64,000 nucleotides of DNA from Micavibrio sp. (GTDB lineage Bacteria; Pseudomonadota; Alphaproteobacteria; Micavibrionales; UBA2020). The DNA is taken from the NCBI GenBank assembly GCA_040377425.1, contig JBEIOU010000012.1, positions 16,364 to 80,363 of the forward strand, read 5' to 3'. Below are positions 1 through 64,000 of this stretch, piece after piece; within the stretch, counting starts at the first letter, position 1; each line of letters starts with the position of its first letter. A program made the position numbers and the translations under genes. The notes beneath the pieces are model-generated. The model was not told where the DNA came from. It made no database searches and saw only the letters and a program-made list of their open reading frames with translations.

Positions 1-2
1 AC

Positions 3-107
3 ACGGGCAGCAATCAGCTGAAAAAGTGTAACAAAATCCTGTCGGAGCGTGCAACCAAGGCGCAGATGCCCTGTGAATCCCCGCTACCCTACGGCGATAA
101 TATCTAA
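3..107 (+). CDS. 3' end of an unidentified CDS truncated by the window edge
   Basis: Open frame from base 3 (TGSNQLKKCNKILSERATKAQMPCESPLPYGDNI) ending at TAA 105-107; no family recognisable. Confidence 0.35.
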   Translation, partial: TGSNQLKKCNKILSERATKAQMPCESPLPYGDNI

Positions 108-251
108 TACAGCCGATATCTTTCAGGCCATTGCGGCTTGACAGGCTATGCCCGTCATGGTCTTTTGACCCATCATCTTTTTTATTATTTATGAAAATAT
201 ACGCGTGCCGCGATATATCGCCGCCCGCCCATAACCTTAAAGGATATCCCC

Positions 252-1289
252 ATGAGCAACCCGCATCAGAACCCAGATGATATCAAGCCGAATGCCGCCA
301 ACAGCAACGATGCGCTAACGATTGCCCCCGCAACCGAACAGACCGAAGGCGCCGCCCCCGCCAAAAAAGGCCGCGGCAAAAAAGCGCTTAGTATCGCCTT
401 CAACATCGCAGCCGGTGCGGCAGCTGCGGCTGCGGCGAAATCGATCGTGGCTGTGCCCATGGCGATGATGTCAGCCCCTGCGGTGGCGACGCTGCTGGTA
501 TCGTCTTTTGCCGTTGGTGCGGCGATGACCGTCATGTGCCACGCGGGCCAGACATATAGCGCGAAGAAAAAAGGCATTGAAGGACCGAAATTCTGGACCA
601 AGCAAAACCGTAACACGTTTTTGAAATCCAGCGGCTTTGCGCTGATCGGTGGCGCACTGTTTATGGGCTTTGGCGACGTGGTCGATAAATTCTTTGGCCC
701 CACGCCCGATGCGACACCGACGCCGGAAGTAAAACCGGAGCCGACCCCTATGATCGCCACGCCAGAGCCAGCGGCTGACCCTGTGATCGCCCCGCCCGTG
801 ATCACGCCGGAGCCTGCAATCGAAACCGTCATCGCCGCCCCCGTCGTCGTTCCCTGCCCGACGCCGATGGAATCTTTTACATCTTTGATTGACGGCCACA
901 ACGTGTCTGACCGCGTGACGGATGCGATTGCCCGCACCGGATCCGACAATGCCCGCGTGGCGGCACAGGGCGCCAAGGACCTCGCGTTCTTTGCGTTCAA
1001 CGGTTTTGATGGCGTGCCCAAAGATGCCACGGTCGCTGCCGGATTATTCCAGCAAGCCGCGGAAGCAGGCAACGTACAGGCAAAAATCGACCTGCTTTAC
1101 ATGCAATATCATGGCGTCGGTGGCGTGACCGCCAACCCGGCCGCAGCCCTGTCCGCCATGAACGATATCGCCACCCCGCGTGCAGAATTGTTTGTGCAGC
1201 AATGGGGCGGCGCGGATAAAATCACCGAACGTGTCGCATTTGATGCCAAAGCGATTTTGTCGGGCGTCAAGCTCTGCCCCACGCCGTAA
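252..1289 (+). CDS. Membrane-anchored hypothetical protein with Pro-rich linker and C-terminal SEL1-like repeats
   Basis: AAGGA RBS; about 3 hydrophobic helices; PTPEVKPEP linker; QQAAEAGNVQAKIDLLYMQYHGVGG resembles a SEL1 repeat. Confidence 0.75.
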   Translation: MSNPHQNPDDIKPNAANSNDALTIAPATEQTEGAAPAKKGRGKKALSIAFNIAAGAAAAAAAKSIVAVPMAMMSAPAVATLLVSSFAVGAAMTVMCHAGQTYSAKKKGIEGPKFWTKQNRNTFLKSSGFALIGGALFMGFGDVVDKFFGPTPDATPTPEVKPEPTPMIATPEPAADPVIAPPVITPEPAIETVIAAPVVVPCPTPMESFTSLIDGHNVSDRVTDAIARTGSDNARVAAQGAKDLAFFAFNGFDGVPKDATVAAGLFQQAAEAGNVQAKIDLLYMQYHGVGGVTANPAAALSAMNDIATPRAELFVQQWGGADKITERVAFDAKAILSGVKLCPTP

Positions 1290-1307
1290 GATTTTCGGCA
1301 TACCCAC

Positions 1308-1342
1308 AAAAAAGCCGGTCTGCGATGACCGGCTTTTTTTTT
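1308..1342. terminator. Bidirectional intrinsic terminator
   Basis: AAAAAAGCCGGTC-tgcgat-GACCGGCTTTTTTTT between convergent genes. Confidence 0.85.
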
Positions 1343-1691
1343 AGAATATCTTCCCTTCAAACGGGTTTTTGCCTTCGGCATCTTCAACCTCGATCACCCA
1401 CACGTCGGGGTCGCGGGCGATGGCGCGTTTGATGTATTCATCAGCGCGGCGTTCTTCGACAGGCGCATCATCGAATATCTGCATCCAGCCCATATTACCA
1501 TCCATGTCGCGCGTCTGGTTGAGCAGCAAGCACCCCGCCCCGCGCATCACGATTTTGACCATGACGGTGCCGGATGCATAGGCGCCTTTGTTGACGACAT
1601 AGACGGGAATGGCTGCGGTGATACAGCGGCGCACATGTGCATCCACCCACAATCCGGCAGGCAGGCGGTCATCTTCGCTAGGGGCTGTCAT
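1341..1691 (-). CDS. DUF1491 family protein
   Basis: RL..GLWVDAHVRR...VVNKG...GTV and RDPDVWVIEVED motifs. Confidence 0.85.
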   Translation of the reverse strand: MTAPSEDDRLPAGLWVDAHVRRCITAAIPVYVVNKGAYASGTVMVKIVMRGAGCLLLNQTRDMDGNMGWMQIFDDAPVEERRADEYIKRAIARDPDVWVIEVEDAEGKNPFEGKIF

Positions 1692-1699
1692 GGGGATTA

Positions 1700-2104
1700 T
1701 TATTTCTTTAGTTTGTGGCCGAACATTTCAAAGGTGTGATCCACCATTTGATAGCCAAGATCGGTCGCAATCTTGTTAATCAGCGCGACCAGTTCTTCGC
1801 TCTGAAATTCGACCACCTGTCCGGTTTCGGTATCGACCAGATGATAGTGATGGCCATGGTCGACTTCGAAACGGGCGGAGCTGTCTTTGAAATCGTGTTT
1901 CAGCACCAAGCCAAGCTCGTTGAGCAGGCCGAGGGTACGGTAAACCGTCGCGATACTGATCGAGCTGTCGACCTGACGCGCGCGTTCGCACAGGGTTTCC
2001 ACCGAAGGGTGATCTTCGGACTCTTCCAGCACTTTCAGGATCACCTTGCGTTGATCAGTGATCTTGAGGCCAGCTTCGGTACATTTTTGCAATAACATCG
2101 ACAT
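1700..2104 (-). CDS. fur: Fur family transcriptional regulator (Fur/Mur type)
   Basis: GLKITDQR, DHPSVE, ISIATVYRTL, HHYHLVD, DHTFEMFG; start set at ATG 2104 (MSMLLQK). Confidence 0.88.
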   Translation of the reverse strand: MSMLLQKCTEAGLKITDQRKVILKVLEESEDHPSVETLCERARQVDSSISIATVYRTLGLLNELGLVLKHDFKDSSARFEVDHGHHYHLVDTETGQVVEFQSEELVALINKIATDLGYQMVDHTFEMFGHKLKK

Positions 2105-2167
2105 GCTTATTTTATAACCGAAACAGTCCCGTTTGGCCATACCCCATTTGCGGGTTTTTCCCTTTTA

Positions 2168-3706
<1,539 letters not shown>

Positions 3707-3894
3707 GAAACGCCGGACAGCAGTGGAAGACACGAAACACCTACCTTGTTGGTAGCATGTAAATAACAAAAAACTGGTTAACAAAACCTTGCTGCCGCGG
3801 GGTTAAAAACATGATTTTTCCAAGAAAAAGCAAATACTTAAACAGCCGCGCAAGAATTCGGCGGCCAAATAATTTTTAAATTCACATAATAAAT

Positions 3895-3923
3895 TTGACC
3901 GAGGTACAATAATACCCTATAAA
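3895..3923 (+). promoter_or_regulatory. Sigma70-type promoter for the small ORF
   Basis: TTGACC-N17-TATAAA preceded by an AT-rich UP-like tract. Confidence 0.65.
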
Positions 3924-3974
3924 GATGGGGCGAATGGTTCGCATATGCACTCACTGAAAAACAGGAGCGACTAC

Positions 3975-4166
3975 ATGAGTACCTATCCTTTTGACCGCCA
4001 GTTTCAACAGCGTCTCGAGCTGATCTTCAAAAAAGCGGAATTCGACCGCATGCAAGACCAGCGCCGCCAGAAAGCCGCACAGGCAGGCACCGAGGCCCCG
4101 AAGAACGAAGATGGCCACTGCCCCCAAAAACCTGCCGCCGCAGCCCCCGCGCCCAAACCGCGCTGA
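3975..4166 (+). CDS. Small hypothetical protein (63 aa) with Pro/Ala/Lys tail
   Basis: AGGAG RBS at 3963-3967, upstream promoter, host-like codon usage, hairpin CTCCGCC/GGCGGAG just after the stop. Confidence 0.7.
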   Translation: MSTYPFDRQFQQRLELIFKKAEFDRMQDQRRQKAAQAGTEAPKNEDGHCPQKPAAAAPAPKPR

Positions 4167-4267
4167 GACTGCCCTGCTCCGCCCTTCACGGGCGGAGAAT
4201 TGACAGACCCTACGGACAACGCCCGTACGGTCGTGCCAATAAAAAGACTATAAAAACCAGAATGCTT

Positions 4268-4307
4268 AACCGCCCCACGGCTAAAATCGTACGGGCGGTT
4301 TTGTTTT
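4268..4307 (+). terminator. Putative intrinsic terminator between convergent genes
   Basis: AACCGCCC...GGGCGGTT followed by TTGTTTT. Confidence 0.5.
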
Positions 4308-4337
4308 GTATGGGGGAGTGCAGGATAGCGGAAACGG

Positions 4338-5276
4338 TTAGCCCTGTTCTTTGCCGCGTTCGCGGGCGAATTGCGCCAGCGCCGACATTTCGCGGTATTC
4401 GGAGATACGATTGCCCCCCGCCCGTTTGGATTCCGCCAGTGCGGTTTTCGCATAACTGACGCTGACTTCCGGCTTTTCACGCTGGATCGCTTCGGCGATG
4501 CCGAACGATGCGGTGACTTTCAGTTTCTCGCCCGTTTGCATGAAAACGGGGTTACTTTCGATTTCGGCGCGCAGACGGTCCATAACCGAACAGGCATCCA
4601 TGAAATCGACGTGTTTCAGCACCAGAATATATTCACCCTTGCCCAGATAATACGCATCGTCGAACGAGCGTACGGTGCGGGCAACCACCTGCGCCACCGA
4701 TGCGTAAATCAAATCCATGCCGCGGCGGTCGTATTTGGCCTGCAGGGCCTCCAGACCGTCAATCTCGATATTCGCGATGCTGAACGATGTGCCTTTACGG
4801 TCGAAACGGTCTTGTTCGCGTTTGATGTCGTTGCGCATACCGGCCACAGTGCGCAGCCCTGTCACAGGGTCAACCGCGGTCGAGCTATCGGCCAGATCCT
4901 GCTGCAAACGGCGGATGTGGTTAATGAAACTGTCGCATTCGTTTTCAAGACTGTCATACAGCGCCAATGTGGGCGCGGCCCCGCCCGCGCAGTGATCCAG
5001 CATCACGCGCGCGGCTTTGCACATTTCGTTATGCACATGCATCAGACGCTCAACGACAGCGCGGTCAACCGTATTGCGGTCGGCTTCGCGTTTGCACCAG
5101 ATCAGCATGGCCGACGGCGCGGTCGCGTCAGCAGGACGTGTTTGCGAACCGGGAAAGAATGACTGGCGGATGATTTCGTTGCGCCAATCGAGGATCGTTT
5201 CAATTTCTGAAACGATCATGTCCGTTGAAATAACCTGGGCGTAGGAAACAGCCACGTGAAAAACCCTTAAAACCAC
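4338..5276 (-). CDS. DgcZ-like CZB-GGDEF protein with degenerate active site (start uncertain)
   Basis: DPVTGL, RSFD I-site, GKGEY in place of GGDEF, VTASFGIA, AKTALAESKRAGGNRI; helical N-terminal CZB-like domain. Confidence 0.8.
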   Translation of the reverse strand: MVLRVFHVAVSYAQVISTDMIVSEIETILDWRNEIIRQSFFPGSQTRPADATAPSAMLIWCKREADRNTVDRAVVERLMHVHNEMCKAARVMLDHCAGGAAPTLALYDSLENECDSFINHIRRLQQDLADSSTAVDPVTGLRTVAGMRNDIKREQDRFDRKGTSFSIANIEIDGLEALQAKYDRRGMDLIYASVAQVVARTVRSFDDAYYLGKGEYILVLKHVDFMDACSVMDRLRAEIESNPVFMQTGEKLKVTASFGIAEAIQREKPEVSVSYAKTALAESKRAGGNRISEYREMSALAQFARERGKEQG

Positions 5277-5392
5277 GGAAGATTATAGAAAAACGTAAAG
5301 ATCTTCCTTCTTTAAAATAATCTTACTTTATTAAGATATCGTAAGCGCGGCATTTGTACAGGGGAAACGGGGCAGAAAAAGACGGGTGGATT

Positions 5393-6559
5393 TTAAATCA
5401 CCCACTCCTTTTGGACCTGATCCAGCGTATTCGTGGCAATCGCGCCACGCACCGCCCGCATCAGGCGGTTCATGGTGGCCACGTTATGGATGGACAGCAG
5501 CATCATGCCCAGCGACTCGCCGGTACGGAACAGGTGGTGGATGTATCCGCGGCTGTGATGCGTACAGGTATGGCAATCGCAGGTGCTGTCCACGGGGTCT
5601 TGATCTTTCATGTACTGCGCGTTGCGCAGGTTCATGCGCTCTTTGGGTGCGCCCTTCACCATGGCCCAGCCGTGGCGGGCGATACGCGTCGGCGACACAC
5701 AATCGAATGTATCCATGCCGCTGCGCACATTGGTGAACACGTCGATAAAACTACCGATACCCAGCAGGTGCACAGGGCGGTCAGGATGGATATGCGGGCT
5801 GCACATCGCAACCACATCGTACATCTGCTGCTTGTCACTGCCGAGCGAGCCGCCGATGGCGGTCGCAAAAAAATCACGGTCGCGCGTCCATTCACAGGAA
5901 ATCTTGCGCAGGTCTTCGTATACGCCGCCCTGTACGATACCGTACATGCGCTGCTTGCCATCGTCCTGACGTTTCCATTCTGCGAGCGAACGGTCGCCCC
6001 AACGCATGCTCATCTCCATCGATTTCGCGGTATAATCGCGGTCGACGTGGAACGGCGTGCATTCATCCAGCTGCACGATCAAATCCGCGCCCAGTTTGCG
6101 CTGAATATCGATCGAGCCTTCGGGCGTCAGGAAAAACTTTTTCCCATCCAGATACGACTGGAACGCCGCCCCCTCTTCCGAGATTTTCAAAATGGTTTTC
6201 TTGCGGTGACGCTGGCCACGGCCTTTGATTTCATCGGCGACAGAACCATAACCGAGCGAGAAAATCTGGAACCCCCCGCTGTCCGTAAACATCGGGCCAT
6301 CCCAGCCCATGAATTTATGCAGACCGCCCATTTCGGCAATCAGATCCGGCCCCGGTGACAGCATCAGGTGATAGGTGTTCGACAAGATGATGTCGGATTT
6401 CGCATCGCGCATCTGCTGCGGCGACAACCCCTTCACCGAAGCCTTGGTGCCGCAGAAAATAAAATTCGGCGTTTCGATCGTGCCATGCGGCGTGGTCAAA
6501 CGGCCAAGGCGCGCGTAAGAATTCGGGTCGCGGTGGGTGATGTCGAAGGCGAAGGTCAT
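5393..6559 (-). CDS. tgt: tRNA-guanine(34) transglycosylase
   Basis: ARLGRLTTPHG, NTYHL, TDSGGFQIFSL, IVQGG, DTFDCVSPTR, Zn motif CDCHTC...H. Confidence 0.95.
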   Translation of the reverse strand: MTFAFDITHRDPNSYARLGRLTTPHGTIETPNFIFCGTKASVKGLSPQQMRDAKSDIILSNTYHLMLSPGPDLIAEMGGLHKFMGWDGPMFTDSGGFQIFSLGYGSVADEIKGRGQRHRKKTILKISEEGAAFQSYLDGKKFFLTPEGSIDIQRKLGADLIVQLDECTPFHVDRDYTAKSMEMSMRWGDRSLAEWKRQDDGKQRMYGIVQGGVYEDLRKISCEWTRDRDFFATAIGGSLGSDKQQMYDVVAMCSPHIHPDRPVHLLGIGSFIDVFTNVRSGMDTFDCVSPTRIARHGWAMVKGAPKERMNLRNAQYMKDQDPVDSTCDCHTCTHHSRGYIHHLFRTGESLGMMLLSIHNVATMNRLMRAVRGAIATNTLDQVQKEWVI

Positions 6560-6599
6560 GATGGGGATACGTCACAGGAAAAATGGAAATTTCGGCAAC

Positions 6600-6635
6600 A
6601 AAAAAGGCGGGAGATAAAACTCCCGCCCTTTTTTT
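6600..6635. terminator. Intrinsic terminator after rpmB
   Basis: AAAAAAGGCGGGAG-ataaaa-CTCCCGCCCTTTTTTT. Confidence 0.8.
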
Positions 6636-6649
6636 AATCTTCAGCCAAA

Positions 6650-6997
6650 TCAGGCGGCTTTCGCAGCGGCCTTTTTCGTCAGGTTGCGGCGCGGCTTCGG
6701 CTCGGGCTTCGGCAGCTCGCCAACTTTTGCAACTATTGCTTTGCGAACTTTGCGCAGTTCAGCCGGCAGCTTGGTCGGTGCGGTGGACAGCAGGTAGGTA
6801 TCAATGCCACCTTTGTGTTCAACCGTACGGATACCGTGCGTCGATGTTTTGATCTTGACGTTTTTCGCCAGCGCAACGCTGTAGAAGGAAGCGTCCTGCA
6901 GGTTGGGCAGGAAACGGCGCTTGGTTTTGTTGTTCGCGTGGGACACGTTATTGCCGACCATCGGCCCTTTGCCCGTGATTTCGCAACGTCTGGTCAT
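6650..6997 (-). CDS. rpmB: 50S ribosomal protein L28 with C-terminal extension
   Basis: MTRRCEITGKGPMVGNNVSHANNKTKRRFLPNLQ. Confidence 0.97.
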   Translation of the reverse strand: MTRRCEITGKGPMVGNNVSHANNKTKRRFLPNLQDASFYSVALAKNVKIKTSTHGIRTVEHKGGIDTYLLSTAPTKLPAELRKVRKAIVAKVGELPKPEPKPRRNLTKKAAAKAA

Positions 6998-7079
6998 GGT
7001 ATTTATCCTTGTTTCGCTTTATATATGTCCCCACAGACATAGCTATGCCGTGCGGACGAGAATCTTTACAGACGCGAAA

Positions 7080-7108
7080 GATATGTTAAGCACGCCCCCT
7101 CCGTCAAG
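7080..7108 (-). promoter_or_regulatory. Putative rpmB promoter
   Basis: Minus strand CTTGAC-N17-CATATC, matching the alphaproteobacterial sigma70 consensus. Confidence 0.6.
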
Positions 7109-7242
7109 ATTTTTAAGGCGGGAATTGGCCAAAATCGCGCTTATTTAATTTCCGTAATTAATTAAACATCCCTTTTTGACCTTTTGGCGTCAAAAAGTTA
7201 TAACAAAGCATCCCACATCCCATAGGAGCCGCGTAAAGCGCC

Positions 7243-8676
7243 ATGCATTTCCTCGACAAAAAATCTGCCAAAAGCACCCCCATCACCCCCGTCAGCGCCG
7301 ATAGCCTGAAAGACTGGCTGAAAGGGCAGGATGACAAAACCCGCAACTGGGTCGCCGCCAGCGGCTTCAAGGGCAGCGAAGGCGCCCTGCTTTCTATTCC
7401 CGATGACAAGGGCGGGATTGCCCGTGTGATCTATGGCGTTGGTAACGACGACAGTCTTTATACTTATGCCGATCTGCCGGCCAAGCTGCCCGCCAACAGC
7501 GCCGGTTATTACATCGACGCCAAGATGACCGATGACCGCGCCACACAGGCTGCGCTCGGCTGGGCGCTCGGTACGTATCAGTTCACGGCATATCGCCCGT
7601 CGAAAACGCGTGAGATGGCGTCCCTCGTCTGGCCGCAAAACGCCGATCGCAAGGCGGTCAAGGCAACGGCGGAGGCGACCTTTCTGGTGCGCGATCTGGT
7701 CAACCTGCCCGCCAATGACCTTGGTCCCGAAGAGCTGGCCGATGCCAGCAAGAAAACCGCCAAGGCATTTAACAAGGCCAGCGTGAAAGTCATCGTGGGC
7801 GAACAGCTGATAAAACAAAACTATCCCGCCATCCATGAAGTCGGCAAAGGCTCCCCGCGGGAGCCGCGCCTGATCGACATCCGCTGGGGCAACGAAAAAC
7901 ACCCGCTGATCACGCTGATCGGCAAAGGCGTCGTGTTCGATACCGGCGGCCTTGATATCAAGCCATCAAGCGCGATGGGCCTGATGAAAAAAGACATGGG
8001 CGGCGCCGCGCACGTGCTGGGCCTTGCCCACATGATCATGTCCGAAAACCTGCCTGTGCGTTTGCGCGTGCTGATTCCGGCGGTTGAAAACTCGGTCGAT
8101 GGTCATAGCTTCCGCCCCGGTGACATCATCAAAACGCGCAAAGGTATCAGCGTTGAAATCGACAACACCGACGCCGAAGGCCGTCTGGTGCTGTGCGATG
8201 CCATCGCCGAAGCCTGCCGCGAAAAGCCGGATCTGATGATCGACTTCGCCACGCTGACCGGTGCGGCGCGTGTCGCCCTCGGCCCCGATATTCCGGCGAT
8301 GTTCTCGAACAACGATGACATGGCGAATGCACTATTGAAATCCGCCAGCAAAGTACAAGACCCGCTGTGGCGTTTGCCGCTGTGGAAGCCGTACATGGAC
8401 ATGCTGGGCAGCAAAGCCGCCGACATGAAAAACTCCGGATCCAGCGGCCACGCGGGCGCCATTACCGCCGCGCTGTTCCTTGAAAAATTCGTCGATAAAG
8501 ACGTGCCGTGGGTACATATCGACACGTTTGCATGGAACCCGGGCAACCGCCCCGGCCGCCCCGAAGGCGGCGAGGCGCTGGGTATGCGCGCAAGCTATGA
8601 TCTGATCAAAGAAAAATTCGGCAAAGCGCCAGCCAAGAAAGCGGGCCCCAAAACGCCGAAAGCACCCCGCCGATGA
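7243..8676 (+). CDS. M17 leucyl aminopeptidase family protein (PepB-like)
   Basis: GKGVVFDTGGLDIKP, MKKDMGGAA, NTDAEGRL, ATLTGA, WVHID; AGGAG RBS. Confidence 0.93.
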   Translation: MHFLDKKSAKSTPITPVSADSLKDWLKGQDDKTRNWVAASGFKGSEGALLSIPDDKGGIARVIYGVGNDDSLYTYADLPAKLPANSAGYYIDAKMTDDRATQAALGWALGTYQFTAYRPSKTREMASLVWPQNADRKAVKATAEATFLVRDLVNLPANDLGPEELADASKKTAKAFNKASVKVIVGEQLIKQNYPAIHEVGKGSPREPRLIDIRWGNEKHPLITLIGKGVVFDTGGLDIKPSSAMGLMKKDMGGAAHVLGLAHMIMSENLPVRLRVLIPAVENSVDGHSFRPGDIIKTRKGISVEIDNTDAEGRLVLCDAIAEACREKPDLMIDFATLTGAARVALGPDIPAMFSNNDDMANALLKSASKVQDPLWRLPLWKPYMDMLGSKAADMKNSGSSGHAGAITAALFLEKFVDKDVPWVHIDTFAWNPGNRPGRPEGGEALGMRASYDLIKEKFGKAPAKKAGPKTPKAPRR

Positions 8677-9419
8677 CGGGTGCACGCTGGAAAGTCATCA
8701 CGCCCACCGCGGACGTGCGGGAAAAGCCCGACCCCGAAGCGCTGCGCGGCAAGCTGGAATCGCAGCTGCTGTTCGGCGAGATTTTTGTCGCCGAAGAGGA
8801 AACCGCAGACTGGCTGAAAGGGTATTGCGAACATGACGGGTACAAAGGCTACGTCGAGAAAAAATGTCTGACGCAGGAATTTGCCGAAGCCACACATATC
8901 GTGACCACGCAGCGCACAGACGTTTACCGCGATGACAGCATCAAATCGCCCATTCGCCAGACACTCGGCTTCGGCGCGCGCGTGACGGTGACAAGCACAG
9001 GCGATAAATTCGCGGTGCTGGATGACGGCACACATATTTATGCCAGCCATCTGTCCCCCCTCTCCGCCCGCGAAGATTTCGTGGCGGCGGCAGAGAAGCT
9101 GACCGATACGCCCTATGTCTGGGGCGGCCGCGGCGGGCTTGGCATCGATTGCTCCGGCCTTGTGCAAATCTCCCTCGCCCGCGCAGGCATCGATGCCCCG
9201 CGCGATACGGGCGATCAGGAAAAAGTGGTTGGACAGGATGCCACCAATAAACCGCGCCAGCGCGGCGATATCGTCTACTTCCCCGGCCATGTCGGCATCA
9301 TGGTCGATGAAACCAATATCCTGCACGCCAACGCCACGCACATGAAAACCTGCGTGGAGCCGCTGGATGTTGTGACCAAGCGTTCAGACGGTATCGTCAC
9401 GGCCATCCGCCGGATTTAA
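8673..9419 (+). CDS. NlpC/P60 (C40) peptidoglycan peptidase with N-terminal SH3-like domains
   Basis: TPYVWGG, GIDCSGLVQ, GHVGI, LHAN catalytic Cys-His-His; ATGA overlap with the M17 gene. Confidence 0.92.
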   Translation: MTGARWKVITPTADVREKPDPEALRGKLESQLLFGEIFVAEEETADWLKGYCEHDGYKGYVEKKCLTQEFAEATHIVTTQRTDVYRDDSIKSPIRQTLGFGARVTVTSTGDKFAVLDDGTHIYASHLSPLSAREDFVAAAEKLTDTPYVWGGRGGLGIDCSGLVQISLARAGIDAPRDTGDQEKVVGQDATNKPRQRGDIVYFPGHVGIMVDETNILHANATHMKTCVEPLDVVTKRSDGIVTAIRRI

Positions 9420-9431
9420 CAAACGCCCAAT

Positions 9432-9465
9432 AAAAAACACCGGCCTGTAACAGCCGGTGTTTTTT
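9432..9465. terminator. Bidirectional intrinsic terminator
   Basis: AAAAAACACCGGC-ctgtaaca-GCCGGTGTTTTTT. Confidence 0.85.
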
Positions 9466-9478
9466 GTTTACGCAGGCC

Positions 9479-12103
<2,625 letters not shown>

Positions 12104-12196
12104 CTGTGGCACTCCTTGATCGTATGTGACAAGGCCCTGAATAGGCACCTTTGATTATTATACGCCTGCCGCCCGCTTATAGACTTAAAAAATATC

Positions 12197-12234
12197 AAAA
12201 AAACAAAGGGGCGTTTTTGGAAAACGCCCCTTTG
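12197..12234 (-). terminator. Intrinsic terminator after the DUF4167 gene
   Basis: 14-bp inverted repeat CAAAGGGGCGTTTT/AAAACGCCCCTTTG with a T-run on the minus strand. Confidence 0.75.
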
Positions 12235-12263
12235 CCGTATATTTATGTATTACGAGCGGAAAA

Positions 12264-12890
12264 TCAGACCGCTTCGCTTTCCTTTACGCGGGGGGCGGCG
12301 CGGCGGCGCACCACCGGCTGTGCCGGCGCGTCTTCCGTATCCCCCAGAACTTCGACGGCGTCATCCGCGGCAGAGATATTCAGGTTGCCGTTGATTTCAC
12401 CATCCGCAGCCTGCTGGATAGGGACGCTGCGGCGACCGACCAGAAAGCCCTGATCGAGGTCTTCCAGCGGCACTTGCGGTTGTTCGCCCGCACCCGCAAT
12501 TTCGTCATCCATATCGTCGTCTTGCGACTGATGACCACGGTGGCCTAGGTTCTGCTGCTGGAACTGTGCCTGATGGCGGTTATATTCTTCGTTCGCCTCG
12601 TTCAGCATGCGTTGATAGTGTTCGGCGTGCTGCAAATAGCTTTCAGCCAGTACGCGGTCGCCTGCGCCCTGCGCATCACGCGCCAGCGTCAGGTATTTTT
12701 CAGCGATCTGCATGGCGTTGCCACGAATGCGCACATCGGGGCCGTTGCTGTCGAATGTCTGAACGCGCGGATTGATGCGGCGATGGCCGCCGGCGTTGTT
12801 GCTGTGGTGATGGTGGTTCTGACCGCCGCCGTTACCGCCATTATTGTTGTTACGGCCGCGAAAACGTCTTCCGTTTTGATTATGTCTCAT
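12264..12890 (-). CDS. DUF4167 domain protein
   Basis: FDSNGPDVRIRGNAMQIAEKYLTLARDAQGAGDRVLAESYLQHAEHYQR; conserved position between prmC and clpB; start ATG 12890. Confidence 0.9.
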   Translation of the reverse strand: MRHNQNGRRFRGRNNNNGGNGGGQNHHHHSNNAGGHRRINPRVQTFDSNGPDVRIRGNAMQIAEKYLTLARDAQGAGDRVLAESYLQHAEHYQRMLNEANEEYNRHQAQFQQQNLGHRGHQSQDDDMDDEIAGAGEQPQVPLEDLDQGFLVGRRSVPIQQAADGEINGNLNISAADDAVEVLGDTEDAPAQPVVRRRAAPRVKESEAV

Positions 12891-13087
12891 ATAACCCACT
12901 TCACTTTGATACGTCGCCCCGTTTCCCCTTGTTCCCGGCACATGGCACGCAGGAACCCCCAAGTTCGATGCCCTTTCTGCAAGCGGGACGCTATTTATCG
13001 CAGAAGGCACAAGTTCATGTTACTCAAGCCCGAATCGCTTGAAAAGCTGTTTTTTCGCAAAATGTTGATTTGAATGCTTTTTTCTGA

Positions 13088-13990
13088 CTACTGCGTCAGT
13101 CTGGCAACGATCACGCGATCATGCCCCGCCAAATCCTGACGGACTTCTAACACAGTCTGGCCCTGCGCTTCAAGCAGCTCTTTGACCGCGCCCGCCTGCC
13201 TGTATCCTATTTCATAGAAGGCCAGTCCGCCCGGACGCAGCCACCGCGGCGTCAGCCGTGCAAGCGTGCGGTAGGCATCCAGCCCGTCCGGCCCCGCAAA
13301 CAGCGCGCTGTGCGGGTCATAATCCAGGACCTCGGGCGCCAGATCGCCGCGCTCGCTCTCGGCGATATACGGCGGGTTGCTGATGAGGACATCGCAGCGG
13401 CCTTTGGGTTTATAATCCGCCCAGTCGGTCGCCTGAAAGGCCACGCGCTTTTGCAGACCCAGCAAACGTTCGTTCGCAACCGCCGCGCGAATGGCTCCCT
13501 CGCTGAGATCAATCCCAATACCCACCGCCTGCGGCCATTCCTGCAGCAACGACAACAACAGGCAGCCACTGCCCGTGCCCAGATCCAGTACGCGTACCTT
13601 TTCGTTTTTCGCTTCGGGCACCCAGTGCAGCGCGGCCTCGATCAACGTTTCGGAATCCGGCCTTGGATCAAGGGTTTGCGGTGTAATTTTAAAATCCGAC
13701 TTCCAGAAACCACGTACACCGACAATACGTGAGACCGGTTCGTGCCGCAAACGGCGCGCAAGGCCTTTGCGTAGCGCAGCCTCTTCTGTCGAGGTAAGAA
13801 TTTTATCTTTATTTAACAATAGCTCTTCGTATCTTATTTCAAGCAAGCCCTGAACAAGAAGCCGCGCTTCGAGATCAGGGGCGTCCAGTCCCGCCACCTC
13901 AAGCGCTACTTTAAATTCACCCAGGATATCTCCATAAGACTTGCGGGTTTGTTCAAAGCCGATATCAAGATCTTCCGCTTCGTTTACCAT
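13088..13990 (-). CDS. prmC: Release factor glutamine methyltransferase
   Basis: [27 protein letters not shown]. Confidence 0.95.
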
Positions 13991-15060
13991 GACATCTCCG
14001 TCAGCTTGGCGGCCTGATCTTCGGCGATCAGCGGGTCGATGATTTCATCAAGGCATTCGCCCGTGATGACGCGGTCGAGTTTATAGAGTGTCAGATTGAT
14101 GCGGTGGTCGGTCACGCGCCCCTGCGGGAAGTTATAGGTGCGGATACGTTCCGACCGGTCACCCGAGCCCACCTGTTCGCGGCGGTTGGCCGCGCGGGCG
14201 TCGTCCAGCTTCTGGCGTTCCATGTCGTACAGGCGGGACCGCAGAATTTTCATCGCGCGGTCTTTGTTCTTGTGCTGGGATTTTTCATCCTGCTGCACAA
14301 CCACGATACCGGATGGAATATGGGTAATACGCACCGCGGATTCCGTTTTGTTCACGTGCTGCCCGCCCGCGCCGCCCGCCCGCATCACGTCAATACGCAG
14401 GTCGCCATCTTTAATGTCCAAATCCACTTCCTCCGCTTCGGGCAGGACAGCCACAGTCGCGGCGGAGGTATGGATGCGGCCACTCGCTTCGGTCGTGGGG
14501 ACACGCTGCACGCGGTGCACGCCGGATTCATATTTCATGCGGGCAAAAACCGCCTGCCCCGCCACGGCCACCACGGCCTGACGGATACCGCCCAGATCGC
14601 TTTCGGCCAGCTCCATCACCTCGAACTTCCAGCCATGGTCGGCGGCATAGCGGCGGTACATGTCGAGCAGGTCAAAGGCGAACAGCGCCGCCTCGTCCCC
14701 GCCCGTACCGGCGCGGATTTCCAAAATAGCGTTTTTCTCGTCTGCGGCATCTTTGGGCAGCAGAGCGATCTGGATTTTCTTTTCAAATTCGGGCAGCGCG
14801 TCTTTTAGGCGGAAATATTCTTCTTCTGCCATTTCGCGCATGTCTTTGTCGGCCGCAGGGTCACGCATGATGACTTCCAGATCGGCGTATTCCGTCTGCG
14901 CTTTTTTGTAATTGCGGATGATATCCGCCAGCGGCGTCAGTTCGGCATATTCGCGCGACAGTTTTGTGAATACGTCCGACGCCAGCGTACCGGACGCCAG
15001 CAGCGCTTCGACTTCATGAAATCGGCTTAGAACCTGATCCAGCTTGCGGGCGAGCGACAT
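13984..15060 (-). CDS. prfA: Peptide chain release factor 1
   Basis: GGQ motif, PTT (PxT) anticodon, [16 protein letters not shown]. Confidence 0.97.
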
Positions 15061-15068
15061 GGGATTTC

Positions 15069-16199
15069 TTATGCCGCCGTTTCTTGCTGTTCGGCGATTT
15101 TTTTCTCGATCTCTTTCGCACGCTCTTCGACCAGATGCACCAGATGGTCGACGATGCTTTCGTCTTTCAAACGGTGCGCGGGCTGGCCTTTCAGGTAAAC
15201 CTGATGCGTGCCGCGCCCGCCGCCCGTAAAACCGATATCGGTCATCAAGGCTTCGCCAGGGCCGTTTACGATGCAGCCGATAACGGATACCGTCATGGGT
15301 GTCGTAATATGCGCCAGACGCTCTTCCAGCACTTTCACGGTTTCAATCACGTCGAATTGCTGGCGCGAACAGGACGGGCACGAAATAACATTCACCCCGC
15401 GGTGACGCAGCCCCATAGATTTGAGAATATCAAAACCAACCTTGATCTCTTCGACCGGATCGGCCGTTAGCGATACGCGTATAGTGTCACCGATACCCGC
15501 CCACAACAGGCTGCCGATACCAATAGACGATTTGATCGTGCCCGTGCGCAGGCCGCCCGCTTCGGTCACACCGACATGCAGGGGGTAATCGCAGGCATCG
15601 GCCAGCTGTTGATAAGCCGCCACCGCCAGAAAAACATCGGATGCCTTGCACGAAATTTTAAAGTTATAAAAATCGTGATCTTCGAGGATTTTGATATGCC
15701 GCAACGCGGATTGCACCATCGCTTCGGGGCACGGCTCGCCGAATTGCTCCAGCAGTTCTTTTTCAAGCGAACCCGCATTCACGCCGATACGGATAGAGCA
15801 GTTATGATCTTTCGCCGCCTGCACCACTTCGCGCACGCGGTCGTCGGAACCGATATTACCGGGATTGATACGCAGGCACGCTGCGCCCGCCTTGGCGGCC
15901 TCAATCGCACGTTTGTAATGAAAATGGATATCCGCCACGATGGGAACAGATACCTGCGCAATGATATCTTTCAGCGCGGCCGTCGATGCTTCGTCAGGGC
16001 AGGATACGCGCACAATGTCCGCGCCGGCTTTTTCAAGGGCGTGAATTTGTGCAACCGTCGCCGCCACATCCGGCGTCGGGGTATTCGTCATGGACTGCAC
16101 CGTAATCGGCGCATCCCCGCCCACGGGCACTTTGCCGACACAAATCTGACGCGATTTGCGACGATAAATCTGGCGATACGGCCTGACGTCACCTGACAT
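15069..16199 (-). CDS. ispG: (E)-4-hydroxy-3-methylbut-2-enyl-diphosphate synthase
   Basis: [41 protein letters not shown]. Confidence 0.96.
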
Positions 16200-16250
16200 T
16201 TTCACACACCTCTTCTCTTGGCCGGATAACGCGCCGGCGGGCGCGGCGTA

Positions 16251-17366
16251 TCAATGACGTACGCGTGTTTTTCTTTTTTTCAAGTCGTCGGCTTCCAGCT
16301 GAATACCGCGCACGATTTCGCCGGGTTTGCCAAAACTAGCGACAGCCGCGCCATCGACTAGAATATTCAATCCACCTGCATTCGACGTAACCATCGTCAT
16401 TCCGGGTTGATCCGGTACAAAAAACTGTTCGCCTGCGGCCATGACTTTTTTGTACACAACCTTGCCGCTGCTATCGCTGATCTGTACCCAGCTTTTCTGG
16501 CTGGCTTCCAGCACAATGCGCGATTTACCGCGCTGTTTGACGGTAATCATTTCAGGCGGAATGGGCGGCGCGATGGCCGTTGCGACAGGACGTTGCGCCG
16601 GACGTACCACCATACCTGCCGCAGGGGCATCTGCCTGTGCGGCAGGCGCCTGAGCGATATCTGCTGCAGATGCAGCCGCCGCAGGGGCCGCGGCCGTATC
16701 TGTATGAACCGCTGGCGCACCGGTTGCGGCGGCAGGTGCCTCACCCGCAGGTGCCGCCGCGCTATCGCCCGGCTGTATAATGCCATTGTTATAGCCCGCC
16801 AGCGGACGGGAGTCTGCCAGTGTGGGCTGGCCGGATGCCGTACCGACAACAGGCGCAGGCGGAATGTTGTCCGCCAACTCGACGCCTTCATCATCCGACG
16901 ACATCAGCGACCAGACAATCACCAACACCACAATACCGAAAGCTGCCGCGCCGATCAGCATCGGGCCGGGCAATTTGTCTTCGCTGATAGGGTCGGTGAA
17001 TTTCAACGACGTCTTGGCCGCCTCTTCTCCTGCATGTTCTGCCTTGAACGTATCCACCAGTTCTTTGGCGTCCAGCTTGACGAACTGGGCATAGGTACGC
17101 ACGAAACCGACAGCATAGGTCATGCCGGGCAGCTGGTCGATACGGTCATCTTCGATGGATTGCAGCTGCGCCACGCGTACGTTGATGGACGATGATACAT
17201 CTTCGAGCGTCAGTTTCATCCCTTCGCGGGCGCGGCGGAGAGTTTTGCCGACCGTATGCTTGGGGGCGTCATCTTCGGGCACATGCGACGTCGGCGCGGC
17301 AGGGTTGTGCGCGGGGCCGGATTGCGGTTGACCGCCTTGACGGTTTTTTTTCTTTTTGCCGGACAT
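16251..17366 (-). CDS. rodZ: RodZ-like HTH / TM / DUF4115 cytoskeleton protein
   Basis: N-terminal HTH (YAVGFVRTYA), one TM helix, Ala/Pro linker, C-terminal SWVQI...NAGGL; adjacent to ispG. Confidence 0.85.
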   Translation of the reverse strand: MSGKKKKNRQGGQPQSGPAHNPAAPTSHVPEDDAPKHTVGKTLRRAREGMKLTLEDVSSSINVRVAQLQSIEDDRIDQLPGMTYAVGFVRTYAQFVKLDAKELVDTFKAEHAGEEAAKTSLKFTDPISEDKLPGPMLIGAAAFGIVVLVIVWSLMSSDDEGVELADNIPPAPVVGTASGQPTLADSRPLAGYNNGIIQPGDSAAAPAGEAPAAATGAPAVHTDTAAAPAAAASAADIAQAPAAQADAPAAGMVVRPAQRPVATAIAPPIPPEMITVKQRGKSRIVLEASQKSWVQISDSSGKVVYKKVMAAGEQFFVPDQPGMTMVTSNAGGLNILVDGAAVASFGKPGEIVRGIQLEADDLKKRKTRVRH

Positions 17367-17378
17367 AAAATAATCCCC

Positions 17379-19754
17379 CTAGCTGACAGTCATAATGTGG
17401 ACGCCATGGTCGCGGGCAAAAGACAAAAGCCTTTCGCGCAAAGAATGCTCGCGCGAAGCCATGAGACGTTCAAGATACGGTACAAGTTGCCGCGTATCAA
17501 GCGTGGGGATCATGGTTTTCACCGCCTCCAACGATTGTACGGGCATAGAAAGGGTGCCATAGCCAAGCGCGATCAACACCATGGCTTCCAGCGGGTGGCC
17601 GGCCATTTCACCACAAACGCTGACGGGGACCCCCGCCGCGCGGCATTGATCGGCCACGGTTTTCAGAACACGCAGCATGGCGGGCGACAACGGGTCATAA
17701 CGGCCACGAATGGCGTGATTGCTGCGGTCGGCTGCATACAAATACTGCATCAGGTCGTTGGTGCCGACGGCGATGAAATCGACAGATTTCAAAATCTGTT
17801 CCAGCTGGAACAAAAGCGCGGGCACTTCCAGCATCACGCCAAGCGAAATCTTCTCCGGCACGGGAATGCCGTTTTGGATGGCGCGGGTTTTTTCCATGTC
17901 CAGCAGAATACGGGCGCGGTCCAGCTCGGCCGCTTCGGTCACGAAGGGCAACAAGATATGCAGCGGCCGCCCCTGCGATCCACGAATAAAGGCGCGGAAC
18001 TGGGTGCGCAAAACAGCGGGGCGATCCATGCCGATGCGTACCGCACGCCAGCCCAGCGCGGGGTTTTCCTCGTCCGGTGCCTTGAAATACGGCAGCGGCT
18101 TATCACCGCCGATATCCAGCGTGCGGAAAACAACAGGCTTGCCGTCCATTTTGTCCATGATGCGGCTGTACAGTTCTGCCTGCGTCACCACCAAGGGATA
18201 TTTCTGCCACGCCATGAACGCGAGTTCGGTACGGAACAGGCCAATCCCCTCCGCCCCCCATTCGGCGGCGGCGTCTACTTCATGCATCAGCCCCGCGTTC
18301 ATCATGACACCCACACGGATACCGCAGGCCGTTACAGATTCTTGCGGATGCTGCGCAAGGCGGTATTGACTGGCGCGTTCGCGGCGGCTTTCGATGTTTT
18401 TGGCGTAAATATCCTGCACGTATTCCGACGGATTGATGTACACCGTGCCGTGGTCGCCATCGACAACGGCCATATCGCCCGCACTGACCACATTCAAAAT
18501 ATCGCGGCACTGCCCCACAACAGGCACACCCAGCGCACGTGCGACGATGGCAACGTGGTTTGAATAGCTGCCTTTTTCAAGGATCACGCCCTTTAACCGC
18601 GCCGTGTCGTAATCCAGAAGCGCGGCGGGACCAAGAGAACGTGCCACAAGAACAAAACTCTCCGGCAAATCATCGTTGCGGCTGGTGTCTTCCGTCTGCG
18701 ATTGCTGCGACAGGTGGCTGAGCAAGCGATTGCTGAGATCTTCGATATCCGCCATCCGGTCGCGGATATAGGCATCATTGATCTGCATCATGCGCACGCG
18801 CGTTTCGTTTTGTACGCGGTGTACGGCGGCTTCGGCGGACAGGCCCTTGTCAATCGCCGCTTCCAGCTTGGCCAACCATCCGCGGTCGCGGGCGAACATT
18901 TGATAGGCTTCAAGAATATCTCGACTTTCGCTGCCCGTGGGGACGCCGCTGCGGTTCAGCAAACGGTCGATGGCTTCGTGCATCGTGGCGATCGCGCCAT
19001 GCAGGCGGGATTTTTCTTCGCGCACGTCATCGGCCACAATGCGCTGCAGGCCGTTTGCGGCGTCGTACAGCACCACCGTACCGGTCGCAAGGCCACGCGC
19101 AAGGCTGACACCGTCCATCTGGTTGGTGCTGCCGCCGCCAGCTTTTCCTGAATGCAATTCTTTGCGGGTGATAATGCCGCCCGCGACAATCAGTTCGGCG
19201 ACCGCCATGGCGACGGTTTCAAGAATATCGACGGCTTCGTCACCATAACTGCGGGGCAGTTTGTTTTGAATAACCAAGACGCCGCGCACATGCCCGCTGC
19301 GCAAAACAGGTACACCGCAAAACCCGCGGTAATCTGCACCGCCCGTTTCGGGGCGCAGCGTAAATTGCGGATGGGTGGTCATGTCGTTCATCACCAGCGG
19401 CACGGCCGATGCGGCAATATCGCCGATAAACCCCTCCCCCACGCGCAGTTTGGCTGTATGCGCCATATCGGGCGGCAGGCCCGTGACAGAAAAAAGCTCG
19501 ATCACCTCCCCCGCACGCTGAATAAAGCAGGAGCAAATATCCGCCCGCAGTTCACGCGCGATCAAAGCGACGATACGATCAAGTTTATGTTCGGGCGCGA
19601 TGTCTTCGTCCATGATATCGCGCAGGCGCAGCATCATCTGGCGCGGTGATGACAGCGCCATCTGCGCATCAACAAAGGCGGATGCGGTTTCTTCCCGCGC
19701 GCGCGGGCTGGTTTGGGGACCCGGCGTCCAGCTATGCGGGTCCGCCGCTGCCAT
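17379..19754 (-). CDS. ptsP: Phosphoenolpyruvate-protein phosphotransferase EI-Ntr
   Basis: N-terminal GAF domain, NHVAIVARALG phospho-His, GLFRTE, EENPALGWRA, GTNDL, CGEMAG. Confidence 0.94.
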   Translation of the reverse strand: MAAADPHSWTPGPQTSPRAREETASAFVDAQMALSSPRQMMLRLRDIMDEDIAPEHKLDRIVALIARELRADICSCFIQRAGEVIELFSVTGLPPDMAHTAKLRVGEGFIGDIAASAVPLVMNDMTTHPQFTLRPETGGADYRGFCGVPVLRSGHVRGVLVIQNKLPRSYGDEAVDILETVAMAVAELIVAGGIITRKELHSGKAGGGSTNQMDGVSLARGLATGTVVLYDAANGLQRIVADDVREEKSRLHGAIATMHEAIDRLLNRSGVPTGSESRDILEAYQMFARDRGWLAKLEAAIDKGLSAEAAVHRVQNETRVRMMQINDAYIRDRMADIEDLSNRLLSHLSQQSQTEDTSRNDDLPESFVLVARSLGPAALLDYDTARLKGVILEKGSYSNHVAIVARALGVPVVGQCRDILNVVSAGDMAVVDGDHGTVYINPSEYVQDIYAKNIESRRERASQYRLAQHPQESVTACGIRVGVMMNAGLMHEVDAAAEWGAEGIGLFRTELAFMAWQKYPLVVTQAELYSRIMDKMDGKPVVFRTLDIGGDKPLPYFKAPDEENPALGWRAVRIGMDRPAVLRTQFRAFIRGSQGRPLHILLPFVTEAAELDRARILLDMEKTRAIQNGIPVPEKISLGVMLEVPALLFQLEQILKSVDFIAVGTNDLMQYLYAADRSNHAIRGRYDPLSPAMLRVLKTVADQCRAAGVPVSVCGEMAGHPLEAMVLIALGYGTLSMPVQSLEAVKTMIPTLDTRQLVPYLERLMASREHSLRERLLSFARDHGVHIMTVS

Positions 19755-21001
19755 TAGGACGGACGACCCTCGCCATCCAGGCCGTAGGCGGTGTGCAGGG
19801 AGCGCACGGCCAGTTCGGTGTATTCTTCGGAGATCAACACGCTGACTTTGATTTCAGAAGTGGTGATGACCTGGATGTTGATGCCTTTTTCGGCCAGCGT
19901 TTTAAACATTTTCGATGCCACACCCGCATAGCTGCGCATGCCGATACCGATGATGGAGATTTTGGCCACATCCGCGCTTGATTCAAACTGCGCACCTTCG
20001 AGGGTTTTGATCGACTCTTTCAGAACTTCGATCGTTTTGGGCAGGTCCGCGCGGGGCACGGTAAAGGTCAGGTCGGTACGCGCCGCATCGGGCGATACGT
20101 TCTGGACAATCATATCCACGTTAACGGCGGCATCGGCCAGCGGGCCAAAAAGCTTGGCGGCCACGCCCGGCACGTCGGGCAAATTGCGCAGGGTGACTTT
20201 TGCTTCATCCCGGCTATGCGTCACGCCGCTGACAACTTCCTGTTCCACGATATTCTCCTCATCTTCTACCAGTGTGCCGGGCAGGTCGCTGCCCAGTGCC
20301 GTTTCAAAACTCGACAGTACCTGTACCGGTACTTTTTCTTTCATCGCCAATTCGACGGAACGGGTTTGCAAAACCTTCGCCCCGACACTGGCCATCTCCA
20401 GCATTTCTTCGTACGAAATGCGGTTGATCTTGCGTGCATGGTTCACGATACGCGGGTCGGCGGTGTATACGCCGTCCACATCGGTGTAGATATCACAGCG
20501 CTCCGCCTTCAGCGCGGCGGCAACCGCCACCGCTGACGTATCCGATCCACCGCGGCCCAGCGTGGAAATGCGCCCATCGGACGCCAGCCCCTGAAAACCC
20601 GCGATGACGGCGACTTCGCCGCGGTCCAGGCTTTCGCGCAGCATGCCGGTTTCAACGCTCTTGATACGCGCCTTGGCGTGGACGTCATTGGTCATGATCG
20701 GCACCTGCCATCCCTGCCACGAGCGTGCAGGCACGCCGCGTTTTTGCAGCGCGAGGGCCAGCAGCCCCGACGTCACCTGTTCGCCCGACGCCACGATCGC
20801 ATCGTATTCGCGCGGATCATAAATCTCGGACACTTCGGTGCAATATTTCACCAGCTGGTTGGTCACGCCGGACATCGCAGACACGACAACAGCCACCTTG
20901 TGGCCGCGGGCGATTTCTGCCGCGACTTTGTTGGCTACGTTTTCTATGGCCGGAACCGTGGCGACAGATGTGCCGCCGAATTTCAAAACAAGTAATCCCA
21001 T
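19754..21001 (-). CDS. lysC: Aspartate kinase
   Basis: VLKFGGTSV, TLGRGGSDTSA, two ACT domains, TTSEIKVS. Confidence 0.96.
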   Translation of the reverse strand: MGLLVLKFGGTSVATVPAIENVANKVAAEIARGHKVAVVVSAMSGVTNQLVKYCTEVSEIYDPREYDAIVASGEQVTSGLLALALQKRGVPARSWQGWQVPIMTNDVHAKARIKSVETGMLRESLDRGEVAVIAGFQGLASDGRISTLGRGGSDTSAVAVAAALKAERCDIYTDVDGVYTADPRIVNHARKINRISYEEMLEMASVGAKVLQTRSVELAMKEKVPVQVLSSFETALGSDLPGTLVEDEENIVEQEVVSGVTHSRDEAKVTLRNLPDVPGVAAKLFGPLADAAVNVDMIVQNVSPDAARTDLTFTVPRADLPKTIEVLKESIKTLEGAQFESSADVAKISIIGIGMRSYAGVASKMFKTLAEKGINIQVITTSEIKVSVLISEEYTELAVRSLHTAYGLDGEGRPS

Positions 21002-21232
21002 GGACTTTTAAGCCTCTTTTGTGCCGCCGCAAGGTAGCCGTGTCAGGCGGTTTTCTCAACCCCCTGCACTGTCCTCTGCCATGCGGCTTGTTATTCCGGA
21101 CAGAATAGCCCGAAGGGCGGGTGATTCCGAAGAGTCTTTTTGCTGATTTTATTAAATATTTCCATGTTTTTACGCCGATTCCGATGCTATCCAGAGAGGG
21201 TTGCCGTCAAACCACAGAAAAGGATATGGAAT

Positions 21233-22552
21233 ATGGGAAATATTACTGTCATTGGCTCTCAGTGGGGTGACGAAGGCAAAGGCAAAATTGTCGACGGGCT
21301 GGCGGCCGAGGCCGACATCGTCGTGCGCTACCAAGGCGGCCATAACGCCGGCCACACGCTGGTCGTGGGCGAAAAGGTTTACAAGCTGCACCTGCTCCCC
21401 TCCGGCGTTGTGCGGGGCAAATTATCCGTGATCGGTAACGGCGTTGTGGTCGACCCGACCGCGCTGCTCGAAGAAATCGAGCGCCTGAAAGGCCAGGGTA
21501 TCAACATCACGCCCGACAACCTGATTATTTCCGAACACGCCCCCCTCATCCTGCCGCTGCACAGCGCGCTTGATAAGGCATTCGAAGAAGCCCGTGGCAC
21601 CAGCAAAATCGGCACCACCGGCCGCGGCATCGGCCCCGCCTACGAAGACCAGACCGGCCGCCGCGGCCTGCGCATGTGCGACCTTGCGCATCCGGATACG
21701 CTGGCGGATAAGCTGACAAAACAGCTGTTTTACCACAACGCCCTGCTGCGCGGTTTGGGCGCGCAAGAGCTGAACGTGGACGAATTTGTGACCTATCTGC
21801 AAGGTATCGCGCAAAAGCTTCTGCCCTTCATCCAGCCCAGCTGGAAAGTGCTGGACGAAGCCCGCGCGAGCGGTAAAACCGTCTTGTTCGAAGGCGCACA
21901 GGGCGTAATGCTCGACGTTGACCACGGCACGTATCCGTTCGTTACATCATCCAATACCTCTGCCGCACAAGCGGCACTGGGCACGGGCGTCGGCCCCGAC
22001 CAGCTGGGTTTCGTGCTGGGTATTACCAAGGCGTATACCACGCGCGTCGGCTCCGGCCCCTTCCCGACCGAACTGTTCGATGACGTCGGCGAAACACTGG
22101 GCGCACGCGGTCATGAATTTGGCACCACCACGGGCCGTAAACGCCGCTGCGGCTGGTTTGATGCCGTACAGGTGCGTCAAGCCGTGAAGGTTGCTGGCGT
22201 TCAGGGTATTTCGCTTATGAAACTGGACGTCATGGACACGCTGGCCGAAGTCAAGATTTGCACAGGCTACACCGCCGATGGCAAACACTATGATTACATC
22301 CCCGCATCGCAGGATTTGCAGGCGAAACTGCAGCCTGTATACGAAACGATGCCCGGCTGGCAAACATCGCTGGAAGGTGTGCGTAAACTGGAAGACCTGC
22401 CCGCGAATGCCCGCGCCTATATCAAGCGTATCGAAGAGCTGATCGGCGTACCCGCCGCCGTCATTTCGACCAGCCCGCAGCGCGAAGACACTATCCGCGT
22501 GATCGACCTGTTCAAAAGCGGATTGAAAGTCAGCACGGCGAAGGTGGCCTGA
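21233..22552 (+). CDS. purA: Adenylosuccinate synthetase
   Basis: [43 protein letters not shown]; start ATG 21233. Confidence 0.97.
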
Positions 22553-22554
22553 TC

Positions 22555-23769
22555 TTAATGCCCAAACTGGTTCATGATGTAGCCAATCACCAGCACTTGG
22601 GGCACGGTCAGCAGCGGCAGGAACAAGGCGATTTTCCATGATTTGGTGGCTTCGCGCAGCACCATGATTTCGGTGTAATCCGTTGCCACGCCCGCCATCA
22701 AAAACGTAAAGCTGTTACCCACCGCGCCCGCACGGCCAAACAGATCGCCCGCAATCGGCGCGGCGCCTTCGGAGCATACTTCGATAATCGTCGCGGCCAC
22801 CAGCGTGGCGGCAAGGCCGATCATGGTGGGGCCAAACCACTGCGCAAACATATCCTGCGTCATGCCGGCACGCAGCGCACCCGCGATGATGACGCCGACG
22901 AACAGCCAGCGGATAATCATCTTGGAGTCCTTGACGCCGATCACCAGCGTGTCCCAGAAAAAGCGCGGCGTCCATTTGACTTCGGACAGTCCCTTTTTGG
23001 CCGCGGGCCAAAACTGGAAGCCGCTGGTCAGCGGGCGGTGGTTGGGATTGGGCGGCAGCGTGCCGCGTTTGACCAGATAGTCAAACACAATGCCCGTCAC
23101 GATACCAATCGCCATTGAAATCACAATAAACGCCAGCGTCCATTTCAGGCCGATCATGGCGACAAGGATGAGCGTAAGGGAGAAGGAATTCCACGGACTG
23201 GAAATCAGAAAAGCCATCACCTGGCCGATGGTCGCGCCGCGTTCGTAAAACTTTGCGCCCACCATCAAAATACCATGACTGCAAAGGTCGAGCAGTACAC
23301 CCGCAAAGGCCGCCCGCAGAATACCCTGCACGCCGCGGCCGGATCCCAGCGCGGCCATCACAAAATCGCGCGGCACGCGGCTGAGGAAACCCATGGCAAC
23401 AATCCCTGCCACAACGCCGACCCACATCATGTTCATCAGTTCGAACACAGCAGCCGAAAAACGCTGCGCCGCGCCCATGACGCCGGCCGTACCGCCATGC
23501 GCCGTATGCGGGTCCGCCCCCAGCGCGAAATAGGCGAAATAGCCCGCCGCCACAATCAAAAGCCCGCCCCAAAACATATAATCCGCGCGGGGTTTTGCGT
23601 TTTCGCCCGTGTCACAACAAGAAGGCGTTGTTTTGGGCGCAGGCGTAGCGCAGCACGAAGGGACTGTTTTTACAGGGATTTGTACCTGTACAGTCGCCGG
23701 TTTAGCCCCGCAGCAGCTGGGAATATCGCTGGCGGCAGATTGTGGATTTTCGGGTTGACTAATTTTCAT
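22555..23769 (-). CDS. DUF318/ArsP-like predicted permease with Cys-Cys-rich N-terminus
   Basis: Multi-TM; LDLCSHG and EVCSEG repeats typical of this permease family; three SCC motifs at the N-terminus. Confidence 0.8.
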   Translation of the reverse strand: MKISQPENPQSAASDIPSCCGAKPATVQVQIPVKTVPSCCATPAPKTTPSCCDTGENAKPRADYMFWGGLLIVAAGYFAYFALGADPHTAHGGTAGVMGAAQRFSAAVFELMNMMWVGVVAGIVAMGFLSRVPRDFVMAALGSGRGVQGILRAAFAGVLLDLCSHGILMVGAKFYERGATIGQVMAFLISSPWNSFSLTLILVAMIGLKWTLAFIVISMAIGIVTGIVFDYLVKRGTLPPNPNHRPLTSGFQFWPAAKKGLSEVKWTPRFFWDTLVIGVKDSKMIIRWLFVGVIIAGALRAGMTQDMFAQWFGPTMIGLAATLVAATIIEVCSEGAAPIAGDLFGRAGAVGNSFTFLMAGVATDYTEIMVLREATKSWKIALFLPLLTVPQVLVIGYIMNQFGH

Positions 23770-23905
23770 AAACTTGCTATTTTTGCACCCATTGTTGCTT
23801 TACGCAGAACTTGGCACTACCTCTTTATTTTAGGCTGATACAGCCCCTTACTATCGGCTAATATAGCCGTGGCCGTGCCGGATACCAGCAAAAGCGCCCT
23901 ATCAA

Positions 23906-24793
23906 ATGCAGCAAAAGAGACAAATGAACAAGATTTTTTTCAAATCCCTGATCTGCCTCGGCTTTGCAGCCACGATGAGCCTGCAAACCCTTGCGGCATA
24001 TGCGGCATTTGAAAACGTCAGCCTGCGCAGCGATGTCGAAGAGCCTGCCAAGAAAATGGGCCTGAATTACGACGTCTACGCGGGCGGGTTCAAGGCATTG
24101 GCCGCCACGCTGGAAATGGATCTGGACCCCAAAGCATACGACATGTCGCTGACAGCAAAGACGCAGGGCACGATCGGCTCCCTCTTCCCGTGGGAAGGCG
24201 TCTATGCCACGTCCGGCCATGCGCAAAACGACGGCACCCCCGTGCCCAGCGTGCATACCGCCCGCAGCAGTTGGAAAAAAGACGAAAAAGTCACCGAAAT
24301 GCAGTACTCGCCCAAAGGCACGCTGCTGAAAACCACCACGCACGAAGACAATGAAACCAAGGTCAAAAAAGATTTTGACCCCGCCCTGACCGAAAACGCC
24401 GTCGACGTGCTGACGGGCGCGTTGCAGATGCTCAAAAAATCCGGCCAAACGGAAAAATGCGAAGGAACTTTTCCGGTTTTCGACGGTAAGCGGCGTTTCA
24501 ATATCACGTTGCAAGATGGCGGTGTGGAAAAGCTGGAAAAAAACAAATACTCGGCCTTTAACGGTGACGCCCTGCGCTGCACGCTGAAGGTGGAGCCCGT
24601 GGCAGGTTTCAAGAAGAAAGACAAGGAACGCGGCTGGATGGCCGTACAATCGCACACCGAAGCCCGCAAAAAGCCCCCCACCCTGTGGTTGGCCAAGATT
24701 GCCCAAAAAGGCCCGATGGTGCCTGTGCGCATGGAAATCGCCAGTGCCTATGGATCGGTCGTGGCGCATTTGTCGACGCTCGAAAACAAGTAA
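23906..24793 (+). CDS. DUF3108 domain exported protein (start may be 23924)
   Basis: Signal peptide; YDVYAGG, PVFDGKRRF, LWLA...VPVRMEI...G motifs. Confidence 0.8.
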   Translation: MQQKRQMNKIFFKSLICLGFAATMSLQTLAAYAAFENVSLRSDVEEPAKKMGLNYDVYAGGFKALAATLEMDLDPKAYDMSLTAKTQGTIGSLFPWEGVYATSGHAQNDGTPVPSVHTARSSWKKDEKVTEMQYSPKGTLLKTTTHEDNETKVKKDFDPALTENAVDVLTGALQMLKKSGQTEKCEGTFPVFDGKRRFNITLQDGGVEKLEKNKYSAFNGDALRCTLKVEPVAGFKKKDKERGWMAVQSHTEARKKPPTLWLAKIAQKGPMVPVRMEIASAYGSVVAHLSTLENK

Positions 24794-24950
24794 TTTTCCT
24801 GCCAGCACCTGACTGCAAACGGGCTGTTTCTGACGTTAAAAAAGCGTTTTTACGGCTGCGTCCGCTGTTGTAACCTCCTGCAACAAACTGTGAATTGATG
24901 GTTGATTCCGCCTCTGGTCTATTCAGGGGCGTTAACGGAGTTTTTTGTCG

Positions 24951-26300
24951 ATGTCTAAAAAGATCGCCTGCATTATCCTCGCCGCCGGAAAAGGTACGCG
25001 CATGAAATCCGCGTTGCCCAAGCCGCTGCACCCTGTTGCAGGCGCGCCAATGGTGCAGCATGTGATTGCCGCTGCCGAAGGATTGAACCCCGACCGCATC
25101 ATCGTTGTCATCGGCGCAAACATGCCCGAAATGGCCGCCGCCGTGCAGCCGCACCAGACGGCCATACAGACAACCGCGAACGGGACAGGTGGCGCAGCGC
25201 TGGCAGCACGCGATGCGCTAAAAGATTTTGATGGCGATGTGCTGATCGTGTTTGGCGACAGCCCGCTGATTACCACCGCATCGCTGCAGCGTATGATTGA
25301 CATCCGCCGCCAGATGCCGGCGGTCGGCCTGACCTTCTCCGGCATGCGCCCCGCTGACCCGGCACGTTATGGCCGCATGGTGATGGATGATGACGGCACG
25401 CTGAAAAAAATCGTCGAATTCAAAGACGCCACGGCGGATGAAAAAGCAATCACGCTGTGTAACGGCGGCATCGTCGCGGCTGACGGCGCAAAACTGTTCG
25501 ACTGGCTGTCGCAAATCGGCAATGACAACGCACAGGGCGAATATTACCTGACCGACCTGCCCCCGATTGCCCGCAAAGACAACCGCCAGACGCTGGTCGT
25601 TGAAATCGACACGGCAGAACTGGCCGGCGCAAATACACGCGTAGAGCTGGCCATGCTGGAGCAAGCGATGCAGCAGCGCCTGCGCGAAAAACATATGCTG
25701 AACGGCGCAACGCTGATCGACCCTGCCAGCGTGTTTTTCTGCGCCGATACCGAAATCGGGCAAGATGTATTGATCGAACCCAATGTCTTTTTTGGCCCCG
25801 GCGCGCGCGTCGGCGACAACGTCACCATTCATGCGTATAGCCACATCGAAGGCACGCAGATCGCAGAAGGCGCCCACATCGGCCCCTTCGCCCGCCTGCG
25901 CCCCGGATCAAACATTGGCGAGGGCGCCAAGGTCGGCAACTTTGTGGAGACCAAAAACACCCGTCTGGGTAAGGGCGCGAAAGCGAACCACCTGACCTAT
26001 CTGGGCGATGCGGACATTGGCGACAAAACCAACATTGGCGCTGGCGTGATTACCTGCAACTATGACGGTTTCCTGAAGTATAAAACCACCGTGGGCAGCG
26101 AAGCGTTTGTCGGATCGAACACCGCCCTCGTCGCCCCGGTCACCATCGGCACGGGCGCGATTATTGGCGCGGGCAGCACGATCACCAAAGACGTTGCGCA
26201 AAACGCACTGGGCATCACGCGCGCCCCACAAATTAACAAAGACGGATGGGCACCCGAATTCCGTCAAAAGAAAATGAAGGAAAAGGCGAAGAAGGGATGA
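24951..26300 (+). CDS. glmU: Bifunctional UDP-GlcNAc pyrophosphorylase / glucosamine-1-P acetyltransferase
   Basis: ILAAGKGTRMKS, GEYYLTD, hexapeptide repeats, GNFVETK, CNYDG. Confidence 0.96.
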   Translation: MSKKIACIILAAGKGTRMKSALPKPLHPVAGAPMVQHVIAAAEGLNPDRIIVVIGANMPEMAAAVQPHQTAIQTTANGTGGAALAARDALKDFDGDVLIVFGDSPLITTASLQRMIDIRRQMPAVGLTFSGMRPADPARYGRMVMDDDGTLKKIVEFKDATADEKAITLCNGGIVAADGAKLFDWLSQIGNDNAQGEYYLTDLPPIARKDNRQTLVVEIDTAELAGANTRVELAMLEQAMQQRLREKHMLNGATLIDPASVFFCADTEIGQDVLIEPNVFFGPGARVGDNVTIHAYSHIEGTQIAEGAHIGPFARLRPGSNIGEGAKVGNFVETKNTRLGKGAKANHLTYLGDADIGDKTNIGAGVITCNYDGFLKYKTTVGSEAFVGSNTALVAPVTIGTGAIIGAGSTITKDVAQNALGITRAPQINKDGWAPEFRQKKMKEKAKKG

Positions 26301-26599
26301 GCATGCTGCGCCTTTTGACAGGCATTCGAAACTGGCCTTTCAAAATAGGCATTCTGCTGCTGGCTATCGCGAATAGCGGTTATCGCCATGCAGTAGGCTT
26401 ATCAGATACCCGGTTGGAATTTCTGGGTAGCCCTTACTGGACAGTCATTGAACTACTTATTCTGGGCGGCGGGTTTTATATCGCATTTTGCGCTGTAAAA
26501 GACGCCATCAAAGGCAAAAAAAGACAAGCGATCTTACAGGGCATTTTTGCCTTGCTGACGTGGGTCTGTTTTATAACAACAAGCAACATACCCGTTTAA
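26297..26599 (+). CDS. Small membrane protein (100 aa, about 3 TM) inserted between glmU and glmS
   Basis: ATGA overlap with the glmU stop; hydrophobic segments; lower GC than its neighbours. Confidence 0.6.
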   Translation: MSMLRLLTGIRNWPFKIGILLLAIANSGYRHAVGLSDTRLEFLGSPYWTVIELLILGGGFYIAFCAVKDAIKGKKRQAILQGIFALLTWVCFITTSNIPV

Positions 26600-26618
26600 A
26601 GGGAAAAGGAAAAATATC

Positions 26619-28445
26619 ATGTGCGGTATCGTAGGTATCATCAGCAAAGACAAAGACGTCGCCCCCATTCTGGTCGAGGGCCTCAAACGCCTTGAATACC
26701 GCGGCTATGACAGCGCGGGCGTGGCCACGCTGCAGGGCGGCAAGCTGGAGCGTCGCCGCGCCGAAGGCAAACTGATCAATCTGGCAAACAAGCTGGAACA
26801 ACAACCTCTCGGCGGCAGCATCGGGATTGGCCACACGCGCTGGGCTACCCATGGCGGCGCGGTCGAAAAGAACGCACACCCCCATATCACCGACAGCGTT
26901 GCAGTCGTGCATAACGGCATTATCGAGAACTATCAGGAACTGAAGGCAGAGCTGGAAAAATCCCAGTTCCGTTTTGAATCGGACACCGATACCGAAGTGA
27001 TCGCGCATCTGGTCACGTTCTATATGCGTCAGGGCATGACGCCGCAAAACGCGGTGAATGCTTCGTTGAAACGCCTGCGCGGTGCTTTTTCGCTGGCCAT
27101 GATTTTCACGGGTCAGGAAGACCTGATGATCGGCGCACGTTTTGGCACGCCGCTGGCGGTCGGGTATGGCAAGGGTGAAATGTTCCTTGCCTCTGATTCC
27201 TACGCGCTTGCACCGCTGACGGATAAAATCAGTTTCCTCGAAGACGGCGACCGTATCGAAGTCACGCGCGAAGGCGCAACAATCTACAACACCGACGGCG
27301 AAAAAGTTGAACGCGAAGTACGCGTGACCGCACAGTCCGGCGCATTGATGGGCAAAGGCAAATACCGCCACTTCATGCTGAAAGAAATCCACGAACAGCC
27401 GGCCGTGATTGGCGAAACGCTGAACACCTTCATCAACCCCGCCACCGGCCACATTACGCTGCCCGGTGATATCCTGAATATCGCAAACACACCGCGCATT
27501 ACGGTTTCGGCCTGCGGCACCGCGTTTTATGCGGGTATGGTTGCCAAATACTGGCTAGAGCAAATCGCCCGCATTCCGGTCGAAGCGGACATCGCATCCG
27601 AATTCCGCTACCGCGAAGCACCGATGCCCAAGGGCGGCGCGGCGCTGTTTATTTCGCAATCCGGCGAAACGCTGGATACGTTGGAAGCCCTGCGCTATGC
27701 CAAGCGCCAAGGCCAGCAGATCGTATCCGTCCTGAACACCATCGAAAGCACGATCGAGCGCGAAAGCAACCACGTGCTGCGCACGCTTGCCGGCCCCGAA
27801 ATCGGCGTTGCATCGACCAAAGCCTTCACCACGCAGCTGACGACGCTCGCATGCTTTACGATCGCCCTCGCCCGTAAAAACGGCGCGATCAGTGCGGAGC
27901 GTGAAAAGCAGCTGACCGATGCCCTGCGCGAAGTCCCCGCACGCGTAGCCGAACTGCTGGGTCATGACGGCGCCATTCAGGCGATTGCCAAGCAAGTGGC
28001 CGAAGCACGCGATGTGCTGTACCTCGGCCGCGGCACCGCGTACCCGATCGCCCTTGAAGGCGCGCTGAAGCTGAAAGAAATTTCGTACATCCATGCCGAA
28101 GGTTATGCATCGGGCGAAATGAAGCACGGCCCCATCGCCCTGATCGACGAAAACGTGCCTGTCATCGTCGTTGCGCCGCACGACAGCCTGTTTGAAAAAT
28201 CGGCATCGAACGCACAGGAAGTCATCGCCCGCGGCGGCAAGGTGCTGCTGATTTCGGACAAGCACGGCATTGCCAAGCTGAAAGATACCGCCACCTGGAC
28301 GATTGAAATCCCCGAAGTGGATCCGTTCGTCGCCCCCATCCTGTACACCATTCCGGTGCAGTTGCTGGCGTATCACACGGCGATCCTGAAGGGTACGGAC
28401 GTTGACCAGCCCCGCAACCTTGCCAAAAGCGTGACGGTCGAATAA
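26619..28445 (+). CDS. glmS: Glutamine--fructose-6-phosphate aminotransferase
   Basis: MCGIVG, LEYRGYDSAG, GHTRWATHG, C-terminal PRNLAKSVTVE. Confidence 0.98.
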   Translation: MCGIVGIISKDKDVAPILVEGLKRLEYRGYDSAGVATLQGGKLERRRAEGKLINLANKLEQQPLGGSIGIGHTRWATHGGAVEKNAHPHITDSVAVVHNGIIENYQELKAELEKSQFRFESDTDTEVIAHLVTFYMRQGMTPQNAVNASLKRLRGAFSLAMIFTGQEDLMIGARFGTPLAVGYGKGEMFLASDSYALAPLTDKISFLEDGDRIEVTREGATIYNTDGEKVEREVRVTAQSGALMGKGKYRHFMLKEIHEQPAVIGETLNTFINPATGHITLPGDILNIANTPRITVSACGTAFYAGMVAKYWLEQIARIPVEADIASEFRYREAPMPKGGAALFISQSGETLDTLEALRYAKRQGQQIVSVLNTIESTIERESNHVLRTLAGPEIGVASTKAFTTQLTTLACFTIALARKNGAISAEREKQLTDALREVPARVAELLGHDGAIQAIAKQVAEARDVLYLGRGTAYPIALEGALKLKEISYIHAEGYASGEMKHGPIALIDENVPVIVVAPHDSLFEKSASNAQEVIARGGKVLLISDKHGIAKLKDTATWTIEIPEVDPFVAPILYTIPVQLLAYHTAILKGTDVDQPRNLAKSVTVE

Positions 28446-28996
28446 TGCTGCCGCCTGTCATTGAAACTGCGCGTTTATTGCTGCGTCCGATAGAAATGTC
28501 GGACGCAGCCGCGCATAACCGCTGCATGAAAGACTGGGAAATTGTGCGCAATTTCGCCAAAACTTTCCCGCACCCCTACCCCGATGACGGCTCACAGAAA
28601 TTTATCGAACGTATCCGCACGCAAGACAAAATTGTGTATTGGGCGATTGCCCTTCAACCTGCGCCCGATACGCTGATCGGATCCATTGAATTGCGGCCAT
28701 ATGTCGAGACCAGCCAGCGTGCCTTTTGGCTGGCGCGCGAACACCACAACCACGGATACATCACCGAAGCTGCGACCGTGGTGAACGATTACTGGTTTGA
28801 TATTCTGGGCCAAAAAACATTGCAGATGGAAAACGCACTCGGCAACATCGCATCCCGCCGTATCAAGGAAAAAACAGGCGCCGTCTTTATGGGGACAAAA
28901 CCGTCCGAACATGTTGACCCCGCCCTGAACATCAGCGAAATGTGGCTGCTGAAAAAAGACGAGTGGAAAGCCTTTAGGGCCCGCCAGCCGCGCTGA
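28445..28996 (+). CDS. GNAT acetyltransferase, RimJ/RimL-like
   Basis: IETARLLLRP, FWLAREHHNHGYITEA, NIASRRIKEKTG; TAATG coupling to glmS. Confidence 0.85.
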   Translation: MLPPVIETARLLLRPIEMSDAAAHNRCMKDWEIVRNFAKTFPHPYPDDGSQKFIERIRTQDKIVYWAIALQPAPDTLIGSIELRPYVETSQRAFWLAREHHNHGYITEAATVVNDYWFDILGQKTLQMENALGNIASRRIKEKTGAVFMGTKPSEHVDPALNISEMWLLKKDEWKAFRARQPR

Positions 28997-29178
28997 TATC
29001 AAGCGTTCAATTTTATTGCGCCCCTGAAACTGTGACCTGAAAGCCACAACATTACCCGAATCCCCCCTCTGGGGCGCCTGTTGCCTTGCATACAAAGGCA
29101 CCGCGGCCTATAAACCCAGAGCCTTTTCAAAAAAAGCGTTCATTTTCAATACCTGCTGCACAACGGGGGAGGATCATT

Positions 29179-29880
29179 ATGTTCCTGACCGACAACAAAT
29201 ATTCCGTACATCGCTTCTGGTGGCTATGGCTGCCGATATCGGTTTTTGTGGGTATCGCCTTGATTGACCCGCTTTTGGGGCACGCCCACGGCGACGCCTG
29301 GATGTATGCAGAAAACGGCGTCCTTGAAACCATGCAATGGCTGGTGTCGGCGGCAGCATTTTTTATGGGGCTGTCGTGCCTGCGCTATTGCAAAGGCAGG
29401 CCGTGGATTATGGCGTGGCTTGTGCTGGGGGCGCTTGGCAGCCTTTATATTACCCTCGAAGAAATCAGCTATGGTCAGCATCTTTTTAAATGGGAAACGC
29501 CCGAATACTGGCAGGCCATCAACGACCAGAACGAAACCAACCTGCACAATACGTCCAGCTGGCTTGACCAGAAACCCCGCCTTGTTTTATTGATTGGCAC
29601 CGTCCTCGGCGGGATTATCTTGCCGTTTGTGCGCCGTTACCGCCCGATGGCATTGCCTGCGCGCTTTAATGCGCTTTATCCGAATGACGCGATGTTCTGG
29701 ATTGCGCTGTGCGCACTGCTGTCGCAGCTGTCAAAAAAGTTTGGCAAGCTGGATATCTTCGCGCTCTATCACCGGCCGAGCGAAGTGAACGAGTTGTTTA
29801 TCTACTACTTTATTTTCATGTATCTGCTGTTCATGCGCCGCAACCTGCGGGCGGATCACGCCGCAAAAAACGCAGCGTAA
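29179..29880 (+). CDS. Hypothetical multi-pass membrane protein
   Basis: GGAGG RBS; about 6 TM; ENGVLE, EEISYGQH, NDQNETNLHN conserved-looking motifs. Confidence 0.8.
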   Translation: MFLTDNKYSVHRFWWLWLPISVFVGIALIDPLLGHAHGDAWMYAENGVLETMQWLVSAAAFFMGLSCLRYCKGRPWIMAWLVLGALGSLYITLEEISYGQHLFKWETPEYWQAINDQNETNLHNTSSWLDQKPRLVLLIGTVLGGIILPFVRRYRPMALPARFNALYPNDAMFWIALCALLSQLSKKFGKLDIFALYHRPSEVNELFIYYFIFMYLLFMRRNLRADHAAKNAA

Positions 29881-29886
29881 ACGCGG

Positions 29887-30225
29887 TTATTCGATCAGGC
29901 CTTCTTTTTGCAGCAGCGCCTGCAGCTCGCCGCTGGCATACATTTCGCGTACGATATCGCAGCCGCCAATAAACTCGCCCTTGACGTACAGCTGGGGCAG
30001 TGTCGGCCAGTTGCTGAAATCCTTGATCCCCTGACGCAGCGGCGGATCGGCCAGAACATCGATATCCTTGAACGGCAAGTTCAGACTTTCCAGCACCTGC
30101 ACAACAGCCGCAGAAAAACCACACTGCGGAAAGACGGCCGTGCCTTTCATATAAAGTACGATATCGTTTGATGTAATATCGTGACGGATACGCTCCAGCA
30201 CCGCTTCGTTTTCGTTGAACAGCAT
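29887..30225 (-). CDS. grxD: Monothiol glutaredoxin Grx4
   Basis: LYMKG, PQCGFS, WPTLPQLYVKGEFIGGCDI. Confidence 0.95.
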   Translation of the reverse strand: MLFNENEAVLERIRHDITSNDIVLYMKGTAVFPQCGFSAAVVQVLESLNLPFKDIDVLADPPLRQGIKDFSNWPTLPQLYVKGEFIGGCDIVREMYASGELQALLQKEGLIE

Positions 30226-30249
30226 ATAGGCCCTTTTCTCTCTCTTGTC

Positions 30250-30483
30250 TTATTCCGCGCGGGTCGACAGCTGCACGGCGTGCAGGCTGCCGTCGGCCAC
30301 ATGGCCAGACAGTGCGGCGTATACTTTGCGGTGTTGGTCGATACGGCTCAGCCCCGCAAACGACGCACAAATGACTGTAACAGCAAAATGCGCGCCATCG
30401 CCGCGCGTATCCTGCGCCAATACCTGCGCATCCGGCAGCTGCCGGTGTATCAGATCCACCAAATGTTCGGCCTTCAGCGTCAT
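30250..30483 (-). CDS. BolA family protein
   Basis: GDGAHF, FAGLSRIDQHRKVY, LHAVQL; adjacent to grxD. Confidence 0.88.
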   Translation of the reverse strand: MTLKAEHLVDLIHRQLPDAQVLAQDTRGDGAHFAVTVICASFAGLSRIDQHRKVYAALSGHVADGSLHAVQLSTRAE

Positions 30484-30662
30484 CGCCGTGCCGTTCCTTT
30501 CCCGCAATATACGAACAGATTGCAGTTATAAAATTACCCCAAATCCCGCCGCCGGACAATTCAAACCTGAGCCACCGGATGCAAATGCTTTTTATTCCGG
30601 ACGAAATCGGTTATGAATGACAAGGCGTCCGTTTTAATTTATGTCAAGTTACGGCTTTTGCA

Positions 30663-31583
30663 ATGGCCTTCAAACCGCTGACCATCGGTATTTCAACCTC
30701 GGCCCTTTTCGACCTGCGCGAAGAGCATGCGACGTATGTCGATGGCGGTATCGACGCTTATCGCCGTTTGCAGTTCGAACGCCGCCGCGACCCCATGAAG
30801 CCGGGCACCGCGTTTAACGTCATCGACAAGTTGTTATCCATCAATACCCCCGGTGAACGCCCGCGGGTCGAAGTCGCCCTGATTTCGCGCAACAACATCG
30901 AAACCGGTATTCGCGCCCGTTATTCGCTGGATTACCACAAGCTGGATATTCCCCGCATTGCCCTGACCGGCGGCAAAAATGTTGAAAGCAATCTTTTGCG
31001 TGCCTATGGCATCGACCTGTTTTTGTCGCGCCATGCCGATGACGTGCAGCGGGCCGTAGATGGCGATATCGCCGCATCCGTCCTGCATGACCCGCCGACA
31101 GAGCCGCAAGCCCGCCCCGGCAAAGTGCATTTCGCATTTGATGGCGACCAAGTCCTGTTTGGCGGTGAATCCGAAACGATTTTCCAGCGTGAAGGTTTGC
31201 TGGGCTTCATGAAATTCGAAACCGAAATGGCCGAAACGCCCATGCCTGCCGGCCCCTTCGCCAAAGTACTGTTCGTGATCGAGGCGCTGAAGGCCACATT
31301 CCCCAAAGACAGCTGCCCGATTGAAACATCGCTGGTCACCATGCGCAGCGGTCAGGCGCAGATCCGCCCCATGAACACGCTGATCGAATGGGGCCAGATT
31401 GTCGATGGCGCATACATGATCGGCCGGTCAAACCAGCAAGGCCCCAAATACGAAAAAGTCGATGTATTGGCAGCGATTGGCGCCGATCTGTTTTTCGACG
31501 ACCAGACATACCACACCGAACCTGCATCGCGCGTGGTGCCATCGGGCTATGTCCCGCAGAAATCCGGCCACAAAGCCGCCTGA
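30663..31583 (+). CDS. 5'-nucleotidase (cN-I-like HAD family)
   Basis: IGISTSALFDL, AFDGDQVLF, GPF, LFFDDQ motifs. Confidence 0.82.
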   Translation: MAFKPLTIGISTSALFDLREEHATYVDGGIDAYRRLQFERRRDPMKPGTAFNVIDKLLSINTPGERPRVEVALISRNNIETGIRARYSLDYHKLDIPRIALTGGKNVESNLLRAYGIDLFLSRHADDVQRAVDGDIAASVLHDPPTEPQARPGKVHFAFDGDQVLFGGESETIFQREGLLGFMKFETEMAETPMPAGPFAKVLFVIEALKATFPKDSCPIETSLVTMRSGQAQIRPMNTLIEWGQIVDGAYMIGRSNQQGPKYEKVDVLAAIGADLFFDDQTYHTEPASRVVPSGYVPQKSGHKAA

Positions 31584-31633
31584 CAGCGGCATTAACAGAC
31601 GTTTACCCTTTTTAAGAATTATTACGCTATGAT

Positions 31634-32998
31634 GTGGTTGCGAAGATATGCGCACCACCACCGGATACAACCATGCCCCCAGTCGATTTCACATTAGAAA
31701 AAGTAACGCAAGCGGAGATCAACGAGATCATCCGCAAGCACCTGATGTTCCTTTCGGCCAAGCCGGGTGGCGCACGCGCTGTTATCCGCGACCGCGATTT
31801 GAGCGGACTGAACTTCACCGGACAAAACCTTGCGCAGTCGGATTTCACAGGCTGCATCATGCAGCGTACGGTGCTGACGAATGCGTCGTTTGAAAGTGCG
31901 ACGCTTTTTGGCTGTGACCTGCGCGGCGCCACAATGCGTGCGACACGCCTTGTCCGCGCTGATTTGCGCGGGGCGGAAATTGACGAAGCAGACCTATACC
32001 GTGCCGACCTGACAGGCGCCGACCTGCGCGAAGGAAAAACGGTCGTGAAGCGTAAAATCCGCCAGAAAGACGACCAATATTCCAAAGCCGCCGAAGTGGG
32101 CGGCGTGCAATTCATCGGCAGTAACCTGACTGATGCGATCTTGGCAGGCGCCCTCGCCATGGGGGCTGATTTTACCGATGTCAAAATGGAAAGCGCAGAC
32201 CTGAGCGGCACCAACCTGAAAGGTGCTGTGCTGCGTGGTGCGGACATGTCGAACACTGTGCTGAAAGGCGCCGACTTGCGCGATGCGGATTTTTCCTGCG
32301 CCACATTAACGGGCGCGAACCTTGCGGGGACGGAGCGCACGGGCAGCAACTTCTCCCTCACCCTCACGGGAGAGGTCGTGGGCAAGGATATCAAAGAATT
32401 TGAAATGTCACTGGATGAACTGGTTTTGCGCCACATCCAGTGGGTTGCCACAGCAGGACGTCAGGGCATGCAATTGGTATTGAACGGCGTTGATATGCGC
32501 AAGGCAGGCACATTATCTGCGCAGCGCCTGACAGCCGTGCGTGCACATAACGCGACGTTTGCCGAAATGGATTTGCGCGGCATTGAACTTCAGGCCGGCA
32601 GTCTGGAAGGGTCAGATTTCAGAAAATGCCTGCTGGTGCGCAGCGATTTACGCGGCAGCAAATTCAACGGCTGTTTGATGAACCGCGCCGATCTGCGCCA
32701 TGCAAACCTTAACCCCCTTACCATCCAGCCACGCGATGGCAGCGGCGAATATCAGATCCCCTGCCGGTTCGAAGCCGCGCAATTGCGTCACGCCGATTTT
32801 TCGGGCGCACGACTGATGGATGCCAGCTTCGCCAAGGCCGACCTGACAGGTGCGAATTTTAACGATGCCGACCTGCGCCGTGCTGACCTGCGCGGGGCAA
32901 AGCTGCGCGGGGCGCATTTCATCAATGCCCTGCTCGAAGATACGCTTTTCGATGAGAACAACGACCCACGCCAGCCGCCGGTCGCCGAACCCGCATAA
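31634..32998 (+). CDS. Pentapeptide-repeat protein with two capped repeat modules (start may be 31673)
   Basis: Many A(D/N)L(R/T)G repeats; two caps, IIRKHLMFL..PGGARA and LVLRHIQWV..GRQG. Confidence 0.88.
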   Translation: MVAKICAPPPDTTMPPVDFTLEKVTQAEINEIIRKHLMFLSAKPGGARAVIRDRDLSGLNFTGQNLAQSDFTGCIMQRTVLTNASFESATLFGCDLRGATMRATRLVRADLRGAEIDEADLYRADLTGADLREGKTVVKRKIRQKDDQYSKAAEVGGVQFIGSNLTDAILAGALAMGADFTDVKMESADLSGTNLKGAVLRGADMSNTVLKGADLRDADFSCATLTGANLAGTERTGSNFSLTLTGEVVGKDIKEFEMSLDELVLRHIQWVATAGRQGMQLVLNGVDMRKAGTLSAQRLTAVRAHNATFAEMDLRGIELQAGSLEGSDFRKCLLVRSDLRGSKFNGCLMNRADLRHANLNPLTIQPRDGSGEYQIPCRFEAAQLRHADFSGARLMDASFAKADLTGANFNDADLRRADLRGAKLRGAHFINALLEDTLFDENNDPRQPPVAEPA

Positions 32999-33079
32999 CC
33001 TGCCCATTTTGCATTATGAATAATAAAAACACCCGCGCCTTTCCCTTTTTTGGCGCGGCCGCATGGGCTATAAAGGGGC

Positions 33080-34951
33080 ATGCCCATTCGTCATCTACCA
33101 GATACGCTGATTAACCAGATCGCCGCCGGCGAGGTTATCGAGCGCCCCGCCGCCGCCGTCAAGGAACTGGTGGAAAACGCGATCGACGCCGGATCGTCAC
33201 GCATCGAAATCGTTATCCGCGATGGCGGCGCAAGTTTGATCGCCGTCACCGACGACGGTATCGGCATGAGCGGTGACGAACTGGCCATGGCTGTCGACCG
33301 CCATGCGACATCCAAACTGCCCGATGATGATCTGGTGCATATCCAATCCCTCGGCTTTCGCGGCGAGGCATTGCCGTCCATTGGCGCCGTCAGCCGCCTG
33401 ACCATCACCAGCCGCCCGCGTAATACCCCCGGCGCAGACGCGGCGATGATTTTGGTCGATGCAGGCCGCAAGCACCCCGTCGCCCCCGCGGCATTGACAC
33501 AGGGCACGAAAATTGAAGTGCGCGATCTTTTCTACGCTACGCCCGCGCGCCTGAAATTTTTGAAATCTCCACGTACCGAAGCACAAAGCGTGCGCGATGT
33601 GATCGAACATCTGGCGATGGCTTATCCGGATATTCATTTCCGTTTGATGAATGACGAACGTGAAGTGCTGGACCTGCCCGCCGCCAAGGGCGATCTGTTC
33701 GCCCGCCGCCTGGATCGCCTGCGCCAGATCATGGGACGGGATTTCGCCGAAAATGCCATTCGCATTCAGGCCGAACGTGCGCCGTTTACACTGACGGGCT
33801 ACGCCAGCCTGCCCACGCTCAACCGCGGGACGGCGCAATACCAGCACTTTTTTGTCAATGGCCGCCCCGTGCGCGATAAATTGATTATTGGCGCGGTGCG
33901 CGGTGCCTATGCAGACTTTCTTGCCTATGGCCGCCATCCGATGCTGTGCCTGTTCCTTGATACACCGCCGGATATGGTCGATGTGAACGTGCATCCCGCT
34001 AAATCCGAGGTCCGCTTTCAAGACAGCGCCATTGTGCGCGGGTTGATTGTGGGGGGGCTGAAACACGCCCTCGCCGATGCAGGCCACCGCGCATCATCGA
34101 CCGTTGCTGACGAAACGCTGCAATCTTTCAGTGCGCCACAATATACGTCCGCCGCACCTGCGCAAAACAACCTGTGGGATGGTGAATATCGCCAGAGCGG
34201 CGCGGGATACAAAAACCTGAAAGGCCTTGAAGGTGCCGGCTATACCGGCGCGGCATTTGGCATTCAGCCGGCGGACACAGCACAGGACACCCCCATCCCC
34301 GCCGATATGGCCGCCCCCACCGCGCGTTTGCACATCGTGCCCGATGCCCCCACGTCAGAGGCTGTACAGGCACATCCGCTGGGCGCCGCCTGTGCGCAGC
34401 TCCATGAAAATTACATCGTCGCGCAAACGCGCGATGGATTGGTGCTGGTTGACCAGCATGCCGCGCACGAACGTATTGTGTACGAAAAAATGAAAGCCGC
34501 GCTAGAGCAAGGCGGCATCAAACGCCAGGCGCTGCTGCTGCCCGAAGTGGTCGAGCTGGACACCCGCGCCGCCGACACCCTGCTGGAGCGCAAGGACGAG
34601 CTGGCCGAACTGGGCCTTGTCATCGACAGTTTTGGCGGCGGCGCAATTGTGGTGCAGGAAACGCCCGCCCTGCTGGGCAAAGCCGACGTGCAGAAAATCG
34701 TGCGCGATCTGGCCGATGACATCGCCAGCTACGGCAATGCCGAACCACTGCGCGAAAAACTATACGAAGTATGCTCGACCATGGCGTGCCATGGCTCTAT
34801 CCGTTCCGGCCGCCGTTTGACCGCGGACGAAATGAATGCGCTGCTGCGCCAGATGGAACAAACACCGCATGCCGGTCAATGCAACCACGGCCGCCCGACT
34901 TATGTGGAGCTGAAACTCCACGACATCGAAAAACTCTTTGGAAGAAGATAA
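33080..34951 (+). CDS. mutL: DNA mismatch repair endonuclease MutL
   Basis: NQIAAGEVIERP, GFRGEAL, DVNVHPAK, DQHAAHER, ACH, CNHGRPT. Confidence 0.97.
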   Translation: MPIRHLPDTLINQIAAGEVIERPAAAVKELVENAIDAGSSRIEIVIRDGGASLIAVTDDGIGMSGDELAMAVDRHATSKLPDDDLVHIQSLGFRGEALPSIGAVSRLTITSRPRNTPGADAAMILVDAGRKHPVAPAALTQGTKIEVRDLFYATPARLKFLKSPRTEAQSVRDVIEHLAMAYPDIHFRLMNDEREVLDLPAAKGDLFARRLDRLRQIMGRDFAENAIRIQAERAPFTLTGYASLPTLNRGTAQYQHFFVNGRPVRDKLIIGAVRGAYADFLAYGRHPMLCLFLDTPPDMVDVNVHPAKSEVRFQDSAIVRGLIVGGLKHALADAGHRASSTVADETLQSFSAPQYTSAAPAQNNLWDGEYRQSGAGYKNLKGLEGAGYTGAAFGIQPADTAQDTPIPADMAAPTARLHIVPDAPTSEAVQAHPLGAACAQLHENYIVAQTRDGLVLVDQHAAHERIVYEKMKAALEQGGIKRQALLLPEVVELDTRAADTLLERKDELAELGLVIDSFGGGAIVVQETPALLGKADVQKIVRDLADDIASYGNAEPLREKLYEVCSTMACHGSIRSGRRLTADEMNALLRQMEQTPHAGQCNHGRPTYVELKLHDIEKLFGRR

Positions 34952-34954
34952 ACC

Positions 34955-35473
34955 ATGAACGATACGCCAAAAAAAATCCCGTCCGAGACTTTCGACCTGC
35001 GCGACATGACCGCGATCACCTATAGTATCTACGGTATTCTGGCGCTGGCCATGGTGGCGCAGTTCAACCTGTATACTTTCCTGCCCGGCAGCGTCGCCGT
35101 GATCTGCGCCGTTGTATACGCCTATATCAAGCGCAAAGAACTGAAAGACACCATTTTTGAAAGCCACTACCAGTGGATGACCCGCACATTCTGGATTGGC
35201 GGTGCGGTATACCTGCCGATTGCCACGGTTGTTCTCAGCGTATACCAGCTGTTCATGATGGACATGACGCCCATATTCGGCGCCATGCGCGAAGGTGATC
35301 ACGACGTCCAAAGCCTCATGGGCATGCTGTACGAAAACAATAGCCAGATGATTTTCAGATCATCCGTCACGGTTCTGGGCATCTTTGCCGCCTGGTGGTG
35401 GTGGCGCTGCCTGCGCGGCGTCTTGCAACTGCGCAAGGGTGAGCCCCTGCCCAGCGTTATGAGCTGGTTTTAA
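34955..35473 (+). CDS. DUF4870-like membrane protein
   Basis: AYIKR...ESHYQWMTRTFWIG and WRCLRG..L..GEP motifs; 4 TM. Confidence 0.7.
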   Translation: MNDTPKKIPSETFDLRDMTAITYSIYGILALAMVAQFNLYTFLPGSVAVICAVVYAYIKRKELKDTIFESHYQWMTRTFWIGGAVYLPIATVVLSVYQLFMMDMTPIFGAMREGDHDVQSLMGMLYENNSQMIFRSSVTVLGIFAAWWWWRCLRGVLQLRKGEPLPSVMSWF

Positions 35474-36161
35474 ACAAAAACAAAAATTTTTCGACGCCTG
35501 TTAAATCGGCTTCGATTTTTTGTAGCCGTTTGCGCGCCAGTGTATCTTCGCCCCATTTTTCCAGCTGGAAGACTTCGTCCACGGTCGCCGCCTCGAATGC
35601 CTGTGCGGCGCCCATGCGCCCTGCGGCCATACAAAGCGCAATCACGGCAGAACCTGTAATACCCGTCACCGCCTGCACGGCTGTGAATGACACGGCGTCC
35701 ATATCCTTGACGATGGCGGCCACAGCCGCTGCCGCAGCATGATCTTGCGCCACGTATTGAATACCCGATACGTGTTTCAGCACAATGCCGTATTCGTCCT
35801 GCATCCACGCCAGCAGCGGATGCCATAGCTTTTCTTGCCGCGCGACCAGATCGGCTGGATGCGTCGCGAAATAACAGATCAGGTCAGAGCCTGCATATTT
35901 TACAATCTCGGCTTCCATATCGGGCCGTTCGTGCCCTTCGGCTTTATCGATCATGGTGCATACCAGCTGCGTCAGCGGCATGCTGGCGGGGACAATTTCA
36001 CTGCCCTGCGCAGCCCATTCAGCGGCGATTGCAGCGGCCATTGTCGCACTTGAAAGAATAACCGGCGTGCGCAGCGGTGTGCGCAGTGGCGCGCCGTCCA
36101 GACGCACCACATGCCCGCCGGGCGCTGTGCCCGCTTCGGCCTGTTTGTAAAAACGCTTCAT
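35457..36161 (-). CDS. ATP12 chaperone family protein
   Basis: KRFYKQA, LDG..LRTP, AAEWAAQ, MPLT, DLICY, DEVFQLEKWGED. Confidence 0.92.
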   Translation of the reverse strand: MKRFYKQAEAGTAPGGHVVRLDGAPLRTPLRTPVILSSATMAAAIAAEWAAQGSEIVPASMPLTQLVCTMIDKAEGHERPDMEAEIVKYAGSDLICYFATHPADLVARQEKLWHPLLAWMQDEYGIVLKHVSGIQYVAQDHAAAAAVAAIVKDMDAVSFTAVQAVTGITGSAVIALCMAAGRMGAAQAFEAATVDEVFQLEKWGEDTLARKRLQKIEADLTGVEKFLFLFKTSS

Positions 36162-36167
36162 GGACGA

Positions 36168-37163
36168 TTATTCCAGATCTTCGAACGGGTCTTGCTTGCT
36201 GTCCGCGGGGAAACCGAAATACTTCAGCGTCTTTTTCATGTCCGGCCCCACAGGCGCGGTGATATCCATTTTTTTGCCCGTGATCGGATGACGGAAAATA
36301 AGGCGGCGGGCATGCAGGTGCAGGCTATCCGGCAAATCCGGATTTTCTGCCAGCAACGGCTGCGCTTCGTCATATTTGAAATCGCCCAGCAGCGGACAGC
36401 CCATTTCGGCGGCATGCACGCGGATCTGGTGCATACGTCCCGTCCGCGGCCAGAATGCGACCAGCGCCACATCACGCCCCGCGTTTTCGATCACGCAGTA
36501 ATACGTCAGCGCCATTTTGCCGTCTTCGTCATCGACAGTGCGCACTTTTTCGGTGCCGTCTTCTTTGACTTTTGCCAGCGCCGATTTAATCTTGCCCTGA
36601 TACATTTCAGGTGCGGGCGCAGTAATGGCCCAGTAATATTTACGCACGTCGCGGCCTTTGAACAAATCGCCCATCGCGCGTGCAACCTTGGGGTTTTTTG
36701 CCAAAATCATGACGCCCGTGGTGTCTTTGTCCAGACGGTGCACCAGATGCGGTTTGTGGCCTTCTTTGTCAGCCATGGCCAGCATCATGTCATCGATGTT
36801 ACGGCCGACTTTTGACCCCCCCTGCGATGCAATACCAGCGGGCTTGTTGATAGCGATGATATGCGCATCTTCGAACAACACCCACGATTTCAGCATATCG
36901 CTTTCTTTTTCGGTGACGCGCTTTTGTTTTTTCATTGGCGCGTCTTCAAACAGCAATTGCGGCGGGACACGCACAGCCTGCCCCAGCGCCAATCTGGCAT
37001 CACCTTTGGCGCGTTTGCCATCAATGCGCAGCTGCCCCGTGCGCAATATTTTTTGCGCATCGCCAAAACTAAGATGCGGGAATTTCTTTTTGAGCCAGCG
37101 GTCAAGGCGCTGGCCGTCGTCCACTTCGCCCACGACGATGATATTGTTATTTTGTTCAGACAT
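36168..37163 (-). CDS. rluC: RluA-family 23S rRNA pseudouridine synthase (RluC-like)
   Basis: S4 domain GQRLDRWL, NKPAG, VHRLDKDTTG, TGRMHQIRVH, LHLHA; start ATG 37163. Confidence 0.88.
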   Translation of the reverse strand: MSEQNNNIIVVGEVDDGQRLDRWLKKKFPHLSFGDAQKILRTGQLRIDGKRAKGDARLALGQAVRVPPQLLFEDAPMKKQKRVTEKESDMLKSWVLFEDAHIIAINKPAGIASQGGSKVGRNIDDMMLAMADKEGHKPHLVHRLDKDTTGVMILAKNPKVARAMGDLFKGRDVRKYYWAITAPAPEMYQGKIKSALAKVKEDGTEKVRTVDDEDGKMALTYYCVIENAGRDVALVAFWPRTGRMHQIRVHAAEMGCPLLGDFKYDEAQPLLAENPDLPDSLHLHARRLIFRHPITGKKMDITAPVGPDMKKTLKYFGFPADSKQDPFEDLE

Positions 37164-37543
37164 CAGGAAAGCACTCCGCGTACAAGAAGCAGCCCGCCAA
37201 AGGCAGCCGCAATGGAAAAAACAACCGATGCCAGCGCATAGATAAGCGCTCCCATCGTCTGGCCTGTCTGCGCCAGTTTCATAACCTCGACAGAAAAGGC
37301 GGAAAAGGTCGTAAACCCGCCCAGAACACCTACAGTCAAAAACGCCCGCCATTCGGGCGACAGCGTATCTCGCAGCGCGAAATATTCAATCAGCGCACCA
37401 ATCATAAAACAGCCCAGCACATTCACCGCGAATGTCGCATACGAAAAACCCGTGCCGAACAGCCGCGTTTCAGCGATCACAAAAAAATGCCGCATGACCG
37501 CGCCGATACCGCCGCCTGCAAAAACTGCTAATGCTATATTCAT
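37163..37543 (-). CDS. crcB: Fluoride efflux channel FluC
   Basis: GGGIGAVMR, VNVLG, GVLGGFTTFSAF. Confidence 0.93.
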   Translation of the reverse strand: MNIALAVFAGGGIGAVMRHFFVIAETRLFGTGFSYATFAVNVLGCFMIGALIEYFALRDTLSPEWRAFLTVGVLGGFTTFSAFSVEVMKLAQTGQTMGALIYALASVVFSIAAAFGGLLLVRGVLS

Positions 37544-38865
37544 GTGCCACCTTTTTCTTTTCGCAGCTTATCCCAGTATTCGATGCGTTTTTTAAGTTCG
37601 CGTTCGAACCCGCGTTCGACGGGCGCATAAAACCGCTGGCGCGGCATCGCGTCGGGGAAGTAGTTCTGGCCGGAAAAACCTTCGGCGGTATCATGGTCAT
37701 AGCTGTAATCGCGGCCGTATCCGATGTCTTTCATCAACTTGGTCGGCGCATTCAAAATATGCGCAGGCGGCATCAGCGAACCGGTTTCGGCTGCCGCCGC
37801 CTTGGCCGCTTTATACGCGGTATAGGCCGCATTTGATTTCGGCGCCGTCGCCAGATATACCAGCGCCTGCGCCAGCGCCAGTTCCCCCTCGGGACTGCCG
37901 AGGCGTTCATACGTATCCCACGCACCCAGCGTGGTCTGCATGGCCTGCGGGTCGGCAAGGCCGATATCTTCAACCGCCATACGCACCATGCGGCGCGCGA
38001 TATAACGCGGGTCTTCCCCGCCCGCCAGCATGCGGCAGAACCAGTATAGCGCCGCATCCGCATCCGACCCGCGCACAGATTTATGCAGCGCACTGATCAG
38101 GTTGTAATGCCCGTCGTCTTTTTTGTCGTATAGCGGGGCGCGTTTTTGTACCAGCTTGGTCAGCTCGGCCACATCCAATGCGCCTTTTTTCTGTACCTGA
38201 AAAATTTGTTCGGCCAGCCCCAGCAGATAACGTCCGTCGCCATCGGCCATATTCACAAGCGCGGTACGCGCCTCCGGCATTAGCGGCAGCGGCCGGTTCA
38301 GTTGTATTTCCGCGCGGTGCAGCAGGGTTTCTAGCGCAGCTTCATCCAGACGCTGCAAAACCATCACCTGACACCGCGACAAAAGCGCGGCATTCAATTC
38401 AAACGAAGGGTTTTCGGTTGTCGCCCCCACCAGCACGATGGTGCCGTCTTCGACATGCGGCAAAAAAGCGTCTTGCTGCGATTTGTTGAAACGGTGAATC
38501 TCGTCCACGAACAGCAGCGTGCCCCGCCCCATGCGGCGACGGTGGCTGGCGCTGTCAAATACTTTACGCAGGTCGGCCACACCCGTAAAAATCGCAGATA
38601 CCGCCTCGAAATGCAGCGACGTATGCTGCGCGAGCAAACGCGCCAGCGTGGTTTTGCCGCAGCCGGGCGGCCCCCAGAAAATAATCGACGACATCCGCCC
38701 CGCATCAATCATGCGGCGCAGCGGGGCGTCTTCGTCGTGCAGCAAATGGTCTTGCCCCACCACGTCATCGACGGTTTGTGGACGCAGCAGATCGGCCAGC
38801 GGGCGCGGCGCGCTGCTGGTTCCCGCTTCGTCTGCCGTATCCGGCCTGCCGAAAAGCCCCGTCAT
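37540..38865 (-). CDS. rarA: Replication-associated recombination protein A (MgsA)
   Basis: RPLADLLRP, WGPPGCGKTT, VDEIHRFNKSQQD, GATTENPSF, ISALHKSVRGSD. Confidence 0.96.
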   Translation of the reverse strand: MTGLFGRPDTADEAGTSSAPRPLADLLRPQTVDDVVGQDHLLHDEDAPLRRMIDAGRMSSIIFWGPPGCGKTTLARLLAQHTSLHFEAVSAIFTGVADLRKVFDSASHRRRMGRGTLLFVDEIHRFNKSQQDAFLPHVEDGTIVLVGATTENPSFELNAALLSRCQVMVLQRLDEAALETLLHRAEIQLNRPLPLMPEARTALVNMADGDGRYLLGLAEQIFQVQKKGALDVAELTKLVQKRAPLYDKKDDGHYNLISALHKSVRGSDADAALYWFCRMLAGGEDPRYIARRMVRMAVEDIGLADPQAMQTTLGAWDTYERLGSPEGELALAQALVYLATAPKSNAAYTAYKAAKAAAAETGSLMPPAHILNAPTKLMKDIGYGRDYSYDHDTAEGFSGQNYFPDAMPRQRFYAPVERGFERELKKRIEYWDKLRKEKGGT

Positions 38866-40280
38866 ATTGTAACCATCAGCTTCATCACCTGCGATCCGCG
38901 GCGCACCTGCACCAGCCAGCGGCGAATATTTTTTGATGCGCCCAGTGCTTCTTTCAGCTGCGCCACCGCAGGGATGTCGGCACCATTCAGCACCATCAGA
39001 ATGTCGCCCGTTCTCAGCCCCATACGCGCCGCCGGCGTTCCCGCGGCCACATCCATCACCACTACGCCTTCGGCATCGGGGTGATCGAGGCCGATTTCAT
39101 CCGCCACCGCCGGCGAAATATTGGCAAGCGTCGCCCCCGTAATCGGCGTGCGTCCCTCGACCACATAGGTTTCTCGGGGCGGCGTTTCGGGCGCGGCTTC
39201 GGCCTTTATTTTCGCTTCGAAAGATTTACCACCGCGCGACACCGTCATCAGCACATCGCCGCCAATAGGTACGGTCGCCAGACGAAATTTCAGCGCTTCG
39301 GGGTCTTGGATGTCATGACCGTTAATGGTGAGGATCACATCGCCCACCTGAATACCCGCCTTTGCACCCGGACCTTGCGGGTGAACACGGTTAATCAGCG
39401 CACCACGTGCGCGTGTCAAATTCAGCGACGCCATCATATCCGATGTGACAGCCTGCCCCGACAGCCCCGTCCACGGGCGTATCAGTTTGCTCCCGCGTTT
39501 GGAGGCGTCAATCACCGTTGCCACCATGTTCGCAGGGATCGCAAACCCAAGTCCGAGCGAACCGCCATCGCGCGTAAAGATCATCGAGTTAATACCCACC
39601 AGACGCCCGTTCATATCAATCAGCGCACCGCCGGAATTACCGGGGTTAATGGCCGCATCCGTCTGAATGAAATAACGGTAATCCAAACCGCCCATGCCCG
39701 TGCGGGCGGTGGCAGAGATAATACCGCTGGTCACCGTTTGGCCAACGCCAAAGGGGTTACCGATCGCCAGCACCAGATCGCCCACTTCGATGGCATCGCT
39801 ATCCGCCAGCGGCAGATACGCAAGTGTTTCCCCCTTCGGGTCGATGCGCAAAATGGCAAGGTCGGTTTTTTCATCCACCAAAATCTTCTCGGCATCAAAT
39901 TCGCGCCCATCCGAAAGCACGACGGTGATTTCAAGCGCGTCTTTGATGACATGCGTGTTGGTCGCGATCTGTCCCGTCGGCGCGACGATCACGCCGGAGC
40001 CGAGAGAGTTTTCAATACGCTCCTGCACCGCACCGCCGCCAAAGCCCTGACCAAAAAACTGGCCAAAAAACGGATCGTTCATAAACGGGCTAATCACGCG
40101 CATGCGTTCGCGGACCACGCGTTTGGCATAGATGTTCACAACCGCGGGGCTGGTTTGCTTGACCAGCGGCGCAAAGCTCATCTGGATATCGGCGCGGCTT
40201 TGCGGCAAGGTTTTTTCCTGCGCCTGCGCGGGCGCCGCAAAAGACAACATCAGGGCGATCAGTAAAAACAGTTTTTTCAT
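38862..40280 (-). CDS. Do/DegQ family periplasmic serine protease with two PDZ domains
   Basis: Signal peptide; SLGSGVI, TNTHV, DLA, QTDAAINPGNSGG. Confidence 0.93.
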   Translation of the reverse strand: MKKLFLLIALMLSFAAPAQAQEKTLPQSRADIQMSFAPLVKQTSPAVVNIYAKRVVRERMRVISPFMNDPFFGQFFGQGFGGGAVQERIENSLGSGVIVAPTGQIATNTHVIKDALEITVVLSDGREFDAEKILVDEKTDLAILRIDPKGETLAYLPLADSDAIEVGDLVLAIGNPFGVGQTVTSGIISATARTGMGGLDYRYFIQTDAAINPGNSGGALIDMNGRLVGINSMIFTRDGGSLGLGFAIPANMVATVIDASKRGSKLIRPWTGLSGQAVTSDMMASLNLTRARGALINRVHPQGPGAKAGIQVGDVILTINGHDIQDPEALKFRLATVPIGGDVLMTVSRGGKSFEAKIKAEAAPETPPRETYVVEGRTPITGATLANISPAVADEIGLDHPDAEGVVVMDVAAGTPAARMGLRTGDILMVLNGADIPAVAQLKEALGASKNIRRWLVQVRRGSQVMKLMVTI

Positions 40281-40316
40281 GTCAGTTCAAACTCCGTTTT
40301 TATTCAGACAAGCCAT

Positions 40317-40832
40317 TTACCCGGACCATCCATAGGCGATTTCTTCGAGGGGCTTGCCGCCGATGTCGATGGTTTTGCGCGCAAACTCGCGCCCGCCCAT
40401 ATGACGGTAAAACCCTGCCGACGGGTTATCGGCCAGCACCCAAAGATACATGCCGTTTATACCACAGGCACGCAGGCTTTGTCGTGCCGCGTCAAACAGC
40501 TGCCGCCCCGCGCCTGTTCCTTGTATAGACCTCAGGGTATAGAGCGCATACAGCTCCCCCGCCAGCCCTGCAACAGCCTCCCGCGCAGGGCCGAGCGTCA
40601 CGAACCCCTCCACGGTGCCAGACGCCCCGGAAACGGCCACAAACGCGCGCCAGGGGGCTTCTGCCGTCTGGAAGGTGTCCAGCCAGCGTTTTGTACGCTC
40701 CACCACGTCCAGACCCGCCAAATGGGCGTCAGGCACGATGCCTGTGTAGCTTTCTCGCCAGCTTTGGACATGCACACGGGCAATGTCGGCCGCATCGGTG
40801 GCCGTAGCGGCCCGTATAAGCGTTTCTGGCAT
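40317..40832 (-). CDS. GNAT acetyltransferase
   Basis: IRAATATDA, ELYALY, QGTGAGRQL, LWVLADN...FYRHMGG. Confidence 0.85.
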   Translation of the reverse strand: MPETLIRAATATDAADIARVHVQSWRESYTGIVPDAHLAGLDVVERTKRWLDTFQTAEAPWRAFVAVSGASGTVEGFVTLGPAREAVAGLAGELYALYTLRSIQGTGAGRQLFDAARQSLRACGINGMYLWVLADNPSAGFYRHMGGREFARKTIDIGGKPLEEIAYGWSG

Positions 40833-40920
40833 GGGGACAGCCCCCTTTTTTGGTTTGCAGGCTAAAACCTTCTGTACGGCGCTAAAAACCGTCCGGATGA
40901 GCAGGTTTAAGCACCAGACA

Positions 40921-40952
40921 AAGAAAAAGGGGCGGAATGAACCGCCCCTTTT
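40921..40952 (-). terminator. Terminator of the alpha operon (after rplQ)
   Basis: AAAAGGGGCGG-aatgaa-CCGCCCCTTTT with a T-rich tail on the minus strand. Confidence 0.8.
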
Positions 40953-40982
40953 CGATCTTCGTCAAAAGCGTGGCCGGCTTAA

Positions 40983-41462
40983 TTAACCAGCGACGGCTTT
41001 TTTCTTTTTCGGCTTGGAGGTTTTCACCGGTTCGCCTGCTTCGTGTGCTGCTTTCATGTTGTCAGCAACAGCCTGTTGGCCGCTGTCTTTACCTTTGGCA
41101 GAACGATCGCGGTCAACCAGTTCGATGATCGCGCGGGGCGCGTTGTCACCGTAGCGGAAGCCAGCTTTCAGGACGCGGGTGTAACCACCGTTGCGGTCTG
41201 CGTAACGCTTGCCAAGGATGTCGAACAGTTTCTTGACTTGCGTTTCGTCGCGCAGGCGGGACATCGCCAGGCGGCGGTTCGCAAGACCACCTTTTTTGCC
41301 AAGCGTGATCAGGCGGTCAACGAAACCGCGCAGTTCTTTCGCTTTGGGCACGGTGGTAACGATCTGTTCGTGCTTGATAAGAGCCGCAGCCATGTTTGCA
41401 AACATCGCACGACGGTGTTGAGTTGTGACGCCGAGTTTACGGCCGGAATTACCATGACGCAT
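40983..41462 (-). CDS. rplQ: 50S ribosomal protein L17
   Basis: [28 protein letters not shown]. Confidence 0.97.
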
Positions 41463-41609
41463 GGTTACGTCTCCTTCTTTACGTTACGCTTCACGCATGA
41501 AGCGGATTGTGAAAACGCTACCCTGTACAAGTGACAGCAGTAACGCTGCGGGGGACATCCCCCACCTGCTCCGCTGCCGGGGCAGGCTTAGTTCCTACGA
41601 AGCCTTCGC

Positions 41610-42626
41610 TCAGAACGGCTCTTCGAGCTTGCGCGCGAGGTCTTCGATATTCTCAGGCGGCCAACCTTCGACCTTCATGCCGAGGTGCAGGCCCATGTTC
41701 GTCAGCACTTCCTTGATCTCGTTCAGGGATTTGCGGCCGAAGTTCGGGGTACGCAGCATGTCGGCTTCGGTCTTCTGGACCAGGTCGCCGATGTATACAA
41801 TGTTGTCGTTCTTCAGGCAGTTCGCGGAGCGGACAGACAGTTCCAGCTCTTCGACCTTGCGCAGCAGATGACGGCTGAACGGCAGTTCGTCTTTGCTTTC
41901 TTCTTTGGCAACCGCAGTCGGTTCCTGGAAGTTGACGAAAGCTTGCAGCTGGTCTTGCAGAATGCGGGCTGCGTATGCAACAGCATCTTCAGGACGAACC
42001 GTACCGTTGGTTTCAAGATCCAGCGACAGCTTGTCGTAGTCCGTGATCTGGCCGACGCGGGTATCTTCAACTTTGTAAGATACTTTGCGAACGGGCGAGA
42101 AAATGCTGTCAACAGGGATGATACCGATCGGGGCATCTTCGTGGCGGTTTTGTGCAGCAGGGCGATAGCCTTTGCCGGTGGAAACCGTCAGCTCCATGCC
42201 CAGCTTTACTTTGTCGCCCAGCGTGCAGATCACCAGATCCGGGTTGACGATTTCAACGTCAGCCGTCTGTTCGATCATGCCCGCGGTGACTTCGCAAGGG
42301 CCTTCAGCGTTCAGGCGCAGTTTCTTGCTGCCTTCTGCGTGCATGCGGATCGACAGGCTCTTGATGTTCAGAACGATGTCGGTCACGTCTTCGCGGACGC
42401 CGGGGATGGAAGAGAATTCATGCAGGACGCCGTCGATGCGGATCGCGGTGACTGCAGCGCCTTGCAGCGAAGACAGCAGTACGCGGCGCAGTGCGTTACC
42501 GAGCGTCAGGCCATAGCCACGCTCCAGCGGTTCTACAACGACCGTGCCGAAGCGGCTGGGATCTTTGTTGGTGCTGACGTCAACGCGGTTCGGTTTAATC
42601 AGCTCTTGCCAGTTTTTCTGTATCAA
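41610..42626 (-). CDS. rpoA: RNA polymerase alpha subunit (TTG start)
   Basis: [41 protein letters not shown]; AGAGG RBS before TTG at 42626. Confidence 0.97.
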
Positions 42627-42721
42627 GATACGCCTCTTTTGCCTGAGTGTGTGAACGGGAAGTATGTCAAAAACCGGGGCGCGCCTTCCGGGAAAAGGCG
42701 CGCGCCACGGCTTTGATGATC

Positions 42722-43123
42722 TTATACGCGGCGACGTTTGCGCGGACGGCAACCGTTGTGCGGAACCGGCGTGATGTCCATGATGGACGAAATGCCGAAA
42801 CCAACGGACTGCAGAGCGCGAAGCGCGGATTCGCGGCCCGAACCGGGACCCTTCACCAGAACTTCCAGCGTTTTCATGCCATGTTCCTTGGCTTTCTTAC
42901 CAGCGTCTTCCGCGGTAACCTGCGCCGCATAGGGCGTAGATTTGCGGGAGCCTTTGAAGCCGAGGTGACCGGCAGACGACCAGGAGATCGTGTTGCCTTG
43001 TGCGTCCGCAATCGTCACGATCGTGTTGTTGAACGTGGAGTTTACGTGCGCGACGCCAGCCGAGATATTTTTGCGCTCTTTTTTGCGCGTTCTGGCTTTA
43101 TCGTCTTTTTGTGCTTTTGCCAT
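42722..43123 (-). CDS. rpsK: 30S ribosomal protein S11
   Basis: [28 protein letters not shown]. Confidence 0.97.
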
Positions 43124-43147
43124 TATTCTTTATCCTTCAGGCGCTAA

Positions 43148-43528
43148 TTATTTCTTGGTCGCGATTTTCTTGCCGGCGATCGTCTTGCGCGGACCTTTGC
43201 GCGTGCGCGCGTTGGTACGTGTGCGCTGACCGCGTGCGGGCAGACCTTTACGGTGACGCAGACCACGATAGCAGCCCAGATCCATCAGACGTTTGATCGT
43301 CATGGCAATATCACGGCGAAGTTCACCTTCAACCTTGTAGTTTGCCTTGATCTCGTCGCGGATGCGGTTCAGTTGGTCTTCGGTGAGCGAGTTAACGCGC
43401 GTATGCCACGCAACGTTTGCTGCTTCAAGAATCTTGTTTGCGCTTGTACGGCCAATTCCATGGATATAGGTCAGCGCGATGCCGACAACTTTTTCCGTAG
43501 GAATATTGACACCTTCGATACGTGCCAC
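43148..43528 (-). CDS. rpsM: 30S ribosomal protein S13
   Basis: [35 protein letters not shown]. Confidence 0.97.
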
Positions 43529-43594
43529 GCTTTGTCTCCCGGGTTAGATATATAAAAAACTGCGACTCTGCCCCATTAAGAGCAAAGCTCGCGC

Positions 43595-43622
43595 ATTATA
43601 GGGGGCACAAAACAAACGTCAA
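43595..43622 (-). promoter_or_regulatory. Alpha-operon promoter
   Basis: Minus strand TTGACG-N16-TATAAT followed by GC-rich discriminator GCGCG and a leader hairpin. Confidence 0.75.
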
Positions 43623-43690
43623 CACGATATTTACCTTATTTCCGGCAAATTTGACGTTTTTTGAACCCCCCGGCCTTTTTAGGGGCAAAA

Positions 43691-44395
43691 TCAACCCATT
43701 TTCGGGGGTTGAGGTTTGTCACAAGCCTTGCCGCGGCACAAAACGGCCTCAATTTCGGCAGTAACGGTGGCCATATCGGCCATGCCATCCACAGTTTTTA
43801 GCTTACCGAGTCTCTCGTAAAACGGGAGAATCGGCGCCGTCTGGTTGTGATAGGTATCCAGACGGCTGCGAACCGTTTCGGCGTTGTCGTCGGAACGACG
43901 GGTAAACGTATCCTGCTTGCCGCACGAATCGCACGTGGCGGGATCGTGGGGCGGCTTGAATTTGTCGTGGTACCCCTCGCCGCACGCGCCGCAGGTAAAA
44001 CGTCCTGAAATGCGTTCGATGAGTTTATCGTCGTCTACTTCCATTTGCACGACGGCATCCAGTTTGATGCCTTTTTTGTCGAGCATATCCTCAAGCGCTT
44101 CGGCCTGCGCAACACTGCGCGGAAAACCGTCGAGGATGAAACCGTTTTTGCAATCCGGCTGGTCCAGACGCTCCGCGATCATGCGGATCGTGATTTCGTC
44201 AGGTACCAGTTTGCCGGCATCCAGAATTTGTTTGATCTCGTTACCCAGCGGGTCGTTCGGATCTTTGACACGTGCGCGGAACAGATCGCCCGCGGAAATG
44301 GCCACAACGTTGTGCTTCTCGGTCAGCAGACGCGCCTGCGTCCCCTTACCCGCGCCCGGCGGTCCGATCAGAATCATGCGCAGCGGCTGTGTCAT
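43691..44395 (-). CDS. adk: Adenylate kinase (Zn-LID type)
   Basis: GPPGAGKGTQA, GFILDGFPR, CGAC...CDSC LID; start ATG 44395 overlapping the secY stop. Confidence 0.96.
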   Translation of the reverse strand: MTQPLRMILIGPPGAGKGTQARLLTEKHNVVAISAGDLFRARVKDPNDPLGNEIKQILDAGKLVPDEITIRMIAERLDQPDCKNGFILDGFPRSVAQAEALEDMLDKKGIKLDAVVQMEVDDDKLIERISGRFTCGACGEGYHDKFKPPHDPATCDSCGKQDTFTRRSDDNAETVRSRLDTYHNQTAPILPFYERLGKLKTVDGMADMATVTAEIEAVLCRGKACDKPQPPKMG

Positions 44396-45750
44396 TATTT
44401 CCGGCTCCCTCTCAGTTTCGATTTCTTGATAAGGCCTTCGTATTGATGCGCAATCATGTGCGAATGAATTTGCGCCACCGTATCCATCGGTACCGTCACC
44501 GCGATCAGCAAGCTGGTACCGCCAAGGGCGAAGGGCAAGCTGTATTGGGAAATCAGAAACTCGGGCAGCAGGCACACAAACGTCAGATATGCCGCACCGA
44601 TCACCGTGATGCGCGTCAGGATGCGGTCCAGATACTCTGCCGTCGCATGGCCGGGGCGGATGCCCGGAATGAAGCCGTTCGACTTGCGCAGGTTGTCTGC
44701 CGTTTCATCGGGGTTGAAAACAATCGCGGTGTAGAAAAACGCGAAGAAGATAATCAGCCCGCCATAAAGCGCCATATACGCCGGCTTGCCATGTCCCAGA
44801 TGCAACGTCAGCGCATCCAGCCATTCAACGCCCGAACCGTCCACGCCCATGAACTGCACAACAGACAAAGGCATCAGCAGCAGCGACGATGCAAAGATCG
44901 CGGGGATCACACCGGCCGTATTCAGCTTGAGTGGCATGTGGCTGGTTTCACCACCTGCCATGCGGTTGCCGCCAACCATACGTTTCGGATACTGCACCAC
45001 GACGCGGCGCTGCGCACGCTCCATGAACACAATGAATGTCAGGACGACCACAACCATCGCCAGGATCAGGAACACGCCCACCGCCGACATATCGCCCGTG
45101 CGCGCCAGTTCTAGCACCTTTGCAATCGCCGAGGGGATGCCCGCGACGATACCGCAGAAAATAATCAGCGAGATACCGTTGCCGACACCACGCTGCGAAA
45201 TCTGCTCGCCCAGCCACATCAGGAATACCGTACCGCCCACAACCGTGATGATAGTTGTCACACGGAAGAAAAGACCAGGGTTGATCACCGCGGACGCACC
45301 GCTGGAGCTGGCAAGGCTTTCAAGGCCCACAGCAAGGCCATAGGCCTGAATAGCGGCCAGAATGACCGTACCATAGCGCGTGTACTGGTTGAGGCGCTTA
45401 CGGCCCGCCTCGCCCTCTTTTTTCATCGCTTCCATCGCGGGGTTCATCGACGTCATGATCTGCATAATAATCGATGCCGAAATGTACGGCATGATGTTCA
45501 GTGCCAGGATCGACATACGCTCAAGCGCACCACCCGAAAACATGTTGAACATGTCCAGAACGCCGCCCGATTTCGAGCTGAAAATATCATTCCATACCGT
45601 GGGGTCGATACCCGGCAGCGGAATGTGCGTACCGATGCGGTAGATCAGCAGCGCCAGCAGCATAAACCAAAGACGCTGCTTCAGTTCCTGCGCTTTCGAA
45701 AACGCGCCAAAGTTAAGGTTGTTAGTGAATTGCTCGACGGCGGAAGCCAT
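44395..45750 (-). CDS. secY: Preprotein translocase subunit SecY
   Basis: IMPYISASII, GVGNGISLII, AGVIPAIFA, GFIPGIRPG, GGTSLLI. Confidence 0.97.
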   Translation of the reverse strand: MASAVEQFTNNLNFGAFSKAQELKQRLWFMLLALLIYRIGTHIPLPGIDPTVWNDIFSSKSGGVLDMFNMFSGGALERMSILALNIMPYISASIIMQIMTSMNPAMEAMKKEGEAGRKRLNQYTRYGTVILAAIQAYGLAVGLESLASSSGASAVINPGLFFRVTTIITVVGGTVFLMWLGEQISQRGVGNGISLIIFCGIVAGIPSAIAKVLELARTGDMSAVGVFLILAMVVVVLTFIVFMERAQRRVVVQYPKRMVGGNRMAGGETSHMPLKLNTAGVIPAIFASSLLLMPLSVVQFMGVDGSGVEWLDALTLHLGHGKPAYMALYGGLIIFFAFFYTAIVFNPDETADNLRKSNGFIPGIRPGHATAEYLDRILTRITVIGAAYLTFVCLLPEFLISQYSLPFALGGTSLLIAVTVPMDTVAQIHSHMIAHQYEGLIKKSKLRGSRK

Positions 45751-45883
45751 GTTTTTGTTGTTCCCTCTGAGGTCCTGCATACCCTGAATACCGCAAGTCC
45801 GTGGCGGGGCACTTGCCCCCTGCTCTGGACATCCGGCCGGACTCGGCGTCCGCGGGGATGGCTAGGATATAAATCGAAGTAAA

Positions 45884-45945
45884 TATATGCCCGTCAAAGA
45901 CAAAGGGGTCAAGACATTCTGAAGTATATGTCATTGACCCCTTTG
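45884..45945 (-). promoter_or_regulatory. Inverted repeat overlapping a putative internal secY promoter
   Basis: CAAAGGGGTCAA/TTGACCCCTTTG 12-bp IR (45901-45945); minus strand TTGACC-N17-CATATA (45912 to 45884). Confidence 0.55.
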
Positions 45946-46012
45946 GATTATGTGTATTCTGCGCCGGTTTGATACAGATGGACGATACGCCTATCCGATC
46001 CAGGCAGCTGAA

Positions 46013-46552
46013 TTACTTCTTCGCAGCTTTAGCGGCTGCTTGGCGGCGCTGCTCTTTTTTGGGCAGCTTGCCTTTCAGCAGTTTGTTTTCTTTTACAGGC
46101 AGAACTTCCAGTTTGCCGCCAGCTTTTTCAACAGCCGCAACAGCCGCAGCAGACGCACGCGTCGCAACGATCGTTACTTTCGTTTTCAGCTCGCCCTTCG
46201 CCAGAACGTTCAGACCATCTTGCTCTTTGCTAAGAATGCCAGCTTCGATCAGTGCAGCCAGATCGACCGTCTTCGAAGCGGAGAGCTTTTTGCTGTCAAG
46301 ACCCTTTTGGATGCAAGACAGGTTAACGATCGCATAGTTCTTTGCGTTGACGTTGTTAAAGCCACGCTTGGGCATGCGGCGCATCAGGGGCATCTGACCG
46401 CCCTCGAAGCCTTTGATCGCAACGCCGGTACGGGCTTTTTGACCCTTGACGCCACGGCCAGAGGTCTTGCCTTTACCCGAACCGATACCACGGCCCAGCA
46501 GGGTCGCACGTTTGCGGGCGCCGGGGTTGTCTCTGAGTTGATTGAGTTTCAT
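46013..46552 (-). CDS. rplO: 50S ribosomal protein L15
   Basis: [30 protein letters not shown]. Confidence 0.97.
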
Positions 46553-46581
46553 TGTCGTGTTCCTTATCTTTCCAGAGACGC

Positions 46582-46830
46582 TTAGGCGGCTTCTTCAACT
46601 GTAACCAGATGGCGCACGGCACGGATCATACCGCGAACTTCCGGCGTATCCTGCAGCAGCTTGCTACGGTTAATCTTGTTGAGACCAAGGCCTTTCAGCG
46701 TTGCGTGCTGCGACTGGATACGACCAGCGCCGCTTGCAATCTGGGTTACTTTCAGCATTTTACCGCCAGCGGCTTTCGCTGCTTTTTTCGGTGCTGCCTT
46801 TTTTGCAGCGGGCTTTTTAGCTTCAGACAT
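46582..46830 (-). CDS. rpmD: 50S ribosomal protein L30 with N-terminal Ala/Lys extension
   Basis: [27 protein letters not shown]. Confidence 0.95.
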
Positions 46831-47401
46831 CAGCTTGCTCCTTCACGTCGCCTTTGCGGCCCAGCACTTCGTTGACGCGGCGGCCACGGCGTGCTGCCAC
46901 CATGCGGGGGCTTTCCATTTTCTGGAAGGCTGTCAGTGCAGCCTTAACCATGTTGTAGGGGTTCGAGGAGCCGAGCGATTTCGCAACAACATCCTGAATG
47001 CCCAGTACTTCGAATACAGCGCGCAGCGGACCGCCGGCGATGATACCCGTACCGGGGACTGCACTGCGCAGACGGATGCTGCCGCCGCCGAAGCGTGCTT
47101 CGACGTCATGATGCAGCGTACGGCCTTCGCGCAGCGGAACGCGGATCATGCTGCGTTTCGCCTGTTCAGTTGCCTTGCGGATCGCTTCGGGAACTTCACG
47201 TGCTTTACCGGAACCGGCACCGATACGGCCACGGCCGTCACCGACCACAACCAGAGCAGCGAATGCCATACGGCGGCCGCCCTTAACGGTTTTGGCGACA
47301 CGGTTGATGGCGACGAGACGTTCTACGACTTCACTACCCGCCTCCGCATCTTTCTCGCGCGGCTCTCTTTGACCCTTAGGACCTTTTTCAGCTTTTGCCA
47401 T
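46823..47401 (-). CDS. rpsE: 30S ribosomal protein S5
   Basis: [30 protein letters not shown]. Confidence 0.97.
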
Positions 47402-47421
47402 TTTATATATCCTTTACTAAA

Positions 47422-47799
47422 TCAGAACGAGAGGCCGGCTGCACGTGCAGCTTCTGCCAGAGCTTTTACACGGCCGTGGAACGCATAGGAACCACGATCA
47501 AAAGCAACTTCGGCAACGCCCGCTTTCTGCGCACGCTCGGCAACCAGCTTGCCAACAGCTTCCGCTGCCGACTTGTCAGCCGTTTTCTTGAGCGACTTGC
47601 GCAGATCGGTCTCTACCGTCGATGCAGCAGCGATGGTTACGCCCTGTACATCGTCAATGATCTGAGCATAGATGTGCTGACCCGTGCGATGCACCGAGAG
47701 GCGCGGACGCAGGTTTTTTTCGGAGGCCTTTTTGATGACCTTGCGAACGCGCCACGAGCGGCGTTGCTTGGAGGTCGGTTTTTTAATGACGATAGCCAT
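47422..47799 (-). CDS. rplR: 50S ribosomal protein L18
   Basis: [34 protein letters not shown]. Confidence 0.97.
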
Positions 47800-47810
47800 A
47801 TTACCCTCGA

Positions 47811-48344
47811 TTACTTCTTCTTGCCTTCTTTACGGAGGATGCGGCGTCCTTCGTAGTTGATACCTTTGCCTTTGTACGGCTCCGGACGCTTCATCAGGTA
47901 CAGCTCCGCGGCAACCTGACCGACTTTTTGTTTGTCGATACCGGAAATTTCAATTTCCGTCGGCTTCGGCACTTTCAGTTCGATACCAGCCGGCACTTTG
48001 TAGCGCACTTCATGGCTGAAACCGATCTGGAGAACCAGCTCCTTGCCCTGCAGCGCGGCGCGGAAACCCACACCTTCGATCAGCATGCGCTTGGAGTAGC
48101 CTTCCGTCACACCTTTCAGCATGCCCTTGATGAGCGAGCTGGTCGTGCCCCACATGTTGCGGGCATGACGGCCTTCGTTAGATTTTTTCAGAACAACCGC
48201 GCCGTCTTTGACTTCTGCATTAATATCGTTGCAGATGTCGAGCGTCAGTTCGCCCTTCTTGCCCTTGACGGACAGTTTACGGCCAGCAAGCTTGACTTCA
48301 ACGCCTGCCGGTACCGGGATGGGATGTTTTGCAATACGTGACAT
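47811..48344 (-). CDS. rplF: 50S ribosomal protein L6
   Basis: [24 protein letters not shown]. Confidence 0.97.
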
Positions 48345-48361
48345 TTTACATCTACCTTATC

Positions 48362-48760
48362 TTAGAATACGCGGCACAGAACTTCGCCACCCACGTTCGC
48401 TTCACGCGCTTCGCGGTCGGAAAGTACACCGCGGGGGGTGGAGAGGATCGAGATACCGAGGCCGTTGTAAACGCGCGGCACGTCTTTAATCTGCGTGTAT
48501 ACGCGGCGACCGGGCTTGGATACGCGCTTGATTTCGCGGATCACAGGTTGGCCTTCCGAGTATTTCAGCTCGATGTTCAATTCCGATTTGCCGCCGTCTT
48601 TTTGAGAGACTGCGTAGTCACGGATGTAACCTTCGCGCTTCAGTACTTCAAGCAGGTTAACGCGCAGCTTGGAAGCCGGGCAATGCACCGACGACAGGCG
48701 AGCAGCCTGGCCGTTACGGATGCGGGTCAGCAGGTCGCCGATGGGATCGCTAATAAACAT
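48362..48760 (-). CDS. rpsH: 30S ribosomal protein S8
   Basis: [29 protein letters not shown]. Confidence 0.97.
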
Positions 48761-48772
48761 GTGTGCTTCTCC

Positions 48773-49078
48773 TTACCAGCTGGATTTCGTCACGCCGGGG
48801 ATCATACCCTGCGATGCCAGTTCGCGCAGCATCAGGCGCGAAATGCCGAATTTACGATAGTTACCACGTGCGCGGCCGGTCAGGGCGCAGCGGTTACGTA
48901 CACGCGTCGGATGAGAGTTGCGCGGCAGTTTCGCCATTTTCAGGCGTGCAGCGAAACGCTCGTCAACCGGGCGGCTTTCGTCGTCCGCGATTGCTTTCAG
49001 ACGTGCCCACTTGCCGGCGTATTTCTTCACCAGCTTTTTGCGGTTGTTGTTTTTGTTCACAGAACTCAGTTTTGCCAT
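48773..49078 (-). CDS. rpsN: 30S ribosomal protein S14 (long, non-zinc type)
   Basis: [23 protein letters not shown]; 101 aa. Confidence 0.97.
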
Positions 49079-49093
49079 TGTTCTAAATCCTTC

Positions 49094-49639
49094 TTAGCGT
49101 TTGCGGAACGGCACTTTGAAGCCGTCGAGCAGGGCTTTCGCCTCTTCATCGGTTTTCGCGGTCGTGCAGATAATGATGTCCATACCACGGATCGTGTCGA
49201 CTTTGTCGAAGTTGATCTCGGGGAAAATGATCTGCTCTTTCAGGCCGAACGCGTAGTTACCGTTGCCATCAAAGCTGCGATCCGAAATGCCGCGGAAGTC
49301 GCGGATACGGGGCATAGCGATGGTGACCAGGCGGTCCAGGAATTCGTACATGCGTTGACCACGCAGGGTAACCTTGCAACCGATCGGCAGGTCTTCACGC
49401 AGTTTGAACGCTGCGATGGATTTGCGCGAACGGGTCACCAGCGGCTTTTGGCCGGAGATGGCAGTCATGTCAGAGATAGCGCCCTGGATTTTCTTGCTGT
49501 CCTGTGCGTTTTCACCAACACCCATGTTGATCACGATCTTGTCCAGACGCGGGATCTGCATGTCGTTTGCATAGCCGAACTTGTTTTTCAAGTCAGCGCG
49601 GATTTTGTCGAGGTATACTTGTTTCAGACGGGCTGTCAT
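49094..49639 (-). CDS. rplE: 50S ribosomal protein L5
   Basis: [26 protein letters not shown]. Confidence 0.97.
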
Positions 49640-49650
49640 TTCATGCTCCC

Positions 49651-49965
49651 TTAATCAATCACTTCGCCGGAGCGACGGGCCACGCGCACCTTGCGCTCGC
49701 CTACCGTTTTATAACCGACGCGGGTTGCTTTGCTCGTCTTCGGATCGACAAGCGCAACGTTCGACACATGGATCGGAGATTCGACTTTGTCGAGGCCGCC
49801 AGCGTTGGTCGCGGAAGGTTTGCGATGTTTGGTTTGTACGTTCACGCCCTGAACAATCACTTTGTTGTCAGCGGGCATTACTTTTTTGATCTCGCCGGTC
49901 TTGCCTTTGTCTTTACCGGTCAGGACGACGACTTTGTCGCCTTTTTTGACTTTAAGTTTCGACAT
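49651..49965 (-). CDS. rplX: 50S ribosomal protein L24
   Basis: [22 protein letters not shown]. Confidence 0.97.
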
Positions 49966-49967
49966 GG

Positions 49968-50336
49968 TTACAGAACCTCCGGCGCCAGCGAAATGATTTT
50001 CATGAAGTTTTTGCCGCGCAGCTCACGGGTGACGGGGCCAAAAATACGCGTGCCGATCGGCTCGCCTGCTGCGTTAATCAGAACGGCAGCATTGCGGTCG
50101 AAGCGGATGATGGTGCCATCTTCGCGTTTCAGGGCTTTGGAGGTGCGGACGATGACGGCCTTGTGGACCGTACCTTTTTTAACGCGACCGCGCGGGATCG
50201 CGTCTTTTACGGATACGACGATGATGTCGCCGATGCCGGCGGTACGGCGTTTGGATCCGCCCAGTACCTTAATGCATTGAACCCGGCGGGCGCCGCTGTT
50301 ATCAGCGACGTCGAGGGTGGTTTCCATCTGAATCAT
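49968..50336 (-). CDS. rplN: 50S ribosomal protein L14
   Basis: [23 protein letters not shown]. Confidence 0.97.
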
Positions 50337-50384
50337 TATCTTGACCTTTCCTATTTCAACAGGGGGGTTTCAAGGACCACCCTG

Positions 50385-50699
50385 TTATTCTTCTTTCTTA
50401 GACTTTTTGACGGTCGTACGCTTTTGATCGGCGTCGTCAACAGTTTTCATTTGGCTTTCGCCCATTGCCTTGCCGGCAACGACGCGCCAAGTTTTCGATT
50501 TGGACAGCGGGCGGCACTCCTCGATGGAAACGAGGTCGCCTACTTTCCAAGCGTTGGTTTCGTCGTGGGCAGCGTATTTCGCGCTACGACGGATAATTTT
50601 GCCGTACAGCGGGTCGCGCACTTTGCGCTCGACCAGAACCGTGACGGTTTTATCACATTTGTTGCTGACAACTTTACCTTCAAGCACGCGACGGGGCAT
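50385..50699 (-). CDS. rpsQ: 30S ribosomal protein S17
   Basis: [24 protein letters not shown]. Confidence 0.97.
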
Positions 50700-50704
50700 C
50701 TTGA

Positions 50705-50977
50705 TTACTCCTTAGTTTCTTTTTTCTTGGCGGCTTTTGCCGGTGCTTTAGCTGCTTTTTTAGCGGCCGGTTTTGCAGCCGGGGCTTTGCCCTGCGCTGC
50801 TTCGGCAATCACGGTTTTGACACGCGCGATGTCGCGGCGTACCAGACGTACGCGGCCGGTGTTTTCCAGCTGGCCCGTGGTCTTTTGGAAACGGAAGTTG
50901 AACTGTTCCTTGCGGAGGTTCAAAAGCTCCTGTTTCAGCTCGTCGGCCGACTTTGCTCTCAGATCTGCGATTTTCAT
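50705..50977 (-). CDS. rpmC: 50S ribosomal protein L29 with C-terminal Ala/Lys/Pro extension
   Basis: [19 protein letters not shown]. Confidence 0.96.
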
Positions 50978-51000
50978 TTTCTTATACCTTAATATCTCTT

Positions 51001-51408
51001 TTAGTCGCGCGCGACGAATCGGGTCTTGATCGGCAGCTTCGCAGAGGCTAATTCGAACGCTTCTTCTGCCAGTTCACGGGGTACCCCGTCAAGCTCAAAC
51101 ATAATTTTTCCGGGTTTTACGCGGGCTACGTAGAATTCCGGCGAACCTTTACCACCACCAAAGCGTGCGCCCAGCGGTTTCGTAGATACCGGAACGTCCG
51201 GGAAAATACGGATCCACAAGCGGCCTTGACGCTTGATGTGACGGGTGATCGTACGGCGGGCCGCTTCGATTTGACGGGCCGTAATACGCTCGGGCGACGT
51301 CGCTTTCAGGCCGAAGCTGCCGTAAGCCAGATAATGGCCGGAGGTAGCAACGCCGTGAATGCGCCCTTTGAACGCCTTGCGGAATTTCATCTTCTTCGGT
51401 GACAACAT
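51001..51408 (-). CDS. rplP: 50S ribosomal protein L16
   Basis: [32 protein letters not shown]. Confidence 0.97.
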
Positions 51409-51444
51409 AGTCGTATTCCTTACTTATACAATCTTTTCAAGCAA

Positions 51445-52125
51445 TTACGAGCGGTTAGGCTGCTGATCTTGCATACGCTTGTCGCGTGCCATCGGGTCGT
51501 GGCCCAGGATTTCACCTTTGAAAATCCAGACTTTTACGCCGATGATGCCGTAGGTGGTCAGCGCGCGGGAGGTTGCGTAATCCACATCAGCACGCAGGGT
51601 GTGCAGCGGCACGCGGCCTTCGCGGTACCATTCGGTACGTGCGATTTCGGCACCAGCCAAACGGCCGGCGCAGGTGACGCGGATACCACCGGCGCCCAGA
51701 CGCAGTGCGGATTGTACCGCACGCTTCATAGCGCGGCGGAACGATACGCGGCGTTCCAGCTGCTGGGCGATACCGTCGGCAACCAGCTGGGCATCCAGCT
51801 CGGGTTTACGGATTTCTACGATGTTCAGGGTGACTTCGCCGCCCGTGAACTTCGACAGATCCTTGCGCAGTTTTTCGATATCGGAGCCTTTTTTGCCGAT
51901 GATCACGCCCGGACGTGCCGTGTGAATCGTCACGTTGGTCTTGCTGGCCGCACGTTCGATAATGACGCGTGCAACACCCGCCTGCTTCAGTTTGTCCATG
52001 ACAAACTCGCGCAGTTTGATGTCTTGCAGCAGTTTCGCAGCGTAGTCCTTGCCTGCATACCAGCGGCTGTCCCACGTACGGTTGATACCAAGTCTCAGAC
52101 CAATCGGGTTAACCTTCTGACCCAT
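51445..52125 (-). CDS. rpsC: 30S ribosomal protein S3
   Basis: [37 protein letters not shown]. Confidence 0.97.
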
Positions 52126-52142
52126 GTTTTTCTGCGCCTTTC

Positions 52143-52667
52143 TTATTCTGCGGTAGTGGTTTCGCCAGCGGCAGCTTTTGCTTTCGCGGCGGGTTTCTTG
52201 GCGGCTTTCGCACCACCGGATTTTTTCGCGGGCGTTTCACCAGCTTCGGCTTTGTCTGCTTTTTTAGCAGCTTTTACCTTTTTCTTGGTTTCGCCTTCTT
52301 CGCGTTCTTCAACAATGATCGTGATGTTGCTGAACGGCTTTTGGACAGCGGCGCTGCGGCCACGGCCGCGGGCGTGGAAACGGCCCATGGTCATCGTACG
52401 GCCAACGGTCGCCTCTTTCACAAACAGGCGGTCAACATCCAGATTATGGTTGTTTTCTGCGTTTGCGATAGCTGCTTCCAGCACTTTCTTGACGTCCACA
52501 GCCATGCGGCGGCGGGCAAATTCAAGATCCACGAGAGCGCGCTGCGCACTTTTACCGCGAATGAGCTGGGCAATCAAGTTCAACTTACGTTCGCTGCCCT
52601 TGATATAACGCGCCTTGGCAATGGCTTCATTGTCCTTGCGGTGCGATTTTTTACCTACTTTAGACAT
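52143..52667 (-). CDS. rplV: 50S ribosomal protein L22 with long C-terminal extension
   Basis: [29 protein letters not shown]. Confidence 0.96.
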
Positions 52668-52674
52668 CTCTCAA

Positions 52675-52962
52675 TTATCCTTTTTTCGCGGTCTTGTCAG
52701 CACCGGCTGCCGTGTGAGCGGAGAACTGGCGGGTCGGAGCGAATTCGCCCAGTTTGTGACCAACCATGTTGTCCGTTACTAGGACCGGGATGAATTTCTG
52801 GCCGTTGTAAACACCGAACGTCAGCCCGATGAATTGCGGCAGAATGGTGGAACGGCGGGACCAGGTTTTGATAACCTCGTTGCGGGTCGAAGCACGTGCT
52901 TTTTCTGCTTTTTTCAGCAGATAGCCATCGATAAAAGGACCCTTGCGTACGGAACGTGACAC
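52675..52962 (-). CDS. rpsS: 30S ribosomal protein S19
   Basis: [22 protein letters not shown]. Confidence 0.97.
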
Positions 52963-52980
52963 TTAATTTCTCCCTCTGTC

Positions 52981-53826
52981 TTACTTCGCCAGACGTTTGT
53001 TTTTACGACGGCGCAGAATGTATTTATCTGTTGCCTTGTTCTTGCGGGTTTTCGCGCCCTTGGTCGGTTTACCCCAGGGCGTAACAGGGTTACGACCACC
53101 AGAGGATTTACCTTCACCACCACCATGCGGGTGGTCGACCGGGTTCATGACCACACCACGGTTGACAGGCTTCCAGCCCATCCAGCGTTTGCGGCCCGCT
53201 TTACCCAGAACGATGTTCGAATGATCGGCGTTAGAAACGGAACCAACCGTTGCCATGCAATCACCGCGGACAACGCGCAGCTCGCCGGAACCCAGTTTGA
53301 TCTGGGTCATGCCGCTGTCGCGGCCGACGATCTGAACGAAAGCACCGGCGGAACGTGCCAGCTGACCACCTTTGCCGGGGTGCAGTTCAACGTTGTGAAC
53401 CAGCGTACCGACCGGGATGTTTTTGATTGGCATTGCGTTGCCGGGCAGAATGTCCGCGCGCTCGCCGGAGACAACTTTGTCCCCTGCTGCCAGACGCTGC
53501 GGCGCCAAGATGTACGCCAACTCGCCATCCGTGTATTTCACGAGTGCGATCCAGGCCGTGCGGTTCGGGTCGTATTCCAGACGCTCGACAACAGCCTCGA
53601 TGTCAAACTTGCGGCGTTTGAAATCGATCAGACGATAACGCTGTTTGTGACCGCCGCCACGGTGCCACATGGTCTTGCGACCTTTATGGTTACGGCCGGC
53701 TTTGTTGTTGTTGTGGTCTTTGTCGAGAAGGGTTTTCTCGGGCTTGCCTTTCCACAGCTCGCTACGGTCTACGCGCACCATTTGGCGCATGCCGGGCGAT
53801 GTCGGACGGTACTTTTTGAGTGCCAT
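52981..53826 (-). CDS. rplB: 50S ribosomal protein L2
   Basis: [20 protein letters not shown]; start ATG 53826 with GAGG RBS. Confidence 0.97.
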
Positions 53827-53893
53827 TTTAATCTTCCTCAATTTCGGGGGACAACATCACTTCGCTGTCCCGGTCCTTTATTATTTTTATCTA

Positions 53894-54217
53894 TTAAGCG
53901 CCGGTTGCGACGTCGATCTGCTGACCTTCTGCGAGGGTCACGATCGCTTTTTTGCTGTCGCTGCGGAATGCTTTGCGGCCTTTGAACACCTTCGTTTTAC
54001 CGAGCTGGGTGAGCGTGTTGACTTTCGTCACTTTCACCTTGAAAACGGCTTCGACGGCATCCTTGATGATCGCTTTGTCTGCGCACAGGGGTACGCGGAA
54101 AGTGATCTGGTTGTATTGCGAGTTCATGGTTGCTTTTTCCGTGATGACCGGCGTGCGGATCATCTCGTAAAGCTGTTCCGTGAGCTTCGGATCTTGTTTT
54201 TTTGCAGCTTTGGTCAT
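53894..54217 (-). CDS. rplW: 50S ribosomal protein L23
   Basis: [26 protein letters not shown]. Confidence 0.96.
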
Positions 54218-54834
54218 TTCAGGCGCGCCTCCAGTTGAGCAACCGCTTCTTTCGTCAGGACGAGAGTGTCACGGCGCAGGATGTCGTAAACGTTGATACC
54301 TTTTTGCGGCAGAACATCGATCAGAGGGATGTTGCGCACCGCGCGGAAGAAGTTCTGGTCCAGCGTTTCATCAATGATCAGCGCAGATTTGATGCCCAGA
54401 TCGGACAATGTCTTCGCCATATCTTTCGTTTTGTGGCTGGAAGATTTTGCTGCATCGAGGATGATCAGCTTGCCTTCTTTTTGTTTCGCCGACAAAGCCA
54501 CTTTCAGCGCCAGTTTGCGAACCGCTTTGGGCATATCATGGCTGTGATCGCGAACGATCGGGCCAAAAATAACCGCGCCAGTGCGGTGATGCGCGTTACG
54601 CAGGGAACCTGCGCGGGCGTGACCCGTACCTTTTTGTTTGAGCGGCTTTTTACCGGTACCGCTGATTTCGCTGATACCCTTGGTTTTGTGGTTACCGGAG
54701 CGGCGTTTTGCCAGCTGCCAGTTGACCATACGATGCAGAACGTCTGCACGGGGTTCCAGGCCGAAAATGGCATCGCTCAGGTCGATGTCACCAGCTTGTT
54801 TGTTTTCGAGTGTTTTAACGGCGATTTTCATCAA
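54214..54834 (-). CDS. rplD: 50S ribosomal protein L4
   Basis: KQKGTG.AR.GS, VRNIP, INVYDIL. Confidence 0.96.
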
Positions 54835-54848
54835 TCCATTCCTTCTTC

Positions 54849-55577
54849 TTATGCCTGAGCTTCAGCGGCAGCTTCAGGCTGCGCTTCAGCGGCAGGTGCG
54901 CCCTTGCCTTTCAGACCGGCCGGTTGCGGCACGTCCTTGGGGAGAGGCTTTTTAACGGCGTCTTTAATCGTCAGCCAGCTGTTTTTGTGGCCGGGTACGG
55001 CACCTTCAACAACGATCAGGCCCTGCTCGGGGTGTACTTCTACAACGCGCAGGTTCTGAACGGTGCGCTGCACGTTACCCATGTGACCTGCCATTTTCTT
55101 GTTCTTGAAAACGCGGCCGGGAGACTGGCGCTGACCGGTCGAACCGGGAGAACGGTGGGAAACGGACACGCCGTGCGTTGCACGCAGACCGCCGAAGTTC
55201 CAACGCTTCATAACACCCTGGTAACCTTTACCGAGCGTGATGCCGGTGACGTCAACGAACTGACCGGGAATGAAGTGCGAAACGCACAGCTCCGCACCAA
55301 CTTCCAGCAGCGAGTCTTCGCTGACGCGGAATTCGGCAACTTTGGTCTTGGGCTCTACTTTTGCTTTCGCAAAGTGGCCACGCTCGCCTTGGGAAACATT
55401 TTTCGCCTTGCGCTCGCCCGCACCCAGCTGAACAGCGGTGTAGCCGTTCTTTTCCTGGGTTTGTACGGCGACAACCTGGCAACCATCCATTTTCAGCACG
55501 GTCACGGGAACGTGTTTGCCATCCGCATCAAAGACGCGGGACATGCCAAGCTTTTGTGCAATCAAACCGGTACGCAT
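54849..55577 (-). CDS. rplC: 50S ribosomal protein L3
   Basis: [31 protein letters not shown]. Confidence 0.97.
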
Positions 55578-55650
55578 TTTCTTGTCCTTACTTTCTTATT
55601 TTTCAAGCCTGACGCCACCAGATCATTTCCCGGAAGCGCCGTTGTTATCC

Positions 55651-55959
55651 TTAGAGCTTGATTTCGACGTCAACACCGGCAGCCAGATCGAGCTTCATCA
55701 GCGCGTCGATGGTCTGCGGGGTGGGATTGACGATGTCCAGCAGACGCTTGTGCGTCCGCATTTCAAACTGTTCGCGGGATTTCTTATCCACGTGCGGCGA
55801 GCGCAGAACCGTGAATTTTTCAATTCGTGTCGGCAGCGGAATCGGGCCGCGCACTTCTGCGCCTGTTCTTTTCGCCGTGTTTACGATTTCCTTCGTCGAC
55901 TGATCGAGGACGCGGTGGTCGTATGCACGAAGTCTAACCCGGATGTTTTGCGCTTCCAT
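55651..55959 (-). CDS. rpsJ: 30S ribosomal protein S10
   Basis: [21 protein letters not shown]. Confidence 0.97.
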
Positions 55960-55995
55960 AGTATCCTACCTTCTTATCTTCTTCTTTGTTTCCGT

Positions 55996-56032
55996 GCCTG
56001 CCCCGCCGCGCATTACGCGGCGGGGCGGCAGG
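55996..56032 (-). other. Strong GC-rich hairpin between tuf and rpsJ
   Basis: GCCCCGCCGCG-catta-CGCGGCGGGGC; no clear U-tail, so mRNA stabiliser or pause site. Confidence 0.6.
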
Positions 56033-56042
56033 AAATTAGTCG

Positions 56043-57233
56043 TTACTCAACGATTTTCGCAACGACGCCAGCACCAACGGTACGGCCACCTTCGCGGATT
56101 GCGAAACGCAGACCTTCGTCCATCGCGATCGGAGCGATCAGTTCGACGTCCATCGTGACGTTGTCGCCAGGCATAACCATCTCAACGCCAGCCGGCAGTT
56201 GAACGATACCCGTGACGTCCGTCGTACGGAAGTAGAACTGGGGACGATAGTTGGTGAAGAACGGCGTGTGACGGCCACCTTCGTCTTTGGTGAGTACGTA
56301 AGCTTCTGCTTTGAACTTCGTGTGCGGCTTGATGGAGCCGGGAGCTGCCAGAACCTGGCCACGCTCAACGTCTTCACGCTTCGTACCGCGCAGCAGCGCA
56401 CCGATGTTGTCGCCAGCTTCACCCTGATCGAGCAGCTTGCGGAACATTTCAACGCCGGTGATGGTCGTTTTGGTCGTAGCGCGCAGGCCAACGATTTCAA
56501 CTTCCTCGCCAACTTTCACGATACCCTGCTCTACACGGCCCGTGCAAACGGTACCACGGCCAGAGATCGAGAATACGTCCTCAACAGGCATCAGGAACGG
56601 CTTGTCTTTCGGACGTGCCGGGGTCGGGATGTAGCTGTCAACAGCGTCCATCAGTTTCAGGATGGCGTTTTTGCCGAGTTCTTCGTTGGTGCCTTCCAGA
56701 GCGCAGAGAGCAGAACCTTTTACGAAGGGGATATCATCGCCAGGGAAGTTGTATTTGCTGAGCAGTTCGCGGACTTCCATTTCAACGAGGTCCAGCAGTT
56801 CAGCGTCATCAACCATGTCGCATTTGTTCAGGAATACAACAAGCGAAGGAACGCCAACCTGACGTGCCAGCAGGATGTGTTCGCGCGTCTGGGGCATCGG
56901 GCCGTCAGCTGCGGAAACAACCAGAATACCACCGTCCATCTGCGCGGCGCCGGTGATCATGTTTTTCACATAGTCAGCGTGGCCGGGGCAGTCAACGTGT
57001 GCGTAGTGACGGTTGTCGGTTTCGTACTCAACGTGTGCCGTCGAGATCGTGATACCGCGTTCGCGCTCTTCGGGCGCGCCGTCGATTTGGTCATAGGCTT
57101 TGAATTCGGCTTTGCCGCTTTCAGAGAGGATTTTGGTGATTGCCGCGGTGAGCGAGGTTTTGCCATGGTCAACGTGACCGATGGTGCCGATGTTCACGTG
57201 CGGTTTGTTACGTTCAAACTTACCTTTAGCCAT
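56043..57233 (-). CDS. tuf: Elongation factor Tu
   Basis: [25 protein letters not shown]. Confidence 0.98.
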
Positions 57234-57304
57234 CTTGTCATTCCTTCCTTAGGTTTTAAGCGAGCTATTTTTTTAGAGTTGTTTCAGTTTATTCAGTCTG
57301 TGGC

Positions 57305-59389
57305 TTACGCCAGTTTAGCTTTCACTTCGTCCGCGATTGCCTGCGGGACTTGCTCGTAGTGATGGAATTCCATCGAGTACTGTGCACGACCCTGGCTCAT
57401 GGAGCGCAGCGTATTGATGTAGCCGAACATGTTGGCCAGCGGAACCATCGCCGTGATGACACGGGCGTTACCGCGGCTGTCCATGCTGCCGACTTGACCA
57501 CGGCGGCTGTTCAGGTCACCGATCACGTCACCCATGTAGTCTTCGGGGGTAACGATTTCGACTTTCATGACGGGCTCGAGCAGCGCGGGTTTGCATTTCG
57601 GCAGACCTTCGCGGAATGCAGCGCGGGCAGCGATTTCAAACGCCAGCGCAGAAGAGTCCACGTCGTGATAAGCACCGTCGTACAGGGTTGCTTTGAAGTC
57701 GATGCAGGGGAAACCGGCGATAACACCGTTTTCTTTTGCCGCTTCAAGACCCTTTTCAACGCCGGGGATGTATTCTTTGGGAACAGAACCACCGGTAATG
57801 TCGGTTTCAAAAATAAAGCCGCTACCAACTTCACCCGGCTCGAAGCGGATGATGACGCGGGCGAACTGACCCGAACCACCGGACTGCTTTTTGTGGGTGT
57901 AGTCGATTTCACCGGTTTTGGTGATCGTCTCGCGGTACGCAACCTGCGGCGCGCCGACGTTTGCCTCTACTTTGAATTCGCGCTTCATACGGTCGACGAT
58001 GATGTCGAGGTGAAGTTCACCCATGCCGCGCAGAATGGTCTGGCCCGATTCCTGGTCGGAGTTGACGCGCAGGGACGGATCTTCCGCCACCAGACGTGCC
58101 AGCGCCATACCCATTTTCTCTTGGTCCGCTTTCGATTTCGGCTCGACAGCGATAGAGATAACAGGCTCGGGGAAGGTCATACGCTCGAGAACGACCGGCT
58201 TGTCGGCGTCGCACAGCGTATCACCCGTTGTGGTGTCTTTCATACCAACCAGCGCAACGATGTCGCCAGCGGATGCCGTTTTGATTTCTTCGCGGTTGTT
58301 TGCATGCATCAGCAGCATACGGCCGATACGCTCTTTTTTATCCTTAACGGAGTTCAGAACGTAGGTACCGCTTTCGAGCGTACCGGAGTAGATACGAACG
58401 AAGGTCAGGGAGCCGACGAAGGGATCGTTCATGATTTTGAACGCGAGGCCAGCGAAGGGCTCGGCGGAATCCGCTTTGCGCTCGATGACTTTTTCGGGGT
58501 CGCTCGGCAGCGTACCTTCGTTAACAGGCATGTCCAGCGGGCACGGCAGGTAGTCGATAACCGCGTCCAGCATGGTTTGAACGCCTTTGTTTTTGAACGA
58601 AGAACCGCACAGTACGGGTACGAATTTGTAAGCGATCGTACCTTTGCGGATGCACTTCTTCAGCAGCTCCAGAGAAGGCTCTTCGCCACCCAGATACGCT
58701 TCCATTGCCGCATCGTCCATTTCAACAGCGGTTTCTACCAGCTTGGTGCGGTATTCTTTCGCTTTGTCAGCCAGATCAGCCGGAATGTCTTCTTCAGAGA
58801 AAGAAGCGCCCAGGTCATCACCCTTCCAGATGATGGCTTTCATTTTCAACAGGTCGACCAGACCGATGAAGTCAGCTTCGGAGCCGATCGGCAGCTGGGT
58901 CACCAGCGGAACCGCGCCCAGGCGGTCAACGATCATGTCAACGGTGCGGTAGTAATTCGCGCCGGTGCGGTCCATTTTGTTGACGTAGCAGATACGGGGA
59001 ACGCCGTATTTGTCGGCCTGACGCCAAACGGTTTCAGACTGCGGCTCAACGCCGGCAACAGAGTCGAATACCGTCACAGCACCGTCGAGTACGCGCAGCG
59101 AGCGTTCAACTTCAATCGTGAAGTCAACGTGGCCGGGGGTGTCGATGATGTTGATGCGGTGGTCGTTCCAGAAGCACGTGGTCGCAGCAGAGGTAATGGT
59201 GATACCACGCTCCTGCTCCTGCTCCATCCAGTCCATGGTCGCGGCGCCTTCATGCACTTCACCGATTTTGTGTGATTTGCCGGTGTAGTACAGAATACGT
59301 TCGGTCGTTGTCGTTTTACCAGCATCGATGTGCGCCATGATGCCAATGTTACGATAACGATCGAGCGGATATTTTTTGACGTCAGCCAT
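57305..59389 (-). CDS. fusA: Elongation factor G
   Basis: [33 protein letters not shown]. Confidence 0.98.
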
Positions 59390-59414
59390 AATAAGTTATT
59401 CCCCTTAAATCCAA

Positions 59415-59885
59415 TTACCAGCGGAAGTGCGCGAAAGCTTTGTTTGCTTCAGCCATCTTGTGGGTGTCTTCGCGTTTTTTAACCGCTGCGCCGCGCTCGT
59501 TATGCGCATCCATCAGCTCGGATGCGAGTTTCGCGTCCATGGTCTTGTCGTTACGCTTGGTCGACGATTCTTTCAGCCAACGCATTGCCATTGCCAGTGC
59601 GCGGTTCGGACGGACTTCAACCGGAACCTGATAGGTCGCACCACCAACGCGGCGGGATTTTACTTCAACCGACGGCTTCACTTTGTCGAGAACTTCCATG
59701 AAGAACGCAACAGGGTCCGTTTTGGTTTTGGCAGCGATGATGTCGAAAGCACCGTACACGATGTTTTCAGCAACGGATTTCTTGCCCGATTCCATGATGC
59801 AGTTCATGAACTTCGCAACAACAACGTTGTTGAATTTCGGATCTGGCAGAACTTCGCGTTTTTTAGCCGAGTGACGACGAGACAT
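59415..59885 (-). CDS. rpsG: 30S ribosomal protein S7
   Basis: [24 protein letters not shown]. Confidence 0.97.
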
Positions 59886-59910
59886 TGATTAAAACCTCTT
59901 TTGGAATTGC

Positions 59911-60282
59911 TTATTTAGGACGCTTCGCGCCATAGCGGGAACGCGACTTGCGGCGTTTATCCACACCTTGCGTATCGAGTGCGCCACGGATGATTTTGTA
60001 GCGAACACCGGGCAGGTCTTTTACACGGCCGCCACGAACCAGAACAACCGAGTGTTCTTGTAGGTTGTGACCGATACCGGGGATGTAGCAAGTTGCTTCA
60101 CGGCCGTTGACCATGCGAACACGGGCAACTTTACGCAGCGCCGAGTTAGGCTTTTTCGGCGTCGTGGTGTATACGCGCGTGCACACACCGCGTTTTTGCG
60201 GGTTACCCTGCAAATCGGCGTTTTTCTTTTTCGCGACCTGCAGTTTGCGGCCTTTGCGGACGAGTTGGTTGTACGTTGGCAT
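59911..60282 (-). CDS. rpsL: 30S ribosomal protein S12
   Basis: [22 protein letters not shown]. Confidence 0.98.
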
Positions 60283-60480
60283 TGATAGCCCTTCTCTGTT
60301 GCAACAAAGTTAAATCTTCGGTGTCTGGAGGATGAGAAGGAAACAACCTGCGGTTCGCAATAGCGAATACACGACAGGTCCTGATCGTTGATCAGTCTAA
60401 CTTTCACTTTTCCCGTGAAAGACGGTTACAAACCGGACTGCGTCTAGACCAAAATGTCTACTACCAGCCCATCCTTAGAG
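60283..60480 (-). ncRNA. Structured ~200-nt rpsL 5' leader (candidate r-protein leader)
   Basis: Minus-strand hairpins TAGAC/GTCTA, CTTTCAC/GTGAAAG, CTGATC/GATCAG, TTCGC/GCGAA inside ACCTG/CAGGT, closed by AGGATG/CATCCT. Confidence 0.5.
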
Positions 60481-60487
60481 CGTGCGG

Positions 60488-60515
60488 AATATATCACGGG
60501 TTCAAGGAGGGTCAA
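60488..60515 (-). promoter_or_regulatory. str operon promoter
   Basis: Minus strand TTGACC-N16-TATATT followed by GC-rich CCGCACGC. Confidence 0.6.
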
Positions 60516-60731
60516 ACATTATTTGAGGGTTATGGCGTGGAATTTTATGTTTTTTCAACTTTGCCCCCGCAACCCGATTAAACAGAATACACAAATTCAA
60601 AAAAATTACACAAAATTATCCATGGGAGAAATATTATTACGCATTGGGGTACACATGCGCCCGCAGCCCTGCCCTGCGCATCTCTATAACGATGATGATT
60701 CCAAACCGATTCTCGAAACGGGCCGAAAAGG

Positions 60732-60761
60732 CTTGAAGTAGGTCGAGAATCTAGCCATATT
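60732..60761 (+). promoter_or_regulatory. Promoter of the SRP RNA gene (sigma70/RpoH-like)
   Basis: CTTGAA-N17-CCATAT(T), 7-8 nt upstream of the RNA 5' stem. Confidence 0.65.
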
Positions 60762-60768
60762 CACTCTC

Positions 60769-60863
60769 GGAAGACTGGCGGGCATATTATTCGCCAATCC
60801 GGCCAGGGCCGAGAGGCAGCAACCGTAACGAAATTCGATATGGGTCGTTCAGTCTTCCACCTT
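60769..60863 (+). ncRNA. ffs: Signal recognition particle RNA (4.5S, small type)
   Basis: Terminal stem GGAAGACTG/CAGTCTTCC followed by ACCTT; domain IV TCGCCAA-TCCGG-CCAGG-GCC-GAGA-GGC-AGCA-ACCG-TAACGA matches the alphaproteobacterial SRP RNA pattern. Confidence 0.88.
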
Positions 60864-60900
60864 CCCTATATATATGTCGATGTGCATCGCAACAAATCCG

Positions 60901-60930
60901 TTGACGAAAATTATGTCATATGTTGATATA
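60901..60930 (+). promoter_or_regulatory. Putative promoter for the riboswitch transcript
   Basis: TTGACG at 60901, 17 nt, then TGATATA; about 15 nt upstream of the aptamer. Confidence 0.5.
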
Positions 60931-60944
60931 GGGATGTTCTTCGG

Positions 60945-60998
60945 AATCGCGGGATTTGATGGATAGCTTGCTGCCGCGTCACCAACAGCTAAAGCGCC
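60945..60998 (+). ncRNA. SAM-II (SAM_alpha) riboswitch-like aptamer
   Basis: CGCGG-GATTTG-atggata-GCTTGC-tg-CCGCG-tcaccaaca-GCTAAAG mirrors the SAM_alpha layout (P1 stem, GAUUU, GCUUGC, GCUAAA); pseudoknot pairing is partly imperfect. Confidence 0.68.
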
Positions 60999-61052
60999 GC
61001 AGGGCAAAACGCTGCGGAACCATAAAACCGACAGCTGGAGAAGATAAACATC

Positions 61053-61130
61053 ATGCCCTCTACCCCCACCGACATTCAAAACCGTCAACGCCCGGCACGT
61101 CCTTCGCGTGCGGTGGCCATGCGAATGTGA
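61053..61130 (+). CDS. 25-aa peptide ORF MPSTPTDIQNRQRPARPSRAVAMRM (below the ORF-track cutoff)
   Basis: GGAGAAG SD-like element at 61037-61043, ATG 61053, TGA 61128-61130; first start downstream of the riboswitch. Confidence 0.45.
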   Translation: MPSTPTDIQNRQRPARPSRAVAMRM

Positions 61131-61237
61131 TCCTGACCATATTCCGCTGACGATTCCCCTTTTCGATTCAAAACAGCGCGCGCCATAACGGCGTGCCTTT
61201 ATATATCTCCCGCGGCATGCGGGAAGGCAGGACATAA

Positions 61238-62671
61238 ATGACCGACGTTCGTAACGACGATTTCACCCTTATCAACTCTATCGACGATGTCGTGCCGCTG
61301 TACCGGGGCAACGGCCAGAAAGAGCACGAACAATACATCGGCTTCGAAACCGAAATTTTCGTTTACCGCAAAGGCGATGACGGCAAACCACAAGGCGCTT
61401 CATCACGCGAATGCGCCGATCTGGTGCAACGCCTGAAATCCCGCGGGCTGGAACCGCAATTGGAAATGGCGAGCGCCGTTGAATACGCAAGCCCCGCCTA
61501 TCCCGTCACCCAAGTCGCAAAACTGAACGGCGAAATCACCAAAGCATGGAAAGACTACACGCAAGTTATCCGCGAAGCAGGCTTTCAAACCAACGACGCG
61601 GCACTCGCGCCGTTCGTCACGCTGGATAGCGCGAAAGAAAATCTGGTCGACCGCGACCGCGCACGCGGCCTTGTCAAAGGCATGGACCTGTTCAAGGCGC
61701 CGGAGTTCCTCAAGGTCACGCTACTGTGTACCAGCACGCAGGTGAGCCTGAGCTACGCCAGCCCCGACGACCTGCGCGATACGCTAACGACCGGCTACGC
61801 CCTTACAGGTGCGATCTTTGGTGTGTTTGCCAACTACCCCGCCTTCATCGAAGGCAAAGACGAACGCCTGACGACCAACCCCCGCGCAGCTTTCTACGAA
61901 GCCTTCGGCAAAGACGGCGGCATTCCGCAAAGCCTGCTGCAATCGACCAGCGGAGATGATTTCATCCGCCGCCATGCCGAACAGGTTTTCAAAACAGACA
62001 TGCTGTTCTACTACGACCAGAAACAAGAACTGGTCTGGCCTGAAAAACCGGTAAAGTTTGAAGAACTGCAAAAAATCGGCCTCAACACCCGCTCCAACTA
62101 CGACCTTGCCGAAACGTTTGTGTATACAGACTACAAGGTGTGCAACATCCGCAACAGCGAAGGCAAGCCCATCGGCAAACGCGTAGAAGTGCGCGGCTTT
62201 GACGCTGGCGAAACGGGCGCGCTGTCGGCTGTTCCCTTCTGCCATGCCTTGCTGCGTGACCCTGTGGGCCGCGGTGCCGTGCAGGGCCTGCTGGCCGACT
62301 ATGGCTTGCTGCCGGATCAGGACGGCTGGCAAGAGCGTTTGGTGGCCGCACGTCATAGCGCCGCCAATCACGGCGGCAAATTCCTCGACGTCCCCTTTGG
62401 CACCCGCCCCGATGGCAGCGATGGCAACCTGAAAGATTTCGCCCGCGACCTTGGCCAAATCCTCAAGGCCTATACCGTGCGCAATCCCGAACTGTCCGGC
62501 GCCCTGTCGCCTATCATCCAGATTTGTGAAACGGGCAAACCCATCGCGCAAATTAAATCCGAACAAACGCGTGATTACAACCACGCCGTCGTCCAGCTGC
62601 TGCGCGCGAACGACGATACGCCAAAAGCCGCCACGCCTGCGGTATCGGCACGTCAGGCGTTCAAACCATAA
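61238..62671 (+). CDS. Divergent glutamate--cysteine ligase family (GCS2, plant/alphaproteobacterial GshA-like) protein
   Basis: IGFETEIF, LEMASAVEYAS, CTSTQVSL, FANYP, VEVRGFDAG align with GshA motifs IGxEhE, LEPGGQxELS, TCTVQVNL, FANSP, EMRGADxG. Confidence 0.78.
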   Translation: MTDVRNDDFTLINSIDDVVPLYRGNGQKEHEQYIGFETEIFVYRKGDDGKPQGASSRECADLVQRLKSRGLEPQLEMASAVEYASPAYPVTQVAKLNGEITKAWKDYTQVIREAGFQTNDAALAPFVTLDSAKENLVDRDRARGLVKGMDLFKAPEFLKVTLLCTSTQVSLSYASPDDLRDTLTTGYALTGAIFGVFANYPAFIEGKDERLTTNPRAAFYEAFGKDGGIPQSLLQSTSGDDFIRRHAEQVFKTDMLFYYDQKQELVWPEKPVKFEELQKIGLNTRSNYDLAETFVYTDYKVCNIRNSEGKPIGKRVEVRGFDAGETGALSAVPFCHALLRDPVGRGAVQGLLADYGLLPDQDGWQERLVAARHSAANHGGKFLDVPFGTRPDGSDGNLKDFARDLGQILKAYTVRNPELSGALSPIIQICETGKPIAQIKSEQTRDYNHAVVQLLRANDDTPKAATPAVSARQAFKP

Positions 62672-62689
62672 CCCAAGAGATATCCAAAC

Positions 62690-62721
62690 AAAAATCCCCC
62701 GTTCGCGCGGGGGATTTTTTT
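62690..62721. terminator. Bidirectional intrinsic terminator
   Basis: AAAAATCCCCCG-ttcgcg-CGGGGGATTTTTTT. Confidence 0.85.
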
Positions 62722-62748
62722 ATGTTCTGTACGATTGATGCGTATCTA

Positions 62749-63192
62749 TTACTGTACGATGCTCTGCGCGGCTTCGGCGGTGTTTTCGAATGTTTGCACG
62801 AGCCCATCAATCGTCAGATAAAACAAATCAAACGCCAACCAGCCAAGGCCCATAATCACCGGCGCACAAATCAGATTCGCCATCCACGTCAGGCGCATCA
62901 GCTGATCCGCCGTCTTTGGCAGCGTGCCTGCTTTTTTACGGCGAAAATAAATCAGCTTGGTCATCATATGAATGAACATGCCAAAAACCGGCCCCAGAAA
63001 AAAGATACCCAGCGCCATCGCGCTAAATCCGGTGATACTCAGAAATTCACGCGTCTCGCTCAGCAGAAAAAAGATCGCGCACAGCGTAATCCAGTCACGC
63101 TCGCCGAAAGCCAGCGAGCGGATCAAGTTCCATTGCAAATAACTGCGCTCGGCAATATCCGCGTGTATCTTTTTTCTTTTCAGCCAGCCCAT
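62749..63192 (-). CDS. Hypothetical membrane protein (about 3 TM)
   Basis: AGGA RBS; hydrophobic helices; converges on the shared terminator. Confidence 0.65.
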   Translation of the reverse strand: MGWLKRKKIHADIAERSYLQWNLIRSLAFGERDWITLCAIFFLLSETREFLSITGFSAMALGIFFLGPVFGMFIHMMTKLIYFRRKKAGTLPKTADQLMRLTWMANLICAPVIMGLGWLAFDLFYLTIDGLVQTFENTAEAAQSIVQ

Positions 63193-63373
63193 GTTTTATC
63201 CTGTTGTTAAACGCGCCGGCATCACGCCCACGGCAATCATGACGGTATCAACCGTACGTCCGTCGGTCAACCTGCGACAAATGCGCCATTTCCTGCCGCA
63301 ACCAACGTCCCGCTCTGCGGCATGTTCCGCGCCGGATATCGCAGCAAGCGCGCAATCACAAACCACAACAGCC

Positions 63374-63416
63374 AAACAAAAACCCCGCGGCCTTGCGGCG
63401 CGCGGGGCGTTTGTTT
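63374..63416 (-). terminator. Terminator after rpoC
   Basis: AAACAAA-AACCCCGCG...CGCGGGGCG-TTTGTTT. Confidence 0.7.
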
Positions 63417-63433
63417 GTTATACGCGGCGGCGA

Positions 63434-64000
<567 letters not shown>

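Follow-up and report, generated by a model that had tools for sequence, protein, structure and literature searches.

The locus at 60901..62719 (+) of a 64,000-nt stretch of DNA (the window) from the Micavibrio sp. assembly GCA_040377425.1, contig JBEIOU010000012.1, is probably a one-gene operon for an ATP-dependent amide ligase of the glutamate-cysteine-ligase (GCL) fold, induced by starvation through a composite leader of about 300 nt that would read two signals of methionine status. The anatomy of this leader is conserved among relatives of the host, a Micavibrio-like predatory bacterium, and two paralogous ligases lie behind leaders of parallel design. If our proposal is correct, the coupling of a SAM-II switch to the RBS of a Met-ending leader peptide would be a new combination of riboswitch and tRNA-charging sensor.

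The features named in the original prediction (a promoter-like TTGACG, an aptamer of SAM_alpha layout, a CCGCAG/CTGCGG hairpin, a peptide ORF with its SD, two further hairpins, a GshA-like gene and a terminator) are all present, at the coordinates given here together with the elements added by the present analysis.

60901..60929 (+): promoter-like site, with -35 TTGACG (60901-06), a 17-nt spacer and the -10-like TGATAT (60924-29)
60936..60947 (+): P0, a small hairpin GUUC-UUCG-GAAU abutting P1 (folds and alignment of relatives)
60948..60998 (+): SAM-II (SAM_alpha)-like aptamer (RF00521 match, motifs and conservation)
60948-52 and 60974-78 (+): CGCGG and CCGCG, the strands of aptamer P1
60953-59 (+): GAUUUGA, third strand of the aptamer
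60966-71 (+): GCUUGC of the aptamer
60988-95 (+): GCUAAAGC of the aptamer
60997..61035 (+): relay of segments a (CCGCAG, 60997-61002), b (CUGCGG, 61012-17) and c (CCGACAGC, 61028-35)
61037-43 (+): GGAGAAG, SD of the uORF
61053-61130 (+): uORF of 25 codons, MPSTPTDIQNRQRPARPSRAVAMRM, ending CGA (61122), AUG (61125), UGA (61128)
61118..61149 (+): stop hairpin GCGAAUGUG / CAUAUUCCGC with a UCCUGAC loop, its 5' arm holding the last two sense codons and the stop (MFE folds)
61178..61205 (+): G+C-rich hairpin (61178-61196) followed by CTTTATATAT / CUUUAUAUAU, flagged as terminator-like in this genome
61208..61232 (+): hairpin UCCCGC-GGCAU-GCGGGA, immediately followed by the ligase SD AAGGCAGGA (61224-32)
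61238..62671 (+): gene for a 477-aa Met-poor ligase of plant-type GCL fold, the "M-type" paralog (AF2 model and fold search)
62690..62719 (+): intrinsic terminator of the ligase gene, a 13-pair stem followed by a T run

The promoter-like TTGACG is kept in relatives, whose alignment has -35 TTGAC(G/A) with a TATAT-type -10, but a promoter consensus scan of 60700-62800 returned no sites and left it unflagged, because the -10 TGATAT fails the scan rule. P0 is probably the 5' end of the transcript. Its stem varies on both sides across relatives when the alignment is read by eye (GUUC/GAAU, GCUCC/GGAGC, GCUC/GAGC, GCUCG/CGAGC and GUUC/GAAC).

The SAM-II-like aptamer and the relay

The Rfam model SAM_alpha (RF00521) aligned end to end (model positions 1-79) with 60939-61012, a full-length match that takes in all three core motifs and agrees with the layout of the original prediction, but its 19.2 bits lie 17 bits under the gathering score of 36 bits (E = 0.66 with 6 kb searched, 0.042 with 381 nt searched). 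Sub-threshold matches with E of at most 1 occurred in 8 of 14 control genomes, none of them above the cut-off, and the score by itself is no evidence for an aptamer. The case for it therefore rests on conservation. The aptamer is present in 21 of the 24 distinct orthologous leaders, belonging to genera g1, g3 and g5 of the family, and absent in relatives of genera g2 and g4 and in L121, a relative from another family. In these 21 leaders the three core motifs are kept at every position despite diverging flanks. The predicted order of aptamer, short ORF and divergent GCL-like ligase is likewise kept in 21/21, across all three genera, and no met gene was found at the aptamer locus in relatives.

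A second, better-scoring SAM-II class (class-1) in the same genomes provided a standard for comparison. Class-1 aptamers reach 27-39 bits with RF00521, exceeding the cut-off in 4 of 41 genomes, against 19-25 bits for the orthologs of the window aptamer. The two types have 27 of 60 columns invariant in common, and P1, GAUUUGA, GCUUGC and GCUAAAG occur without variation in 28 aptamers from the two classes; the P1 sequence itself is invariant among orthologs and reads CGCGG/CCGCG against GCGCC/GGCGC between the classes, in a register that depends on the alignment. Complementarity read from the sequence places a pseudoknot GCUU/AAGC plus GG/CC with the aptamer tail, GCUAAAGCGCC. Because the core is nearly invariant among orthologs, P1 and the pseudoknot show little covariation of their own, and P2 showed no independent covariation in the alignment of both classes. 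The window-type aptamer has a shortened loop and a P2a reduced to two pairs (GG/CC), a type which Huang and Lilley describe for translational SAM-II/V switches; the triplex-forming nucleotides around the SAM site are reported as more than 97% conserved, and these are kept in our leaders. Overall, the conservation suggests a divergent but genuine SAM-II aptamer, with SAM as its predicted ligand.

The 3' tail of the aptamer overlaps segment a of the relay. Specifically, the CCGCAG/CUGCGG hairpin (a:b, 60997-61017) and the pairing of b with c are mutually exclusive, and c abuts the SD of the uORF. This arrangement mirrors the a/b/c segments of the class-1 antiterminator/terminator in these genomes, with the U-tract after c absent. 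The b:c helix varies on both sides in two leaders (L012 and L007). In the consensus fold of genus g3, a pairs with GUGGC at the uORF start and the a:b loop pairs with the spacer preceding it, one pair varying on both sides in 6 of 12 sequences. Since the relay runs up to the uORF RBS, SAM would most likely set the frequency of uORF translation. By analogy with known SAM-II/V switches, SAM binding would close this RBS. Folding of a SAM-bound mimic (P1 forced, pseudoknot strands blocked) did not shift the accessibility of the uORF RBS consistently, and equilibrium folds of the g3 leaders suggest the opposite direction, with SAM freeing the uORF start codon.

The leader peptide and the region before the ligase gene

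All 24 distinct leaders, each with an SD/RBS, keep a reading frame open through CGAAUG (predicted translation), and the 21 aptamer-bearing leaders without exception end in RM-stop, written CGA-AUG-UGA, in which CGA is a rare codon (4.7% of the Arg codons of long ORFs). The peptide body varies freely, ranges from 18 to 48 aa and tolerates in-frame 21-nt repeat insertions. Aptamer-less relatives have uORFs ending ..VMARM.., ..TRMRRGF and ..AMRMRG. CGAAUG is paired in 19/21 relatives, by our own reading of MFE folds in which the stop hairpin is weak (mean z -1.55). We regard the 25-codon ORF as most likely encoding a regulatory leader peptide, not a product.

Met codons near the end of the uORF number two within the last four codons in the window and one in genus g3; as elongator Met codons these are few for a classical attenuator. 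The uORF of L121, MNSQNRRTSMMKMPAMMPMRRGRNRV, has seven in 26. Within this Met run AUGCCUGCC exactly complements the ligase SD GGCAGGCAU, and the L121 ligase has no internal Met in 474 aa. As L121 sits on a branch of length 3.1 in a quick tree and its placement is unsure, we make no claim of an independent origin for its Met leader.

Between the uORF and the ligase gene, the hairpin at 61178-61196 is kept in relatives, where its tail is AUAUAUAU or not U-rich; among the leaders compared, a terminator-like site at 61178-61205 is found in the window only. The hairpin directly before the ligase SD (61208-61224) is predicted in 21/21 relatives with differing stem sequences (mean z -3.0), a tally made from per-sequence folds; MAFFT misaligned this hairpin in the 53 nt before the ligase start. 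The SD core GGCAG is invariant in 18/18 aligned rows. In 11 of 24 leaders the best complement to the ligase SD falls at -25..+12 relative to the uORF stop; the fraction of sequence scanned predicts about 4. The window leader does not have its best complement at the stop: the candidates are a stretch of the aptamer (-12.2 kcal/mol) and one 25 nt past the stop (-12.1 kcal/mol). Both this and the interrupting A of UCCUGACC count against the pairing. Duplexes between loop and RBS gained only slightly from being cognate (-7.95 vs -6.59 kcal/mol for non-cognate pairs).

The ligase and its paralogs

The AF2 model of the ligase (pLDDT 91.4) matched plant-type GCL (PDB 2gwc) over the whole chain with TM 0.73/0.79 and E 1.5e-15, at 18-20% identity to plant-type GCL and a PDB profile E of 3e-4. 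Residues E37, E39, E82, R141, Q168, Y259, E317 and R319 are the same in every paralog and in the genome's canonical gshA, and we take them to be the metal/ATP/glutamate-binding core. The gene predicted as GshA-like thus has the GCL fold and keeps the catalytic core, but it passes no family cut-off: a Pfam search gave no match and TIGR01436 scored 15.6 bits against a cut-off of 463.15, with precomputed PF04107 matches on record for many orthologs. It has the whole-chain fold and the acidic/arginine core of the GshA family (2gwc; TIGR01436; PF04107) and differs in being one of three regulated paralogs that stand beside a separate canonical-type gshA (427 bits).

A search of this genome for glutathione synthetase (gshB) found none, the best score being 49.9 bits against a cut-off of 299. 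The genomes of family f6 that were tested (4/4) all have gshB, with the family member as their sole GCL candidate; single-copy members in f6 have no leader ORF. A search of the window's genome for gamma-glutamyltranspeptidase (PF01019) gave no match, leaving gamma-glutamyl-cycle uptake through this enzyme unsupported. The link between the ligase and glutathione chemistry is unproven, and the substrates would probably be glutamate and an amine other than cysteine.

Two tandem paralogs of the M-type ligase have leader peptides of their own, which are conserved across genera. One leader is pheL-like (..FFFSYAYFGA) and the other hisL-like (..HLHHHWH), with 6 F/Y and 7 H/W, respectively, in a 10-residue window near the end. 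Across 48 distinct loci, 21 leaders are Phe/Tyr-rich and 25 His/Trp-rich, and in each the stop codon sits in a hairpin.

For two of the three types the enzymes are depleted in the amino acid that their leader would sense. Internal Met amounts to 2-4 residues in the 16 full-length aptamer-linked ligases (0.42-0.82%, where the paralogs have 1.7-4.1%); the window ligase has three, and its Met content ranks no lower than about the 6th percentile among crude ORFs of at least 250 aa. The 17 full-length His-type ligases with strict-motif leaders contain one to three His (0.21-0.64%, vs 1.3-2.7% in the Phe/Tyr type), and 16 of them are free of Trp. Phe/Tyr-type ligases show no depletion of Phe or Tyr.

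The leaders and paralogs together suggest a response to shortage of single amino acids. Three GCL-like ligases, each behind a different amino-acid leader and, the Phe/Tyr type aside, depleted in the amino acid concerned, would form an enzyme family dedicated to such shortage. More tentatively, and with considerable doubt, the three paralogs (Met/SAM, Phe/Tyr and His/Trp) could be amino-acid-specific gamma-glutamyl-type ligases for the ATP-driven capture or salvage of the scarcest and costliest amino acids. Each enzyme would then be induced when its own amino acid runs short and would itself contain almost none of it, and such capture would be an undescribed route in obligate predators with no known amino-acid transporters and with several biosynthetic pathways missing. 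Wang et al. (2011) report that Micavibrio lacks synthesis of Met, His and Trp as well as known amino-acid transporters, and the relative M. aeruginosavorus is without Met and His synthesis. The ligase genes offer a concrete and testable handle on how Micavibrio obtains its amino acids.

The two paralog leaders also have in common a -35 word, TTGACAGAATC. Its sole other intergenic case in the genome, before a gene for a protein that looks GNAT-like by eye and with a doubtful mini-ORF, was dropped, and a small ORF MWWWW, beside a tRNA-like stretch on the other strand, was taken as spurious. A genome-wide scan for small ORFs rich in a single amino acid gave 138 candidates, from which only the two paralog leaders stand out.

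Proposed mechanism and its alternatives

We consider it likely that the leader combines ribosome-mediated, Met-sensing attenuation with a SAM-II switch, in which we infer SAM binding, stalling, the direction of each switch and the substrate. With SAM acting on uORF translation as described above, a ribosome awaiting Met-tRNA at the final AUG would make the stop hairpin and its flanking sequence unavailable. In many relatives this flanking sequence complements the ligase SD, and the stall could open the ligase start by translational attenuation of the erm type. In the window's own genome, stalling may also override the terminator-like hairpin at 61178-61205. Given two such signals, low SAM together with scarce Met-tRNA would turn the ligase on.

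Four other explanations were weighed against this one. The original prediction had placed the riboswitch at the head of a peptide ORF and a ligase, and the uORF could encode a product, namely a precursor or substrate peptide that the ligase modifies in a RiPP-like or Pup-like manner, with the riboswitch running a two-gene system. A small ORF does precede each of the three paralogs, its C-terminal residues are the conserved part, and ligases of this superfold acting on a peptide carboxylate exist, PafA and Dop being among the weaker fold matches. We nevertheless judge this very unlikely. The predicted SD and 25-aa ORF are there, but the bodies are unconserved in sequence and length and accommodate repeat insertions, only CGA-AUG-UGA is fixed, and it is fixed at the nucleotide level and set in hairpins, some of which have U-rich tails. 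The F/Y and H/W leaders of the paralogs resemble pheL and hisL, the enzymes are depleted in the residues in which the peptides are rich, as starvation sensing predicts and a substrate would not, and f6 single-copy members lack such an ORF. Somewhat more credible, yet still unlikely, is a uORF that does not sense Met-tRNA and serves as a constitutive coupling or standby element, or as an arrest peptide for a free metabolite at the stop, leaving the riboswitch as sole sensor. It would account for there being only one to three Met codons and for the invariant CGA-AUG-UGA, which could be a context of slow termination, and the S. meliloti metA SAM-II leader also has an upstream SD/AUG1 and a distant start. 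Against it, the peptide body is unconserved, unlike those of known arrest peptides, L121 pairs seven Met codons with a Met-free ligase, the aptamer-less leaders keep M-R-M, and in the paralogs other amino acids take the place of Met in the same scheme.

Both remaining alternatives concern the aptamer. It may no longer bind SAM, being a structural relic or a sensor of another ligand, with the leader peptide alone in control. Its 19.2 bits against 36, its shortened loop, its two-pair P2a and the fact that genera g2, g4 and L121 do without it would fit such a loss, but a relic would decay, whereas the three core motifs are intact in 21 distinct leaders of three genera with diverged flanks, and the triplex nucleotides near the SAM site are those reported as more than 97% conserved; we hold this loss to be quite improbable. 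Lastly, the original prediction had offered an orphan switch, left by chance before the ligase after deletion of a met gene. SAM-II elements normally precede Met/SAM genes (Corbino et al. 2005), and a search for MetX in this genome found none; its metK carries no SAM-II-like element. The idea was not borne out and we reject it as extremely improbable, because the order of aptamer, uORF and ligase is conserved in 21/21 distinct leaders across genera g1, g3 and g5; moreover, the relay reaches the uORF RBS and shows some covariation, and the ligase is depleted in Met.

The favoured combination of leader peptide and SAM-II switch has partial counterparts among known systems. Short ORFs with sensed codons beside alternative helices are the hallmark of trpL/pheL/hisL and erm attenuation, the first of which the paralog leaders bring to mind; here a set of paralogous ligases is regulated in place of biosynthetic operons, and the output is apparently in part translational. 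No description of a Met-codon leader peptide was found in the literature searched, and we know of none. The Salmonella mgtA and mgtCBR leaders, with riboswitch or ATP sensing, each join a ligand-sensing RNA to a uORF (mgtL and mgtP) that reads tRNA charging. Both differ from our locus in ligand, amino acid and regulated function, and at our locus the two inputs would belong to a single pathway, that of Met and SAM.

In the S. meliloti metA SAM-II leader (Scheuer et al. 2022, PMC9373788), a terminator lies between the SD/AUG1 and the real start, which is far downstream, and translation is controlled at a distance; AUG1 is in frame with metA there, and no separate leader peptide is proposed. At our locus, by contrast, the uORF stands on its own, closes with a fixed Arg-Met-stop and lies 107 nt ahead of the gene. 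Compared with the metA element of alpha-proteobacteria (RF00521; Corbino et al. 2005), the likeness lies in P1, GAUUUGA, the GCUUGC/GCUAAAG strands and the site just after the promoter. The present element scores below the cut-off, has a shorter loop, a two-pair P2a and the extra 5' hairpin P0, has a platform that ends at a uORF RBS rather than at a terminator or the main gene's SD, and regulates a GCL-like ligase, not a Met/SAM gene. In the same genomes, the better-scoring class-1 switch precedes a gene for an ankyrin-repeat protein, and SAM sensing in this lineage would therefore appear to have shifted off Met genes altogether.

The ligase leader and its SAM-II-like aptamer

The features of the 60901-62719 interval read as originally predicted, with a SAM-II-like element heading a peptide ORF and a ligase gene.

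60766-60864, + strand: gene for the bacterial small SRP RNA (RF00169; 47 bits, cut-off 40)
60901, + strand: TTGACG box (from sequence)
60936-60947, + strand: small hairpin P0, 3' of the TTGACG box (from sequence)
+ strand: SAM-II-like aptamer, stem CGCGG/CCGCG around GAUUUGA and GCUUGC, then GCUAAAGCGCC (from sequence)
+ strand: hairpin CCGCAG/CUGCGG, 3' of the aptamer, then a purine-rich SD (from sequence)
61053-61130, + strand: short upstream ORF (uORF) of 25 codons
+ strand: hairpin across the uORF end (from folding)
61178-61205, + strand: G+C-rich, terminator-like hairpin with tail CUUUAUAUAU
61208-61224, + strand: hairpin abutting the ligase SD AAGGCAGGA (from sequence)
61238-62671, + strand: ligase ORF of 477 codons
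62690-62719, + strand: strong terminator closing the unit

The SRP RNA gene lies directly upstream of the leader promoter and is the same neighbour in relatives of the genus. A 147-aa ORF (62749-63192, - strand), hydrophobic by eye and without a Pfam or NCBIfam match, converges on the ligase gene. Between the last two leader hairpins lies an AU-alternating UAUAUAU (61199-61207), kept in the genus as AUAUAUAU with no U-tract; it might serve as a processing site, so that the last hairpin would protect the new 5' end, but this is only a guess.

The proposed likeness to SAM_alpha held in layout, the Rfam model being aligned over its full length (positions 1-79), but not in score, at 19.2 bits where the gathering score is 36; the long-loop SAM-II model gave 14.1 bits against 44. 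Since the SAM_alpha search at E<=1 also matched 8 of 14 control genomes, none above the cut-off, the 19.2-bit match alone is no evidence. It is conservation, not score, that decides for a probable true aptamer. Among the orthologs of the ligase gene, 21 of 24 distinct leaders carry the element, with carriers from three genera of one family (g1, g3 and g5), and the predicted gene order is thus kept in relatives. In a joint alignment of 28 distinct aptamers, comprising these and a second, better-scoring SAM-II class of the same genomes (class 1), 27 of 60 columns were invariant, including all of GAUUUGA, AGCUUGC and GCUAAAGC. The P1 stems differ between the classes (CGCGG/CCGCG in the ligase leader, GCGCC/GGCGC in class 1), which is weak covariation only because the register is ambiguous, and the P0 stem varies on both sides across relatives, as judged by eye in the alignment. 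By sequence, the pseudoknot consists of GCUU/AAGC and a two-pair P2a (GG/CC), a helix length that, according to Huang and Lilley, marks the translational SAM-II minority and SAM-V switches. In two genomes of another family of the order (f6), a sub-threshold SAM_alpha element of 22-23 bits (loci L116, 1609-1682, and L118, 1582-1654, + strand) sits between a ligase homolog on the opposite strand, of lowish Met content (1.0-1.4%), and a divergently transcribed ORF of ~102 aa without a Pfam match.

Class-1 elements score 27-39 bits, exceeding the cut-off in 4 of the 41 searched genomes, and their aptamer motif and downstream ORF start were located in 19/19 loci listed. Their relay, read from the printed sequences rather than counted locus by locus, is of the textbook type with three segments: the pseudoknot tail overlaps a (GGCGGAC), and b (GUCCGCC) pairs either with a or with c (CGGCGG), U7 coming after c. 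The element of this genome (G000:C1:22669-22748, - strand, equal to 1501-1580 of locus L001; 30.9 bits) is a classical antiterminator/terminator with U7 and precedes not a met gene but a ~139-aa ankyrin-repeat protein, the one protein on which Pfam Ank was run, which is followed by a 160-aa ORF with no family match. Its relatives (loci L045-L062) score up to 38.8 bits.

The ligase leader has three similar segments, CCGCAG, CUGCGG and then CCGACAGC or CCGCAG; after c it carries the uORF SD, whereas class 1 carries a U run. The b:c helix shows two-sided changes in two relatives' loci (UUGCGG/CCGCAA in L012, GCU-GCGG/CCGC-A-AGC in L007). In the g3 consensus fold, a (GCCGC) base-pairs to the uORF start GUGGC, the b:c helix being nested inside, and the a:b loop to the pre-start spacer, where one pair is U-A in 6 and G-C in 6 of the 12 sequences. 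Since c adjoins the uORF SD and this fold pairs a and the loop with the uORF start region, the riboswitch would therefore act on the uORF RBS and not on the ligase start. By analogy with class 1 and all described SAM-II/V switches, SAM would close that RBS. Folding with a crude mimic of the SAM-bound state gave no consistent change, and the advantage of cognate over non-cognate loop-RBS duplexes was slight (-7.95 vs -6.59 kcal/mol; shuffles -5.67, sd 2.09).

The uORF as a putative leader peptide

Comparison of the 24 distinct leaders identifies the short ORF as a putative leader peptide. Its body is free to vary, measures 18-48 codons (MPSTPTDIQNRQRPARPSRAVAMRM in the window, VAYNISLPLSSEASAQQRM and VATNIPLQTTCHPCPSRM in others) and tolerates in-frame 21-nt repeat insertions in two relatives. 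In loci L006, L007 and L010, one to three G+C-rich palindromic units (peptide FSRFAAI) stretch the uORF to 41-48 codons, leaving the Arg-Met-stop end unmoved. The ORF through CGAAUG is open in 24/24 leaders and ends in CGA-AUG-UGA in all 21 that bear the aptamer; those without it retain ..VMARMTSGRK, ..STRMRRGF and ..AMRMRG. In this genome, 4.7% of the Arg codons of long ORFs are CGA, and the constancy of so rare a codon suggests a decoding or RNA constraint rather than one on the peptide. The nine-base word itself is not rare genome-wide (23 occurrences, about 19 expected). Folding places the last uORF codons in the 5' arm of a hairpin, which has CGAAUG paired in 19/21 folds read by eye and a weak stability (mean z only -1.55).

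In 11 of the 24 leaders, the best complement to the ligase SD lay between -25 and +12 relative to the uORF stop; the proportion of sequence scanned predicts about four, related leaders not being independent. The leader in the window has its best complements away from the stop, and its post-stop UCCUGACC is interrupted; for this reason, that a ribosome stalled at the uORF end leads to ligase expression is here an inferred step. Relatives do not retain the U-rich tail of the terminator-like hairpin at 61178-61205, which may also take part in this step.

The clearest apparent case of a Met leader comes from another family (L121, G065:C4:202000-209000; leader and ligase at 2297-4000, - strand), where no SAM-II element was found at the locus. 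Its leader peptide, MNSQNRRTSMMKMPAMMPMRRGRNRV, contains seven codons for Met, and AUGCCUGCC within the Met run is exactly complementary to the ligase SD GGCAGGCAU; the 474-aa ligase has 0 internal Met. The layout is that of erm-type translational attenuation, in which the anti-SD is covered by a ribosome that has stalled at hungry codons.

The ligase family and its paralogs

The 477-aa ligase had no Pfam match and only 15.6 bits with TIGR01436 (cut-off 463). A structure model from a 20-sequence alignment (pLDDT 91.4, pTM 0.90) best matched plant glutamate-cysteine ligase (GCL) 2gwc (E 1.5e-15, TM 0.73/0.79, 18% identity), followed by YbdK and other GCLs, with glutamine synthetases and Pup ligases far behind; a profile search of PDB sequences returned the same plant enzyme at E 3e-4. 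Residues E37, E39, E82, R141, Q168, Y259, E317 and R319 are invariant across the three paralogs, outgroup members and the genome's own canonical gshA, and the protein is probably an active ATP-dependent carboxylate-amine ligase. That it is the housekeeping GshA was rejected, as a separate canonical-type gshA match (C9:239098-240453; 427 bits, just under cut-off) lies elsewhere in the genome. Neither an E. coli-type gshA nor a gamma-glutamyltranspeptidase was found, nor a glutathione synthetase (best 49.9 bits vs 299); this genome thus has four GCL-like genes and no evident making or recycling of glutathione.

Within the order, 77 of the 151 sampled genomes carry a member of the family. In f6 there is one member per genome, which follows a short 5' UTR, lacks a leader ORF and is of ordinary composition; gshB was present (343-400 bits) and canonical gshA of either kind absent in the four f6 genomes tested, and this member is probably the real GshA there. 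A tree, by a quick method only, gave three well-supported clades: the Met type, the Phe/Tyr and His/Trp pair, and an f6-like group. The leader-controlled paralogs thus look like offshoots of the GCL lineage with a new use.

The other two copies in this genome are in tandem and about 33% identical, each with its own promoter-like site (sharing the -35 word TTGACAGAATCA), a ~250-nt leader and a small ORF, Phe/Tyr-rich MTNAKHIAVFFFSYAYFGA or His/Trp-rich MKTAFIIIAGIRHAHLHHHWH (4530-4589 and 6272-6337 of L044, G000:C24:56000-68000). Among 48 distinct loci of the two paralog types, 21 had Phe/Tyr-rich leaders ending ..YFG(A/G/C), 25 had His-rich leaders ending ..HH(H)W(H/R/Q/L) (21 strict, 4 with HHW) and 2 had neither. 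The stop codon lies within a hairpin, often followed by a U-rich tail, whose stem varies (UGGCG..CGCCA, GGCGG..CCGCC and GGCUG..CAGCC in one type, ACUGGC..GCCAGU in the other). No Rfam element was found upstream of the paralogs or metK.

Enzymes made during shortage of an amino acid typically use little of it. Internal Met numbers 2-4 (0.42-0.82%) in the 16 full-length ligases linked to an aptamer, against 6-7 Met in the two full-length ones without it and 1.7-4.1% in the paralogs. His-type ligases (17 full-length, with strict-motif leaders) contain 0.21-0.64% His vs 1.3-2.7% in the Phe/Tyr type, and 16/17 lack Trp. The Phe/Tyr type does not fit this pattern, being also without Trp yet not depleted in Phe or Tyr. 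Against 1676 ORFs of >=250 aa, a crude set with false ORFs included, the window ligase stands at the ~6th percentile for Met and the His type at the ~5th for His; the contrast among same-fold paralogs is the stronger argument.

Possible function and novelty

As read from the leaders, the regulation says that each ligase would be needed when one amino acid is short. Wang et al. 2011 describe M. aeruginosavorus as without Ala, Arg, His, Ile, Met, Trp and Val synthesis and with no known amino-acid, peptide or amine transporters. The present genome carries metK, metH and two Cys/Met PLP enzymes; MetX was not found in it. Two readings fit: the ligases may be cognate-specific (e.g. Glu + Met), for ATP-driven capture or salvage, or they may be starvation-proof isozymes of one reaction.

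Each component has known counterparts: SAM-II aptamers, attenuation by leader peptides and, in the Salmonella mgt leaders, a riboswitch coupled with a uORF that senses codons. According to Scheuer et al. 2022 (PMC9373788), the S. meliloti metA SAM-II leader controls translation at a distance, as the ligase leader would. What appears new is a SAM-II relay wired to a uORF RBS, a Met-ending or Met-rich leader peptide, and three amino-acid-specific leaders serving paralogous GCL-like ligases; the literature searched contained no publication combining SAM-II relay, Met leader peptide and GCL-like ligases. It is a genuine possibility that these ligases make up a new pathway.
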